This document shows positions 1 through 55,474 of a stretch of 55,474 bases of DNA, piece by piece. How positions within the stretch are numbered: the first letter of the stretch is position 1; every line of letters begins with the position of its first letter. The DNA comes from a virus (taxonomy: Duplodnaviria > Caudoviricetes): IMG/VR virus record IMGVR_UViG_3300037993_000105, positions 1 through 55,474 of that record. One strand, 5' to 3'. A program made the translations under genes and the position numbers. Under the pieces are notes generated by a model that saw nothing but the letters and a program-made list of their open reading frames with translations, had not been told where the DNA came from and ran no database searches.

Positions 1-189
1 TGGGCCGAATGAAATCTCGCACGGTTTCCCGGTTGTACGGGATATAATAGTCTGATGTTCCTTGGTGAAGTCGGGCTTGTCCTGCTCCACCTTACTGCCT
101 TGCTTGTCTTTCGATGCCTCAGGCGGCGTCGTGTAATCGTCCGCGCCCGCCTTATACGTTCTACCGCTGATTTTTACTTCGTCGCACAT
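1..189 (-). CDS. Hypothetical protein, runs off the left edge (MCDEVKISGR...)
   Basis: ATG at 189 directly after the stop of the 191..409 gene; open for 63 codons to position 1; would end at TAA 55427 if the window is circular. Confidence 0.55.
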   Translation of the reverse strand, partial: MCDEVKISGRTYKAGADDYTTPPEASKDKQGSKVEQDKPDFTKEHQTIISRTTGKPCEISFGP

Positions 190-190
190 A

Positions 191-409
191 CTAGTCCTTT
201 CCGAATAAATCCATCACCGTGTGTGATGTGCCGCCGGGAAACGTGCCGTGCTTGCTGAATGTCACTGGCGGGGCGGCTTTGCTCGCTGCGGCGGCTGCTT
301 GCTCGCCTACGTTCTCTGCTTCCTTGGTGTTGACGTTAGGCCGTTGGACCGCGACGTTTATCTTTTCTTCACTCTTACCGAGGGGGAAATTTCCCTGAGG
401 CTTTGGCAT
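191..409 (-). CDS. Hypothetical protein (MPKPQGNF...)
   Basis: AAGGAG SD before ATG at 409; co-oriented with the late arm. Confidence 0.65.
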   Translation of the reverse strand: MPKPQGNFPLGKSEEKINVAVQRPNVNTKEAENVGEQAAAAASKAAPPVTFSKHGTFPGGTSHTVMDLFGKD

Positions 410-493
410 AAAACTCCTTCGATGCCGTGTGTTTCCGCCTGACACGGCCTTGAAGCGGATGAACGGGACAATGGCCCGCCGCGGACGCTTGCG

Positions 494-1234
494 TTACTTC
501 TCTGAAGCGCCTCGGGCCATCGGTGCGCCCTCGGCTTCCAATTCCATCTGGAGAATAGCTAGTGCACGCCACACCATTTTTGCGGAGTGTCGCAGGCCGT
601 CTGTGTCTATCTTACCGCGTTCTGAAAAATGTCTTTGTAGGGTATCTTCGTGGTCTTGTGATTTACCACGCGACCAATGAAGTTTCTCGCCGGGATTGTG
701 CTGCTGGTTGCCCGCATAGGATACCTTTGCAATCTCAATCAGTGCCTGAGGGAAATAATCAAGAACCCCTGTGGCTATTGGAATCTTTTTGCGCTCCGCT
801 GCGTCTGTTGGCAACAGAAGATCGTTAACATTCTTTCGCAAATACAACGCGGCCTGTTGTACACCAGCAAGATCATCTCCAAACTTCCCAAGGCTGGTAT
901 TGCAAGAACTGCATAACCATCCTCTGAACCTGCCGGTTTTATGGTCATGATCTAGATGCAGAGAAGTTTTACCCGGCAACCTGCCGCAAAGTTCACAACT
1001 TTCAGGACAAGGGCGCGTGGGCTGTGGTAGTGACTTTCTTCCCAAGTTACGTGATCTTTCTCGTGCCGCCTCTGGGTCTTTTGCATACTTTGCACGGTTG
1101 ATTGCGTTTAGGCACGCTTGGCACATTGCGTTTGTTACAAACCTGTTCGCAATATGCCCTTTCGAGCAAGGTTTGCCTGTGAAATAATGCCGCAATCCTT
1201 GTTGTCTAGCTTCGGAGCGAGCAATAACGTTCAC
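494..1234 (-). CDS. Endonuclease VII-type homing endonuclease fused to a DUF5664-like (dATP/dGTP diphosphohydrolase-like) domain
   Basis: N-half YFTGKPC..GH, CELCG, LDHDHKTG.FRGWLCSSCN..LG (EndoVII motif); C-half ERKKIP..TG.LDYFP.AL.EIAKVS..G..H....W.RG...H...RH (DUF5664 pattern). Confidence 0.75.
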   Translation of the reverse strand: MNVIARSEARQQGLRHYFTGKPCSKGHIANRFVTNAMCQACLNAINRAKYAKDPEAARERSRNLGRKSLPQPTRPCPESCELCGRLPGKTSLHLDHDHKTGRFRGWLCSSCNTSLGKFGDDLAGVQQAALYLRKNVNDLLLPTDAAERKKIPIATGVLDYFPQALIEIAKVSYAGNQQHNPGEKLHWSRGKSQDHEDTLQRHFSERGKIDTDGLRHSAKMVWRALAILQMELEAEGAPMARGASEK

Positions 1235-1818
1235 TTCCCCTCCTCATTCAGAATAATTTTTGCGAACGTATCGAAGTCCTTGACTCGCGTCAGTCCGTTC
1301 GCATCTGCATCGAACGCGAGGTTGTGACTCGAATCCTTGAGGTAGACCTTACAGGCAGGCACAGCCTTTTGGATGTCAAGACAGTTCTTAGGACGGTCGT
1401 CAATGAAGTAGTCGTATTTCAGCGCCGCCGCCAGCGAGCCTTTCTCATAGCCCACAATGACCGTCGGATGCGGAATGCCGAAGTTGCGGTCAAGAAAGTT
1501 AGCTGACTGCTTTGCTGCTGTCAGGCCGACAGTGTCTACGCGGGCGGTCGGGTAATAGAGTGTGTGTCTCTTGTCGAGCGCACGCAGCATTTCACCTGTT
1601 GCACCATCCTCTAGTCTCAAACACTCCCAGAAATGCGGAGTTACCTTGATGTCGTCCCACACCTTCGCCTGTTCTTCTTTGGTCAATCCGAAGTTCGACC
1701 ATTCCCAGTCGACAGGCAATGTGCCAAGCGCGGGTTCCCCATAACGCACATGAGCGAGGTAGGTGTATGCGGTAATAAAATCCGCCAATACATCATCGAG
1801 GTCAATGCCTACAATCAT
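1231..1818 (-). CDS. HAD-family 5'(3')-deoxyribonucleotidase (NT5C-like)
   Basis: Motif I IDLDDVLADF, TAR, K, motif IV FIDDRP. Confidence 0.85.
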   Translation of the reverse strand: MIVGIDLDDVLADFITAYTYLAHVRYGEPALGTLPVDWEWSNFGLTKEEQAKVWDDIKVTPHFWECLRLEDGATGEMLRALDKRHTLYYPTARVDTVGLTAAKQSANFLDRNFGIPHPTVIVGYEKGSLAAALKYDYFIDDRPKNCLDIQKAVPACKVYLKDSSHNLAFDADANGLTRVKDFDTFAKIILNEEGK

Positions 1819-2060
1819 ACGCCCTCCGACACTTCGGCAGGAAGAATCTTCTCAATCCTGAAACCGAGAATCAGTGACGCATCTGTGAGCTGTTGAAGTA
1901 CGTCGAACTTGATAAGCATGTACGGGAACTCGTACGTCGTCTCCTTGGTCCCGTTCACCTTGTCAAGCGTAATTATGGTTAGACGGGCGGGGAACCCAGT
2001 TCCGAACGTGCCGTCTAACCGAATGATCAGTCTGCCTTCGCTATCGCGCTCTGCTGCCAT
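1815..2060 (-). CDS. Hypothetical protein
   Basis: AGGAGGAG SD; ATGA overlap with the downstream gene. Confidence 0.7.
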   Translation of the reverse strand: MAAERDSEGRLIIRLDGTFGTGFPARLTIITLDKVNGTKETTYEFPYMLIKFDVLQQLTDASLILGFRIEKILPAEVSEGV

Positions 2061-2078
2061 ACTCCTCCTAGAATTTGG

Positions 2079-3722
2079 CTATGCTCTCCACTTGGCCGCT
2101 CCGTCGACCAATTTCATGCTGACTATTGCCCGCTGTCCATTTGGGTAGAGAACCACATGACTCCAACCCCAACTTGAAGGTCCACAGGTGTAATCCCAGC
2201 CCTCTGTCAGTTTCGAAGAGGTGCCCGCGACATACAGTCCGTGGAAAATGCCCGCGGCGTGTGTGTGCGCGGTCGTTGCCTTCTTGCCAATCTTCGCGAG
2301 GTTCTGTGGAGACCCGAAAGAGCCATTAGGTCCGAGGTGCCCGTGAAGGCCGCACTCGACTTCCTTGATTTCAAACGACTCGTCCGGCAACAGGAACTTG
2401 ACAGCACCCGGTTTCAGGCCCGCCTCATTCTCCATTGCGAACTTCGTCAGATTGACGTTCTTCGCTAACTTGCCAGCGCGAAGTTCACTATACATGAATG
2501 ACTGCAGTCGCAGAAACAATTCAGTGTTGGCAGGGTCAGGGCGGTAGTCGTATTCCTGCAACCACGCCTTCAGCCAGCTGCGGTCATGATTTGCGTCAGG
2601 CACAACAGTGTGACACCACGGTCGCAAATACCGCTCAACCGTTTCCTTAGTCTTTGACAACTCTGCGGCGACACGGCTCAGGCCGCGAAGCCATGTCGTA
2701 AACTTCTCATGGATCGCCTTGTGCTTGCGTACGTGCCGGTTGATGCTCGCACCTTCCATTATATCGTGTAGAAACTGGTACGTCGGGTGCAATGTATCAA
2801 GCATGCCCAGCGAGGCTTCGACGACCTCAGGCTGTGCGTTTGTCGAGTGCAAGTCTCCCCATGTGATGGCGTCGACGTGTGCTTCTGTTGAAACTACCTC
2901 GCCGCCCTCAATGACGACGTTCAAATCTTGAATGTTGCGCCCGTTCTTGCGAGCGGCCACTTGACGCACCCACCAGTTGCCTTGACTATCGACCTCGACA
3001 AGCAAGAACGCATATCGGTGATGGTGCTCTGCCTTGATGCCCAGTTTCTTCTGAAGGTAGTTCATCTGGGTCGCGGTGCCTGTCGTGTAAATCATCTTGA
3101 CAGGAAGGTCAGGCGTCGTCGCAATCGACCGCATCTCAATCTTCGTGTGCGGGAATATAACGCTGTTCGAACCGCCGTAAGTCTCCAGACCTGAGATCGG
3201 ATTGTCTTCAGTCGGTAGGATGTTCATGTTGCCACACCACGAAAGTCCCGGTGCGAGTTCATAACGCCCATCGCTGATGTACGGGGCAATTGCTGGGTCG
3301 AACCACAAATCTTCTTGATAGTCTTTCTTGGTGCCGTTTTTGACGGCCAACTTGCCAAAGTTGTTCTGGTTGTACGAGAATGTTCCGACCATGATCTTGG
3401 CGTCGTAATGCTTCGCCATCGCCAACACGTTCTCCCAAAAAGGTTCATGGACATGCGTGTTGTTCTGTGCTGATGTCAAGATGTATCGTTTGATCACACC
3501 GGAAGTTGGAAGTGCTTCGCGCTTCTCCGCGGCGTGCTTCTTGCCGCCTGCTAGCGGCTTGCGGCCCATGCCGACTCGTGCGATGTTGCGCCGAACTGTG
3601 CTGCGACTGCATCCCACCTCGCGGGATACCGCCGAAATGTTTCCTGAGTTTTTATTGAAACTGGCAATAATCGTAGCTCGCAAACCAGCGTCTGCTGTGC
3701 TGGTCGGTTTCTTTACGCTCAT
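2079..3722 (-). CDS. Calcineurin-like metallophosphoesterase with N-terminal HTH
   Basis: GNISAVSREVGCSRSTVRR HTH; GDLH, HD, NHD, HGH, AHTH metal motifs; start moved to MSVKK (3722) after AAGAAGGGG. Confidence 0.8.
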   Translation of the reverse strand: MSVKKPTSTADAGLRATIIASFNKNSGNISAVSREVGCSRSTVRRNIARVGMGRKPLAGGKKHAAEKREALPTSGVIKRYILTSAQNNTHVHEPFWENVLAMAKHYDAKIMVGTFSYNQNNFGKLAVKNGTKKDYQEDLWFDPAIAPYISDGRYELAPGLSWCGNMNILPTEDNPISGLETYGGSNSVIFPHTKIEMRSIATTPDLPVKMIYTTGTATQMNYLQKKLGIKAEHHHRYAFLLVEVDSQGNWWVRQVAARKNGRNIQDLNVVIEGGEVVSTEAHVDAITWGDLHSTNAQPEVVEASLGMLDTLHPTYQFLHDIMEGASINRHVRKHKAIHEKFTTWLRGLSRVAAELSKTKETVERYLRPWCHTVVPDANHDRSWLKAWLQEYDYRPDPANTELFLRLQSFMYSELRAGKLAKNVNLTKFAMENEAGLKPGAVKFLLPDESFEIKEVECGLHGHLGPNGSFGSPQNLAKIGKKATTAHTHAAGIFHGLYVAGTSSKLTEGWDYTCGPSSWGWSHVVLYPNGQRAIVSMKLVDGAAKWRA

Positions 3723-3735
3723 TCGGAACCCCTTC

Positions 3736-4029
3736 TTAGAGCTTTCGTTTGCGGCGGTCAGCTGGTTGCGCCGTAGCAACCATTGCCGCTGGTTGTGTTC
3801 TTTTGGCAATCGTCTTCAAACTGTTGTCCATGCTGTGCAGCAGGCCGTCCTGTTTCCCCAGACTGGTGCACATCGCAGGAAAATGTTCTGATGCCATCTT
3901 GTCAACCTGAGTGACAGCTTTTGTTGCGACGGCTGTGATCTCCGTCACGAATTTCGATGCTCTCCACGCGAAATATATGATCGCGGGCCACCCGATGACC
4001 ATCAAATGCTGGTACGCGTACTCAAACAT
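3736..4029 (-). CDS. Single-TM membrane protein (holin/antiholin-like)
   Basis: Hydrophobic LMVIGWPAIIYFAW, basic C-terminus, next to lysis genes; GGAGAG before ATG 4029. Confidence 0.55.
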   Translation of the reverse strand: MFEYAYQHLMVIGWPAIIYFAWRASKFVTEITAVATKAVTQVDKMASEHFPAMCTSLGKQDGLLHSMDNSLKTIAKRTQPAAMVATAQPADRRKRKL

Positions 4030-4036
4030 CTCTCCG

Positions 4037-4258
4037 TTACTTGGTACCATCATTGTTGCCCCCGTTCTGACCTTGGTCGTTGCTTTGCGACTTCACCCAA
4101 CTGTGCCCGCCTAGAAAGCCGAGGACCGTCGTTGTAAAAGCCACGTAGCTGGCGTCAAGACCGTGGAGCCAATGAATCGCAGAACCTATCAAAAAGATCA
4201 AAATTCCGATGGGCAGATGCCCGTCTTTATTTACGACACTGATGATTTTTTCCCACAT
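4037..4258 (-). CDS. Putative holin (2 TM)
   Basis: 73 aa, two hydrophobic segments (IGILIFLIGSAIHW; YVAFTTTVLGFLGG), downstream of the hydrolase-like gene. Confidence 0.65.
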   Translation of the reverse strand: MWEKIISVVNKDGHLPIGILIFLIGSAIHWLHGLDASYVAFTTTVLGFLGGHSWVKSQSNDQGQNGGNNDGTK

Positions 4259-4293
4259 AATGCATCCTTCCAGCATCCCCCTCCCAAAAGACG

Positions 4294-4719
4294 CTATGCC
4301 CAAAAACTGAGTGAATTTAGGTCTGATACTCGTTTGTGTTGCTGTAGCCCATCGTTGCCGATGGCTCGTACTATTTTCTCCAAAAACCACGGACGCTCGA
4401 TCTTGCTGAGATCGCCCCAGTAAAGCCCGCCATGCGTCAGGTCAGTCGCGCTGCCGTCGTAAATGCCATCGACCGTTTGTAGCAGCTTCATGAACACCGG
4501 CTCCCAGATGGACGGAAACTTCAAGGGCGGCAACTCATTTTCAGCCATGAATGTAGGAACATTCTCAATGACTTGCAAAATACTTCCCCACCCGCACCTC
4601 AATCGATTCATCAGCGCGTGCATCACCATCTGACCGGCAAGGTGCCCGCCTGTGTACGACTGTCCGAACCGCCAACCCATCATAACCAACTGAGTCTTAC
4701 AAAAATCATCTTGCCTCAA
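4294..4719 (-). CDS. SleB/Hydrolase_2-like cell wall hydrolase homolog (candidate endolysin)
   Basis: G..AGQMVMHALMNR...GW..V and DLTHGGLYW resemble the SleB fold; probable TTG start after GGGGAGG. Confidence 0.55.
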   Translation of the reverse strand: MRQDDFCKTQLVMMGWRFGQSYTGGHLAGQMVMHALMNRLRCGWGSILQVIENVPTFMAENELPPLKFPSIWEPVFMKLLQTVDGIYDGSATDLTHGGLYWGDLSKIERPWFLEKIVRAIGNDGLQQHKRVSDLNSLSFWA

Positions 4720-4795
4720 CGTATGGCTACCCTCCCCCAACGTGCCGCAGCCGCTTGCTTTGCCCTTGCAATCTGCACGCTGTTCTCCCATCTTT

Positions 4796-4824
4796 ATAGT
4801 ACCAAACGGTGCAGGTTTTGTCAA
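4796..4824 (-). promoter_or_regulatory. Sigma70-type promoter
   Basis: TTGACA-17 nt-TACTAT on the minus strand, upstream of the lysis genes. Confidence 0.75.
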
Positions 4825-4829
4825 GCCTT

Positions 4830-5342
4830 TTATTGCTCCCGTGTAGGCATCTCATTCGGCACCATTTCACCGCTTGGTGAAAGCATGTGCCGCTCGACAT
4901 CAGGTGGCTGATTGAGGTCACCGGGAGTGTTCCCAGAGTTCATCTGGGGCTTGCCCACAGGGTTGCTGATGTTCATGTCTACGTACCCCGTAGAGCCCTC
5001 GCCCAGCTTCGGCGGCTGTGTCTTGTGCTCCGTATCGAGTTCGGGCTTGATACCACTTGTATTTGGTATAATCATGCCGCCCCAGTCGACGGGTGCACCG
5101 GCGGGCAGGGGCGCTTCCGTTTTGCCCTTCGCGCCCTTCGCCGGTTTTTGTTTTGCCTGCTTGTCCCTTTCGAGGTCTTCGTGGGACGGATAGAATTTTT
5201 GGAAGCGTGCAGGAAGTTCCGCTTCCTCTTCAGGGGAAAGGTCTTTGCCCGACCCCAGCGTATTGAGGGCCATGTAGTTTTCACGAGTGAGTGGCGTGCC
5301 GAGCATTTCCATCAGTGATTGAATTGGGTCCGGTTTCGGCAT
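4830..5342 (-). CDS. Hypothetical Pro-rich protein (MPKPDPIQ...)
   Basis: TAATG overlap with the 1060-aa gene; GGAGG SD. Confidence 0.7.
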   Translation of the reverse strand: MPKPDPIQSLMEMLGTPLTRENYMALNTLGSGKDLSPEEEAELPARFQKFYPSHEDLERDKQAKQKPAKGAKGKTEAPLPAGAPVDWGGMIIPNTSGIKPELDTEHKTQPPKLGEGSTGYVDMNISNPVGKPQMNSGNTPGDLNQPPDVERHMLSPSGEMVPNEMPTREQ

Positions 5343-8300
5343 TATTTGCCTCCAAAGTTGAAGCTCTCCGCACGGCTTTCGTCGGCGTCCCACTCTTCCT
5401 GCGACATCCACTCAGGCTTCTTGAAACCACCTACTGCATTGATGATCTCTTGCCGTGCCTGTTCAGCAGTCATTTTACCGTCACCGACCTGCCGCCAGAT
5501 GTCATTGAGGGCCTGTACATGCGCTTGGGGTTTTTCACCAAGCAACGACCGTATGCCTTCCCAAAGCACAGACTGTGCTTGGTTTGGTCGTACACCCTTT
5601 TCTTTGGCAACGTTTCTATACGCTTCTTCGTGAATCGGGTACGTACCCTTAATGCCCACAGGCGCGTTAGTAGGCGGCTGGGGCGTACCTTTTTTGCTGG
5701 TCCCGAAGTTGTGTGCAACCTCGACATCGTCGCCGCCGACCGCTTTGAGGTGCGCCGCCCGGACAGCATGCGTATCTATGGTCAAATGGCCGTCTTCAGA
5801 CCACGGATTGATGATGTTGTTGTAAAAGTTTCTAGTCTTATGTCCTCGCCCGATTGCCTCACCAATTGATGCAGGTGAACCGTCGCCTTCAAGAATCTGA
5901 AGTGCCTTTGTCATAGAACCAATAGCGCCCCAGTTGTGTTGCGTGCTCGCCCGCACTTCACCCTCGGGAGAGTATACAGGAGTCTGGTCGGCCCCCTCTG
6001 TCTCGTCAACAAGTCTGAGCCACAATGCTTTGCCCGCTTGCACCGCTGCCGCTGCTTTCTCAGGGTCACGCTTCATGAGACTATCGGTTGCCTTAATTTC
6101 ATCATAACGCTTACCCCGTACAAAGTCAAGGGCTTTTTTGAATTCGGCAGGTTGCGGTACGCCAGCTCTTTTCAGGTTACGTAGCTCTGTCAGTTTGTCG
6201 TCCATGGCGTCTGTCCACGCATGCCCTCGACTGTCCTGATACCGCTGAATGAATCGCTCAGCGTTGCCAAGGTTGTTGCTCCACTCGTTCTGAGGCGAAA
6301 AGACGGAAACGACACCTGCCACCTTCTCATGTGGCACACCTGTCTTGCGGGAGATTTCGCTCGTCAACCCGTGGGCCGCTTCATACCACTTTTGTGATGT
6401 CCGCTTGATCGAATCAGGTATTGCGTCCCACAGTGCACTGAGGTTTCCAGTATAATGTTTGATGGTGTCATCAATGACCTGAGGGGCGGTTTTGCCTTCG
6501 TGATTCAATCCTTCATTGGCGTACTTCGAAAGGGTGAGTCCCATCTTGTCCGTATAGCCGAGTTTGGTTTCACCGTTCTCACCAACTTTGCTAGGAGCGG
6601 CTTTGCCCGCTTCATCCATTGCTGTGCGGCCAAGCGTAGGAGCGGTCGCTCCTTCAGTGTACCGTGGAGAAATTTGCTTTGCTTGCAAACCTGCACGATA
6701 CTCAGGGGTTGTTGCTGAGGCTTTCTCGTACGGCGTCTGTGCTGATGTCGTAGCCTCGGGCTGTTTGGTCCACTTTGAAATCTGTTCCTGTGTCGGCAAC
6801 TTTCCTGCTTTGTCACCGCTCCAGTTGTCAGTCATCTCACCGTTTTCGATCTTGACGATGTGACTGTTCGATTTTGGATTCATCTTCAGATCGTGCATGT
6901 CGGCGTTGTTTGGCAGCGGTCTCCAGCCGTCTTGAGAGTCCATTTTGCGAGAGTCTACGTCGTAGTACTTTGCGCCCGCTTCTGCCGCGCGCCTTGATAC
7001 GTCTTCGAGTGACGTTTTGTTGCCGCCCGAAGCATTATTCGCAAGCATCGGCTCTTCACCCGTGCCGCCCGTCTGTACTAACTCATGTGTCTTTAGGTGG
7101 AAGATGGACTTTTGGTTGGCCGCTGCACCTGCTGCTTTTGCCTCGTCGTCGTCCTTTATCAACTTCGTGACATCAAGGATGTGGTTACCTTTTTCGTCCT
7201 TCCAAGAGCCTATCGCGTGGTCTGGTTGGGCGAGCAAGTCTGCGTTCTTATCCGCAAACTGCTGATAGCGATCTGGCGTTAAACTGCCGGGTGCTACATT
7301 CTCAGTGCGGTCGGGATGTACTCCGACAGACCAAGCGTCTGTGCCATCAAGATTCTTACTGCCGTCTGCGCTAAATGTTGCCCCGCCGTTCTTGAGGTGC
7401 TGTGCACGCATCTCGGCAAACGGGTGCGCTGCGGGCTCTTCGCCTTTGATCGGCACAAGACCGCGCATTGTTTTTTCTAAATCAGTCCCGGCCTTACCAT
7501 ACTCTATGTTGGCAGTCTTGCCGCTAGGCGTCTCGATGTACACCTTTCCCGAGCCCATTTGCGGAGCCATGCGGTTGAGATGTTCCAACTGTTCGGTGGT
7601 CACACCACTGTCCGGTATGGACATATTGAACGAGCGGTCACCATACACGCCGTAAGGACGCATGCGAATTCCGCCGCCATTGACAAACACCTCGCGAGGG
7701 GCAGGCACGTCCGTCGTCTTACCACCTAGCATTTCATCGTGTATTGCTCCGGGCGGCATTGCAACACCAGTGCCATCAGGTAGGATGGCTGCTGTATGCG
7801 CTGGGTCGCCATCCGACTCTCCATACTTTTCCAACAACTTCGGACCTACGACATCGGGATGGTACTTGTCTTCGGGCTTGCCTCCACCCAATCCCTTGCG
7901 ACCTTTTCCACTGCGGATGACGCCTTCCTCACCGCCTTCTTGAAACGGGCGATTCTTTATTGCACTCGACACAGCGTCAACAGTTGTCGCGCCAACTTCG
8001 TTCTTCAGTATCTGCGAGCGAGGCATGGTCGGGCCTTCTGCGCCCTCAACAGGTGCCGCACCTCTTGCAAACTTCCCGCCTCCCTCTATGAGTTTGCCAC
8101 CAACCGCCATTCCGCCCGATTGACCGATAGCCTCAGGAGCAACGTCCAGCATGTCACTCTGTTTTTGAATTCGACTTTCAGGTGTCCCTGCTGCATAGTC
8201 GTAGTAGTACTTCGCTGCGGTCTTGATTGGCTCGGTGAGCATGCTGTGGATGAGTGGAATGTGCCCGCCCTTGACATCCTCAATCGCGCCCTGAGCAATG

Positions 8301-8524
8301 CCTTGTCCGACAGACACAGGATTGAGCATCGACCCCGCAGCGCCAACTTCGCGAGTCAATGTGTGGTACATTGCTGCGATGCTGTTGACGTTTTCTAGCG
8401 GCAGCGATTTGGGCAGAGCAATGGTGTTGCCGTCAGGCATTGCGATGACATGGTGCGTGCTTTGGTCAATTGCCTGCGGCTGTGCGCCTTGGTCGGTTGG
8501 CTGAAGTCCGGATGACTCGCTCAT
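5342..8524 (-). CDS. Large multidomain (polyvalent-like) ejection/internal virion protein with C-terminal HhH-GPD-like domain
   Basis: 1060 aa, last gene of the ejection cluster; WY..A, SPQ..W..N, GRGHKT..FY.NI, TIDTHAVR, Q.VLW motifs. Confidence 0.65.
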   Translation of the reverse strand: MSESSGLQPTDQGAQPQAIDQSTHHVIAMPDGNTIALPKSLPLENVNSIAAMYHTLTREVGAAGSMLNPVSVGQGIAQGAIEDVKGGHIPLIHSMLTEPIKTAAKYYYDYAAGTPESRIQKQSDMLDVAPEAIGQSGGMAVGGKLIEGGGKFARGAAPVEGAEGPTMPRSQILKNEVGATTVDAVSSAIKNRPFQEGGEEGVIRSGKGRKGLGGGKPEDKYHPDVVGPKLLEKYGESDGDPAHTAAILPDGTGVAMPPGAIHDEMLGGKTTDVPAPREVFVNGGGIRMRPYGVYGDRSFNMSIPDSGVTTEQLEHLNRMAPQMGSGKVYIETPSGKTANIEYGKAGTDLEKTMRGLVPIKGEEPAAHPFAEMRAQHLKNGGATFSADGSKNLDGTDAWSVGVHPDRTENVAPGSLTPDRYQQFADKNADLLAQPDHAIGSWKDEKGNHILDVTKLIKDDDEAKAAGAAANQKSIFHLKTHELVQTGGTGEEPMLANNASGGNKTSLEDVSRRAAEAGAKYYDVDSRKMDSQDGWRPLPNNADMHDLKMNPKSNSHIVKIENGEMTDNWSGDKAGKLPTQEQISKWTKQPEATTSAQTPYEKASATTPEYRAGLQAKQISPRYTEGATAPTLGRTAMDEAGKAAPSKVGENGETKLGYTDKMGLTLSKYANEGLNHEGKTAPQVIDDTIKHYTGNLSALWDAIPDSIKRTSQKWYEAAHGLTSEISRKTGVPHEKVAGVVSVFSPQNEWSNNLGNAERFIQRYQDSRGHAWTDAMDDKLTELRNLKRAGVPQPAEFKKALDFVRGKRYDEIKATDSLMKRDPEKAAAAVQAGKALWLRLVDETEGADQTPVYSPEGEVRASTQHNWGAIGSMTKALQILEGDGSPASIGEAIGRGHKTRNFYNNIINPWSEDGHLTIDTHAVRAAHLKAVGGDDVEVAHNFGTSKKGTPQPPTNAPVGIKGTYPIHEEAYRNVAKEKGVRPNQAQSVLWEGIRSLLGEKPQAHVQALNDIWRQVGDGKMTAEQARQEIINAVGGFKKPEWMSQEEWDADESRAESFNFGGK

Positions 8525-8540
8525 TGTTTTAACCTTTCAA

Positions 8541-10928
8541 CTACTGTGCGCTCGCCAGCTGTGTCAATACATGCTTCGCGTACGCCTTAGACTGCCCTGC
8601 ATAATTATCAGAGTCTGGACTGTGCTTGGTATTTATGTAATCTTCCAGCGACAGATTCGCGTACTCAGGTCTGCTCTGGTCGAGCCGAATCTGCTGAACT
8701 GCCGCCTGTCTGCCCGTCTCGGGTGTAGCGAACTTTGCAAACACCTTGTTGCCGACCCTATAAGGAACAGCGTTAGACTGTCCTTTGTAGAGAAGGTTAA
8801 TGGGGTTGTTCAGTCGCACGTTGAGATTGTTAGGATGCCCGCCCTCAAAAGATGCCATCGCTGGCACCAACTTATCAGCAGGCAATTCTCCGAATGTTTG
8901 GTCGCTCATAGTTTGTGTGGGCTTTTCGGTGTGTATAGGTTCCCACTCTTGCGTGCCCGGTTGCGGCTGTGCTTGCACTGGTTCGGCCTGTTGCGATTGC
9001 GGGTTATAGATGTGACTTACAATACCGCCCTTGACCCCAGATGCGATCTTGCTGCGGACGCCCGCGGTTGCGGATGCTGTGTCCAGCCAGCTCGCGCCGT
9101 AACCAGATATTTTGCCGATGCCGCTAAGAACCTTCGGGTTAGTCATTGCGGCTTCAGCAAGCCCGCGTGAACCAAACCTGCCACCGAACGCAGCTCCCAG
9201 ACCCGCCAGAAGTTCTGCTGTTGAAACAATTTTGCCGCCGGTGTTGGCTACACCACTGAGTCCCAATGCGCCTGCTGTTCCTAACGCCAGCCCGGTGCCC
9301 AGACTCACAAACTTCACCTGATTGGTCAAAGACTTCATGCCGCCAACCATTGTGTCGAGTCTTTTGCCCAGCTCTGGCGCGCTTTCAAAAAGAGCATCAC
9401 GCGTCTGCTGGCTCATGCCCTGCCATCCCTTTACGACCTTATTCAAATCCAAATGGTTGGTTTCGTCGAGCGCACCCTTGACGATGTCCGCAAACTTGTT
9501 TACTCCGTACCCCGCCATCGTGTCATCACCTACGAGCCTCGACAAGACTTTGATCTTGTAGGGGGCGTTTGCGCCTGTCGTGATGTTCTGAAGGACATCA
9601 GAAGTCTTTTCATTGCGAATTGCTTTTATGAACGGCTCTTTCAAGTCGTTCACCGTTTGTTTGTACGCCGCGCGCGCGCTTGCATACTCACCGCTTGCGC
9701 CCGCGTTGAGACCATCCAACGTGTCGTCTATGCCATCCAGAAGGTGACCAATTGCCTGCTTATTTGCAGGATCGGCGGTTCGCAACGATCTGCTCAGACC
9801 TTGTCGTAGGTCAATGAGTGTGTCGCTGCTAAGACCTGCTTCAACACCTTTGGGGCCTGTGATGTACTCGACAAGTGCGTCCAATTGACTGGATGCGGGG
9901 GTCACTGCTTTCAACGCTCCCCGCAGTTCAGCAGGAAGGTTGGAATTGACACCCTTGAGGTCGAGTGCCGCCTGATAGAGCGGCGTGTCGCTGATAGCAA
10001 CGGGCGCTGCACCCATCTTCTCTTTCAATCCCGACAATGCAGTATCAAACGATGTGTGCATCTTGCTCTCAACGCTGTCCAGTGTATTGTTTAGAGTGGC
10101 TGAGACTTCTTGGGGCGTACGTACGTTTTGTTCGGCAAGGGTTTTCGCGCGGGCCACTGTTTCACCATTGACCCCTAGCTTTCCTAAAGAACTGACCACC
10201 TTACCAGCAACAGCTTTTGTGACAGCACTCACGCCAGCGGTCGCGCCGCCGAATGCCGCCATCGTTGCGCCCGCTTCGCCTGCAGTCTTTACACGCTCAC
10301 CCATTGGTGCCTGTGAGTTGCGCACGAAACTTTGTCCTGCTGCGATCATCGAATCCTTGGCGATGCTCAGCATCGTGGGATGACTCTCTAGATTCTTCGC
10401 CATCTGGGCGATTTTGCCCAACTTATCAGCACCCGACAACTCTCCCCAAGCCGCGCCGCCGAGTTCGGATACCAGCATAAACTCTGCGACCTGCTCAGCG
10501 CCGACACCAACCAATTTGTCGGCAGTAGTGCCAACAAGGCTGTTGGATTGCGTCTTCATTGCTTCGATGCCTTGATCATTGGTGTTGGTGGGAACCATCG
10601 CTGCGGCCTGACTGCCACCTAGCAAATAAGCCGCGGCTTTGTCCATGCCTACAGCATGCCCCGCCTTATTTGCAAGATCGGCGATGCCCGCGGATGTGTT
10701 CTCCGCAGACTTCAGGAAGTTCTCACCAATATTTCCAGCGTGTGAAACTACTGACTGGATTGCATCTTCAGACTTAGATAAATAGTCAGAAGCGGGCTTT
10801 TCACCAGCAACTTCCCATGTCGGCTGGGCAGGGGTCGGCTGGGCGGGATTCGCCTGTGCAGGTTGATTTGCTTGTGCGGGTTGTGATTGCGGTGCTGGTG
10901 TTTCGCTTTGAACCTGCCAATCGCTCAT
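8541..10928 (-). CDS. Ejection protein with C-terminal lysozyme-like (peptidoglycan hydrolase) domain
   Basis: Ala/Gly-rich helical body; C-terminal AMASFEG...NNPINL...FAKFATPETGRQA...LEDYI..Y typical of virion lysozyme-like domains; start MSDWQ. Confidence 0.7.
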   Translation of the reverse strand: MSDWQVQSETPAPQSQPAQANQPAQANPAQPTPAQPTWEVAGEKPASDYLSKSEDAIQSVVSHAGNIGENFLKSAENTSAGIADLANKAGHAVGMDKAAAYLLGGSQAAAMVPTNTNDQGIEAMKTQSNSLVGTTADKLVGVGAEQVAEFMLVSELGGAAWGELSGADKLGKIAQMAKNLESHPTMLSIAKDSMIAAGQSFVRNSQAPMGERVKTAGEAGATMAAFGGATAGVSAVTKAVAGKVVSSLGKLGVNGETVARAKTLAEQNVRTPQEVSATLNNTLDSVESKMHTSFDTALSGLKEKMGAAPVAISDTPLYQAALDLKGVNSNLPAELRGALKAVTPASSQLDALVEYITGPKGVEAGLSSDTLIDLRQGLSRSLRTADPANKQAIGHLLDGIDDTLDGLNAGASGEYASARAAYKQTVNDLKEPFIKAIRNEKTSDVLQNITTGANAPYKIKVLSRLVGDDTMAGYGVNKFADIVKGALDETNHLDLNKVVKGWQGMSQQTRDALFESAPELGKRLDTMVGGMKSLTNQVKFVSLGTGLALGTAGALGLSGVANTGGKIVSTAELLAGLGAAFGGRFGSRGLAEAAMTNPKVLSGIGKISGYGASWLDTASATAGVRSKIASGVKGGIVSHIYNPQSQQAEPVQAQPQPGTQEWEPIHTEKPTQTMSDQTFGELPADKLVPAMASFEGGHPNNLNVRLNNPINLLYKGQSNAVPYRVGNKVFAKFATPETGRQAAVQQIRLDQSRPEYANLSLEDYINTKHSPDSDNYAGQSKAYAKHVLTQLASAQ

Positions 10929-10929
10929 A

Positions 10930-13272
10930 TTATTGCCCCTGTGTCTGTTGAATCTGGACGGGTTTACCACCCTGCAATGACCACGTTTGTCCGTTCTTAA
11001 ACGTAGTGTGCACGCCTTCTTTCAAAAGACCGATGGGCGGTGCTTGCGCGGGTTGTCCTTGTGCTGGCTGCTTGCCACCGGATGTCAGCCCTTGCGGAAT
11101 TTGAATGCCCATTCTTTGAAGCGTTTGCACACCCTCTGGTGTAATGAGGTTCGGGTACGCAGTTCCAATGGTGTTGCTGTACTTACGACCGAGATTGTTC
11201 AGTCGGATTGACGCACTATTGCCCAACTGTTTCAACGCTCTTTCAATCTGGGCAGGAGAGGAGTTGTCGTCAAGCACAACATTCATGACCTTCAAATCAG
11301 ACTCATGCTCCGCACGGTTTTGGTTCAAGAACGTCATGAACTCCTTGCGCACGGGCTCAAGAGACGTAACGAATGCTGTATAATCGGGATCGTTCGCTGC
11401 GTTCTTCTCGATCCAGTTCAACGGTTTGTTGAGCAACGGTGACGGTGCGCCCGCGAGCAACTTAGCTCGCATGGTAGAAGTCGTATCCATCGCATCACCT
11501 GCGTGACCGAGAAACGTATTGAAGTTCACGAGTTGATCAGCATCCTTACCGCTGGCGAAGGAGTCAATGACTTTAGACTTTGCTACGAGGGCCGCTGGAG
11601 AGTAATCGTTCGGGTTCTTACCAGCCGCCACAGCAGCATCATGCAGAACGTCGAAGAATCGCGTTCGCTGGTTGCCTCGGAAGCTGACAATGTCACCTAT
11701 CCTGCTGAAGTCACCACCGAGAACGTTTTGGGCGGCGGAATACAGGTCGGCGTCCGTTTTGTCTTGTGTGGCTTTTGCTGTTTTGTCTTTTACATCCTGC
11801 TTGGTCTGGGCTACGTTGCCTTCCTGCTTTGCGTTGACATCAAGCAGTGCTTGTGCTGCGGCTTTTCGTGCCGGGGGTTCGGTGGGAGAAGCAACAATTG
11901 TTTCAGCTTGTGCCACGGTCAGTGGCTTGCCTGCATTGACAGCGGCGGACTTCGCCGTAACATGCTTCAGTTCCTCGCCATTGAGGAATTCTCCAACTTC
12001 GTCGGGCGACTTGCCCAACAGTTTGAAAATTTCTCCCGCTTGTCCAGAGTTTTGTAACTGTGAAAGCGCGTGCTCGGTCGTTTGTGTGTGTGCATTAGCA
12101 AGCGCGGTCACAGCATCTACAGACTGGCGGGTCAATGCTGGGTTGTCCCTGAATTTCTTGTTGAAATCGTTTTGGCTAAGCTGGTCTTTTTCATCGACGC
12201 CCAAGCCAACTTGCATCTGATGGACAAACTCATACGCGATGGTGGCGGCGTGCGCCTCTTTCTCATACTGTATAAACTTCGTTGAGTCAAGCGGCAGTGA
12301 ATCGCCTGAGGCGGTTCTGAGGTTCCCTTGTTCGTCAAAGAGTTGAGCAATAGCTGGGTTGGTCTTCGCCAACTGGGTCAATGCGTCTTTATTGACGTTG
12401 ACATTGCCAGACTTGACAAGGCTGTAAGTCGGCAAATGGTATTGCTGCCCGTTGGGCGCGGTGCGTGTCTCCCAACCATCCTGAACTGGGGAGAGCCCCA
12501 ACTTCACAAGATCGCCGCGCTGTTCCACAGACTCGTGGGACATCTTGCGGTCACCTGTAGCGACAAGTTGTTCGCCAGTATCTTTCTCAGTCTGTGCAAG
12601 GCTGTCGATTGCGGGCTGGTAGATGTCTTTGCTCTTAGTATAAAAGTCTTCCTTACCTGACCAATTATCCGCGTGCAGTTTGTCAATCGCTTGTTGGTTA
12701 CGGTACTCGTCCAACGTATTCTTCGTCGCCGCATACTGCCGCATCATCTGTTGGTCAGCCTGTTTCTGAGGGGCATTACGGAATGCCTCTTGCTGCTGTC
12801 CCTCAGCCTTGAATGCGCCGCCTGCCGCAGCAGCGACCTGTCCTGACCGACTGCCGTACTGTCCTTGCGGAACAGCCGCACCAGCAGCCCAGCCTTCCAT
12901 CATGGAACTGATCGCGCCTGCCAAAATGTGTCCTGTCAAACTGACACGAGACGACGCAGGAACATCACGAGTCACGCCGTCTGGACCTGTCACAGTCCTC
13001 GGCTTGTCTGACCCTGATGCCATGCGGTTGACAATCCTGTCGTACCAACTTGCTTTGGGCGCAGCGGGGGCACTCGGCTGACCTGACGGCTGTTGAGCAG
13101 TCGGGGCAGTCTTCGCGGGCATGCTGCTGGCGTCAGGAGCCTGCTGTACGGGCGTCTGGCCTGCGGGGCGCGCTGGCATATTCGCTGCTGTACTTGTGTC
13201 GGCGGGTGCTGCCGCTTGCGGCAAAGGCATCGCTGGCGTCGATTGATTGGGGTCTTGTGTAGGTTCTGACAT
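10930..13272 (-). CDS. Ejection/DNA transfer protein
   Basis: 780 aa, Ala/Gln-rich, position in a podovirus-type ejection cluster. Confidence 0.65.
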   Translation of the reverse strand: MSEPTQDPNQSTPAMPLPQAAAPADTSTAANMPARPAGQTPVQQAPDASSMPAKTAPTAQQPSGQPSAPAAPKASWYDRIVNRMASGSDKPRTVTGPDGVTRDVPASSRVSLTGHILAGAISSMMEGWAAGAAVPQGQYGSRSGQVAAAAGGAFKAEGQQQEAFRNAPQKQADQQMMRQYAATKNTLDEYRNQQAIDKLHADNWSGKEDFYTKSKDIYQPAIDSLAQTEKDTGEQLVATGDRKMSHESVEQRGDLVKLGLSPVQDGWETRTAPNGQQYHLPTYSLVKSGNVNVNKDALTQLAKTNPAIAQLFDEQGNLRTASGDSLPLDSTKFIQYEKEAHAATIAYEFVHQMQVGLGVDEKDQLSQNDFNKKFRDNPALTRQSVDAVTALANAHTQTTEHALSQLQNSGQAGEIFKLLGKSPDEVGEFLNGEELKHVTAKSAAVNAGKPLTVAQAETIVASPTEPPARKAAAQALLDVNAKQEGNVAQTKQDVKDKTAKATQDKTDADLYSAAQNVLGGDFSRIGDIVSFRGNQRTRFFDVLHDAAVAAGKNPNDYSPAALVAKSKVIDSFASGKDADQLVNFNTFLGHAGDAMDTTSTMRAKLLAGAPSPLLNKPLNWIEKNAANDPDYTAFVTSLEPVRKEFMTFLNQNRAEHESDLKVMNVVLDDNSSPAQIERALKQLGNSASIRLNNLGRKYSNTIGTAYPNLITPEGVQTLQRMGIQIPQGLTSGGKQPAQGQPAQAPPIGLLKEGVHTTFKNGQTWSLQGGKPVQIQQTQGQ

Positions 13273-13295
13273 ATAGCTCCTAAATTTAGCTTACC

Positions 13296-13907
13296 TTATT
13301 TCTTTATCGCTGCGGCTCCGAGTGAACCAGCAGCGCCAATTCCAGCCGCAAGCAATGGTTGCCACCAATTTGATTGTGAATCAATCATTTGTTGCGATGA
13401 TACGGCTTCCTTGTTTGCATCGTTCGCAGAATTTGTAGCGTTTGTCGCCGCGTTAAACATGTTAGGTGCTGCTTCCTCGCCGGTGATGGCACCAAAGTAA
13501 TTCTGATTGCCCTGTTGGAAGTCGGCAACAGTGGCCTGTTCTTCTTGCTGGCTTTTCGTTGCCTCGACTGCTTGATTTGTTTGCAGGTTGACGGCTGTCG
13601 CAAGTCCAGATGGACTGACTGTGTTGCCGCCGCCAATAGCACTGACAGCATTGCCGACAGCGGACTTCTCGTTACGCGCGCTAGTTGCCGCATTGTTCAC
13701 GATTTGTGAGTCGACAGCACTTGTTTCTGCCGCCCCCCAGCCCTGCTGTCCCGGCCCCGCAGCCACAATTTTACCCAAAGAGGCGGTGACTGAGTTAAAC
13801 AGTCCGCTTACATCTCCAAAAACTTGCTTGGCCTGAGATTCCACTGTGCTGGCGAAACTCTGGATGTTACTGTTGAGTGCTTTTTCCGCAGACGAAGGTC
13901 CACACAT
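13296..13907 (-). CDS. Small ejection protein (P22 gp7 / T7 gp14-like position)
   Basis: MCG start, Ala/Asn/Ser-rich, hydrophobic Gly/Ala C-terminal segment. Confidence 0.6.
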   Translation of the reverse strand: MCGPSSAEKALNSNIQSFASTVESQAKQVFGDVSGLFNSVTASLGKIVAAGPGQQGWGAAETSAVDSQIVNNAATSARNEKSAVGNAVSAIGGGNTVSPSGLATAVNLQTNQAVEATKSQQEEQATVADFQQGNQNYFGAITGEEAAPNMFNAATNATNSANDANKEAVSSQQMIDSQSNWWQPLLAAGIGAAGSLGAAAIKK

Positions 13908-13909
13908 AG

Positions 13910-14308
13910 TTACCTGCCTTCCAAATCTAAAACGTACTCATCATTGCCGATGGCCCGAAATTTCAAAACCTTCGTACAAAAATTAGACAATCTGTCGTGA
14001 GTAGTAGAAAATATCAACTGTTTAAATCCGACAGCAGCCGCCCTATCCGCGGCGCTGTGTGCTATGAGTACTAAGGCACGGGCGTTACGATGAATCTCGT
14101 ATGGCGTTACCCACATAGTCGAGACTCGCAGCCTCGCATCAGGCTCAGGACCGTAATGCACGAAGACGATTATGCCGTGGGAGTCTTCGAACAATTCGCT
14201 TGTTCCCCGAAAGTCCTCTACCTTCCACTCGCCCGGATGGAACTTGTCAGCCTCGATGGCCGCTTTTAATACGGGCAGGTCATCGGTATAAATCGGTCTG
14301 TTGGTCAT
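13910..14308 (-). CDS. GNAT-like virion assembly protein (P22 gp14-like position)
   Basis: 132 aa between tail and ejection genes; A...GFKQLIF.T....L..F...L.F pattern. Confidence 0.5.
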   Translation of the reverse strand: MTNRPIYTDDLPVLKAAIEADKFHPGEWKVEDFRGTSELFEDSHGIIVFVHYGPEPDARLRVSTMWVTPYEIHRNARALVLIAHSAADRAAAVGFKQLIFSTTHDRLSNFCTKVLKFRAIGNDEYVLDLEGR

Positions 14309-15021
14309 TCTGACTCCAATGGTAGCAGAACCAACGTCAATGTCGGTTGGACGGACGTTTCGGCACTCAGATTGATGACCGTCATGTACAGGTTGGTGCT
14401 TTGAGGTGTATCACTGTTCGCGCCCACCCTGTTCTGCCAGTTCCACTTCAGTGGTGATGTATCAAGTACAATGTCACTGATTAAATTGTTGCCCAACTCG
14501 GCGGGTAGCGGGGCGTCCGTCGCCCGCGCGCTATCCGCGACTTGTGCAGCAGCACTCCCGTACAGCCGCACCTCGCAGGGCGCGGTCGACGTGCAGGAGA
14601 TCAGTTGAAATGATTTTGCCGAAAGGGTAAGTGATTTTAACACCTGTCCACCTACCGACAGCAAGGGTGCCACGTAAGAAACGCTCGTAGCCACCAACGC
14701 GCCAGAACTTCCGCCAGCACTCGTGCCGCTCGCCGCCTGCTGTACGATTGTCGTGTTGGTTGTTGTGGTGCCGCCACCGATACCTGTGTTAGCAGGAAGC
14801 GGAAGAACTCTGCGATGGGGTACGTCAGAATTCTCGTTGAACTGTCGCAGCGTGTCCGGTCCCGCGTTAATTGGCGGGAGCGGACATCGCAAGTAGGGGT
14901 TAATCTTCGCCTGTCCTGACTGATTCGTTTGAGCTACAGGTGCAGGAAGCGCTATTTTTGGGGGTGCAGGTGCGTACCCCTCTGGGCTAGTGCTTCTCAG
15001 TGTGTCAGAAAGTGACGGCAT
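14305..15021 (-). CDS. Putative tail/virion structural protein
   Basis: Pro-rich N-terminus, Thr/Gly linker, beta-rich C-terminus; synteny. Confidence 0.55.
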   Translation of the reverse strand: MPSLSDTLRSTSPEGYAPAPPKIALPAPVAQTNQSGQAKINPYLRCPLPPINAGPDTLRQFNENSDVPHRRVLPLPANTGIGGGTTTTNTTIVQQAASGTSAGGSSGALVATSVSYVAPLLSVGGQVLKSLTLSAKSFQLISCTSTAPCEVRLYGSAAAQVADSARATDAPLPAELGNNLISDIVLDTSPLKWNWQNRVGANSDTPQSTNLYMTVINLSAETSVQPTLTLVLLPLESE

Positions 15022-15029
15022 GTTTACTC

Positions 15030-18000
15030 CTATTGCTCGACCTCATACGCTCCCCAAACGGAGAACGTCTGTAATTCGTTCTGGGCGTTTTCGGCGGGCC
15101 ACTGAACCATGATCTGCATGTCGGAGCAGTACGCTGCTTCGTCAGGATCATCCGAAAGGTAGAATCGTTGTTTGAAGAACGACTTACTCTCAGGTAATCC
15201 GGGAGGGTCGGTCACCCACTTCTTTATCATATTGAACGAGCCCTTGTAATAAGGCAAGGCTTCGTCAATCAACAAGCCGATGATAAGTGGTGAACCTGTA
15301 CGTACGGAGGTAGTTGTGATGAACGCAATCTTTGCCACCTGTCCGGGGAGTGCGAAGACGTACGAACCAAACACCGCGTATGCAGGGTATGGGTTTCCGT
15401 TTGCGCCTGTCGTGCCCCCGTCAGTTGTTGCGTCCAAGTCTCGTGCGAGAATGGGGCCGGTACCTAGTGGCCCGATAAGTAGTGAGTGCACACCCGGCGA
15501 TGTTTGAACCGACTGCATTGCCGAAATGCCGCCCGCGACTGTAGCGAACGGGCTCCAACAGTTACCAATTTCGGGAGACGGTGTTGCGATCAGTTTGTAC
15601 CAACCAAACTGGCCGTCGCCTACAAACCAACCTTGATCTTCACCGAAGGTGTACCATGTTACATACACGTCCGCGGTGTTCCAAGACTGGCCGGGCTTTC
15701 CATTATTCAACCGGAACTGGTCGCCGATGGGGCTACCCGCGTAACTCAAACCTGCACTTGGATCGAATATCAGGAATTGCTTGTCAGTCGTGAAGAACCC
15801 AATGATCGACCCGTTTATGTCCAATGCGTTGTAATTCGCGAGGCCCACACCTGTGAGGTACGGGATGGCGGGAAGGATAGGGTTGTTTGCCGTTCCATTG
15901 CCTGCAATGATGTAGATGTCCGAGATCGTAAACACCAACATGCCAATTGCGGTAGGCACGAGGCGCACAACGCGCGAGGGCAGTACATCAAAGTTGAGCG
16001 GACTGGTTCCGTTGCCGTTTCCGGACGGAGCGTTCGCACCTGAGGTGTAATAGACGATGGTGCCGACACTGTACCACAGTCTGCCGAGGTGATAAGAGAC
16101 GTTGACTGCGCCGGGTGTTGGCGGGGTATTTTCTCCCGCATCTGCACCCTGAATCAGTTCATCCAAATCTACGTCAGCGGTCGAGTCAGTAAATCCATCT
16201 TGCAAATAGGTTGTCAGTGGCAGCGTCCAGTACGAGTTCCCAAGGCCCGAAACGAGCAGTGGAGTAGCGCCGCCATCCGTTGTACGGAATATGGCGACAT
16301 AGTCCACCTGAGGGTCAAGCGTACTTAGGTTGATGCCTGAACCCGGCAGAATGACAGGGTTTCCATTGACCGGACCTGTGCCTAGACTTACAGGACTGAG
16401 GTTGGAAACCGTGTTGTCCAATGTGTTGACCAATGCGATCCAGTACAGCCAACCCTGATCGGTGGTCGCTAGAATTGCACCAGCCACGGGCGTAATCGGT
16501 GGAAGCGGCCCTTCATTGATCCAATTCAGCGGTTGCACGTCAGGTGTGATGGAGTAAAGTCCACTCTGCCATGTCGGTGCGGTCAGTCCCGAAATTCCGC
16601 TTTCATATGCGAAATACTCGTCCGTAAGTTCAACTACAGCCGTTTCGGCGGTTGTGACGTTGATGCCCGCCTCCCATGCAAATGAGGTGACCGGACCAAG
16701 ATTCGCCCATATCAACTCTGTGCCTTGGAATGCGCCATTGCTGAAGTTTCGGAAACTGCCTACCGCATTGTTCGTGATCTCAGGCGCGATAGGGAAGTTG
16801 TTGGTTGCCGCAGGTGCTGTAGTGAATCCTGTAGATGCAAATGCAGGACTGGTTGATGCGCTCTCAAACCACGGCTGTGCTGTAGCGGCTTCGGGAACGA
16901 TCAGCGCGCCGTTCGCACCGACCATGAAAGATACATGGTCGAAACTTCCGCCACCAGAGTTCTTACCATAGCAGAACTCTATGCCGAAAACTCCAGCAGT
17001 AGGAAACGCAATGGTGATCTGCATTATTTGGTCGTTGTTCGCGCCATTCCAGCCACCGAGGATCGGATAGCCGTTCCACGGGGTGACCGTTTGCGTGCCC
17101 CAACCAACACCAGTCGGGGGAGGAGCAGTGCTTGCAGGAACGCTTTCATCTGTGCCGGTCGTGCCTGCAGTGTATGTCGCGCCTGCGGCTGTTTCGACGC
17201 CAAACCATGCGGCATCGCTAGCCTTGATAGTAAAGACAACGGATATGCCGCCCACGGGGATTCTGATCTTTCCCCATTGTAGAAATTCGAAATTCGGACC
17301 ACTTGGTGTAAACGGTGTGCTGTCCGCGCTCGCACTCATTTCGCCTGCGGTCGACACATTGTACAACTGCATCGGACTTGATTCGCTGCCGTAATAGTTC
17401 CACATCAACGAAGTCAAACCATGTGCAACAGCATCAGGAGCGACAGCGGTGTGCGATGTTTTGTCAACAGGATTGCCGACTGAGCCGCCATATACCACGT
17501 CAATGAAGTTGCCGGTCGCGCCTGAATTGTATCCACAGTGATCGAAAAATGCTGCCGACCATCCGATGTATGGGGTCGTGAGGTCTGCTCCTGAGAAGTA
17601 CGGAGCAGTTTGTCCGCTCAGTGCTCCACCGAAAGTTGCGGAGATAGGAATGCTAGTCGGTCCAGATAATTGCCCGATGTTTCGTTGGGCTTGGAATACG
17701 CAGGGCACGCCCCCAGCGTTCGCAATGACGAGTGAATCTGGCGCATAGTCGTAATTGTTCGGAATGAACGTACCGACTTGGTACACAACGTCGTTGATGG
17801 TGACAGTGCCGGGAGTCCACGGGTAAGCGCCCGCGTATTCGCCGTCATTGTAGAGCGTGTGTGCTGCCCATGTTCCGGGCTGTGTTGTCAGTGCCGTAAA
17901 TGTAGCAGTGCCTGTGCCGAAGGTCGCCCCAGTTGTTCCGGGCGTCGTGACCTGATACCATGTGCCAGCGTTCTGAATGAGTCCAGAGATGGCATAGTAT

Positions 18001-19166
18001 GTGTTAGGTTGCCACTTGGTGAAGGTAGAATTAGCCTCCGTCGTAGTCACCGCGGTTGTGGGCGCAGCGATGGCCCAATTCTCTACAGTAGAACCACGAT
18101 TGACCCAGATGACGTTTCCGTCAAGAATGATGTTGCCTGTCGGCGAGGTCGCGCCCCAGTTATTGCTCGTATTCGGGACGTACGCAGCCCACGCGGGCAC
18201 AGTCGCGCCTGTCTTTGCGATGACAGGTGTCGATCCGATCTGGGTCAAATATCCTGTGTCGACGGTTGCCGCATAGGTCATATGCGCGGTAGGTACCTCA
18301 ATGTTCGCAGTGACGGTAAAGCTTGTGTCGCTGAGCGTGATTGCTTCCAACGCTGTAATGACAACCCCGTTTAACCACGTCGCCGTGTCAAGCCCCCACA
18401 GTTGGAACGAAGCGCCGATGGCGTTCGCATCAAGCGGGTAGGATATGCCTGTGGTGTTGGGCAGTCCTGTGCTGTTACATGTCAGTGTCAGTAAGCCATC
18501 AGCGACCGTGACCTCTGTGATGTTGGCGGCGGCGATGGCAATGAGCTGTTGAATATTCTGGGTATTTGTAGTCGCGGAAATCGCACCCGTCAGCATGTAC
18601 GTGCTGAAGAACGGGTATGCGCCCGAGCTGCCGTCCACTCCTTGAAATTCAAAACTTGGAGCCCACGAGATCAAAGATTGGAGCCATTTCTTGTTGTCCG
18701 TTCCGTTAGAAAAATACAACTCATTGCCGACGGCCTGCATGTATGTCTGGCCTGTCGCTGCGGCGTCACCGAACACGAACTGCTTGACACCTGCGAGAGT
18801 CGCATACAGGGAGCCGGGCTCCGCAATCATCGTGAAAATTTCTTCGAGAGTCGTTCCGAACGCGTCAGCTGTGGCTTTGTTGACAATGAAATCGTCGAAC
18901 GCAAGGACATCTGTCCAACTGTTGGTGTCGAACGTAGGACTACCCGGACGCCGAATGAGCGTCAGCCGGTTGGAGACCTCGACGTTGGAGCCTGCTATCA
19001 TTACGTCGCCGTAACTGAGTTTGTAGAATTGTTCATACAAACTGTTCAGCGTGCCACGAAGCGGCGAACGGTTGGTGACCAGTCCGTTGAAGATTCTCCC
19101 GGTGTAAATAGGGGCGTACTTCGGGCTTTTTTGCGGTTGACCACCTGCGCCTTGAATCTGTGACAT
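15030..19166 (-). CDS. Tail nozzle/stabilisation protein (P22 gp10 / tubular B-like) with large inserted beta-rich domains
   Basis: 1378 aa; NVEVS..LTLIRRPG N-terminus, propeller-like segments (HLGRLWY..G..VYYT); central W.PNT.Y repeats and PA14-like IKASDAAWFG...GVFGIEFCY. Confidence 0.7.
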   Translation of the reverse strand: MSQIQGAGGQPQKSPKYAPIYTGRIFNGLVTNRSPLRGTLNSLYEQFYKLSYGDVMIAGSNVEVSNRLTLIRRPGSPTFDTNSWTDVLAFDDFIVNKATADAFGTTLEEIFTMIAEPGSLYATLAGVKQFVFGDAAATGQTYMQAVGNELYFSNGTDNKKWLQSLISWAPSFEFQGVDGSSGAYPFFSTYMLTGAISATTNTQNIQQLIAIAAANITEVTVADGLLTLTCNSTGLPNTTGISYPLDANAIGASFQLWGLDTATWLNGVVITALEAITLSDTSFTVTANIEVPTAHMTYAATVDTGYLTQIGSTPVIAKTGATVPAWAAYVPNTSNNWGATSPTGNIILDGNVIWVNRGSTVENWAIAAPTTAVTTTEANSTFTKWQPNTYYAISGLIQNAGTWYQVTTPGTTGATFGTGTATFTALTTQPGTWAAHTLYNDGEYAGAYPWTPGTVTINDVVYQVGTFIPNNYDYAPDSLVIANAGGVPCVFQAQRNIGQLSGPTSIPISATFGGALSGQTAPYFSGADLTTPYIGWSAAFFDHCGYNSGATGNFIDVVYGGSVGNPVDKTSHTAVAPDAVAHGLTSLMWNYYGSESSPMQLYNVSTAGEMSASADSTPFTPSGPNFEFLQWGKIRIPVGGISVVFTIKASDAAWFGVETAAGATYTAGTTGTDESVPASTAPPPTGVGWGTQTVTPWNGYPILGGWNGANNDQIMQITIAFPTAGVFGIEFCYGKNSGGGSFDHVSFMVGANGALIVPEAATAQPWFESASTSPAFASTGFTTAPAATNNFPIAPEITNNAVGSFRNFSNGAFQGTELIWANLGPVTSFAWEAGINVTTAETAVVELTDEYFAYESGISGLTAPTWQSGLYSITPDVQPLNWINEGPLPPITPVAGAILATTDQGWLYWIALVNTLDNTVSNLSPVSLGTGPVNGNPVILPGSGINLSTLDPQVDYVAIFRTTDGGATPLLVSGLGNSYWTLPLTTYLQDGFTDSTADVDLDELIQGADAGENTPPTPGAVNVSYHLGRLWYSVGTIVYYTSGANAPSGNGNGTSPLNFDVLPSRVVRLVPTAIGMLVFTISDIYIIAGNGTANNPILPAIPYLTGVGLANYNALDINGSIIGFFTTDKQFLIFDPSAGLSYAGSPIGDQFRLNNGKPGQSWNTADVYVTWYTFGEDQGWFVGDGQFGWYKLIATPSPEIGNCWSPFATVAGGISAMQSVQTSPGVHSLLIGPLGTGPILARDLDATTDGGTTGANGNPYPAYAVFGSYVFALPGQVAKIAFITTTSVRTGSPLIIGLLIDEALPYYKGSFNMIKKWVTDPPGLPESKSFFKQRFYLSDDPDEAAYCSDMQIMVQWPAENAQNELQTFSVWGAYEVEQ

Positions 19167-19174
19167 AGAACTCC

Positions 19175-20281
19175 TTACACACTCGCGTTATCGGCGTACA
19201 TGTACTCTACTGCTGCGATTGTGGTTCCGCTACCACCAATCCACCAGTTCAATCCAAGCGGATGTATAGTCGGCAGGCTGGTGCTATGACAACACGCAGC
19301 CCCATTGATATACAGGGTTGCAACGCCGCCCGTCACCGTAATTTTTGCGTTGATACGAGCGCTAGTTGATGCATTTACACCCGAATCAACCTCAGTAGAC
19401 GAACCACCTATGGTCGTCATCAGCTGCCAGTTGGGTAGAGTCGGGTCATACGTCAGGTACACTCCATCACCAATAGCAGACGGGTCAGCCGTGCTATAAT
19501 CACAAGTACTTACGCCCCAACAGGCTCGTTTATTGCCCGGAGTAACAAGTGTAGCACAGCATTTGAAATTGATTGTACGAGTAGGCCAAATCCAGAACCA
19601 CCCATAGTAATTACCACCCGTCATCTGGTAAGAAACACCCGCAATCGCAGAAGCGGGATTCGCCTGATAGGGGGTTCCTATATCACCGACGGTAACGGCG
19701 TCACCTATCTGAATCATGTAGTAATTGGCGGTCAACGATGCTTCCCACATCGCGAATCGTGCCGCATCAGGTTGAGGAAGACAATTCGGGGTAGGAGCAG
19801 AAGCGGTAGCCTCAATCACACCTGCGCCCGCATCGGTGAAAGTCACGGTGCTCGTGTTTTCAAAATTTGCCACAGACGGCGAACTAAGCGCAGTGCCATT
19901 GACCTGTACAGCAGTTCCTGCCTGCACCGACGGTACCCAACTGATGACCTGATTAGGAATCCATGATCCGAGATCGAACGTGCCAGTACCTACTATTTGT
20001 TGATTGTTCGGCCCCCAAGCAGGCTGGCCTTGTGCGGTGTATCCCGTCACGGTGTAGTAACTGTTGATAGGGAGAAGAACATCGTTGCCCCAAACGTATT
20101 GACCTGCGACCGCGTTACCGCTGGCGTCAAGGTTTATGGTAATCTCAACTCCAGAAGCGATCATGGAGTCATTGACCTCTGAATCTTGACTTAGCCGCAT
20201 CTTGAGGTATCCAAGGGCAAGTACATTACCTTCGGCATCTTGAAAATTGCCACCTGTTAGTTCGACCTTTGCTACTGCCAT
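19175..20281 (-). CDS. Tail fiber/receptor-binding protein with C-terminal lectin/ConA-like domain
   Basis: N-terminal GGNFQDA.G adaptor domain; C-terminal ATLYING beta-sandwich pattern. Confidence 0.6.
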   Translation of the reverse strand: MAVAKVELTGGNFQDAEGNVLALGYLKMRLSQDSEVNDSMIASGVEITINLDASGNAVAGQYVWGNDVLLPINSYYTVTGYTAQGQPAWGPNNQQIVGTGTFDLGSWIPNQVISWVPSVQAGTAVQVNGTALSSPSVANFENTSTVTFTDAGAGVIEATASAPTPNCLPQPDAARFAMWEASLTANYYMIQIGDAVTVGDIGTPYQANPASAIAGVSYQMTGGNYYGWFWIWPTRTINFKCCATLVTPGNKRACWGVSTCDYSTADPSAIGDGVYLTYDPTLPNWQLMTTIGGSSTEVDSGVNASTSARINAKITVTGGVATLYINGAACCHSTSLPTIHPLGLNWWIGGSGTTIAAVEYMYADNASV

Positions 20282-20282
20282 T

Positions 20283-20585
20283 TTATACCTCTTCGACTGT
20301 CCAACTCGGGGCCGTGATGTAGAATTGTGATTCCCAAACCAACTGGCCGAGCGCCGTATAGCACTTGGCTATATAGACGGTATCAGGAGTCATCTGGTCG
20401 TTCGACCAGATATACCCAGACAAGTCTCCATTATCATCCAAGTCGAACGAAACTATCCTGTTCGCGGAGAGTTGACAATCGCCCGCGGTCGCATCGGTGT
20501 TGAGCTTAAAGGTCACTTTGCCGCCCGCTATAGGCTTACCCGCTGCGTCCTGAAAGTTGCCACCTGTGATGAGTATCTTAGCCAT
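20283..20585 (-). CDS. Stand-alone paralog of the fiber N-terminal adaptor domain
   Basis: MAKILITGGNFQDAAG vs MAVAKVELTGGNFQDAEG; shared W.ND, YTA.GQ..W. Confidence 0.7.
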   Translation of the reverse strand: MAKILITGGNFQDAAGKPIAGGKVTFKLNTDATAGDCQLSANRIVSFDLDDNGDLSGYIWSNDQMTPDTVYIAKCYTALGQLVWESQFYITAPSWTVEEV

Positions 20586-21532
20586 TATTGGCCTCTTGCT
20601 TGTTTGCCTTGCTGCATGTCCATGTTCTGGCCTGATGTCAGGTTGTTCCAGTTGTTGAGAAACACGTTACGATCTTCTTCACTGATGCCCTCAGCGCGCG
20701 CGAGCAATCCCGCAAGGAACTTCTGGTTGGCGACTTGAAATCGCGGGTCATCCGCAAACGCCCATATGAGCGCGAGAAAGCCCCAATTGACGACGTACTG
20801 CATGAAGTCCGGGATGGGTGCCCACGTTTGGTTCATGCTCGTGATTCGCGGGGCCGCTTTCTGGACGTGAATGCTTACGGGGTATGCCGCATCGGGGGCG
20901 GGCATGACGCGGAACGTCATGTTGCCGTTACCATCCTCTGTGTGAGGGTTGAGGAAGCGGGGCCGGTCAGTTTTGGAATCAAGCGACAAATTGTTCTTGA
21001 CTTCCATCTCCATCCAGATCGGTGTGGACGGGTTTATATCAAGTACAGAACAATGCTCAATGTGCGAGAACTCAGGAGCAGCCAGTGTGTAATCCTGTGT
21101 CGTTGTGACACTTGCTGTGCCCGTGTCCGCTGCCGACGCGTACGTAGCAAAGTTGGTTTGGGCTGTGAAGCCCGTCGGACTGTAGGTCTGTACGACGACG
21201 AGCTGTCCGTTCAAATTCGTCGCGGTCGTAAGCCCCTTGAGCAATACAGGATTGCCGTAGAAGAACGTGTTGTTGGCGGTCACCGTCAGCACGCCGTTGG
21301 CGTCGATAGCGATGTTCGTAATCGTCGACGATGCAGGTGTCGGGTTGCACGTAAACGATAGCTCTTCGTTATTCCACCACCAAGAAAAGGGCGGGCCGAG
21401 CACGGTCTGCAGAACCATGTTGGCATTCGAAAGTGCGGGCTCAAGGCTGTTGCCAATGACGGGGTTTCTGTCGAAGCTCAGTCGTTTGCACCAGTTGATG
21501 GTATCCAAAATTTTGACGGTTGAAAGTGCCAT
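20585..21532 (-). CDS. Head-tail adaptor/ring protein (gp4/tubular A-like), paralog 2
   Basis: PALS..N...L..PF.W.WN, QDY, P.PD..Y, IPD motifs; synteny. Confidence 0.65.
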   Translation of the reverse strand: MALSTVKILDTINWCKRLSFDRNPVIGNSLEPALSNANMVLQTVLGPPFSWWWNNEELSFTCNPTPASSTITNIAIDANGVLTVTANNTFFYGNPVLLKGLTTATNLNGQLVVVQTYSPTGFTAQTNFATYASAADTGTASVTTTQDYTLAAPEFSHIEHCSVLDINPSTPIWMEMEVKNNLSLDSKTDRPRFLNPHTEDGNGNMTFRVMPAPDAAYPVSIHVQKAAPRITSMNQTWAPIPDFMQYVVNWGFLALIWAFADDPRFQVANQKFLAGLLARAEGISEEDRNVFLNNWNNLTSGQNMDMQQGKQARGQ

Positions 21533-21541
21533 AAGGTTCCT

Positions 21542-21973
21542 TTACTCGGATTCTTTTTCTTCGGTCAATTTGCGAATGACCAGAGCGCCCCAAATGAAGG
21601 GTGCGAAGGTGTTAAACCACTCACCCATCATGATAGCGAAATCGCCGATGCTGTAGATGCTGCCAAGGTCGAACACATCTGCAAGAAAGTTTAGGTGCGT
21701 CTCATCGGTCATCACACAGTGCACATTGTCAATCATGCCGTCCGGCAACGCTACTTTGGGTGCGGGTGACACAAACGGGGGTGTGGGGATTGCAAGCGGT
21801 TCGGATTGCCCAAGCATGTCGCCTAACTTCACGGCGTTCAACATCACGGGGAAACGGTCATGATTCGCAATAAGCACGGCCTGATTTGACGCGATGCCAG
21901 TGCCGAGAATTGCCCACGGTGCGAGCAGAACGTATAAGAATGTTTTGCTAAGAAACTGTCGAATCTTGTTCAT
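21542..21973 (-). CDS. DUF5317-like membrane protein
   Basis: G..SN..V..AN....PV ... H..M...T.L.FL.D......SIGD..I..G pattern; AAAGGA SD before MNKIR. Confidence 0.7.
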   Translation of the reverse strand: MNKIRQFLSKTFLYVLLAPWAILGTGIASNQAVLIANHDRFPVMLNAVKLGDMLGQSEPLAIPTPPFVSPAPKVALPDGMIDNVHCVMTDETHLNFLADVFDLGSIYSIGDFAIMMGEWFNTFAPFIWGALVIRKLTEEKESE

Positions 21974-22048
21974 GGGGTTCCTTTCCAGACAGAGCATTCA
22001 TTTTCGTCGCTTTCGGCACTTGCTGAAACCCTCTGTTCGACGTAATTA

Positions 22049-23128
22049 TCAATAGCCCCAGCCCCCGAACGGGTAAGCTGGGTTGACGGGGTTAATGCCG
22101 TATCCTGTATCCATGACGCCCGCCGCTGTCGGGTAGAATCCCCAGTCGTCTTGCTCGCGGGAGCCCTGACGGACAGCATTATCGCAGGACTTCAACCATA
22201 TCGCCCATTCATCTTTGAACTTCGCTCGCACCTTTGCATCAGGCGAACGACGGAAGCATTGTGCGAAAAACCCTTGCTTGAAATACGAGTAGTAGTCGTC
22301 GGGCACAGGGTCGATATATTGCGACATCTTCGTAAAGAGAGGAACGCGCGCCTGTCCTACTGGCAGAATTCTCCACATTGGCCCCGTCTGTGCTGGCGCG
22401 GGGTTGATACGGAAGCCTTGCCCCTTGGGATTGATTGCGGTCCACACGACAGTGCCGTCAGTGGCAGTCGTCGCCACAATAGTCTGGTTGGCAAGTGTTG
22501 GGAACACAGGGTTTAGGTTTGTGAGAAATGGGTTAGTCGATCCGCATACCCCGTATGTCGTGACAACCCACAAATTGCCGAAGGCGTCCGTGATGCAGGT
22601 GATGGGGTTTCTCGGGGTAGTTGTAAGTCCGGATGGGCTCGTATAGACAACGCCGGGACCGGGGTTCGGACACCCAGTCAGGCCGTCGATCTGACTTTGC
22701 CCCCACATGCCACACTGCATCGTGTCATTCTGCATCCAGCTTATTTTACAAACTCTGCTGGTGCTCATTTGCGTGCTGACTTCCAAAACGTCTCGCTTGA
22801 CTTCGATGGGAACGATGATCTTGGGGAATGTGGTGATGTTCTGATAGACCGCGGTGCAGCTTTCAAGCCAGCCGAGGTTCAGAAGTCCGGGGATGAAATA
22901 GTCTTGCTGGTAACTGTTGATATAAAATGGCGGAACCAGAATGCGGTTCCACTTCCAGTTGAACGGTTCCCCGTCGGGTGTGCCTGCTAACATTGCCGTC
23001 ATGGTGTCATTTGTGATCGACAGCGCGGGCTGGTCGGAGTACCCACCGTTGGGCAGTACTGGCGCAATCTCTGCGAATGTAAGTGCATCGTCCACAAGTG
23101 CGCGAATTTGAATCGAACTGTTCCCCAT
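22049..23128 (-). CDS. Head-tail adaptor/ring protein (gp4/tubular A-like), paralog 1
   Basis: PALSITN...PFNWKWNR, QQDY, P.P, VPDDY; start MGNSS after AGGAG. Confidence 0.65.
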   Translation of the reverse strand: MGNSSIQIRALVDDALTFAEIAPVLPNGGYSDQPALSITNDTMTAMLAGTPDGEPFNWKWNRILVPPFYINSYQQDYFIPGLLNLGWLESCTAVYQNITTFPKIIVPIEVKRDVLEVSTQMSTSRVCKISWMQNDTMQCGMWGQSQIDGLTGCPNPGPGVVYTSPSGLTTTPRNPITCITDAFGNLWVVTTYGVCGSTNPFLTNLNPVFPTLANQTIVATTATDGTVVWTAINPKGQGFRINPAPAQTGPMWRILPVGQARVPLFTKMSQYIDPVPDDYYSYFKQGFFAQCFRRSPDAKVRAKFKDEWAIWLKSCDNAVRQGSREQDDWGFYPTAAGVMDTGYGINPVNPAYPFGGWGY

Positions 23129-23200
23129 AGGTCTCCTAAATAGAAAATGAAGCGGCATTGCTCTTGAGAGCCAAGCCCCGCGCCGCAACGGTTGATAGAT

Positions 23201-23890
23201 TTACCTCAGGTTAGTCGAAGCAATTCGCTCCCGGTAAATGTCGGCAGCGTCCACCATCTTGCCCGACGCTACGTCGAACGTAGAGAAGCGACATTGGACT
23301 GAGCCTGACATCGAGTTGTTTGTTTCGAAGTTACACGCACGAAGGTATTCCACTCGCGCCGCTTCGAACTTTTCCTTGTCGAACTTTCCATCCTTCACGG
23401 AGACGTTCTTGCCGTCGCGGAAGTAGAAGTTCTTTTCGACCGGAGGTGCCCACGTCTTAGCGCAGCGAAGGCAGCGTACCCAGATGTCGCCGTTAATCAT
23501 TTGGTGCTTGATGACCGAATACTGGTTACCGTTGCCACCTGTCGAGATGACGCGCATGTCGCGCTGGCTTGCCGTTCCACCCTTTTTATGGGTGCAAATG
23601 GTCCAACGATACAGGTCAGTCGCGTCCGCCTGTGCAAATGCCTTACCCTGAGACTCACGGTCGTACTGGAGTTGTTTGGACGCCAGTGCTTCCTTTTCGA
23701 GTTCAATCTTCAATTTCCTGATGTCGAGATTCCGACGCTCGCGCTCAGCCGCCTTGGCTTCCAACTCTTCTCGCAAGTTCTGCTGTTCCAACAGAACGTT
23801 CTCAAGTTGAATGCGCTTGATCTGTTCGTTCGTCGTTTCCGGCACTGTGGTCGTAATGGCGGTTACTGCAGTGTTTCCTTCGATACTCAT
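23201..23890 (-). CDS. Hypothetical protein (coiled coil plus C/H-CxxC putative Zn site)
   Basis: AGGAGGAG SD; coiled-coil N-half; CTHKKG...CLRC. Confidence 0.7.
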   Translation of the reverse strand: MSIEGNTAVTAITTTVPETTNEQIKRIQLENVLLEQQNLREELEAKAAERERRNLDIRKLKIELEKEALASKQLQYDRESQGKAFAQADATDLYRWTICTHKKGGTASQRDMRVISTGGNGNQYSVIKHQMINGDIWVRCLRCAKTWAPPVEKNFYFRDGKNVSVKDGKFDKEKFEAARVEYLRACNFETNNSMSGSVQCRFSTFDVASGKMVDAADIYRERIASTNLR

Positions 23891-23899
23891 GACTCCTCC

Positions 23900-24154
23900 T
23901 TAGTTTTCTTTCAAAGCTACGGGACTTTCTCCCGACAAAAAATCAACGTACGACTGACATGATTTTGGATCAGTCGGCGGAAAGAAATGTTGTAATGCAC
24001 GCTGACGGGTGACTTCCGCGTTTTTGTATGCCCGACTCGCGCTAGTTTCAAAAGTAAATGTCCAACACCATGTGTAAAAACACAAGGAAACATCTACATA
24101 AAATTTTTGCTTGTTTACAAACACACCGAATGAGACCTGATTTCTAGTCTGCAT
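23900..24154 (-). CDS. Hypothetical protein, AT-rich insert
   Basis: AGGAGG SD; visibly lower GC than neighbours. Confidence 0.55.
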   Translation of the reverse strand: MQTRNQVSFGVFVNKQKFYVDVSLCFYTWCWTFTFETSASRAYKNAEVTRQRALQHFFPPTDPKSCQSYVDFLSGESPVALKEN

Positions 24155-24162
24155 GAGTCCTC

Positions 24163-24837
24163 CTATATTCTCCCACCTGCGCGTCGGAACTGATACAGCG
24201 TTTCGTTGTACCGACTGAAGGCTGGTGTTTGTTTCGGCTTACCAAAAACTTCGTCCGCCTGTGCTTCTGTCAATGCGGACTTCAAAATCAACTGCAAGAG
24301 ACACGTTCTCCAGCCGCGGTATTTCTCCGCAAGTGGTACTCCGTGCTCGTCGAACGACATGACACTCAACTCGGGCATAAAGCCCAACTGCACCCAGCAA
24401 CCTACCTCAGACGGCAGGCTATCGCGCTGAATGATCAGTGTCACCATCCTCGGCATTGGATGGGGTTTATACCAACACTTGACGCCTGCTTTGCGCAGCT
24501 TGCCAATGAACTCCGAAGAGTGCATTATGGTTCCGACTCTTGCGCCCGCATCCGCGTACTCGCCCGGCTCGACCCATTGATATTCTTTGGCAAGCGCTGC
24601 GTTTTGTTCCTGCCAGCGTGCCAACTCCTCTTTGTTCAAATTGCTCGTGCTGTCATGGACACGCGTTGCGTAGTCGTCAATCTCGGCCTGAAGTTCAGAG
24701 GTGACATTTTCACCATCCAACGACTCGTTCCACGTCTTTTTCGACCGCACCGGCTGTGCTATCGTTGGGACGGGTGTGGGTGCTGAATTTTCCCACCGTT
24801 CAAAATAATCCTGATTGCTCACAAACCCTGTGCTCAT
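24163..24837 (-). CDS. Hypothetical virion-region protein
   Basis: Start MSTGF at 24837 after GGAGGAG. Confidence 0.7.
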   Translation of the reverse strand: MSTGFVSNQDYFERWENSAPTPVPTIAQPVRSKKTWNESLDGENVTSELQAEIDDYATRVHDSTSNLNKEELARWQEQNAALAKEYQWVEPGEYADAGARVGTIMHSSEFIGKLRKAGVKCWYKPHPMPRMVTLIIQRDSLPSEVGCWVQLGFMPELSVMSFDEHGVPLAEKYRGWRTCLLQLILKSALTEAQADEVFGKPKQTPAFSRYNETLYQFRRAGGRI

Positions 24838-24978
24838 GACTCCTCCGGTTTCCACTGACTCCGCTGGCCGAGGGCGAAGGACCGCTTCCGCCGAGGGAGT
24901 CATTGCACATCATGATGCTGTATATCGGTCGCTCGTGCGGGGATCAGCCGCAGTCACTTCCGACGCTTCGTCGCTGTG

Positions 24979-25257
24979 TTAACCCAGCGCTTCCACCTCG
25001 TGCGATGCTTTGGGTAATCCACCCGGTGTTGCATCGCCACTGACCGTGGCATCAAATTTCCCTTCACATAAATCTTTGAACATCTCGTCGTTCTGCTGAG
25101 CGACCTCGACCGTGCGCCTCAGGCTTTCGTTGGCTGTTCGCAAAGCGCGAACAACCGTTCTCAAAATTCGGTTCGAATTACGAACCTTCGTGACCTCATG
25201 CTGCAGGATGTCGTTGGACTCAATGAGCCCTGCGATGACCAAATCCTTGTCCTCCAT
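24979..25257 (-). CDS. Hypothetical coiled-coil protein
   Basis: GAGGAGG SD. Confidence 0.65.
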   Translation of the reverse strand: MEDKDLVIAGLIESNDILQHEVTKVRNSNRILRTVVRALRTANESLRRTVEVAQQNDEMFKDLCEGKFDATVSGDATPGGLPKASHEVEALG

Positions 25258-25736
25258 ATAGCCTCCTCTGACTATTTACCGTACGGCGCTCGCCGCTGCA
25301 AACTTGAATCTGTAAGCCGCCCAACCCGACGCTATGCATTCTGGGTCGGCAACACTTGGCGTGTCATAGTACAAAACGTGGGCCTTGATGTTATTCTCAA
25401 AGAGATCAACTATGTGTACACCAACACCGTACTTACGCATGGCATTCCCGACCAGCGCATTATACGTCGAAGCGCACATGTGTCCCAATCGCTCAGCAAC
25501 GACCGTAATTACGTCTGTGGGTTGTGTGTTAAACCAGTCGCAATACTCCTCAAGGGATACGTACTTGGTGTTGTCAATGACGCCTAACTGAATGACATGA
25601 CATGGTGCGTCGGTCTTAGACAACTTCAACCAATCAATCTGGCCTTTGTCGTAGAATCGCATGTCCTGACGGACAGTTTGTTCGAATGCCTGTTGGAACT
25701 CCTCCTCTTTGTTCATATAGCCTCCTCTGACTATTT
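25255..25736. repeat. 23-bp direct repeat pair CATATAGCCTCCTCTGACTATTT (25255..25277 and 25714..25736)
   Basis: Exact match read from the sequence; each copy holds TAG + SD + ATG on the minus strand. Confidence 0.9.
25276..25716 (-). CDS. Hypothetical protein (MNKEEEF...)
   Basis: Same SD/ATG block as the downstream gene. Confidence 0.65.
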   Translation of the reverse strand: MNKEEEFQQAFEQTVRQDMRFYDKGQIDWLKLSKTDAPCHVIQLGVIDNTKYVSLEEYCDWFNTQPTDVITVVAERLGHMCASTYNALVGNAMRKYGVGVHIVDLFENNIKAHVLYYDTPSVADPECIASGWAAYRFKFAAASAVR

Positions 25737-25859
25737 GTGTAGCAACAAAATATGGTTGTAATGCACGAGCAACAAGATGCCCGTTACCTGAATTACGACG
25801 GAGATGACCGCTGCGACGGTACGAACAAACGCCCATCGACTTTCCCATTTACTCAGCAT
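25731..25859 (-). CDS. 42-aa single-TM protein (not in ORF track)
   Basis: GGAGGGAG SD; MLSKWESRWAFVRTVAAVISVVIQVTGILLLVHYNHILLLHK. Confidence 0.65.
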   Translation of the reverse strand: MLSKWESRWAFVRTVAAVISVVIQVTGILLLVHYNHILLLHK

Positions 25860-25927
25860 ATCTCCCTCCGAAAGATTAGGGGCAGGATGCGCGATACTCT
25901 GCTTGCAGGTCGCCTGCCCTCTGTTTC

Positions 25928-26077
25928 TTAGCCTATACTTGTGCCACCTGTCACGGTGACAAGCAGTGTGGATTTGCCGCGCGTGCCCGCGACTGTGGGA
26001 GAAATGAGGTGGACGCCAGTGCCTGTCAATACGACTGCGGCTGCAACGCCGAGCCCTGTAGTAGGATTATCTGACAT
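25928..26077 (-). CDS. 49-aa mini-paralog of the upstream decoration protein (not in ORF track)
   Basis: MSDNPTTGLGVAAAVVLTGTGV...LLVTVTG matches HNPTDGLNVAAYVQVTGTNI and IVVTVVA; AAAGGA SD. Confidence 0.65.
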   Translation of the reverse strand: MSDNPTTGLGVAAAVVLTGTGVHLISPTVAGTRGKSTLLVTVTGGTSIG

Positions 26078-26096
26078 ATGTTTTTCCTTTCAGAGT

Positions 26097-26117
26097 GGGG
26101 CGGTAAATAACCGCCCC
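26097..26117 (-). terminator. GC-rich hairpin after the decoration gene
   Basis: GGGGCGGT-loop-ACCGCCCC; no clear U tract. Confidence 0.4.
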
Positions 26118-26127
26118 TGTACTCGGG

Positions 26128-26712
26128 TTACGCTACAACCGTGACAACAATCTGTGCATAAATCATCTGCACAGGATCGCCAGATGCCTGCGAGGGCTCC
26201 GGGTCTGCCGCAGCACTTGCGAAATCGAAAGTCGGGAACTGCACTTCGATAACCGCTTGGCCGAGAGCCAGACCAGTGATGAGGCCTGTGGAACTGACCG
26301 ATGCTACGCTGCCGTTATAGCCAGCGAATGCCGACGGTCGGTACCATGCGGGAGCGCCCGCTGCGGGGTCGTTGTACGACTTGTAGACAGGCGAGCCAAC
26401 CGGAGTATAGGTCGTGTTAGCCACGTCCTTCAGGACAGTGGTCAATTGGCAAGTGTCAGCGTAAACGGTTCCGCCGTAAGTCGCGCCCGACAAACTCAGT
26501 GTCAGAGCATATTGTGCGACAGGGTGATTGGTCGATGCGACCGCGCCGTAGCCTTCGCCGTTCAGACCACGAGTGTCATTAGGCGTTGCTTCGGTAGCGA
26601 CGGTCAGTCCGCCATTGGCGGGGTTGGTGATGTTAGTGCCGGTCACTTGGACGTAAGCCGCTACGTTCAGGCCATCAGTCGGATTGTGCTGTGGATTCGG
26701 ATTTCCGGACAT
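26128..26712 (-). CDS. Ig-like (Big_2) domain capsid decoration/structural protein
   Basis: VASVSSTGLITGLALGQAVIEV Big_2 signature; just downstream of the capsid gene. Confidence 0.7.
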   Translation of the reverse strand: MSGNPNPQHNPTDGLNVAAYVQVTGTNITNPANGGLTVATEATPNDTRGLNGEGYGAVASTNHPVAQYALTLSLSGATYGGTVYADTCQLTTVLKDVANTTYTPVGSPVYKSYNDPAAGAPAWYRPSAFAGYNGSVASVSSTGLITGLALGQAVIEVQFPTFDFASAAADPEPSQASGDPVQMIYAQIVVTVVA

Positions 26713-26715
26713 AGA

Positions 26716-27336
26716 TTATTTCCCTTCTGCGAGGGCCTTAGCCCTCGTCAACACTTCTGTGATTCTCATGTCCACAAGCAGAGACGGAATCTGGTGCCCG
26801 AAGTTCCTAGTCATAGCCATTTCCATCCAAGCCCGTAATGAAAACTTTGACTTGCTAGCTTGGCATGACAACATCGAACTCTCAGGATGTGAACTGCAAC
26901 AAGGCACGAGGTTACCTTTTACATGTCCAAGAGATGAATCAATTCGATCCAACCCCCAAACTTTTCCTTTTTCAGGTAATCGACCACAATAAGTACAAGT
27001 TCGTGGATTTCCAGAATCGTCCAGATAGTAATGAATCACTTCTGTCGGATTAGAAAAACCAAATTCTCGTCCTGCTACTTTGTCCGTCCAACGCATTCCA
27101 TTATATCGTTTTCTGATAATCTTGTAATAGCCGTTAGACATCTTCTGTGCTCGTGCAGTGAATGCCGAGCCCGCTTGTATATATTCCACAAGCGTACCGT
27201 CTTTTCGCCATCCGGCAGCCCAATCCTGTATCGTATCAATACAAACACCTGTTCGGTTCGATATTTCCTGTTGGCTTCTCCGTAGACGCAACAACTCTAA
27301 AACTTTACTTTTCACTTCTTCTGGAAGTGCTTTCAT
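26716..27336 (-). CDS. Free-standing HNH-type homing endonuclease with N-terminal HTH
   Basis: SQQEISNRTGVCIDTIQDW HTH; CTYCG...GLDRIDSSLGHVKGNLVPCC...C..SK; AT-rich. Confidence 0.8.
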   Translation of the reverse strand: MKALPEEVKSKVLELLRLRRSQQEISNRTGVCIDTIQDWAAGWRKDGTLVEYIQAGSAFTARAQKMSNGYYKIIRKRYNGMRWTDKVAGREFGFSNPTEVIHYYLDDSGNPRTCTYCGRLPEKGKVWGLDRIDSSLGHVKGNLVPCCSSHPESSMLSCQASKSKFSLRAWMEMAMTRNFGHQIPSLLVDMRITEVLTRAKALAEGK

Positions 27337-27407
27337 GTTCCCTCCTTAATAGGGATGCCAAAGGCGGGTGATTAAGGCACCCGCCCACGGACTTGTGCAA
27401 CCAGTGA

Positions 27408-29349
27408 TTAGCTGATTGCCGACGCTGCGTCGATCTGACGCATTCTGCAATGTTGTTACTCACCTTTCGGCGGGATAGGTCATTTCTGCCTACCTCATAC
27501 GGTTCAATTCCCGTATGTTCAGACTATCGCATCGCTTGTAACAAGCGTTCTCTCACTTAGTCGTTCAGGCTGCTTTCGCTTGCCCCTTGTTGGCTTCTCA
27601 GCGTTCAAGACAATCAGAGAGAATTTACCCACGACCAGTATGTTAATCGTGGTATCTGGTCCTAGCGAGGTCGTAAAATGAACTCGATAGGATGTCCCAA
27701 CTAGCGACCGGCTACAGCAGCCATCGCTTTACCAGATGTAACCCGGACAGACTCAGTATATCCGGGGATCAACCCTTCAGGGTCTGCAACCGTCGGCTCA
27801 GCGTTCTGCACGATGTTGCACTTGATGTTGCGCCACTCGCCGTCTCCGTAAGTGGTGTCGCCCTGCGCTCCAAGGTTAATGGCGAAGATACCGTCCTTAC
27901 CGAAGATGTAGGTGCGAAGGGCCGTCAGGCCAGTCACGCCACTGTAGTTGATGGTCTTGGTGACCAACGGAGACTGGAAGAAATGAACGCCCGTGGTCGG
28001 GATTTCAATGACTTCCGTCAGATCGACGCTGACCAGCTCTTCCATGCGGGCGAGACCCACAGGGGTGTGCTTCAGGATGTCGATAGGCGAATCGTTGCTG
28101 TTGTCAGCCGTCACGTCGCCAAGGGCGAACGGATGGATGACGCCGACAAAGGACTTGGAAGCCTCGTCGAACGGACGGATCGAACGGCCAGCCATAGACT
28201 GGACGCTGTTACGAATCTGAGACAGCGACAGAGCGGTGAAGCTCGCCGTGGTTGTCGCAGCCAGTTCCACCAACACGCTGGCATCGATGCTGGATGCACC
28301 GTCAGCAGTTGCGCGAACCAATGCGCTCAGAGACTCGCCAAGACGATACGACATTTCTTTCGCAACGTTCTCGACGGTCTGGTCAATCGCGGTTGCGAGA
28401 GACAGGGACGAAAAGTTCGCGTAGTCAGCGTACTCGCCGATAGTGGCAGTCGTATTCAGGACGTTGACGGACAGGGACGGGCCCACAGTTCCTTCGGTCG
28501 TCTGGTTGGTGTTAGCAGCCAGCGGCACGTACATGAACATTTCTAATGTGTTTTGGGTTTAAGACTCGAAAGTCCCTGATGTCACCATCAGGTCGCTCTG
28601 CATGTCACCATGCAGTTCAGACTCTATCATGACTCCCTGCGGAGTCTCTTGCGTATTAGTCGTTAGGGATACCCCACGAGAATTCAAAATTCTTAACTGT
28701 TGCCAATAAACTCGACGCAATTCGTTGTTCGCTTCAGGAGCGAGTCTAACGAAATTCAGCAAGATTTTTGCTTGTTCCCGTTTCACAACTAGGTAAGGGA
28801 GCGTTGCTAATAGAAGAATCTCTATATCCTTCTTCTTTAGCACTCGCCACATGTAGGCTTCTTTCGTTTTCGCTGTCGCTTTCTTTGACAGGTATACGCT
28901 TCCGCCAAAATTACTTTGCAGCCAATCAATCAACTTCTTACTCGTGCTTTGTACCATCACGATTGAGTTGTAATTTATGCAGGTCTCTTTTTGACCAGCA
29001 CCGATTGTGATGCAACCTTCACCATCTAGAATGCCTGCGAGGTAGCCATACTTCGCTTTATCTGACATTTTGCCTCCTTTCGGATATTATGTAGGCATGG
29101 GGTCTTTCCTCGGTATTGTCTACTATTTACTATAGCAGGGGTCCACCGATTTAGCAAGATTTATTTTTACAACCAGTACAAAATGTTTTAGATATACTGG
29201 TTACCGCTCTTCATGGGCAGGTCAAGGCGCTCTGCGCATGCGACGAACGGGGTTTGCGCCTTCAGGTTCTCACGGAACCGTTTATCATAATACTTCACCG
29301 TGGATTGAGGCAGGTTGGATTGCTGGTTTCCAGCAGGAGAGAAAGACAT
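27408..29349 (-). CDS. Major capsid protein (HK97 fold, N4-gp56-like), spliced from 4 exons: 29349..29194, 28543..27760, 27697..27646, 27447..27408; 343 aa
   Basis: Exons sum to 1032 nt in one frame: MSFSPAGN...GNQY|EMFMY...DPEGLIPG-W-TSYRVHFTTSLGPDTT-I-RMRQIDAASAIS*; follows scaffold; VIHPF and DP.G..GW.SY capsid motifs. Confidence 0.9.
27448..27645 (-). ncRNA. Group I intron, 198 nt, no ORF (capsid intron 3)
   Basis: P1 CCACGAU/GUCGUGG with U.G; P3 UUCUCUC/GAGAGAA; P7 GACUA/UAGUC; P8 CGCUUG/CAAGCG; P9 CAUACGG/CCGUAUG; terminal G; P10 CUG/CAG. Confidence 0.9.
27698..27759 (-). other. 62-nt core-less group I-like mini-intron (capsid intron 2)
   Basis: P1 CCCGGAU/GUCCGGG with U.G; P10 GUCU/GGAC; hairpin AGCGAU.GGCU/AGCC.GUCGCU; ends in G; removal rebuilds the U|GG Trp codon and the frame. 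Confidence 0.8.
28544..29193 (-). mobile_element. Group I intron, 650 nt, encoding a LAGLIDADG endonuclease (capsid intron 1)
   Basis: P1 AACCAGUAU/GUACUGGUU; P3 UCUUGC/GCAAGA; P4 UCGGU/ACCGA; R AACGACUAAU and S AUGAUAGAGUCU; P8 GACUCC/GGAGUC; P9 hairpins; P10 AACAUUUU/GAAAUGUU. Confidence 0.9.
28559..29068 (-). CDS. Intron-encoded single-motif LAGLIDADG homing endonuclease
   Basis: YLAGILDGEGCI, FGGSV, LPYLVVKREQA; AAGGAGG SD; ORF reads through intron P7-P9. Confidence 0.9.
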   Translation of the reverse strand: MSDKAKYGYLAGILDGEGCITIGAGQKETCINYNSIVMVQSTSKKLIDWLQSNFGGSVYLSKKATAKTKEAYMWRVLKKKDIEILLLATLPYLVVKREQAKILLNFVRLAPEANNELRRVYWQQLRILNSRGVSLTTNTQETPQGVMIESELHGDMQSDLMVTSGTFES

Positions 29350-29364
29350 AATCTATCCTTCAGG

Positions 29365-30501
29365 TTAAGCTGATACTGGTGCACGCTTTCTGGCGTCCGC
29401 TGCACGTTGCAGGTCGTTCACCAACTTTGCAAAAGCCGGGTTTCTAAGTTTTTTCTTATACTCTTCGGAAGGCATGTTATCAATATCATCCAAAGTAATG
29501 TCAGTTGTCACACCACTTGTTGTGGAGTCTGAAGCATTGCTGCTATTCAGACCGGACGGGACTCTTACTTGGCGCTTTGTTTGCGGCTGCTCGACGGGAG
29601 TAATCCGACTCTCGGTTGCAACTGGAACCGGCGATACTTTTGGTTCCGTACTCGGCGCGGGTGCAGTCGGACCCACTGTGGGTACAGACGGCACGGGCGC
29701 GGGAGTTACCTCACGCACGATAGGGCTGTCGAGGAGCAATCCGGCTCCCTTCAGCGTTGAAAAAGCTAAGTTGAACATCGCGACAGTAGGATTTAGCTTC
29801 TTCTTGAACATCCATGCTGTCAGTACTTGTTTGTTTTCAGCACACGGATAAAACTCCGGTGTCTGTTTCTCGAAAATGTCGTAGTTCGACTTTGCCGTCA
29901 ACTGCAACATGAGCAACTGTTGGTTGTTCAGTGTTTGACGCAGTACGTCAGGCTTCATGCCGACGCTGGCTTCGAACATCGTGTCAATCGCTTCTAGCGA
30001 CTTCGACGGATCGTTCAAGTCTTGCGAAAGATTGAACCGCTCTTCGGTGGACAACTCGCGCGGCTTAAACTCAACAAATGACTCAAAGCGCTGTGCGTCG
30101 TCGGGCAGTGGCGTATCGTCCACGATCCCCAGCGTTTGTTTGCGGGTGACCTCGCGCAACTTGCGCACGAGTTCGACATTTTGAGCTGTGAGTTTTTGCG
30201 CCAACTCGTCCGGCGTATGATAGACGATGACTTGTTTTCCACCCAACTTCGCACCGGCAATATCTGTCGGCTGGTACTCGTATCGAAGCTCTGGCAATGC
30301 ATCCGTAGGCGCAACTACCTGATCGCTATGCGCAACTATGGGCTCGCTATGCGCAACTATGGGAGCAACCGCGGACGTGATGCGCGGGTCACTCGGATCG
30401 TCAAGTGTGTTATCGCCGGGTGCGACGGGCGCAGCTGTGGGCGCGATCACTTCCGGCTCCATTCGACTAAGACGGTTACGAACTGAACTGTTCATTGGCA
30501 T
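29365..30501 (-). CDS. Capsid scaffolding protein
   Basis: Between portal and capsid; Pro-rich linker and C-terminal DIDNMPSEEYKKKL helix pair. Confidence 0.7.
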   Translation of the reverse strand: MPMNSSVRNRLSRMEPEVIAPTAAPVAPGDNTLDDPSDPRITSAVAPIVAHSEPIVAHSDQVVAPTDALPELRYEYQPTDIAGAKLGGKQVIVYHTPDELAQKLTAQNVELVRKLREVTRKQTLGIVDDTPLPDDAQRFESFVEFKPRELSTEERFNLSQDLNDPSKSLEAIDTMFEASVGMKPDVLRQTLNNQQLLMLQLTAKSNYDIFEKQTPEFYPCAENKQVLTAWMFKKKLNPTVAMFNLAFSTLKGAGLLLDSPIVREVTPAPVPSVPTVGPTAPAPSTEPKVSPVPVATESRITPVEQPQTKRQVRVPSGLNSSNASDSTTSGVTTDITLDDIDNMPSEEYKKKLRNPAFAKLVNDLQRAADARKRAPVSA

Positions 30502-30515
30502 AATCTCCTCCTAGA

Positions 30516-30869
30516 TTATTGAAACTCTGGTGAAACGTTCGGCATTTCCGGATTCTCGGGTGTGCCGAGTTTCGAAGCGTTATAGTGTGCAAGATCGAAC
30601 TCTTCGACAATCCTCTGTATCAGCCCTGTGTAAAATTGGGCCGCGGCCTTTGCAACACAATGCAGTGCAACTACGGACTCGGGCTGGTCGACGGGCGTAT
30701 TCATGAGCGCCGTGTTGAAGTCCTTCACAACTTGGACCATCAACAGCTGCATGATGTCCCAACCTTCCTGCTGTATGTATGCAGAAAGTATTTGCTTTTG
30801 ACGGGCGTCAAGTTTGATGTCCATCTCCATGACGTTTGCCATCTCAAGTGACTTCACTGGATCGAGCAT
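30516..30869 (-). CDS. Small head-assembly protein downstream of portal
   Basis: GGAGGAG SD before MLDPV; helical, EGWDI motif; synteny. Confidence 0.6.
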   Translation of the reverse strand: MLDPVKSLEMANVMEMDIKLDARQKQILSAYIQQEGWDIMQLLMVQVVKDFNTALMNTPVDQPESVVALHCVAKAAAQFYTGLIQRIVEEFDLAHYNASKLGTPENPEMPNVSPEFQ

Positions 30870-30927
30870 GTCTCCTCCGAAATTTTGGGGGCAGTGCACA
30901 ATAGGTTAAGTGTCTGCCCCGCTCATA

Positions 30928-33114
30928 TTACTCAACCGTAGGCTGTTGACCTTCAAGCCCCTGAGGGCTAGGCGTGCCTTCAACCGCTTCGCTCATACCG
31001 TTTGCCCTTGCGGACTCACGTATGATGTCGCGTTTGATTCGGTTGTCCGATTCTTGGTCGGCTAATTGTTGTTTTTGTTGGAACTTCTGTTGGTCGCCTT
31101 GTGCCTTAGCCTGTGTCTGCATCTGCATCTGTGCGGCCTTCGAACTGGCGGCACGCTTTTTCTTCATGGCGTCGGTCAGAGGCTTGATGATGTCCTGTCC
31201 GTTCTTCCATTCGGACGCTTCCATCCACATGTTGATAATTGGCTTGAAGTCAATGTACTCTTCGTTGATGTCCGCCAGACTTTCTTGTATCTGTGGGTTG
31301 TCCAGAATCTGAGTCAACATGACCATTGACTGGGCCATCGTACGCTTAGCTGCCAAGCTAGAACCTGCAAGAACCTCGTACTCGATTTGAGCATCGTGGA
31401 ACTCTTGCATGTCAATGTGCTTCGCATACGCTTCCCCCCGCTCTTTTCCAAGAACGGCAAGTATGGCTTTGTCCGACATTATGTTGAAGATCAACATGTC
31501 GAGGATGCTGAGGAACGGTTTGAACACCTGTTCGATGAAGTTGTCCAGCGGGCCATCGAGACGTGTTGCGCTCGCACCCGCGAGAATGTTTGCACCGCCA
31601 GCCGTTCGCCCCATTGAGGAACGCGGACCTGCGGTAGACCCCTGCACTAACTGCTGATCTGCACCAGACGAGGACTCTGTAGCCTGCTCCGATTCCTTGA
31701 GTGCACTCCAAACATCTGACGGTACTTTCGGAGTTTCCATCAGACGATATGCTTTTTCGGTGTCCTTGACGGTGAGAATTTTTCCAATGCCCGACCGAAT
31801 CATTTGTGTCGGGGCGTTGTCATCACGGTCGCGTAGGTACAACGGGTTGACGCCGAACGAAAGGATTTTCAGAATGGCATTGATGGTGCCTTGGTCGACA
31901 CGTTGGTTTTGCCCAACGATCAGCCCGAGACCCATGCCATAGAATGCCTTTGGTCGGTTCCACCAGTTGGCGGAAAGAAACGGTACCTGTTTGAACTCGT
32001 TCTTGCCTGTAAAGATGACGGTCTTTTGATTGAGAACCATGATCTTTCGATCTTTGTCCCAATACTCCATGATCTCAAGCTTGCGGCGCAGCGGGTCAGG
32101 GCTTACTCTGATGTTGACCTTCTCCGCGTGGTGAACGACACCTTCGATGTAAGAGGCTTGTTCCGTCTCCAGTAGTTGGGCCTGTTCTTTTCCTGTGGCC
32201 CAGAATTTCTTTAGGTCTTCCTCCCCCGGAAAGCGCCAGCCTTTTATTGCTTCACCCTTTTCGCCATCAGCCAATGCCTGTACGACGGCATCGCGCAGTT
32301 CCTTCATTTGGTAGAAGTCCATGTAGCGAACGTCTATGACCCACGCGGCTTTGCGAATATCTGAGACGTTTAACTGGGGGTCAACTAGAACTTTGTCGAG
32401 CGGACGAAATTCGAATACGGGCAGCGGAACGATCTTCTCACGAACCTTGATATTGGGTGGTTCGTCGGTGACGACACTGTCGTCTGGCGTGCCGTCGGTG
32501 CCCGGAAGATTTACGACCGAGGCTGTCCTAGTGTAGTACTGGATCGTCTTCCAGTCGTATCCCCACTTCCAAATACCAGTTCCGAGATGCGCCATCTGCT
32601 CCAAGCCCCATTTAGTCTGGGTTTTGAATTCACAGTCGCGCAGGATGTATGAGAGCAGTGTAGTCTTTGCGTCCACGATCTGTTGGGTCTTACCAGCTGC
32701 GACGGGGTCATTGCTGGTTCCACCTGTAGGTCGAAGAATCATTGGAGGATCGTCGTAAAAGAGACCCTTGTGGAGTTGAGGTACGACCGCGTTGCACACC
32801 TTCGCAACGGTAAAGCGCTGGACGTTGGGCTCAAGGACGTACGTGTTTTCGTACACGGTCATTGGGCGCGGCGATTGGTACAGAAGGTCAGCATCTCTCC
32901 AAAGCAATGTCCACTGTCTGTTTGAGATGTACGCCTTCGCAGCCACAGCGGATTGCACGACGAGTGCTAGGTCGCCGCCGATGGTCAGGATGTCGCCGTC
33001 TTTGTTAAAATCCTCGTTGGTCAAATCCCTGTTGGGATTACCTTCGGAGTTTTCCAGATCAGCGATTCCAAGTGTTTCGATCTTCGCGGGCGATGTTTCA
33101 ACTGTGTCTGCCAT
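30928..33114 (-). CDS. Portal protein (P22/N4-like)
   Basis: 728 aa after TerL; GTGIWK.G, VDP, EYW, FYGMG, RTA.G motifs; Gln-rich C-terminal barrel. Confidence 0.85.
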   Translation of the reverse strand: MADTVETSPAKIETLGIADLENSEGNPNRDLTNEDFNKDGDILTIGGDLALVVQSAVAAKAYISNRQWTLLWRDADLLYQSPRPMTVYENTYVLEPNVQRFTVAKVCNAVVPQLHKGLFYDDPPMILRPTGGTSNDPVAAGKTQQIVDAKTTLLSYILRDCEFKTQTKWGLEQMAHLGTGIWKWGYDWKTIQYYTRTASVVNLPGTDGTPDDSVVTDEPPNIKVREKIVPLPVFEFRPLDKVLVDPQLNVSDIRKAAWVIDVRYMDFYQMKELRDAVVQALADGEKGEAIKGWRFPGEEDLKKFWATGKEQAQLLETEQASYIEGVVHHAEKVNIRVSPDPLRRKLEIMEYWDKDRKIMVLNQKTVIFTGKNEFKQVPFLSANWWNRPKAFYGMGLGLIVGQNQRVDQGTINAILKILSFGVNPLYLRDRDDNAPTQMIRSGIGKILTVKDTEKAYRLMETPKVPSDVWSALKESEQATESSSGADQQLVQGSTAGPRSSMGRTAGGANILAGASATRLDGPLDNFIEQVFKPFLSILDMLIFNIMSDKAILAVLGKERGEAYAKHIDMQEFHDAQIEYEVLAGSSLAAKRTMAQSMVMLTQILDNPQIQESLADINEEYIDFKPIINMWMEASEWKNGQDIIKPLTDAMKKKRAASSKAAQMQMQTQAKAQGDQQKFQQKQQLADQESDNRIKRDIIRESARANGMSEAVEGTPSPQGLEGQQPTVE

Positions 33115-33123
33115 ATCTCTCCG

Positions 33124-35127
33124 TTAAAACAAGTCTGCCAGTGGGTCGGTCGCTGACGGATCGTACGTGTCCTCTTTGACAGCGTTGATCGCCTCATAGA
33201 GACTCATGTCAGGATTTTCCTGAACCATCTGCTGTGCATTGAACTTTGCGTAAGCACCCAGCCCGTAGGTCTGTTCGTATTTAGCCTTGCCCAGCGGGTC
33301 AGGACAGTATGTGTCCTGCTGTGCAGTGATTTTTGCTTCCATCTCTGCGTACCCAGAAAACTGGTTGACGAGCAGCGCAAGAGCATCGACAATGTCGTCG
33401 TGCGTTGCCGCCGCGGTTCCGAACTTCGAAAGTTCGTCGTAAAGTTCTTCGAGCGAGGGACAGGAGTTGACGAACAGAAGGCGCTCGTCTCCGAGGTATC
33501 GTAGAACCGGCTTCGCCTTCATCATCTTCGAATTGGCTTTGTTGCCCAATCCCAAAGAGACGAATTCTATGCTGGCGCGCACCTTCAATTTGTCCATCTC
33601 GCGATAGACTTCTCTGCCGAGCCATTTGACGCCGACAGACTCCTCAATACAAACTCGCCTAGGCTTCCACTTCAGCACATTAGCGGCGATGACTGCAGGT
33701 AACTCATACTCGTTGAATCTTCCGCGGTTCATATCGATAACGTAAAATCGACCGCCGTAAATAAGTGCCGTAATGATGACCGTATAGTCTGCCCAACTCT
33801 TCGTCGAATAGGCTGTGTCGACGGTCATAACTATCATGCCAGTTCCGGGCATGAGATTCGCTTGGATTGTGCGTCGTATCAAAAGTTCGCGTGGGAACTT
33901 GACGACGTGCATCTGTGTCGGATCGTTGAGGTACTTGATTGCGAAGTACTCGTCGGTCTTTTTCTTGGTGCGAAGGAACTGATAAGTCAGTGCGTGAGGA
34001 TTGTTTTCCTCATTGAACCAGAGGCCGCAGTCAGATTCGACCATTTCCTCTTCAATTTTTCCTGCCTTAACAGCTGCTTCGTTGGCCCACCAAGCAGCAC
34101 GGATGTAAATCTTCATCGGGAAGTCTTCGCCCTCTTCGGCGTACTTCTTCGAGTTCTTGATATCCTGTCCGTACGTATCTTCTGAATCGTACCAAGTCCC
34201 AATCTTGTCGTAAAAACCGTAAGGATGCAGCATGGCTTGGTTGATGCTGACCTGCTTATTGACCTTCTTCAGTCGGTCAACTGTCAAACTGTTCTCGTTC
34301 GTGACAACGTCGTCCAACTTCATGATACAGACGTGCCAGCCTGCGAGGTTCTGTTCGATTGATGCCGCGAATACCGTGCACTCTTTCTCCAACTGGGAGA
34401 CCGCGGGCGTCTGATATTCATAGCCCTTGCCGTCGTCCTTGGGGATGCAGTGTTCGGGGAAAACGATTTGAAAGATGCTAGGATCGCCATCGCGCATCGT
34501 CTTCGCCTGCAGGGCTTTTTTGAGGGTGAAGAGGTTCATGCACGAACTGTCAGCGTCTTCGAGTACAAAATGTCCTTTGATCTCACTTACAAAATCTTCT
34601 GCGAGGTCGAGCACGCCTGTCAGAATGAGGATCGTCACTTCAGGGAAGCAGCATACCCACTGAACGCAATCCGCCATATCCATGGTGCTCTTGAAGCCGC
34701 CGCGAGGCACGAGCAGAAGACGCTCTTTCTTTTCGATGTAGTTCTCTTTCGCCGCAAATGCTTTGAAGTTCGGCAACGTCGGGTCTTTGCGAACGAAGAA
34801 TTCGTTGCAAATTTCCTCATGCGTGTTATGTACCTTGCCGTCAGTCCAGACATACTCATGGTCTGTCATGGCATCGTAGCCAAGTAGTTTGCACAAAAAG
34901 AACAGATTGGTTTGCGCCATGAAACGAACGCGCATCGTCAACTTGTTGTCCTTAGGCATGCCGTACTTATCGCCGACTTTGAGGACTTTCAACTGGTGAG
35001 CTGGAGAGAGTTTAGAAAAACTCTGCTGGGCCATTGCGTCGATCTCTTCCCAAGACTTGTCTCGATACTGGTAGTTCTTGTCTTGGAGATGTTTGTCCAG
35101 CATGGTTTGCAGGCTATCTATCTTCAC
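33124..35127 (-). CDS. terL: Terminase large subunit
   Basis: Walker A VPRGGFKST, Walker B IMKLDDVV, IGT.Y; RNase H-like VDTA..DYT...IEE...HDDIVDAL. Confidence 0.9.
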   Translation of the reverse strand: MKIDSLQTMLDKHLQDKNYQYRDKSWEEIDAMAQQSFSKLSPAHQLKVLKVGDKYGMPKDNKLTMRVRFMAQTNLFFLCKLLGYDAMTDHEYVWTDGKVHNTHEEICNEFFVRKDPTLPNFKAFAAKENYIEKKERLLLVPRGGFKSTMDMADCVQWVCCFPEVTILILTGVLDLAEDFVSEIKGHFVLEDADSSCMNLFTLKKALQAKTMRDGDPSIFQIVFPEHCIPKDDGKGYEYQTPAVSQLEKECTVFAASIEQNLAGWHVCIMKLDDVVTNENSLTVDRLKKVNKQVSINQAMLHPYGFYDKIGTWYDSEDTYGQDIKNSKKYAEEGEDFPMKIYIRAAWWANEAAVKAGKIEEEMVESDCGLWFNEENNPHALTYQFLRTKKKTDEYFAIKYLNDPTQMHVVKFPRELLIRRTIQANLMPGTGMIVMTVDTAYSTKSWADYTVIITALIYGGRFYVIDMNRGRFNEYELPAVIAANVLKWKPRRVCIEESVGVKWLGREVYREMDKLKVRASIEFVSLGLGNKANSKMMKAKPVLRYLGDERLLFVNSCPSLEELYDELSKFGTAAATHDDIVDALALLVNQFSGYAEMEAKITAQQDTYCPDPLGKAKYEQTYGLGAYAKFNAQQMVQENPDMSLYEAINAVKEDTYDPSATDPLADLF

Positions 35128-35237
35128 AGCTCCTCCAAAAAATTAATGCCTCCGGACGATCAATCCGGTCTCGTGCGGCATACACGTCAGGCGACTTATT
35201 GTCAGGGGAGATACATCCCCTTATCGCGCCAAAATCA

Positions 35238-35888
35238 TTAAGCCTGTGCGGGGGGTGCGCCAGCGCCAACCGCGCCAGCCTGTGCCTGATCCGCGCCTTG
35301 CGGCCCACCGGGGGTCGGCATTGCGGGTGCGGTCTCGGACATATTGGGAGCCTGATCCGTCAGATGCTGCAACATTGACTTGTCGTCAGCAGACGTGTGC
35401 TCTTCCATCTTGTGATGTTCGGGATAGTGGTGATGATGTTCGTGGATGTACGTCCCACCCGCGGCTTTGCGCGTATGGATGGATTTGATCTTCTTGGGCG
35501 GCTTCGCATCGCCTTCGGTAACCTTGTCGTAAATGTTTTTCATTGGATTGTCCTTTGCGGGTGTGACTTTCTCGCCCTTGTGCAGTATTGCTGGTCCCGT
35601 CTTAGGGACATAATCTGTGCCGCTCTTATACGACGGAAGACCCTTCGTCATATCACTGATGTCTTTATCGGATATGCGTTTCTCTCCCGGCTTAGTGCCA
35701 TAAGGCGCGCCCTTGGGATTGGTCTTGTCGACTGCGGTACCCTTGGCGGCTGTCGAGCTTGCAGGTGTGCCCGCGGGCGTCGCTACAGAATTCAACACCG
35801 CGCTTGTTTCTCTGGCCCTGTCTTTGAGACCCGGACCTTCGTTCATGATGTCTTGGTCTGGCTTAGTGGGAGTAGGAGGAGCAGGCAT
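35238..35888 (-). CDS. Hypothetical Pro/His-rich protein
   Basis: Start MPAPP after AAAGGA; GTDYVPKTGPAILHKGEKVTPA motif; HEHHHHYPEHH tract. Confidence 0.65.
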   Translation of the reverse strand: MPAPPTPTKPDQDIMNEGPGLKDRARETSAVLNSVATPAGTPASSTAAKGTAVDKTNPKGAPYGTKPGEKRISDKDISDMTKGLPSYKSGTDYVPKTGPAILHKGEKVTPAKDNPMKNIYDKVTEGDAKPPKKIKSIHTRKAAGGTYIHEHHHHYPEHHKMEEHTSADDKSMLQHLTDQAPNMSETAPAMPTPGGPQGADQAQAGAVGAGAPPAQA

Positions 35889-35889
35889 G

Positions 35890-36387
35890 TCATTGTCCTT
35901 TGAAGAAGTCGGGTAGCGACTTCCATCGCTCGCGCGCGTGCGCCCGCATTCCAACACCGGGATCGTACGGCGGATAGATGTATCTGAATTTCTTTTCTGC
36001 TGCGAGGAAACTATCAGGCATCTCGCCGACTGCCCTGAGGTACATGAGGGTAATTGTTGTCGACCGGCTGTGACCTGCGTTGCAGTGGACGAGTATTTTG
36101 CGGCCCGCGGACTGCATATCTTCTATGAAGTTTATCCCGAGATCAATGACCTCGTCAGGAATCATGGTCGGATCGTCGACATCAATGAGGTTCAGCGCCA
36201 TGACATCGCCCTTGCGCACTGAAAGATAGTTCTTGCCCTTGGGTGCGCCGAGTGTCGTATAGCCTAACATCGAGCGGTGACTGTCAGGTCCGTCCTTACA
36301 ACATGCTAGTCGTGCGTAGCCTCGCCCTTCAGCCTTCGCTACGTCCTTATCGGAGCCAACATATAGCCCACGTATGATCTCCTCCAT
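35890..36387 (-). CDS. Dual-specificity protein phosphatase
   Basis: EIIRGLYVGS N-terminus and CX5R loop ILVHCNAGHSRS. Confidence 0.9.
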   Translation of the reverse strand: MEEIIRGLYVGSDKDVAKAEGRGYARLACCKDGPDSHRSMLGYTTLGAPKGKNYLSVRKGDVMALNLIDVDDPTMIPDEVIDLGINFIEDMQSAGRKILVHCNAGHSRSTTITLMYLRAVGEMPDSFLAAEKKFRYIYPPYDPGVGMRAHARERWKSLPDFFKGQ

Positions 36388-36396
36388 GTTGTCTCC

Positions 36397-36489
36397 TTAC
36401 TGAGCCAAGCGGTCGTACAACAAGACGCCGTATACCAAAAGGATACAGAATCCTGTGAAGCCGAAAAACACCAATGCTGCTTCTATCAT
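36397..36489 (-). CDS. 30-aa single-TM protein (not in ORF track)
   Basis: AGGAG SD; MIEAALVFFGFTGFCILLVYGVLLYDRLAQ fills the gap exactly. Confidence 0.55.
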   Translation of the reverse strand: MIEAALVFFGFTGFCILLVYGVLLYDRLAQ

Positions 36490-36497
36490 AAAATCTC

Positions 36498-36824
36498 CTA
36501 CCCACAAATAAACTTTTTGCTCTTACCGTCAATCTCCCAATGGCCCGTATGGCCCTGTGCTGGAGTTACGGTCTCGCCTTTCTTTAGCGTGTAATTGCCG
36601 TCGGCAGGAACCACGCCGCCTGCGTGCATCTTACCCATCGAAGGAAATTTTGCATGAACCTTTGCCCGCACCGCTTTCTTTTCCGCGGGGGAGCCATTGC
36701 CGGACACGCGCGACAGTGCGTTGGCCGCATGGCTACGGTCGGGAATCGGGTAAGCTCTGCGCCCCGGAATTGCGAACGTACTCGTCTTCAAACTATTGCG
36801 CTTTGCGCTGGTCAACTTTGCCAT
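36498..36824 (-). CDS. DUF6582-like basic protein
   Basis: L....R..L....FA.P..R.YP..D..HA.NAL.R pattern. Confidence 0.65.
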   Translation of the reverse strand: MAKLTSAKRNSLKTSTFAIPGRRAYPIPDRSHAANALSRVSGNGSPAEKKAVRAKVHAKFPSMGKMHAGGVVPADGNYTLKKGETVTPAQGHTGHWEIDGKSKKFICG

Positions 36825-36831
36825 AAGGCTC

Positions 36832-37152
36832 CTATGCTATAATCAAATTCTTTTGCGGGAGCGGTGTGCAGTCCTTAATCATCCCATTGTCTGCTGCGCG
36901 AACCGCTGCTGCTTCCGCCTGCATCTTCATGATGCGCTGTGCTTGCTCAATGACGAATGACTTCAGAACCATATTCGCAAAGTCTCGTGCAAATTCTTTG
37001 GATGTCTGGTCGAGCACCGCAAGGATGATGGCGTTCTTACGCCAAACCCGTGAGAATCCCTCAACCATTTTCAGGTCGCACTGGGGGATTTGTACTTGCA
37101 TCTCCAGTGGTGCCGGTTGCGGCGCTGGTTGTGCCTGTGTTGGCTCGCTCAT
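36832..37152 (-). CDS. Hypothetical protein (MSEPTQAQ...)
   Basis: GGAGGAGG SD before ATG 37152. Confidence 0.6.
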   Translation of the reverse strand: MSEPTQAQPAPQPAPLEMQVQIPQCDLKMVEGFSRVWRKNAIILAVLDQTSKEFARDFANMVLKSFVIEQAQRIMKMQAEAAAVRAADNGMIKDCTPLPQKNLIIA

Positions 37153-37435
37153 TGTGCCCTCCTCCGTAAGTTTGTTCTTGGAACTCTCGCAGCCGCGCGT
37201 AATCTTCAACGGGCGCAGGCGGCGGCTCGGGCGCGGGCGCAGCAGGTGGTTTTGTATCTGGTATACTTCCGTTCTTCTGAAACTGTGGGAGCGCCGATTC
37301 GGGTATTAGGCCGTCGAGAAATGCACCCCAGATGTTAGCGGCCAACTTAGTAGGCCCGCCAGCATTTTTGTCCCGTCCTAGTTTCATGAACTGGTAAATC
37401 CACTTCTGGCGATACTTTGGTATATATCTTGGCAT
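37061..37435 (-). CDS. Hypothetical protein (MPRYIPKY...)
   Basis: GGAGGAGG SD; 3' end overlaps the next gene. Confidence 0.55.
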   Translation of the reverse strand: MPRYIPKYRQKWIYQFMKLGRDKNAGGPTKLAANIWGAFLDGLIPESALPQFQKNGSIPDTKPPAAPAPEPPPAPVEDYARLREFQEQTYGGGHNERANTGTTSAATGTTGDASTNPPVRPENG

Positions 37436-37522
37436 ACTCCCTCCTCCCAGAAGGTTACCGAATGGTGACATTCGTAAATGTCATCGAACGGTGACATTTG
37501 CAATTCGCGATTCGCGAATGTC

Positions 37523-37855
37523 TTACCACAAATTCTTCAAAGCCCCCATCGCATAAATGCGGTTTTTCTCTTCTTGAAACGGTTTTCCGTGCTGGTGTTT
37601 TGGGTGCCGCTGCCAAACGGCAACATGGCACATTTCATGCAAAAGCACGATTCGCCACCAGCAAGGTTCGCCCTTCAGTGCTGGGTCAAGTTTGATTTCA
37701 AAACAACCATCTCGTACTTCAAACACAGGGCAAGTTACGCCGTCACACTTAGGTGTCGGTTCCCAAAAGAGAACGGTATCTGTTGGAAGGGTGTCACCCC
37801 AGTACTTTTTGTTGAACTTAGCATACCAAGTTCGTAACCGGCGGTCGGACTGCAT
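37523..37855 (-). CDS. SprT-like zinc metalloprotease
   Basis: FN..YW...LP, LLHEMCH......HG..F (HExxH plus third His). Confidence 0.85.
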   Translation of the reverse strand: MQSDRRLRTWYAKFNKKYWGDTLPTDTVLFWEPTPKCDGVTCPVFEVRDGCFEIKLDPALKGEPCWWRIVLLHEMCHVAVWQRHPKHQHGKPFQEEKNRIYAMGALKNLW

Positions 37856-37922
37856 AACCCCTCCAAGAAACTATGGGCACCTATTTTCAAGGTGCCCGCT
37901 GTACGAAACGTCCTTTTGTGCG

Positions 37923-38105
37923 CTACAGTTTCTTCAGTTCAGTCTTGGCATCAGCCTCGGCTGCTGTCAGGTCCGCCCGCAACTTCGTGACTTCCGCCTT
38001 GAAGTCCGCGACCACAGCCTTTAACTCACGCGAGATCAGTCCACGAAACCCGAAGCCCGCGCCGAACAGAATCACTGCCACTGCCAATGCAATAACCAAA
38101 TCCAT
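37923..38105 (-). CDS. Small membrane-anchored coiled-coil protein
   Basis: N-terminal TM then heptad pattern; AAGGAGG SD. Confidence 0.65.
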   Translation of the reverse strand: MDLVIALAVAVILFGAGFGFRGLISRELKAVVADFKAEVTKLRADLTAAEADAKTELKKL

Positions 38106-38114
38106 GTTTCCTCC

Positions 38115-38468
38115 TTACTCATGTTCGGGGGATAGAGACAATCCCGCCGATGTCACCTGTGCTGCGTTGACCGCAGGCACGCCGCTCTGCACCACACCTG
38201 CGACAACTTTGCTGGCGGTGCTGGGCAACGTATTGCCCAACGGTGCGTTGTTACAAATAAGGTCAGTGGCATTTTGAACCGTGCCGTTGACCAACTTCAG
38301 TCCGGGCTTCCCCGGAGGAACTGTGCCGAGTATCGTGCCGGAATCGTACGGGCCGATTGCCGTGCCCGTCTGTGTTCCTGCCAACTGGTACTGTGCCACG
38401 ATGCCATTCGGCTGTTCGCCCGATGCTGCGGCACCGCGTGCTACGAGTGTTGCTCCGTCATTCGCCAT
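38115..38468 (-). CDS. Hypothetical Gly/Thr/Ala-rich, probably structural protein
   Basis: Start MANDG after AAGGAG. Confidence 0.6.
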   Translation of the reverse strand: MANDGATLVARGAAASGEQPNGIVAQYQLAGTQTGTAIGPYDSGTILGTVPPGKPGLKLVNGTVQNATDLICNNAPLGNTLPSTASKVVAGVVQSGVPAVNAAQVTSAGLSLSPEHE

Positions 38469-38476
38469 AAATCTCC

Positions 38477-39943
38477 TTAAACTCTTTTGTGCGTACTCCA
38501 CCAGTTGACAGCCATACCATCTGATGCGTATCTATACGGACTTCCTGCTATAGATTTAATAAATGTCGCTGGCGGGGCTGAAGCGTTGTTTGTGGGCTTT
38601 CCCCACTCGACACTTGAATCGCCCCATTTTGCTTTGTACAAATCTGCCGCATGTCCCTGAATCTGTCCCTGTTTCTTACCGAACTCTCTGGAATAAGACG
38701 AAGAGGCTGTGTTGGCACCGTGCCCGTGCTTCACCTTCACATTTTTAGTGACGGCGAATTGGTATCCTGCGTTGAAAACTCTACGACAATAATCTACATC
38801 GTCGTATCCGTACCCAGCATATCTCTCGTCCAGCATGCCAACTTTTTCTATGACCTCGCGGCGGATCAACACACACACAAAGGCAAGATAGAAACTGCAC
38901 ACGCCCTCTTTGGCACTCGATACATGTTGTAAATAATTCGAGACGCCGCCATCTATCTTCGGGGATAGTACACCGACAGTAGGATTTTTTTTGAGATAGT
39001 CCTGCATCTGTTCGACTGTGTCCGCCTGTAGAAAACGAACATCGTCGTTGCACAGCAGAACATCACCAATGGATTGCTGTATGCCAAGGTTGATGTTTCG
39101 GCTGTATATGAAGGGCTTTATCCCAGAGACTGTTGTCCAGCCTTCGGGCTTGACGATCTCTTCTCCGTCCCGCACTAAAATCTTTCGTACGTTCGGGCAG
39201 AAGCGATTCACGCTGTCCCTACAGTCGTTGAAAATGTCTTTGAACTTGGACGGAACTACAACGGTGAACGAGTTCGGTCCATACAAATCTGGATGCAGTG
39301 CTTGGATTTTGTTCACTAACTCTTGATGTCGGGGCAGTGCCTGTGAGTAAAGTCCATGCTCGTCTGTAGGCTTCGACCTGTAGTGAAACAGGGGCTCACT
39401 TAGCACCGCTAATTTTTTTCCGTGGCTGAGTAAGTCTATCCAGAGGTTCCAATCTTCATAGGCAAACAACTCTGTGTTGTACCCACCTACATCAACCAGC
39501 GCCTGCTTGCGAAACAACGCGCAGCAAGTCAACTTATTACCTGTCAACTCTTCAACCAACGTCGGAATAGTGATGTGCGTTCGACCTGTATGCTGGCCGA
39601 AATAATCAAAGTCAGTGCAAACCGCTGAAATGTCCGGCGTCATCAAAGACATTGTCCGAACAATATATTCTGGTGAAATGGTGTCATCGGCATCAAGCGT
39701 CACTATAAATTCGCCTGTGGCTTCGCGTATGCCTGTGTTGCGTGCAGCGGACGCACCCTTATTGTCTTGGCGTATCACACGCACTGGGTACTTACTGATG
39801 ACCTCCAAAGGATCATCTGTCGAACCGTCATCTACCACAATGACCTCGACGTTACTATACGTCTGGTTCAGTGCGGACTCGATGGCCTGCGCCACATACC
39901 GCCTTGCGTTGTATAAAGGTATGATGACGCTGACTAATTTCAC
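38477..39943 (-). CDS. Glycosyltransferase with two GT2 (GT-A) domains
   Basis: VSVIIPLYN, VVDDGSTD, ARN.G, LDADD, EDW; second domain N.G..LLCNDD..LDERY.GYG.DD.DYC. Confidence 0.92.
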   Translation of the reverse strand: MKLVSVIIPLYNARRYVAQAIESALNQTYSNVEVIVVDDGSTDDPLEVISKYPVRVIRQDNKGASAARNTGIREATGEFIVTLDADDTISPEYIVRTMSLMTPDISAVCTDFDYFGQHTGRTHITIPTLVEELTGNKLTCCALFRKQALVDVGGYNTELFAYEDWNLWIDLLSHGKKLAVLSEPLFHYRSKPTDEHGLYSQALPRHQELVNKIQALHPDLYGPNSFTVVVPSKFKDIFNDCRDSVNRFCPNVRKILVRDGEEIVKPEGWTTVSGIKPFIYSRNINLGIQQSIGDVLLCNDDVRFLQADTVEQMQDYLKKNPTVGVLSPKIDGGVSNYLQHVSSAKEGVCSFYLAFVCVLIRREVIEKVGMLDERYAGYGYDDVDYCRRVFNAGYQFAVTKNVKVKHGHGANTASSSYSREFGKKQGQIQGHAADLYKAKWGDSSVEWGKPTNNASAPPATFIKSIAGSPYRYASDGMAVNWWSTHKRV

Positions 39944-40677
39944 AAATATCTCCTCTTCAATTGTTCGTAAAGGCAGTCAGCCGGATAGCTCGCAGTGCTG
40001 TCGAGTTTCTTTCCCGAGGGAAGAATACCCGCGGCGGCGTTCGGTCCATTGTCCCAGATACTGCCGCGAAGATGAACTGCGTAGGATTTTGTCAAATCCC
40101 ACTTTATTGTGGGGTTCACGATATCTTTGATTCGGTTCCAAGGGACTGGGTCGAACGCGGCTTTCGGCTGAAGGTAACTTGTCATGCCGAATTTTAGGAC
40201 TGAACTTTGTACCAACTTCGGCCCGACATCCTGATAGCCTTTGTTTACGCGGTCAGATACGCTCATGTCCGAAACTGTCTTGAAGCAGTGCTGCATTATG
40301 GGAGCGCCCTTCGGCGTCTTCATGAAGCAACCGCTGACATAAAACTCGTCAACGTTGTCCAACACGAAAGCGTACGGCGTACTTATGTCAAACGGTTTCA
40401 GACAGACAGAATCCATGTCTGCGTGCCAGCCGCCCTCCATCAGCAGCATGGCGTACCGAAAATAATCTGCGAACTGTTCTGGGTGGCGAAAGTTTTGTAT
40501 TTCCGATTGCGGCAGAATCTCTCGCGCATCGTGGATCACCACGCCGTCTGGTATTCCCGTCACGTCGTTGTAGAGGTATAGGTGATAAGGAACACCGTGG
40601 TATAAGTACGAAGAGATGGACAACCTTTCCATCAGGTCGATTGTTTTTTCGGTCCACATACTACGCACTATGTTCAT
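39940..40677 (-). CDS. GT32-like (DxD, alpha-1,4-glycosyltransferase/Och1-like) glycosyltransferase
   Basis: ADYFRY..L...GGW..DMD..CLKP, GP.L; start MNIVR by ATGA overlap. Confidence 0.85.
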   Translation of the reverse strand: MNIVRSMWTEKTIDLMERLSISSYLYHGVPYHLYLYNDVTGIPDGVVIHDAREILPQSEIQNFRHPEQFADYFRYAMLLMEGGWHADMDSVCLKPFDISTPYAFVLDNVDEFYVSGCFMKTPKGAPIMQHCFKTVSDMSVSDRVNKGYQDVGPKLVQSSVLKFGMTSYLQPKAAFDPVPWNRIKDIVNPTIKWDLTKSYAVHLRGSIWDNGPNAAAGILPSGKKLDSTASYPADCLYEQLKRRYL

Positions 40678-41396
40678 TGGCTCTCCTTCCAATGACGCCG
40701 CATTTGATCTGGCGTAAGTGAGTGTATTACTAAGAAGTCGTTTGGTTTTGCTAACTCCGCGTCTGTGATGTACTGGTTCGTTCTCGTGCGCGGCGCGATG
40801 TAATAACGACCATCTATTTCGCCGTAAATCCCTTTGCGGTACAAAGACTCGCCCGCCCATCTGTCTTCCGCCCAACAGCCGGGCGCACTTTCCGACAAAA
40901 CTTTCAGGGCATGCTTACTCAACCAGTAAGCCATTCCCGAACAATAAGTAGTGGTGTTTGCTGTGCGGGACTTCCACCACACAACTGCTGTGGGGTCGGG
41001 CACGGGCACTGGGCCTGTTGAACTGCCGACGTAGTCCGCGGTAGGCACGTTCTGCATGATGCGCTTCCAGTAGGCATACACGTCGTCGTCAATCTTGAGG
41101 AGATAGTCGTAGTCCTTAGCCAGCGCGTATTTGATTACGCCTCGAAGCTTGTCCGCTGAGTGCAGGTAGTCGTCTGGCGCGTCTAAGAACACTTCGTCCG
41201 GCTGGGGTGACCGTCCACTCCCACGCCCGTAGAAGAACTTATAATCGACCGTGACATCCTTCAACCATGTGTCTCGAATCGCGGAGACGCGATCCACAAC
41301 AGGCGGGCGGGTGAACCAATCTCGCGTATCGCTACCGGGCACAATGTATTGGTACTTGTGGCACGTGAATATACCCAGTAGAATTCGCGGCCCCAT
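40674..41396 (-). CDS. GT31/Fringe-like (Galactosyl_T) glycosyltransferase
   Basis: R..AIRDTW, YLLKIDDDVY, YCSG.AY.LS, AED...G. Confidence 0.85.
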   Translation of the reverse strand: MGPRILLGIFTCHKYQYIVPGSDTRDWFTRPPVVDRVSAIRDTWLKDVTVDYKFFYGRGSGRSPQPDEVFLDAPDDYLHSADKLRGVIKYALAKDYDYLLKIDDDVYAYWKRIMQNVPTADYVGSSTGPVPVPDPTAVVWWKSRTANTTTYCSGMAYWLSKHALKVLSESAPGCWAEDRWAGESLYRKGIYGEIDGRYYIAPRTRTNQYITDAELAKPNDFLVIHSLTPDQMRRHWKESQ

Positions 41397-41539
41397 CACC
41401 CCTCCTTCAACTTGTCTTTGATCCATTGTGGCAGCGGTCGACACACGCTGACATCGGGGTAGTTCGGAAAGATCATCCGAAGCAGTTCACGGCTGGTGTC
41501 CAATGGCACCCATCCGTACGGGTTGCGTGTGAAGTCCAT
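41396..41539 (-). CDS. Small hypothetical protein (MDFTRNPYGW...)
   Basis: Stop overlaps the start of the GT31 gene. Confidence 0.5.
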   Translation of the reverse strand: MDFTRNPYGWVPLDTSRELLRMIFPNYPDVSVCRPLPQWIKDKLKEG

Positions 41540-41804
41540 AGCACCACCAGAAAAAACTATGGCCCAACAAGACTGGCATCCTGTTGGGCCTGATGTCACC
41601 GGCGCTCGCGGGGGTTACACGCGAGAGGAGGAGGAGGTCGCCGGTGGTTCTCGATTACCTCTGACTGGGGCTAAGGCCGCGGGCTGTTGGGCTTTGGCGC
41701 ATATCCCTCAGCTTACTGGCAACTCCAATGCTTTGCCTTATCAAAGGTTGATGTAGCTCTGAAATGCCACGTTGCGGTAGTAATCCGACCCCGCTCCCCG
41801 TAGC

Positions 41805-41987
41805 TTAATCCTTACGACAATCTCCATACGGATAGTGACGATATGATGCAAAGCCGTTTTGTTCGGATACTATAACCGTGTCTCCTGCTACCAAAACCTC
41901 TCCGCAATGATTGCAAAGCTGATAGCCGTCGTCGCCCCTTGGATCGCCGGGCGTTTTGAGCACGATTTTGTTGGCTAGGTCATCCAC
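41805..41987 (-). CDS. Small CxxC/H/C protein
   Basis: GGAGGGG SD; CNHC...H...C. Confidence 0.5.
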   Translation of the reverse strand: MDDLANKIVLKTPGDPRGDDGYQLCNHCGEVLVAGDTVIVSEQNGFASYRHYPYGDCRKD

Positions 41988-42149
41988 ATCCCCTCCGAGA
42001 AATTTGACGGTTTTGGTACGGGTTGCCGTCTCCCAGTTGACTGTCGTTTATTTCTTTCCCGCCCCCAATGGGGTATGGGGTCGCCACAGTCTGCGACAAA
42101 CTTTTTCGTCCACCTACAGTACTATAGCCGTTTGGTGACAAAAGTAACA

Positions 42150-42638
42150 CTATTTGTTGTATAATTTTTTCATATATCGACTAAGTCGTTGAAACCTAAC
42201 CCTTTGCGCAGGAGTATGTTTGCGATTTTGGGAACAATACCTAGCCAAAAACCGCCTATCCTTTTGTTCTAAATGGTTGAAAATGCGCTCCCTTTCTTCA
42301 TCTTCAAGGTGTGACATCGCCCGCGCCTCGTGATCGTCCGCGAATACATGTGCGGTAACGTCCCACGGCATAAGTTCTTCAGAATCATCATCTTCCGCGG
42401 CGGCAACCTGTAGAACCATCTGAGAAACTGGTGTTAGTTTTTCTGTGCGAAGCCATGTTTTAGCGAGGGCTCGCGCGGCATTGTAGGCCAATTTCGTGTC
42501 AAATGTACCGCCCTCCAGCAGTTTTACCCAAACGCTTTGGTACAAGTCTTCTCGGATTCCAGTGCTTGCGGGCGCGCCGACGGGCAAAACCTTCCGTATG
42601 CCACGGGCTATTGCCCTGCCGATCTCTTTCTCGTTCAC
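42150..42638 (-). CDS. Divergent ECF/sigma70-like transcription factor
   Basis: REDLYQSVWVKLLE (region 2-like), L...DR.FL region 4-like start; GGAGGG SD with GTG; heads the late arm. Confidence 0.55.
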   Translation of the reverse strand: MNEKEIGRAIARGIRKVLPVGAPASTGIREDLYQSVWVKLLEGGTFDTKLAYNAARALAKTWLRTEKLTPVSQMVLQVAAAEDDDSEELMPWDVTAHVFADDHEARAMSHLEDEERERIFNHLEQKDRRFLARYCSQNRKHTPAQRVRFQRLSRYMKKLYNK

Positions 42639-42653
42639 ATTCCCTCCACTGTC

Positions 42654-42682
42654 AGAATAGCAGCCGTGCGCCTAAAAGTCAA
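42654..42682 (-). promoter_or_regulatory. Sigma70-type promoter (leftward)
   Basis: TTGACT-17 nt-TATTCT. Confidence 0.7.
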
Positions 42683-42710
42683 GCCTTTATTTTCGTGTAA
42701 AATTTTCCTA

Positions 42711-42739
42711 TTGACAGACCCCGCCCCAACTGCTACTAT
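42711..42739 (+). promoter_or_regulatory. Sigma70-type promoter (rightward)
   Basis: TTGACA-17 nt-TACTAT with AT-rich upstream element. Confidence 0.8.
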
Positions 42740-42821
42740 TGGAATGTGAGGAAACCGCGTGCCCCGCGTCTGTGGGGCGACACTCATTACCACACTACAT
42801 GTGAAAAATAAGGAGACCCAA

Positions 42822-43301
42822 ATGGGCGTACAGATCACGAAGAAAGTGTTTGAAATTGCGGATGCAGGGTTACACAACGCGAAGATTGTTCGCACTGAAG
42901 ACCTCGGACCGCAGGAGGGCGGAAAGTGGGGCACAAAAGAGAAAGTTCTCATTGTGTTTGAATGCCTTGACCAGCAAGATGCCGAAGGCAAGAACGTTGA
43001 AGTCTGGGGGCGATTCACGCAGAGCATTGGCGAGAAGTCGATGCTTGGAAAATTGCTCGCAGCTTTGCACATCACCCCCGGTAATACATTCGATACGGAC
43101 GACCTACTCGGTAACCGTGTCCAACTTGTTGTCGTCCACAGCGATGACGGAAAGTATGCCAACATTGAAACCTTCATTCCCTTGAAGGCTGGTAAGACCC
43201 CGGCTCCCACCGCCAAGTCCACAACACCCGCAATACCTGTCCTCGCTAAGCCGACGCTCGCACCGACCGCGCCGGTCGAAGACGAAGACATTCCTTTCTA
43301 G
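42822..43301 (+). CDS. Single-stranded DNA-binding protein-like (OB-fold, DUF669-like)
   Basis: AAGGAG SD; G.H.AKIV..ED.G, YANI; acidic tail EDEDIPF. Confidence 0.7.
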   Translation: MGVQITKKVFEIADAGLHNAKIVRTEDLGPQEGGKWGTKEKVLIVFECLDQQDAEGKNVEVWGRFTQSIGEKSMLGKLLAALHITPGNTFDTDDLLGNRVQLVVVHSDDGKYANIETFIPLKAGKTPAPTAKSTTPAIPVLAKPTLAPTAPVEDEDIPF

Positions 43302-43318
43302 GAAACCCCTTTTGTAGC

Positions 43319-43354
43319 AAAGCCCGCGGGTCGCCAGACTCTGCGGGCTTTTTT
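43319..43354 (+). terminator. Rho-independent terminator
   Basis: AGCCCGCGG...CTGCGGGCT followed by a T run; preceded by an A run (possibly bidirectional). Confidence 0.75.
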
Positions 43355-43368
43355 AGAAAGGCTAAAAG

Positions 43369-45426
43369 ATGAGTTTGAACGAAGAGCTACTGAAGAGCGC
43401 CGAAGACGCTCTATCACGAGGGTTCGCAATATTGACTTGCCTCCCTCACGACAAAGCCCCATGGGCCAGCTACTCGCCTAACGCGTGTCACTCCGCGTCC
43501 CGAGTTCCTGAGATCGCCCTCAAGGCATGGCATGATGGCACTGAGGCCAACTACGGTGTGGGATGCGAGACCAGCGGAATCACGGTACTCGACGCCGACC
43601 ACGGTCTGGCTAATTACGAAGAGTTTGTCGCGTGGCGGACGGAAAACAATCTTCCGCCAACATACACTGTACGTACAGGACGCCGCAAGAACAAGACGAC
43701 CGGCGAGCCTGAGTACGGCATTCAGATGTACTACTCCAAGGCAATTCCCACCACAGCATTCAGTATTGGAAACGTCACTGGTGAGTTGAAGGGCAAGGGT
43801 GGGTATGTTTGCGGGGCCGGAAGTGTTCACCCCGACAGCGGTGAGAAATACGAAATTCTCGAAGACATTGACATTGCCCCGCTACCTGAAGGGCTTCTGA
43901 TTTTTGAAAAGAAGAAACTGGAGTACACGCCGAAATCCGCGGGCGGCGAGCTGATCCCTGCGGGAAGCCGATGGATACACTGTCAAAGCATGGCGGGAAA
44001 ACTCCGCAACATGGGGATGGACCGCGACGGCATTTATGCTGGTCTCAAGAACTTCCTCAAGAACAATTGCGAAGACGGAGAGAACTACCCGGATGACAAG
44101 ATTCAGAATCTCGCCGACGCCGCTGTCACGAAGTTCGACGCCGCAGAACTGACGCCCGTCATCACATTCGGCGGCAGCAACAAAAAGATTGACAACTCGA
44201 TTGCCAACCTCCCCGACGAATTACTCGAAGGTGATTGGATTGGAGAGATGACACACGCTCTGGCTGATGGGACACACATCCCGCCGTCATTCGTGCGCGC
44301 CACAATCAAAGCGGTGCTTGGTGCCTCACTTGATGGCATGGTTGGTTTCCCGCACCACCCCGACCTGCACATGCGCAATTACAGCTTCCTGATCGCCCCC
44401 GGCGACTCTGGTAAGGGTGAGTCTTGGAAGCGCGTCAGTAAATACGGAATGGCAAACTATATTGAGAAGGCTGGTATCTTCATGGGTGACCCCGGATGGT
44501 ATTCGTCCGGAGAGTTCCTTGTCAAGAAGTTCGTCGAGAACGGTCTGGAAGATCGTCGTGTCGTGACGCACTTCGATGAGATGCGTTTGTTGTTCGAAAA
44601 GGGCGCAGGTCAAAACTCAACACTCAATACGAGAATGCTCAATTTGTACGATGGCGCAGAAATATCCGCGGGGAGTTGCACGAACGCAGGCGGGACTGTC
44701 AAGAACGTCAGCGTCACGATCACAGGCGGCTTCACCAAAGAGTCATTCACTCGCGCGCTGAGTGGCAAGGCGCTTGGTGACGACGGCTTCCTGTCACGAT
44801 GCGTGCTGTCCTATGTCGAGAAGCCTGCAAAGGTTGGTGACTGGGATGACATGAACCCCGAGATTGTAAATCCGATACAGCAGAAAATGCTCGACCGCTG
44901 GACAAGTCTTTCTACGATGTTTGGGACGCCCGGCGCGGGACCACATATCCCGACCGAGACCGATGCGGCGAAGGAACTGCGATTGGAATTCGACAAGTGG
45001 CTTCATGCGGAGATGGATGCGGATTCTGAATTCGGGCACCACTTTTGTGGCAGACTCGACTCGCATTTCAAGCGCGATCTTCTACTCCGTACATTATTTT
45101 CTGAAGACCCGAATGTGATTACAGAGGCGCAGGTCAAGAAGGCTGCTGATTGGGCCGCGCACGAACTGATGCTGCGAAGAGAGATATGGCCCGCCGATCA
45201 GGTCAGCCCTGTATCTCAGATGTGCACACTAATTTCGAAGGCGTTCAAGAAAAAAGAGAACATCACCAAGATGCGTGTCATAGATTTTTGCAATGTGAAC
45301 CGCGACGGCACTCATGATGAATTTGGGCGTGCTTGGAAGGCAATGCTGACAAACGGAACGGTGTATTTGGTTGGTAAGACACACAAAAAGACTGATATTT
45401 TTGCGATGAAGGGGGAAAATGATTGA
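43369..45426 (+). CDS. Bifunctional primase-polymerase (Prim-Pol) + PriCT + DUF3987-like helicase
   Basis: K.P, NYGV, VLDAD, TVRTG, GGYV.GAGS.H..G..Y; Walker A APGDSGKGES, Walker B THFDE, DGFLSR. Confidence 0.85.
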   Translation: MSLNEELLKSAEDALSRGFAILTCLPHDKAPWASYSPNACHSASRVPEIALKAWHDGTEANYGVGCETSGITVLDADHGLANYEEFVAWRTENNLPPTYTVRTGRRKNKTTGEPEYGIQMYYSKAIPTTAFSIGNVTGELKGKGGYVCGAGSVHPDSGEKYEILEDIDIAPLPEGLLIFEKKKLEYTPKSAGGELIPAGSRWIHCQSMAGKLRNMGMDRDGIYAGLKNFLKNNCEDGENYPDDKIQNLADAAVTKFDAAELTPVITFGGSNKKIDNSIANLPDELLEGDWIGEMTHALADGTHIPPSFVRATIKAVLGASLDGMVGFPHHPDLHMRNYSFLIAPGDSGKGESWKRVSKYGMANYIEKAGIFMGDPGWYSSGEFLVKKFVENGLEDRRVVTHFDEMRLLFEKGAGQNSTLNTRMLNLYDGAEISAGSCTNAGGTVKNVSVTITGGFTKESFTRALSGKALGDDGFLSRCVLSYVEKPAKVGDWDDMNPEIVNPIQQKMLDRWTSLSTMFGTPGAGPHIPTETDAAKELRLEFDKWLHAEMDADSEFGHHFCGRLDSHFKRDLLLRTLFSEDPNVITEAQVKKAADWAAHELMLRREIWPADQVSPVSQMCTLISKAFKKKENITKMRVIDFCNVNRDGTHDEFGRAWKAMLTNGTVYLVGKTHKKTDIFAMKGEND

Positions 45427-45617
45427 ATCACAGTCACAGTCCTCTATTACACGGACCCCCTAACGTCGACCCAATTTTTTCAATACGTTAGAGTAGGGGT
45501 GTAAGAGAGAGATGACTGTGATTCAGCACCAAAGCACCATAAGTCATTGATTCTAAACAGAAAACGAATCACAGTCGCAATCACAGTCATTCACAGTCAA
45601 TGAAAACAAAGGACTTA
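45427..45617. repeat. Putative replication origin with TCACAGTC iterons
   Basis: Five direct TCACAGTC copies and one inverted copy in the primase-polymerase intergenic gap. Confidence 0.6.
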
Positions 45618-45625
45618 GGAGTAAA

Positions 45626-48058
45626 ATGAAGGTTCTCGATCCCAAACCGCTGCTCAATGTGACGGTGATTCATCCGGACACTGTTGCAGAACTCATCACT
45701 TGGCTGGCAAGTAAGCCTGTCTTCGGGTGGGATGTGGAAACGACCGTCACGAAGACGTTCTTCGACCGCAAAACCCGAACGATGCAGTTCGGATGGTCCG
45801 ACCGCCAATTTTTTGTCGATCTCTTAGAATTTTGTGACGGGCGCTCTGACCTGCTGTCTGAGGTCCAAGGAAACTACGGCCAGAATCTGTTCGCTGCCCC
45901 GAAGCTGAAGGCGTTTCTCGGAGCAATCAGCCCGTACCTGTGCTCCAACCAGCATCTAAAGGTGGGCGTCAACCTCGGGTTCGAATATACGTGCATGTAT
46001 TGGGGCTTTGGAATCTCCCCCTATGGATTCTATGGATGCGACATTGTTGAGCGCGTCCGGACCGCTGGCGCGCACTCCCTCGAAGACTATCCCTACTTCT
46101 CCATGGAACAAATGATGGAGCGGTACTGCGATGCCGAGATTGACAAAACTCTACAGACTTCGTTTAACCTCACAGACCCCATTACCGAAGCACAGATCGA
46201 GTACGCCGTCCTTGACACGCGGCTCCCTGTAGCAATCAGGTTCCGACAACTGAACGGGTACAATCGCCCGAACGGCAGTCATGTGCCGAGTATAGTTGAG
46301 GAGGGTCTGGCGCGAATCTGTCAGATCGAGAATGACTGCATTATGTCATTCGAGCAGTTTCACATCCACGGTGAAAAGATTGACCGCCCGAAATGGAAAG
46401 AGCGCGTCGACGGCCTGATGGTCAAGCGGTCGGGTGCGCTCTCCCAGCTCGATTCTATATTCGTCCCGCTCGTCGGCAGCAAGACGAACGATATCGTCAC
46501 TGATGGGATGGTGCAGGAGGCAAATGATAAGTGGCGGGTCATCAAGAACACCAAAGACCCTCTGCGCATCGAATACAAGGCTGTGGCGGGCGCGCTGGGC
46601 AAGAAGCGTACTTGGTGTAAGGAAATGCTGGAGAACGCGCAGGGCGAGGCTCTAATCAACTACGGCTCGCCATCTGTCATGCTGAAAGCGCTGCGGCAGT
46701 ACTTCCCCGAACTCAGAACCCTGAAGACGACAAACGACGAGGACATGCAACCGTTCGGGTCGCAAGACGGCAACGGCAAGGTCGTGCGAGTCGGTCACCC
46801 GGCTATTGACGCCCTGAGGGATTATAGAGAATACGACAAACAGATCACGACGTATGGTGAAGAGTGGATCACGGAGTGGAGCACGCACCCCTGCAACGAC
46901 GAGGGCTGGCTTAGCCCGTTCGATGGCAAGCTGCACTCGCGATACAACCAGCTCGCCGCCGAGACAGGCCGCTCCTCTTCGGACAACCCGAATGGACAGA
47001 ACCTTCCGCGGGATAAGGAATGCCGCAAATGCTTCATTGCCGAAATAGGGTATGTCTACGTCACTTGCGATATGAGCGGAGCGGAGCTTCGCATCCTCGC
47101 AGAACTTTCGAATGCCGCCATCTGGATTGCAGCCTTCGTGCGCGGGGAGGATGTTCACTCCGTCTGCTGCGAAATTCTCTTCCCGGCTGAGTGGCTGGCG
47201 AACGCCGATCCCGATTGCACGTATTATGCACTCAGTGCCGAAGGAAAGCCGAAGCACCAAAAGTGCAAGTGCAAAAAGCACAACGCCCGACGTGATGTCA
47301 CCAAGACGCTCAATTTCGGAATTGCGTATGGCATGGTTGCTGCGACACTTGCCCGCCGAGCCAACATTACGATTGAAGAAGCCGAACTGGTCATTGATGC
47401 TTGGATGAACCGCTTCGCAGATATCTGGAACTATCTTGAGCAGTCAGGACGCAATGCCAGAAAGTACATGAAGGCGTTCAGTATGTTTGGACGCCGACGA
47501 ATCTTCCCGCAGCCGACGAAGGAAAAGGCGCGCGCGAAAATAGTCAAGTACTGGAAAGATTCTATTGCGTACAGCCCCGTGGTAGCGGAGGCGCGCATCA
47601 ATGCGTGGATGGAGGAGAACAAGACCGAGGTCATCAACAAGAAGACCGGCGCGGTGACTTACAAGCTGAAGAAGCCCGTCGGTGAAGTCAAGTTCTGGTT
47701 GACGCACCGCGAACCGACCGAGGCCGAGATCACAAAGTCCATGCGGTCCATGATGTCTGGCATTGAGCGGCAAGGGAAGAACCTGCCGATGCAAGCGACG
47801 AACATAGACATTGCCAAGCTGGCGATGGGATGCGGTTATGACCCTCAGGGCAAGCCGTACCTCTTCCACATCTTGCCGAAATATAATGCACGGCTTATAA
47901 AGTTTGTTCACGACGAATTGGTCGCAACGTGCCCTGAGGAGCACGGTCAGGCGGTTGCTGCCGAGATCGCGGATGCTTTTAAGCGGGCCGCGTCTGAGGC
48001 GATGACGAAAGTAACCATGGAAGCGGAATTCAACGTCGCCCCGCATTGGGCAAAATAA
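45626..48058 (+). CDS. DNA polymerase family A with 3'-5' exonuclease
   Basis: Exo WDVET, NLGFE, YAVLD; TGRSSS..PN.QNLP; motif A DMSGAELRILA; motif B R...KTLNFG..YG; motif C VHDE. Confidence 0.95.
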   Translation: MKVLDPKPLLNVTVIHPDTVAELITWLASKPVFGWDVETTVTKTFFDRKTRTMQFGWSDRQFFVDLLEFCDGRSDLLSEVQGNYGQNLFAAPKLKAFLGAISPYLCSNQHLKVGVNLGFEYTCMYWGFGISPYGFYGCDIVERVRTAGAHSLEDYPYFSMEQMMERYCDAEIDKTLQTSFNLTDPITEAQIEYAVLDTRLPVAIRFRQLNGYNRPNGSHVPSIVEEGLARICQIENDCIMSFEQFHIHGEKIDRPKWKERVDGLMVKRSGALSQLDSIFVPLVGSKTNDIVTDGMVQEANDKWRVIKNTKDPLRIEYKAVAGALGKKRTWCKEMLENAQGEALINYGSPSVMLKALRQYFPELRTLKTTNDEDMQPFGSQDGNGKVVRVGHPAIDALRDYREYDKQITTYGEEWITEWSTHPCNDEGWLSPFDGKLHSRYNQLAAETGRSSSDNPNGQNLPRDKECRKCFIAEIGYVYVTCDMSGAELRILAELSNAAIWIAAFVRGEDVHSVCCEILFPAEWLANADPDCTYYALSAEGKPKHQKCKCKKHNARRDVTKTLNFGIAYGMVAATLARRANITIEEAELVIDAWMNRFADIWNYLEQSGRNARKYMKAFSMFGRRRIFPQPTKEKARAKIVKYWKDSIAYSPVVAEARINAWMEENKTEVINKKTGAVTYKLKKPVGEVKFWLTHREPTEAEITKSMRSMMSGIERQGKNLPMQATNIDIAKLAMGCGYDPQGKPYLFHILPKYNARLIKFVHDELVATCPEEHGQAVAAEIADAFKRAASEAMTKVTMEAEFNVAPHWAK

Positions 48059-48062
48059 ACAC

Positions 48063-48091
48063 TTGACAACCTTGTTTCCATTTGGTACTAT
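48063..48091 (+). promoter_or_regulatory. Sigma70-type promoter
   Basis: TTGACA-17 nt-TACTAT. Confidence 0.8.
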
Positions 48092-48096
48092 TAATT

Positions 48097-48333
48097 ATGG
48101 AGAAAGAAACGCTGACGAGGACCGAACGACTTCTGGCCGAATACCTTGACAATGAAGGTCAGGCAGTCACGCTGGCACCGTACGTCCACATTCCAGAGGC
48201 CATATATACCCCCGAAGACGGCGTGCGCAAGATGACATCTTTGGAAGAAAGAGAGTGCATAGCAAACGAATTAATCAAGCATCTGGTTGATGTGTTGATG
48301 CTGTATCTGCCGTATCGAGGAGCCACTCCCTGA
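48097..48333 (+). CDS. Hypothetical protein, probably leaderless
   Basis: ATG 5 nt after the -10 box, no SD. Confidence 0.6.
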   Translation: MEKETLTRTERLLAEYLDNEGQAVTLAPYVHIPEAIYTPEDGVRKMTSLEERECIANELIKHLVDVLMLYLPYRGATP

Positions 48334-48350
48334 GTAGACTGGCTGGTGGA

Positions 48351-48487
48351 GGGCTATGGTTCCACTTGCGTGGCTGACCTCAAGAACGATGTTCAATGCC
48401 AGAAACTGGCGCAAGGTGTGCTGCGAATCTGGGCTAGCAGGAAACGCAGCAGGAACATTCGGGCCATGCAAGTGGGACCGTACGCCC
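48351..48487 (+). ncRNA. Unidentified structured RNA
   Basis: 21-bp stem UAUGGUUCCACUUGCGUGGCU/GGCCAUGCAAGUGGGACCGUA with four G.U pairs and no mismatches, enclosing a multibranch domain. Confidence 0.6.
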
Positions 48488-48544
48488 CTATCGTAAGTTA
48501 TTGCAGTATGAAGTCGCAGGCTTGGTTGTCGGACGGCGGTTACC

Positions 48545-48985
48545 ATGGAAGACTTGAACAGGAAAAGAAAACGTCAGCGTGAGTGGGTTGCTAAGCGACG
48601 AAAGAATTGGTTTGCCGCTAATGGCCCTTGCAGGGGGTGCGGCTCTTCGGAGAACCTAGAGATGCATCACATTGACCGCACTGAGAAGGAAGAACACAGA
48701 ATCTTTTCTTGGTCTAAAGCAAGGCGGGAAGTAGAGCTGGTGAAGTGTGTCGTGCTTTGTCATAGCTGCCACCGTAAAGAAACAAATAAGCAGGTTGGTA
48801 CGCGGAGACCTGTTAATCACATTCATGGCACACAGACAGAATACCGTCGTGGATGCAGGTGCGAACCCTGCCGTACTGCAAAGTACGAAGCCATCAAACA
48901 TGAGCGTATGAAGAAACAGGCGACGGTTGCGGACTCGGGTTCGAATCCCGACATCTCCACTGAGGGCACTATCTCAGTGTCCTGA
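48545..48985 (+). CDS. HNH endonuclease overlapping the tmRNA acceptor piece
   Basis: CRGCG...LEMHHID...KCVVLCHSCH; HGT...Y.RGCRC..C. Confidence 0.85.
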   Translation: MEDLNRKRKRQREWVAKRRKNWFAANGPCRGCGSSENLEMHHIDRTEKEEHRIFSWSKARREVELVKCVVLCHSCHRKETNKQVGTRRPVNHIHGTQTEYRRGCRCEPCRTAKYEAIKHERMKKQATVADSGSNPDISTEGTISVS

Positions 48986-49175
48986 GTGGGGATGAAAGGC
49001 GTTCGACGCAGCTGGTTTGTTTGTTTTCGACGTTCCGCACTGACGTGGCTGGCGTAAAATAGACACGTAAACCAATAAATGCTACGACTGAAAAGCCGAA
49101 GGCATTTGCTGCTACTGCCGGAAGGTAGTGAGTAGCTGGGGCGGTCAGAAGCCTAGCAACAGAATATCTGACCAC
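48902..49175 (+). ncRNA. ssrA: Circularly permuted (two-piece) tmRNA: acceptor piece ends 48959, coding piece starts 48988, tag 49081..49128
   Basis: T-arm UCGGGUUCGAAUCCCGA + CAUCUCC-A precedes GGGGAUG...UUCGAC; 7-bp acceptor stem with G3.U70; P2 CGCAGCUG/CGGUUGCG; AUAAAU-GCU resume site; 5' end of the acceptor piece uncertain. Confidence 0.88.
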
Positions 49176-49244
49176 GGGCCGGGAATTCAGTACCGTCAAT
49201 ATCCGGTTTCCTGATAGACCGGCCCGTACAAATTTAGGAGAGGT

Positions 49245-49439
49245 ATGTTAGAGTGGAGGCACGATGTTAAGATCACTGTCGTCCAGTCCGGCGAAGATCA
49301 TGGCACTGCTCATGGCTTCGGAGAGTTTCATTGCAGCGATCTTATATCTCGTGCAAGGGGATGTAAGACACGCTTGCTATTGGGCCTCGTCGGCCTGTAT
49401 CATCTTATCTGTGACGCTGTGAGGAGGAACATAGTATGA
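49245..49439 (+). CDS. Hypothetical protein
   Basis: AGGAGAGG SD; ATGA overlap with next gene. Confidence 0.55.
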   Translation: MLEWRHDVKITVVQSGEDHGTAHGFGEFHCSDLISRARGCKTRLLLGLVGLYHLICDAVRRNIV

Positions 49440-50044
49440 ATCTTTACTTCACCGCCGACGAGCATTATGGACATGACAACCACAACGGCGGCATCATCAA
49501 GATGTGCAATCGTCCGTTCGCTGACCTCGACGACATGCGCGAGCAGCTAATTGCCCGTCACAACTCGAAGGTGCCCGACTCGCCTGACAGCGTGACGGTC
49601 CACCTCGGCGACATGTTCTGGCGGAAGTTGAAGACTCTGGAGTGCGTGGCAATTGTTCTTCGTTTGAACGGGAGACACGTATACATCAACGGCAATCACG
49701 AGGAGGTCTTCAATCGGCCTGAGTCACACAACTTGCGCGTTATGTTCGACGACATCGCCGATGTCAAAATGCTGACGGTCGGCAAGAAGATGATCTGGCT
49801 GAGTCACTACGCCCATCGCTGCTGGCCGAAGTCGCATCAGGGTTCGTACCACGTCTTTGGGCATACGCACGGCGTCATGCCTGATTACCGTCGATCACAT
49901 GATGTCGGCGTCGACGCAAACAATTTCTATCCGGTATCATTCGACGAGTTGGACGCGCGCATGGTCGCGAAGGGCAAGTTACCGCCTGACGAGGTCGAGC
50001 AGGACATGCTTGACCATCCGTGGCCCAAAGTGGAGGGGAAATGA
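49436..50044 (+). CDS. Calcineurin-like metallophosphoesterase
   Basis: FTADEHYGH, HLGD, GNHE, LSHY, FGHTH, DVGVD. Confidence 0.9.
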   Translation: MNLYFTADEHYGHDNHNGGIIKMCNRPFADLDDMREQLIARHNSKVPDSPDSVTVHLGDMFWRKLKTLECVAIVLRLNGRHVYINGNHEEVFNRPESHNLRVMFDDIADVKMLTVGKKMIWLSHYAHRCWPKSHQGSYHVFGHTHGVMPDYRRSHDVGVDANNFYPVSFDELDARMVAKGKLPPDEVEQDMLDHPWPKVEGK

Positions 50045-50217
50045 ACGATTTCACTAAGATGATTGTCATGATGGTGACGTACCTGTCCGTCTTGATTTGT
50101 GCTGTATTTTTTGTGATGTCGTGCTTCGTCCATCAGCCCGTCGGAATGTTCTGGTATGGGCTTGGTCTCATTGGATTCGGCGCGGGGTTGCGGGCACAAG
50201 TCAAACTCTGGTTCTGA
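50041..50217 (+). CDS. Small 2-TM membrane protein
   Basis: GGAGGGG SD; two hydrophobic segments. Confidence 0.6.
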   Translation: MNDFTKMIVMMVTYLSVLICAVFFVMSCFVHQPVGMFWYGLGLIGFGAGLRAQVKLWF

Positions 50218-50218
50218 T

Positions 50219-50635
50219 ATGGCATATAAGCGACCTTTTGCGGAAGCGCATGTCTTCGACATTTATATAGATGGTTTGTCGAACAACAACGTCATCATAG
50301 ATGAGGCTTTTGATGTCAGCGATCCGGTCCAGCGCTGGAGATTGTACTGCGAGAAGTGTGGTGCCACACTGACTTATAGTGATGTGTCCGTGGTTGAGAT
50401 GGCGGAAAAGTACAGGTTTGGAGCAACTGTTGATGCGAAGGTCAGTGCGTTTTGCAAGGCGCATTGCCATCAGGTCAAGCACGACACCGTCAAGATGTAC
50501 GACGACTTGCCTAGTAAGAAGCCGCTGCCGATACAGATTGTAAAACTTGCGCCGATTCCAATCACCAAAACATTGCCAGCGCCTGAGTACCCGACGCCGC
50601 TACCGCTGAAAAGGTCAGGAAGGAAAGTTCGATGA
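50219..50635 (+). CDS. Hypothetical protein with CxxC..C..H.H
   Basis: Start MAYKR just after the previous stop; ATGA overlap downstream. Confidence 0.6.
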   Translation: MAYKRPFAEAHVFDIYIDGLSNNNVIIDEAFDVSDPVQRWRLYCEKCGATLTYSDVSVVEMAEKYRFGATVDAKVSAFCKAHCHQVKHDTVKMYDDLPSKKPLPIQIVKLAPIPITKTLPAPEYPTPLPLKRSGRKVR

Positions 50636-51075
50636 AACTATCTGATACAGAGAAAATGGAACAAGAGCCCCGCCTTTGGGAGATCACCGCGGCATGCTAT
50701 ACTGGGGTTCAACTTCCTGCTCGTCTGGATTTTGGTCGATTCTTGAAACACGGTGACGTGTTCGTGAGATATGAGATTTACAAGATTGCTGCTAGTTATG
50801 CGCTGGTGACCCCCGGTTGGGGAGATGATGCCACACCACTAATTCGCAGCATTGCGACAGAACCAAATTACCGTGCAAACGGACATGCGGGGTCGCTGCT
50901 CGACGAATTGGCTGGTTTCTACAAAGCACAGGACATCAGACAGATCATCCTGCACTGTAAGTCCGACAACCCAGCCCAGACGCTGTACTTCAAAGCGGGC
51001 TACCGAGTCACCGCAATTCTACGCAACTACTACAGGCCCGAAGGTGATGGGCTAGAAATGAGGAAAATATTATGA
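50632..51075 (+). CDS. GNAT (RimI-like) acetyltransferase
   Basis: IRSIAT.PNYRANGHAGSLL, LHC..DNPAQ.LY.K.GY....RNYY. Confidence 0.85.
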   Translation: MKLSDTEKMEQEPRLWEITAACYTGVQLPARLDFGRFLKHGDVFVRYEIYKIAASYALVTPGWGDDATPLIRSIATEPNYRANGHAGSLLDELAGFYKAQDIRQIILHCKSDNPAQTLYFKAGYRVTAILRNYYRPEGDGLEMRKIL

Positions 51076-51560
51076 ACACGGAAAACATGATGTATGATGC
51101 GCCTGTGGGGGATTACGAAGGCATGGAAGAGTCAGTGCCGTGCTGCCAGCGCCCAAGTTGTGTGCCCCGCGAGGCTGAGTGCACGGGCGAACCGGGCGAG
51201 ACTGACCTACTTATTGCTGATCTTCAGCAACAGTTGGAAAAGGCGACGGCAAAGGCTGAGACATACATAGATATGTACAACGCCGCATATGCAGAGTGGA
51301 AACTCTCTGATGCCACACTTGCACGCGCTGTGGAGCGAGTGGACCAGCTGACGGCGAAGGCTGATGCATACGAACGTGCGTACGTGGAGCGAAGGAACTA
51401 CTGGAAAAACGAAATGCGCAAGCTGTACGACATCTCATTAGACCGATACAGGCAGATTCGTGTGCTTGAGCAGCGGCTGTCTGAGGGTTGGTGGACGAAG
51501 CTCACTCGTTGGGTCAAGAACGATTGGGAGTACAACATCTATGAAGACTACCAACGCTAA
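51072..51560 (+). CDS. Hypothetical coiled-coil protein
   Basis: ATGA overlap; heptad pattern. Confidence 0.65.
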   Translation: MNTENMMYDAPVGDYEGMEESVPCCQRPSCVPREAECTGEPGETDLLIADLQQQLEKATAKAETYIDMYNAAYAEWKLSDATLARAVERVDQLTAKADAYERAYVERRNYWKNEMRKLYDISLDRYRQIRVLEQRLSEGWWTKLTRWVKNDWEYNIYEDYQR

Positions 51561-51584
51561 TTTCGCCCAAAAATTTGGAGGAGT

Positions 51585-51824
51585 ATGAAACAGCAGAAGT
51601 GGTTCATTACAGCATTTCTTTACGCGATTGACGAGTACGGGCTTCGGTGCGGTCGTTGCACCGTCGACGTCCCGGTTGACCTCAGCGGCTCAATCCCGAC
51701 CGTACCATGCGTCGTCAGGTTGGGCAAGTTGACATTCGTGCGGACAAACACCTGCCCACTGATCTATGAATCCGTAGCCATTGCGACCATCAAGAAAGTA
51801 GTGAGGGATTGGAGGCCGCTATGA
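51585..51824 (+). CDS. Hypothetical protein
   Basis: GGAGGAG SD. Confidence 0.6.
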   Translation: MKQQKWFITAFLYAIDEYGLRCGRCTVDVPVDLSGSIPTVPCVVRLGKLTFVRTNTCPLIYESVAIATIKKVVRDWRPL

Positions 51825-52036
51825 CCAAGCAGGAGATTGAGAACATTCGTGCCAAGATGCAGGACGAACTCGACTCGTTGAAAGAGGCGACCGAGATGTG
51901 GCGCGCGGAAGCTCCCGGTCGGGACTTGCTGCATCCTTCGCACCCCGAGTTGACGGCGTACCTCTTGAAACAGTTAAAGATCGCCGACTCAAACTATGAC
52001 CGTTTGTGTGAAGAGTTTGCAGAGGAGGAACTGTGA
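51821..52036 (+). CDS. Hypothetical protein
   Basis: GGAGG SD; ATGA overlap. Confidence 0.6.
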   Translation: MTKQEIENIRAKMQDELDSLKEATEMWRAEAPGRDLLHPSHPELTAYLLKQLKIADSNYDRLCEEFAEEEL

Positions 52037-52050
52037 ACACGATTATTTAC

Positions 52051-52079
52051 TTGACAAGTTTTATCCCACATGCAATACT
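52051..52079 (+). promoter_or_regulatory. Sigma70-type promoter
   Basis: TTGACA-17 nt-AATACT in an AT-rich intergenic gap. Confidence 0.65.
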
Positions 52080-52130
52080 GTTCCTGTTGTTAATCGAAAA
52101 CCGCCTGACTAGCGGCTTAGGAGAATCCAA

Positions 52131-52592
52131 ATGAAAAAGCAACTGACCGCCGAACAACTGACCGCGCTGCAAACTTACGCCTCGGAGCATGGGCGCAACT
52201 GGAAGTCCGCTCTTCACGATTCGTGGATGACCGGGAATTATGACGGTTCCGTCGATGCAGGACCGTTGCAGCAAATTCGCAACACTTTCGGCCCTACTTG
52301 GCTGGTCCGTTTCAACCTCAAGAAGGCCGCTGCCGACACTCAGCATCCGTTGAGCGGGAACAGACCGGGGAATCCCATACTCAAGGCTATGGATAAACTG
52401 GTCGAGGAAGCCGAGATCGAAAACCCAGTCTTTGACGACCTGAAAGGAGCGGCCAAGATGCTTGACCAAGCATTGAGCCGCCTCCATCCCTCGCTCGAAC
52501 TTTACAAGGACATCAAGAAAGTGGATGAGCAATTGGACTGTGTTCGCCTGTCGCTCGAAGAAGGCGACTACTACAGCCAGAGGGAGCGGTGA
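52131..52592 (+). CDS. Hypothetical early protein
   Basis: AGGAG SD; HGRNWKS.L...W..G...LQQIRN.FGP.WL motif. Confidence 0.7.
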   Translation: MKKQLTAEQLTALQTYASEHGRNWKSALHDSWMTGNYDGSVDAGPLQQIRNTFGPTWLVRFNLKKAAADTQHPLSGNRPGNPILKAMDKLVEEAEIENPVFDDLKGAAKMLDQALSRLHPSLELYKDIKKVDEQLDCVRLSLEEGDYYSQRER

Positions 52593-52595
52593 GCC

Positions 52596-52814
52596 ATGAT
52601 CCGCACAGCGAAGGTTCTTTTCTGTGATAACGAACACGGCATCGGCAACCGCACCTTCCCAGAGATGGGCCGCGTCGATGACCAGACTTTCATTGAGCCG
52701 ATGAGCGCAGCACAGTTGCGCAAAAAGGCGAAGGTCGAAGGGTGGACTCGGGTAGATGGAGTGGACTATTGCCCGGACTGTTCGTATGTGGACCCGCTTA
52801 ACTTCGCCAGGTGA
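52596..52814 (+). CDS. Small Zn-finger-like protein
   Basis: CD ... A..EGW......DYCP.C. Confidence 0.65.
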   Translation: MIRTAKVLFCDNEHGIGNRTFPEMGRVDDQTFIEPMSAAQLRKKAKVEGWTRVDGVDYCPDCSYVDPLNFAR

Positions 52815-52858
52815 CCTGTGATCCACTTTCATTCGCGGAACTCGTCAGGTAAATAATC

Positions 52859-53047
52859 GTGACTGTGAAAACACTTTTACTGCACGACTCTCTCAACCCG
52901 GCCCGCATCGTCCCGATGGACCCCGCGGACTTCTCGATTGCTGTCCCGTACATGACAGGATCACTGGTGTACGCCAAGGGTAACGATCAACCTGTTATGG
53001 TCCACGAGACCCCTGAAGATATTGCTATCATGCTGGAGGCGGAATGA
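52859..53047 (+). CDS. Hypothetical protein
   Basis: V.ETPE.I C-terminal motif; ATGA overlap. Confidence 0.55.
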   Translation: MTVKTLLLHDSLNPARIVPMDPADFSIAVPYMTGSLVYAKGNDQPVMVHETPEDIAIMLEAE

Positions 53048-53316
53048 ACGAGCGCATAAAGCTTGTTTTCTGGGGCTGGGGGGTTGAATTCGGTCGCTAC
53101 TTCTGTGGCGGCGCGCCGGGAGTTCCTGTGATATATTACTGGGGTGTCGGCCTGCATTGGCGCACCTGCTGGGACAAAGAGATTGCGGGCAACTGGGTTT
53201 GGAGAGTCCGCTACTGGTACTCAGCATACCAACACGTCCCGATATTTGCTGAGGAGGTGCTGTACCGCGAGCGAGTGAATGTCATGAGAAAGAAATTTGG
53301 ATTGGAGGAGAAATGA
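53044..53316 (+). CDS. Hypothetical Trp-rich protein
   Basis: GGAGG SD; overlapping start/stop chain. Confidence 0.6.
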   Translation: MNERIKLVFWGWGVEFGRYFCGGAPGVPVIYYWGVGLHWRTCWDKEIAGNWVWRVRYWYSAYQHVPIFAEEVLYRERVNVMRKKFGLEEK

Positions 53317-53750
53317 ATCAAAATTTTGAAGGAAAACCGATCTTAGTAAATTTGCGAGAAATGCTTGACAAACCTGAGATGTTAGAATATCTGGAGAAAG
53401 GGGGGTACACGATTGACTGGACTGCTGTCTATAAGGTGATGCAGGGATTGGAGGGAGATATGTACACGCCTGTGCAGTTGAGGGCCGCGGCTAAGTTGCT
53501 CTGGAATGCTGTGAGGTATGTCAAAGACCGCGGGCTTGGCAAGGCCGAGGGCGACTACATCACAGGCTGGACTTCGCTCCCCCTGTATCAACCGGTTTAC
53601 ATCTCTGCCACCTGCATCCTGACTGATCTGGCTTTTCGAGCCAGTGATTTAGCTGAAGCCAAAGCGGGATTCGCGAGCAACGACACAGCCGACATTTTGT
53701 TTGATAAGAGCGCGAGAGTTCATTGCCGCGGAATTGCGGCTAAGGAGTAA
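53313..53750 (+). CDS. Hypothetical protein
   Basis: GGAGGAG SD; ATGA overlap. Confidence 0.65.
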   Translation: MNQNFEGKPILVNLREMLDKPEMLEYLEKGGYTIDWTAVYKVMQGLEGDMYTPVQLRAAAKLLWNAVRYVKDRGLGKAEGDYITGWTSLPLYQPVYISATCILTDLAFRASDLAEAKAGFASNDTADILFDKSARVHCRGIAAKE

Positions 53751-53753
53751 GTC

Positions 53754-54140
53754 ATGGTAGAACTACCGAAGGGTGTTTACGCGTTTTACGGAAAGAAGTT
53801 TATAGAGGCTTACGAAGCCGCAGGCGGCGCACTGGACGATATTTCTACGTGCATACACGACAGACTTGAGCGTTTGGCGGCAGAGGCAGGGACCGCCGCC
53901 GCCCAACAGCAGAAAGCACCGCCGGTGCCTGAGCCGACGCCAAACAACAAATGCGGTGAGCAAAAGATGTGTAGATGTAATTACTCCGCAGAAGGTTTGT
54001 GGGGAAGTGCGATCTCGTTCAAGTGCCCTGTGCACGGCGATATCACGATTGACCGCCGCTGTCCTCCCATGTCAAGCATGAGCATAAGCCCAGCCCAGTA
54101 TATTGGCCCGGACAGCTTCCGTTTGCCGGGCGGTCGATAA
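53754..54140 (+). CDS. Hypothetical protein with C.C...CPVHG motif
   Basis: AAGGAG SD. Confidence 0.6.
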   Translation: MVELPKGVYAFYGKKFIEAYEAAGGALDDISTCIHDRLERLAAEAGTAAAQQQKAPPVPEPTPNNKCGEQKMCRCNYSAEGLWGSAISFKCPVHGDITIDRRCPPMSSMSISPAQYIGPDSFRLPGGR

Positions 54141-54152
54141 GGAGAAGAGAGA

Positions 54153-54383
54153 TTGACGAAGAAAAAAGATAAGTTCCGTGACGGCAACTGTCCCGACTGC
54201 GAACAGCCTGTCGGTGCGTCTGGTGTAGACGGCGGATCCTGCGCCCGAAGCTTGTGCCGCGACTGTGTACCCGACTTGCCCCGCACGTCTGTGCCAAGAA
54301 CGGGCCCTGCAACGGATGGCCTAGTCAGATCATTCGGGCGAAAGGAAACCCATTCAAATGAGTTCATACGGAAAAGACCCTGA
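54153..54383 (+). CDS. Small Cys-rich hypothetical protein
   Basis: AAGGAG SD, TTG start; CxxC pairs. Confidence 0.45.
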   Translation: MTKKKDKFRDGNCPDCEQPVGASGVDGGSCARSLCRDCVPDLPRTSVPRTGPATDGLVRSFGRKETHSNEFIRKRP

Positions 54384-54663
54384 CGGCCCCTGCATTTGTC
54401 CATCCCCTAATTGCCTCGTGAAGCGGCATGTGCCCCTCGTGCCTGAAGTCTACAAAATCAAAGAGGTCACGCTAGGGGTCTACCATCAGAACCCCGAAAT
54501 GCCGAGTGTAACTTTTACACACGAGGAGGTCGTTGTCCTGCGATATATCCTTCAGAACGCCCGCGGTGCCAACTGGCCGCTCGCATGGGACGGACCTCTG
54601 GTCAAGCGCGTCATAGAGAAAATCGGCCCTACGGGGCTGAACAGCACGGTGGAGGAACTATGA
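54358..54663 (+). CDS. Hypothetical protein
   Basis: AAAGGA SD; ATGA overlap downstream. Confidence 0.55.
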   Translation: MSSYGKDPDGPCICPSPNCLVKRHVPLVPEVYKIKEVTLGVYHQNPEMPSVTFTHEEVVVLRYILQNARGANWPLAWDGPLVKRVIEKIGPTGLNSTVEEL

Positions 54664-54818
54664 AAAGACTGACAGCAGAGGTTCTGAGACGACGTAAGAT
54701 GTGGGAGCGACTCTACTCACCTGAATATATTCGTCGTTTTTTCACGTTATTCGACGGCGAACTCGAAGCGCTGTTAGAAGACGTTGTGAAGCGCAACACT
54801 CAACCAACGGACACGTAG
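54660..54818 (+). CDS. Hypothetical protein (MKRLTAE...)
   Basis: GGAGGA SD; last gene of the rightward arm. Confidence 0.55.
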   Translation: MKRLTAEVLRRRKMWERLYSPEYIRRFFTLFDGELEALLEDVVKRNTQPTDT

Positions 54819-54819
54819 T

Positions 54820-55426
54820 AACCAGATCATCAATACCCTCCGGCGGGCTCTCCCCGGCCCGCACCCCCCTTCCTTCTGGCTGACCCCATATAAAACATAT
54901 ATACTATAAATACCACCCTTTCTATGTCCGACCCCCCTTTTTGTAGAAAAATGCGGCATAAAAACGCCAGACACCCCTACCACCCTTTCAAGGAGTCTCT
55001 TTTTGATACAAGAACTGTCTCCATGCAGATATATCAAGATGAGACACGCACACCTGATATGCTTGACTATATGATGGTTACCCTGTATATAGTAACCTCA
55101 TGGGGTAACATGGCAGGGGGTGCAGGGGGTGGGGGAGGTAGGGGAGGTACGGGGTGACATAAGTGCCATCAGGACCGTCAGCCGGGCCACGCCGCAGGCG
55201 GGCGAAGGAACCGGGCGGACTCCCCACGGGGTGCCGTCGACCCTAAGTACTGACCCCCTTATTGCCTTTACTATCAGCGAGTTGCGAGCCTGTCGACCCC
55301 TGTCCGCGGCAGTGCCATAATGCAGTCAGGCCCTTTGTTTGCAACAATGTACCACGATCTTCCCAAAGCTAGCCTAAATCTAGTGCAAGCAAAGGACTTA
55401 GCGCATGGTAACAGAACGTTATATCG
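54820..55426. other. Non-coding convergence region with C-tracts, AT-rich patch and G-tracts (possible genome terminus/packaging region)
   Basis: No credible ORF; GGGGG runs at 55116..55154; CCCC runs at 54851..54937. Confidence 0.45.
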
Positions 55427-55474
55427 TTACTTGTCCCACCGCGAGGTCATCTCCGTTTGGCACAGGACGTGCCT

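Follow-up and report, generated by a model that had tools for sequence, protein, structure and literature searches.

The capsid gene of the soil-phage contig analyzed here (the whole stretch of 55,474 nt, hereafter the window) is interrupted by a 62-nt insert that has the splice-site elements of a group I intron and no catalytic core. Judging from sequence comparisons, the insert is probably a non-autonomous group I-type intron (hereafter mini-intron) that would be spliced by a neighboring ribozyme. It belongs to a widespread family with covarying P1 helices, precedes a reading frame that is maintained by selection, and co-occurs with full introns. The proposed dependence on a helper rests on this co-occurrence together with the established biochemistry of group I introns.

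Organization of the Capsid Gene

The features of the locus are as follows.

29194..29349, minus strand: capsid exon 1, with ATG at 29349-29347 and 52 codons ending in GNQY; the tblastn match to Tunturi_3 breaks at aa 52
28544..29193, minus strand: intron 1, group I-like, 650 nt, with a LAGLIDADG-type ORF at 29068..28562
27760..28543, minus strand: capsid exon 2, 784 nt, with 81% identity to the Tunturi_3 major head protein
27698..27759, minus strand: putative core-less mini-intron, 62 nt, AUACUG...UAGUUG, between capsid exons 2 and 3
27646..27697, minus strand: capsid exon 3, 52 nt, comprising the GG of a Trp codon, TSYRVHFTTSLGPDTT, and the AU of an Ile codon
27448..27645, minus strand: intron 3, a compact, ORF-less group I intron of 198 nt with guide GUCGUGG and a terminal G at 27448
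27408..27447, minus strand: capsid exon 4, (I)RMRQIDAASAIS, with the stop codon at 27410-27408
26719..27336, minus strand: free-standing nuclease-like gene (HTH and endonuclease VII-like), matching phrog_1035 'endonuclease VII' (E 7.5e-8), with weak Pfam HTH matches

The capsid frame reads DPEGLIPG up to a T at 27760, is broken by the insert, and resumes with GG ACA UCC UAU, which corresponds to (W)TSYRVHF. The length of the insert is not a multiple of three, and the insert contains an in-frame UAG at 27703-27701; if it is retained, the frame terminates at position 333. Joining 29349-29194, 28543-27760, 27697-27646, and 27447-27408 yields 1032 nt that encode 343 aa with no internal stop. The restored protein has the same length as the major head protein of the Tunturiibacter phage Tunturi_3, an intron-less homolog that reads DPEGLIPGWTSYRVHFTTSLGPDTTIRIREIDAASAIS at its end. 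These two proteins share 283 of 343 residues in a gap-free alignment, including 11 of 11 over the junction. The distance from the end of exon 2 to exon 4 is less than 400 nt.

Intron 1 has P1 (AACCAGUAU/GUACUGGUU) and P10 (AACAUUUU/GAAAUGUU), and its final base by homology is A rather than G. It scores 29 bits against the Rfam Intron_gpI model (E 1e-4, under the gathering score) and 18 bits against R1, a group I model made in this analysis. Its ORF matches Pfam LAGLIDADG_1 (E 1.6e-4) and phrog_5046 (E 4e-19), and RNA contigs from a related strain pass from 29195 to 28543, across the intron. Intron 3 begins 52 nt downstream of the mini-intron and scores 207 bits with R1 (E 5e-52); the Rfam model misses it even at E<=10. 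The hallmarks of a group I intron are all present in intron 3, namely P1 with a U.G pair (CCACGAU/GUCGUGG), a P7 pair (GACUA/UAGUC), a P3-P9 core with covariation, and the terminal G. An alignment of this intron family (21 sequences) has compensatory changes in 30 of 41 predicted pairs. Across the 55-kb window, R1 places cores inside the capsid gene only, and Rfam at its gathering threshold reports zero introns. When 26000-29500 was scanned at E<=10, Rfam matches were limited to Intron_gpI in intron 1 and a chance match to HIV-1 SL3, with none to hammerhead, twister, pistol, hatchet, or HDV-like ribozymes. In another contig (L088), a 135-nt partial R1 match was considered as a further degenerate intron and rejected; it represents the 3' portion of an intron with an ORF.

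The nuclease-like ORF (27336..26719) lies past the capsid stop codon rather than within intron 3. By sequence reading, a similar ORF follows the capsid gene in six other contigs (L007, L051, L069, L089, L093, and L101). This gene may encode a homing endonuclease.

Anatomy of the 62-nt Insert

In the P1 of the mini-intron, the last 7 nt of exon 2 (CCCGGAU, 27766-27760) make up the 5' strand and pair with the guide GUCCGGG (27748-27742) over 7 bp, with a U.G pair at the cut. Immediately beside this guide, GUCU (27752-27749) pairs as P10 with GGAC (27697-27694), the first 4 nt of exon 3, and the final base of the insert (27698) is G. The closing 7 nt of exon 3 (CCACGAU) in turn belong to P1 of intron 3. 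The minimum-energy fold includes both the P1 hairpin and a hairpin toward the 3' end (27727-27704), although its z-score is only -1.78, so folding by itself proves nothing. When the 62 nt were mononucleotide-shuffled 300,000 times, 45 of the shuffled sequences had P1 of 7 bp or more with U.G, P10 of 4 bp or more next to it, and G as the last base. No catalytic core was detected in 27698-27759 by Rfam at E<=10 or by R1 at E<=1. Compared with the group I intron family (RF00028), the insert thus has P1, P10, and the terminal G and lacks the P3-P9 core with its P7 G-site. An archaeal bulge-helix-bulge intron has two 3-nt bulges on either side of a 4-bp helix at the cut sites. By sequence reading, a single uninterrupted guide (P1 plus P10) pairs with both exon ends here, and there are no bulges at the cuts.

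An earlier note on this DNA had described a frame-breaking capsid insert whose exact removal rebuilds a Trp codon, and the 343-aa frame shared with Tunturi_3 confirms it. The substrate elements that it named (P1 with U.G, P10, a 3' hairpin, and a terminal G) were all located, and its statement that 62 nt leave no room for P3-P8 agrees with the Rfam and R1 searches. Both of the full group I introns that it placed in the same gene were also recovered, with a high R1 score for intron 3 and an Rfam score under the gathering level for intron 1. The note further called for a comparison with intron-less homologs; these read IPGW-TSY, and the junction is TGG, encoding an invariant Trp, in 53 of 53 insert-less contexts.

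A Family of Inserts at the Same Site

Among related environmental viral and metagenome contigs, 25 distinct inserts of 34–98 nt occupy the same position between the T and the GG of the Trp codon (hereafter the T-GG site). Their lengths fall into all three classes modulo 3, and the four that are multiples of three all have in-frame stops. Every one of the 25 has P1 ending in U.G (7 bp in 18 inserts and 6 bp in seven) and, directly 5' of the internal guide, a P10 guide (GUCU in 23 and GUCC in two) opposite the invariant GGAC. All 25 also end in G, which is partly by design because the search patterns required G before GGAC. The terminal G is likewise found in the mini-introns of the set fetched by protein similarity (71, 98, 39, and 97 nt) and in all mini-introns at five other sites. 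A catalytic core was found in none of the 25, whose members range down to 34 nt.

The P1 helix of this family covaries. In an alignment of 20 of the 25 inserts (19 distinct rows), 126 of 126 cells are paired, and pairs 6-33 (CG 12, UA 5, and GC 2) and 9-30 (AU 12, UA 4, and CG 3) show covariation. The covariation score was reached by 0 of 500 shuffles, and slid registers pair at just 10–53%. The variable exon bases in P1 are third positions of Pro and Gly codons, which are free to vary in insert-less alleles. Covariation is impossible for P10 because the GGAC exon bases are fixed by Trp-Thr.

Exon 3 of the carriers uses 2–6 codons per residue among 20 distinct sequences and has only one variable residue (V/I/L); the last five residues lay outside the constraint of the search patterns. 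This codon-level pattern indicates that carrier exon 3 is under strong purifying selection and that the downstream frame is in use. No close insert-less sister of a carrier was found, with none of 55 insert-less loci having fewer than nine mismatches to any carrier in 101 nt of flank. A scan of prokaryote genomes gave seven matches, none of which is related to the capsid gene.

Transcript data were available for related alleles. About half of the words of window 27500-28500 are contained in 19 peat/permafrost metatranscriptome runs. In four runs, contigs cover exons 1 and 2 and depart from the window sequence at 27768 into an insert-less allele. Coverage over 26702-27767 is zero in all four, and the contigs there represent a related allele from a strain other than that of the window. 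An exact scan of viral contigs with the commonest carrier exon 3 found only three contigs, all unspliced; the same scan with exon 3 of the window gave 0 matches and no spliced form.

Co-occurrence With Full Introns and a Model for Splicing

Core-less mini-introns are also present at five further sites in capsid genes. They are 41–61 nt long, and each has its own P1 ending in U.G, P10 of 5–7 bp, and a terminal G. One of these five sites holds full introns of 202–208 nt with the same P1 in other contigs; the mini-introns were probably derived from full introns through loss of the core. Of the 64 distinct complete genes that were retrieved through protein similarity, seven have both mini and full introns, 0 have a mini-intron alone, 15 have full introns alone, and 42 have neither (Fisher one-sided 2.7e-4, uncorrected for shared descent). 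When the loci retrieved by pattern and the window are included, the corresponding counts for 77 distinct complete genes are 20, 0, 15, and 42, again uncorrected for shared descent. A search in related phages for short inserts that have covarying P1 and accompany full introns, as the earlier note had suggested, thus found them at the same site and always in genes with full group I introns; together with the intron-less homologs, this supports the note's reading of a satellite intron with a helper. Moreover, a compact intron lies 40–95 nt downstream of all 25 mini-introns at the T-GG site, at three different positions (nine, 11, and five cases), with the contig ending within that intron in two cases (L092 and L111). 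Since related mini-introns have their putative helpers at different sites, this pairing is not simple linkage.

In the proposed mechanism, the mini-intron would keep only the parts needed for substrate recognition, namely a guide for the last 7 exon bases, a 4-nt P10 guide, and the terminal G, and would be without P3-P9 or a guanosine site of its own. The mini-intron P1 would dock into the core of a complete group I intron, which could be part of the same pre-mRNA or a free intron RNA that has already been excised. The likeliest helper candidate is the 198-nt intron located 52 nt downstream. A free guanosine in the P7 of the helper would then attack after U27760, and the terminal G of the mini-intron (27698) would move into the same guanosine site. 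Finally, the freed exon end would attack the bond between 27698 and 27697, and the UGG codon would be rebuilt. Once such mini-introns were in place, the phage could no longer do without the helper ribozyme. In the ribozymes studied, a P1 helix that is detached from the core docks weakly, which counts against the helper model.

In the long mini-introns, a ribosome would traverse the guide before reaching a stop codon; this observation counts against the splicing model.

Alternatively, the insert may be removed from the RNA by another agent, such as an unrecognized ribozyme that acts in trans and is encoded in another part of the phage genome, an RNA of the host, or a pair of proteins with endonuclease and ligase activity. 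The window represents about 59% of a phage genome, and like all of the carrier contigs it is a fragment (estimated completeness 12–70%), which leaves room for such an agent. In one carrier (L076), the sole full intron in the gene is of the LAGLIDADG type and about 210 nt away, and the compact ribozymes lie in a different gene about 3.5 kb upstream, which counts against a neighboring helper. Furthermore, there is no cognate pairing between mini-intron tails and helpers: the mean duplex energy is -18.07 for cognate and -18.21 for non-cognate combinations, and 1183 of 2000 permutations were as low. Nothing therefore tethers a mini-intron to its helper beyond the shared transcript. Pairing of an AUCUG motif with the Gln-Ile codons of exon 4 was also considered; it held in only three contigs, failed in the others, and was rejected. 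Removal by another agent is nonetheless unlikely. The set of P1 with U.G, P10 next to it, and G as the last base is what group I chemistry recognizes and, to our knowledge, what no protein splicing enzyme recognizes. In addition, the R1 cores of the window are confined to the capsid gene, and a mini-intron is found without a full intron in 0 of 77 genes.

Other Explanations for the Insert

The insert may also stay in the mRNA and be skipped by the ribosome, in the manner of T4 gene 60 or the mitochondrial 'byp' elements. Take-off would occur at the Gly codon before the insert and landing on GGG (the terminal G plus the GG of Trp), and the covarying hairpin would serve as the take-off stem-loop. 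The take-off and landing codons are indeed both Gly, the take-off codon lies within the hairpin, a stop codon immediately follows the Gly codon in five of the 25 inserts, and known bypass gaps are similar in size to 34–98 nt. However, a bypass product would miss the Trp that is invariant in all 53 insert-less alleles. The take-off codon is GGA in 16 of 24 carrier alleles and GGU or GGC in the other eight, and the tRNA for the latter codons would mispair with the GGG landing codon. At the five other sites, the conserved protein is recovered by splicing in every case and by no pair of matched codons. The invariant U.G at the junction and the P10 guide would also serve no purpose. Matched take-off and landing codons that yield a functional protein, by which programmed bypass is recognized, were not found, and this explanation appears highly improbable.

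Still less credible is the idea that the inserts are dead or artifactual, that is, remnants of decayed introns in non-viable phages or assembly collapses of full introns. The sequence comes from just one metagenomic contig, the positions 27698-27759 lie in the stretch of zero coverage noted above, and the terminal A of intron 1 would fit a decayed allele. Nevertheless, identical mini-introns occur in separately named contigs; the 98-nt form is the same in three viral and four metagenome contigs, although these may include duplicate records. The mini-introns at the T-GG site also diverge among themselves by substitution. A full intron was never found at this site in two pattern searches, with none in 18 capsid matches (of 20) or in 23 capsid matches (of 32), and the downstream exon is under purifying selection in the 20 distinct carrier sequences.

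The least probable explanation is that the unspliced message encodes the product or one of two products, with the capsid ending in 20 insert-encoded residues and partial splicing perhaps setting an isoform ratio: the long inserts (62–98 nt) do stay open to a stop near their 3' end with similar peptides, and the 71-nt form is 9 nt longer than the 62-nt form, but the peptide similarity falls on the P10 and guide segment and is thus explained by constraint on the RNA, the short inserts reach a stop at once or within a few codons, the frame of exon 3 is conserved, and the internal hairpin of the long mini-introns covaries weakly (three of 19 pairs, several broken).

Comparison With Known Systems

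The reading of the insert as a core-less group I-type intron can be compared with several known systems. Group I introns are defined by self-splicing, and the smallest natural ones known to us are about 200 nt long, which is the size of intron 3. Those of phages, including T4 td, nrdB, and sunY and the three introns in orf142 of the Staphylococcus phage Twort, likewise have P1 with U.G, P10, and a terminal G, are found in conserved phage genes, and may occur several per gene. However, each of the T4 and Twort introns has a full P3-P9 core and splices alone, whereas the mini-introns (34–98 nt) are core-less. Exon skipping in Twort orf142, in which the splice site of one intron is used with that of another, is said to have been described by Landthaler and Shub in 1999.

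Degenerate introns are also found in organelles. The group III introns and twintrons of Euglena chloroplasts are degenerate group II introns of about 100 nt that are thought to need help in trans, although we know of no identified helper. These are likewise very short derivatives of ribozyme introns that keep boundary elements and have lost most of the catalytic structure, but they belong to another class with a different chemistry (lariat and domain VI) and to an organelle rather than a phage. In the mitochondria of placozoans, fungi, and lycophytes, some group I introns are fragmented and trans-spliced, such that the catalytic structure likewise does not come from one continuous intron. In those cases two halves rebuild one core, whereas a mini-intron supplies no part of a core and would use a complete foreign one.

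The neighboring nuclease-like gene invites a comparison with the bypass element of T4 gene 60, which is associated with a mobile cassette, and with 'collaborative homing', in which ORF-less introns are accompanied by a free-standing homing endonuclease. In these systems, as here, a short non-coding break in an essential phage gene lies beside a free-standing nuclease gene and may protect the nuclease target. The gap in gene 60 is skipped by the ribosome, whereas the evidence for the mini-intron points to removal from the RNA.

The closest engineered counterparts are the trans-excision-splicing ribozymes and 'spliceozymes' (PMC2532722, PMC4094466). As described in the accessible parts of these papers, a group I core cuts an internal, core-less segment of 64–100 nt out of a separate mRNA and ligates the sequences on either side. 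The accessible part of one of them reports that an engineered Tetrahymena ribozyme excises core-less introns of 64 and 100 nt from mRNA in trans, both in vitro and in E. coli (PMC4094466), which speaks for the feasibility of the proposed mechanism. Such segments, as far as those parts describe them, need the right bases at both splice sites. In the engineered systems so described, the guides are on the ribozyme, whereas the natural mini-introns contain both exon guides inside the excised segment, and the ribozyme would meet a ready-made P1/P10 helix. A literature search, with most subscription journals outside its reach, found no description of core-less elements of this kind. The word intron is absent from the accessible part of the paper on the Tunturi phages (PMC11924767), and those of PMC11878797 and PMC4853749 contain nothing on core-less introns.

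Implications

There is perhaps an even chance that these phages harbor a natural 'spliceozyme' system, in which full group I introns would serve as common splicing enzymes of satellite mini-introns that have been reduced to P1, P10, and a terminal G and that occupy six or more sites in capsid genes. The satellites would addict the phage to the helper and may also shield nuclease targets, and the system would represent a living halfway stage between introns that splice themselves and a splicing machine that acts in trans. If the splicing model is true, the mini-intron would be the first non-autonomous group I intron, one that has kept the substrate half and relies on the core of another intron. 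It would also provide a group I counterpart of the step proposed to lead from group II introns to the spliceosome, in which catalysis passed to trans-acting RNA and introns were reduced to splice-site signals, and it would show a ribozyme as a multi-substrate enzyme inside a bacterial cell. For genome annotation, a frame-breaking insert of 30–100 nt in a phage gene would not necessarily indicate a pseudogene. Finally, dependence of this kind would account for the way in which selfish introns can come to be essential to their host.

Organization of the capsid gene

The IMG/VR viral contig carrying this gene (55,474 bases, linear, completeness estimate 59%) has as its closest named relative the Tunturiibacter phage Tunturi_3, a podovirus with a soil acidobacterium as host. 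The major head protein of this phage (343 aa) is encoded without interruption, and the translation of 28546..27761 (-) shares 81% identity with it. The features of the locus are as follows.

Features of the capsid locus
29349-29194 (-), exon 1, placed by comparison with Tunturi_3
29193-28544 (-), intron 1, 650 nt, with a LAGLIDADG-type ORF inside
28543-27760 (-), exon 2, placed by comparison with Tunturi_3
27759-27698 (-), core-less insert (mini-intron, or mini), 62 nt
27697-27646 (-), exon 3, 52 nt
27645-27448 (-), intron 3, 198 nt, without an ORF
27447-27408 (-), exon 4, placed by comparison with Tunturi_3
27336-26719 (-), nuclease-like ORF (phrog_1035 'endonuclease VII', E 7.5e-8), 3' of the capsid stop codon and outside intron 3

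Joining the four exons at these positions yields a 1032-nt frame, exactly as long as the Tunturi_3 gene, which encodes 343 aa with zero internal stops. The product is identical to that of Tunturi_3 at 283 of 343 positions in a gap-free alignment, including 11/11 over the mini junction. With the 62 nt retained, the capsid frame ends at position 333. The earlier note had claimed that exact excision restores the frame and that the insert contains an in-frame UAG (27703-27701), and both points hold. Its reading of the splice-site elements also stands in the sequence: the exon end CCCGGAU pairs with GUCCGGG to form P1, with U.G at the cut, GUCU immediately 5' of this guide forms P10 with the GGAC that opens exon 3, and G is the last base of the insert. 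When the 62 nt were shuffled 300,000 times, only 45 of the shuffled sequences combined a P1 of 7 bp or more (with U.G), a P10 of 4 bp or more next to it, and G at the end. The fold energy of the insert by itself is unremarkable (z = -1.78).

The absence of a core from the insert and the presence of two complete group I cores in the same gene, both proposed earlier, were borne out by model searches. The 62 nt have no match to any Rfam family (E<=10) or to R1 (E<=1), a model of the compact ORF-less intron family that includes intron 3. Across the whole 55 kb, the sole complete cores that R1 or Rfam detects are those of intron 3 (207 bits with R1) and intron 1 (18 bits with R1; 29 bits with Rfam, E 1e-4, under the gathering score). 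The Rfam Intron_gpI model misses the 198-nt intron 3 even at E<=10, and compact phage introns like it are probably missing from many annotations. By homology and an 8-bp P10, intron 1 ends ..CAUUA|GAAAUG at 28544 (-), with A rather than the usual G as its last base. Among related capsid loci from viral and metagenome contigs (L-numbers), the L073 relative of intron 1 likewise ends in A, and those of L032, L077, L048, and L061 end in G at that site.

A free-standing gene for an HTH and endonuclease VII-like protein adjoins the capsid 3' end wherever compact ORF-less introns occur (the window, L007, L051, L069, L089, L093, and L101). This arrangement resembles 'collaborative homing', in which an intron lacking an ORF works together with the nuclease gene beside it. 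Elsewhere in the window, a permuted tmRNA gene at 48902-49122 (+) is the sole Rfam match at the gathering threshold (RF04321, 71.9 bits, E 6e-12).

Short inserts at the T|GG site in related phages

With exon 2 as the query, viral contigs yielded 120 relatives. Most of the best 80 of these, which were examined, read from ..LIPG straight into W-TSYRVHF. Inserts at the identical T|GG position are present in L007 (71 nt), L051/52/54 (98 nt), L065 (39 nt), and L069 (97 nt). Scans with the pattern 'G + GGAC + exon 3' gave 20 matches in viral contigs (18 in capsid genes) and 32 in metagenome contigs (23 in capsid genes). All capsid matches of both scans have an insert of 34-98 nt at the T|GG site, and none has a full-length intron there. 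De-duplication left 25 distinct inserts, of 34, 34, 34, 36, 36, 37, 38, 39, 39, 39, 40, 40, 49, 50, 51, 52, 62, 65, 71, 83, 94, 94, 94, 97, and 98 nt. Because these lengths span all three classes modulo 3 and all four inserts of length divisible by 3 contain in-frame stops, no insert can be read as extra residues.

Every one of the 25 inserts has an unbroken P1, formed between the final 6 or 7 bases of the exon and a segment that lies 8-18 nt inside the insert, with U.G at the junction; directly 5' of this guide segment lies GUCU (23/25) or GUCC (2/25). The exon strand of P1 takes in the wobble (third) positions of Pro and Gly codons, which vary among alleles and are tracked by the guide, giving seven P1 versions without mismatch. 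The pair count took 20 of the 25 inserts, the other five having P1 segments identical to included rows, and all 126 cells are standard pairs. One pair occurs as CG 12, UA 5, and GC 2, and another as AU 12, UA 4, and CG 3. The covariation score was reached by 0/500 shuffles, and sliding the register by 1-3 columns reduced pairing to 10-53%. The scan patterns specified nothing beyond the 3' exon and the preceding G, such that P1 was unselected and the terminal G selected; minis found by protein similarity and at other capsid sites also end in G. The prediction that related phages hold short inserts with covarying P1, and full introns alongside, was confirmed, and the splice-site helices are under selection.

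The reading frame downstream of the insert

The first 13 codons of exon 3 occur in 20 distinct versions among carrier alleles. Between 2 and 6 codons are used per residue, with serine alternating between AGY and UCN and arginine between CGN and AGR; the single variable residue is V, I, or L. Codons 2-7 were partly fixed by the scan patterns; the last five residues (T, S, L, G, P) were free, and each of these keeps its identity across 4-6 codons. This codon pattern indicates that the exon 3 frame is in use, and this frame is reachable only via precise removal of the insert. Bypass by a ribosome that leaves the Gly codon and lands on GGG is unlikely, since it would drop the Trp that, as the earlier note expected, is present in insert-less homologues (53/53 junction contexts); moreover, the would-be take-off codon is GGU or GGC in 8 of 24 carriers. 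That the carriers are dead alleles is ruled out by the same Trp and by the conservation of a frame accessible only by exact removal.

In RNA data, four peat metatranscriptome runs (X1, X2, X3, and X6) give zero cover over the window insert. Over 26500-29500, these runs carry a related capsid allele, 1-2% from the window, with neither intron 1 nor the insert, and they represent it heavily (contig depth 84-1568). Contigs of low depth (3.6-17.8) span segments of intron 1 and take in its 3' boundary. Two exact exon-3 scans of viral contigs found no spliced forms.

Core-less inserts at other capsid sites

Alignment of the Tunturi_3 protein with all loci by tblastn, followed by reading of the junctions, located core-less inserts of 41-61 nt at five other sites. 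All of them possess a separate P1 that ends in U.G, with a P10 of 5-7 bp beside it, and finish in G.

Core-less inserts at other sites of the capsid gene
aa 52|53, after CAGUAU, 41-43 nt, L069 and L121
aa 54|55, after GAGAU, 44-47 nt, L051, L054, L064, and L070
aa 20|21, after AAGUAU, 43 and 56 nt, L076 and L081
aa 22|23, after CUACGAU, 61 nt, L105
aa 307|308, after CAGACCCU, 46 nt, L081

At each site, the conserved protein is restored only by RNA splicing at the predicted bonds. At aa 54|55, L098, L100, L102, and L127 have complete introns of 202-208 nt with the same P1 and P10 as the minis there, which fits a derivation of minis from full introns through loss of the core. In L076, the 56-nt mini at aa 20|21 (3110-3165) includes an ATG that shares the reading frame of the next exon; a capsid with a shortened N-terminus may start there, or this may be chance. 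Furthermore, many loci have full group I introns at aa 316-340, at no fewer than six positions within ~80 nt of the capsid gene 3' end (L042-45/L074 and L061 after TGGACTTCCT; L070 after ..CGCGT; sites A, B, and C). Judged by these positions, this stretch is an intron hot spot.

A candidate helper intron

A 34-nt RNA is too small for a group I active site, so the core must be supplied from elsewhere. Intron 3, the candidate helper, is one of a family of compact group I introns without ORFs that is common in these contigs. In an alignment of 21 members, 30 of 41 predicted pairs have compensatory changes, and R1, built from this alignment, has 62 matches in 100 loci, with one or more in all 23 capsid loci of the metagenome scan. 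A compact intron lies 40-95 nt 3' of the T|GG mini in 25/25 cases, at three insertion sites (9, 11, and 5 minis); in L092 and L111, the contig ends within it. Closely related minis adjoin helpers at differing sites, and the association is therefore not one linked block. The tail of a mini has no pairing with its own helper beyond that given by other helpers. If the helper model is right, recognition would be of the P1/P10 helix as such.

Among 64 distinct complete genes from the protein-similarity set, 7 have a mini and a full intron, 0 a mini alone, 15 a full intron alone, and 42 neither (one-sided Fisher 2.7e-4, with counts that ignore shared ancestry). For all loci plus the window (77 distinct complete genes), the corresponding counts, again ignoring shared ancestry, are 20, 0, 15, and 42. 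Full introns occur without minis and minis never without full introns, which in these genes is the pattern of a dependent element. An engineered Tetrahymena ribozyme excises core-less 64- and 100-nt introns from mRNA in trans in E. coli (PMC4094466), so chemistry of this kind is possible inside bacteria.

The literature searched, of which coverage was incomplete, contained no description of core-less group I introns in nature. The nearest functional analogues of the mini system are engineered trans-excision and 'spliceozyme' ribozymes. Among natural systems, the closest parallels come from organelles: Euglena plastids have short, degenerate group III introns, and certain mitochondria have group I introns that are fragmented and trans-spliced. 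The mini behaves like the substrate portion of a group I intron and lacks the core that defines the family. Taken together, every comparative test run supports the mini interpretation: the 62-nt insert is probably removed by group I-type splicing, and it is somewhat more likely than not, at a lower level of confidence, that a neighbouring intron would act as the helper in its removal.
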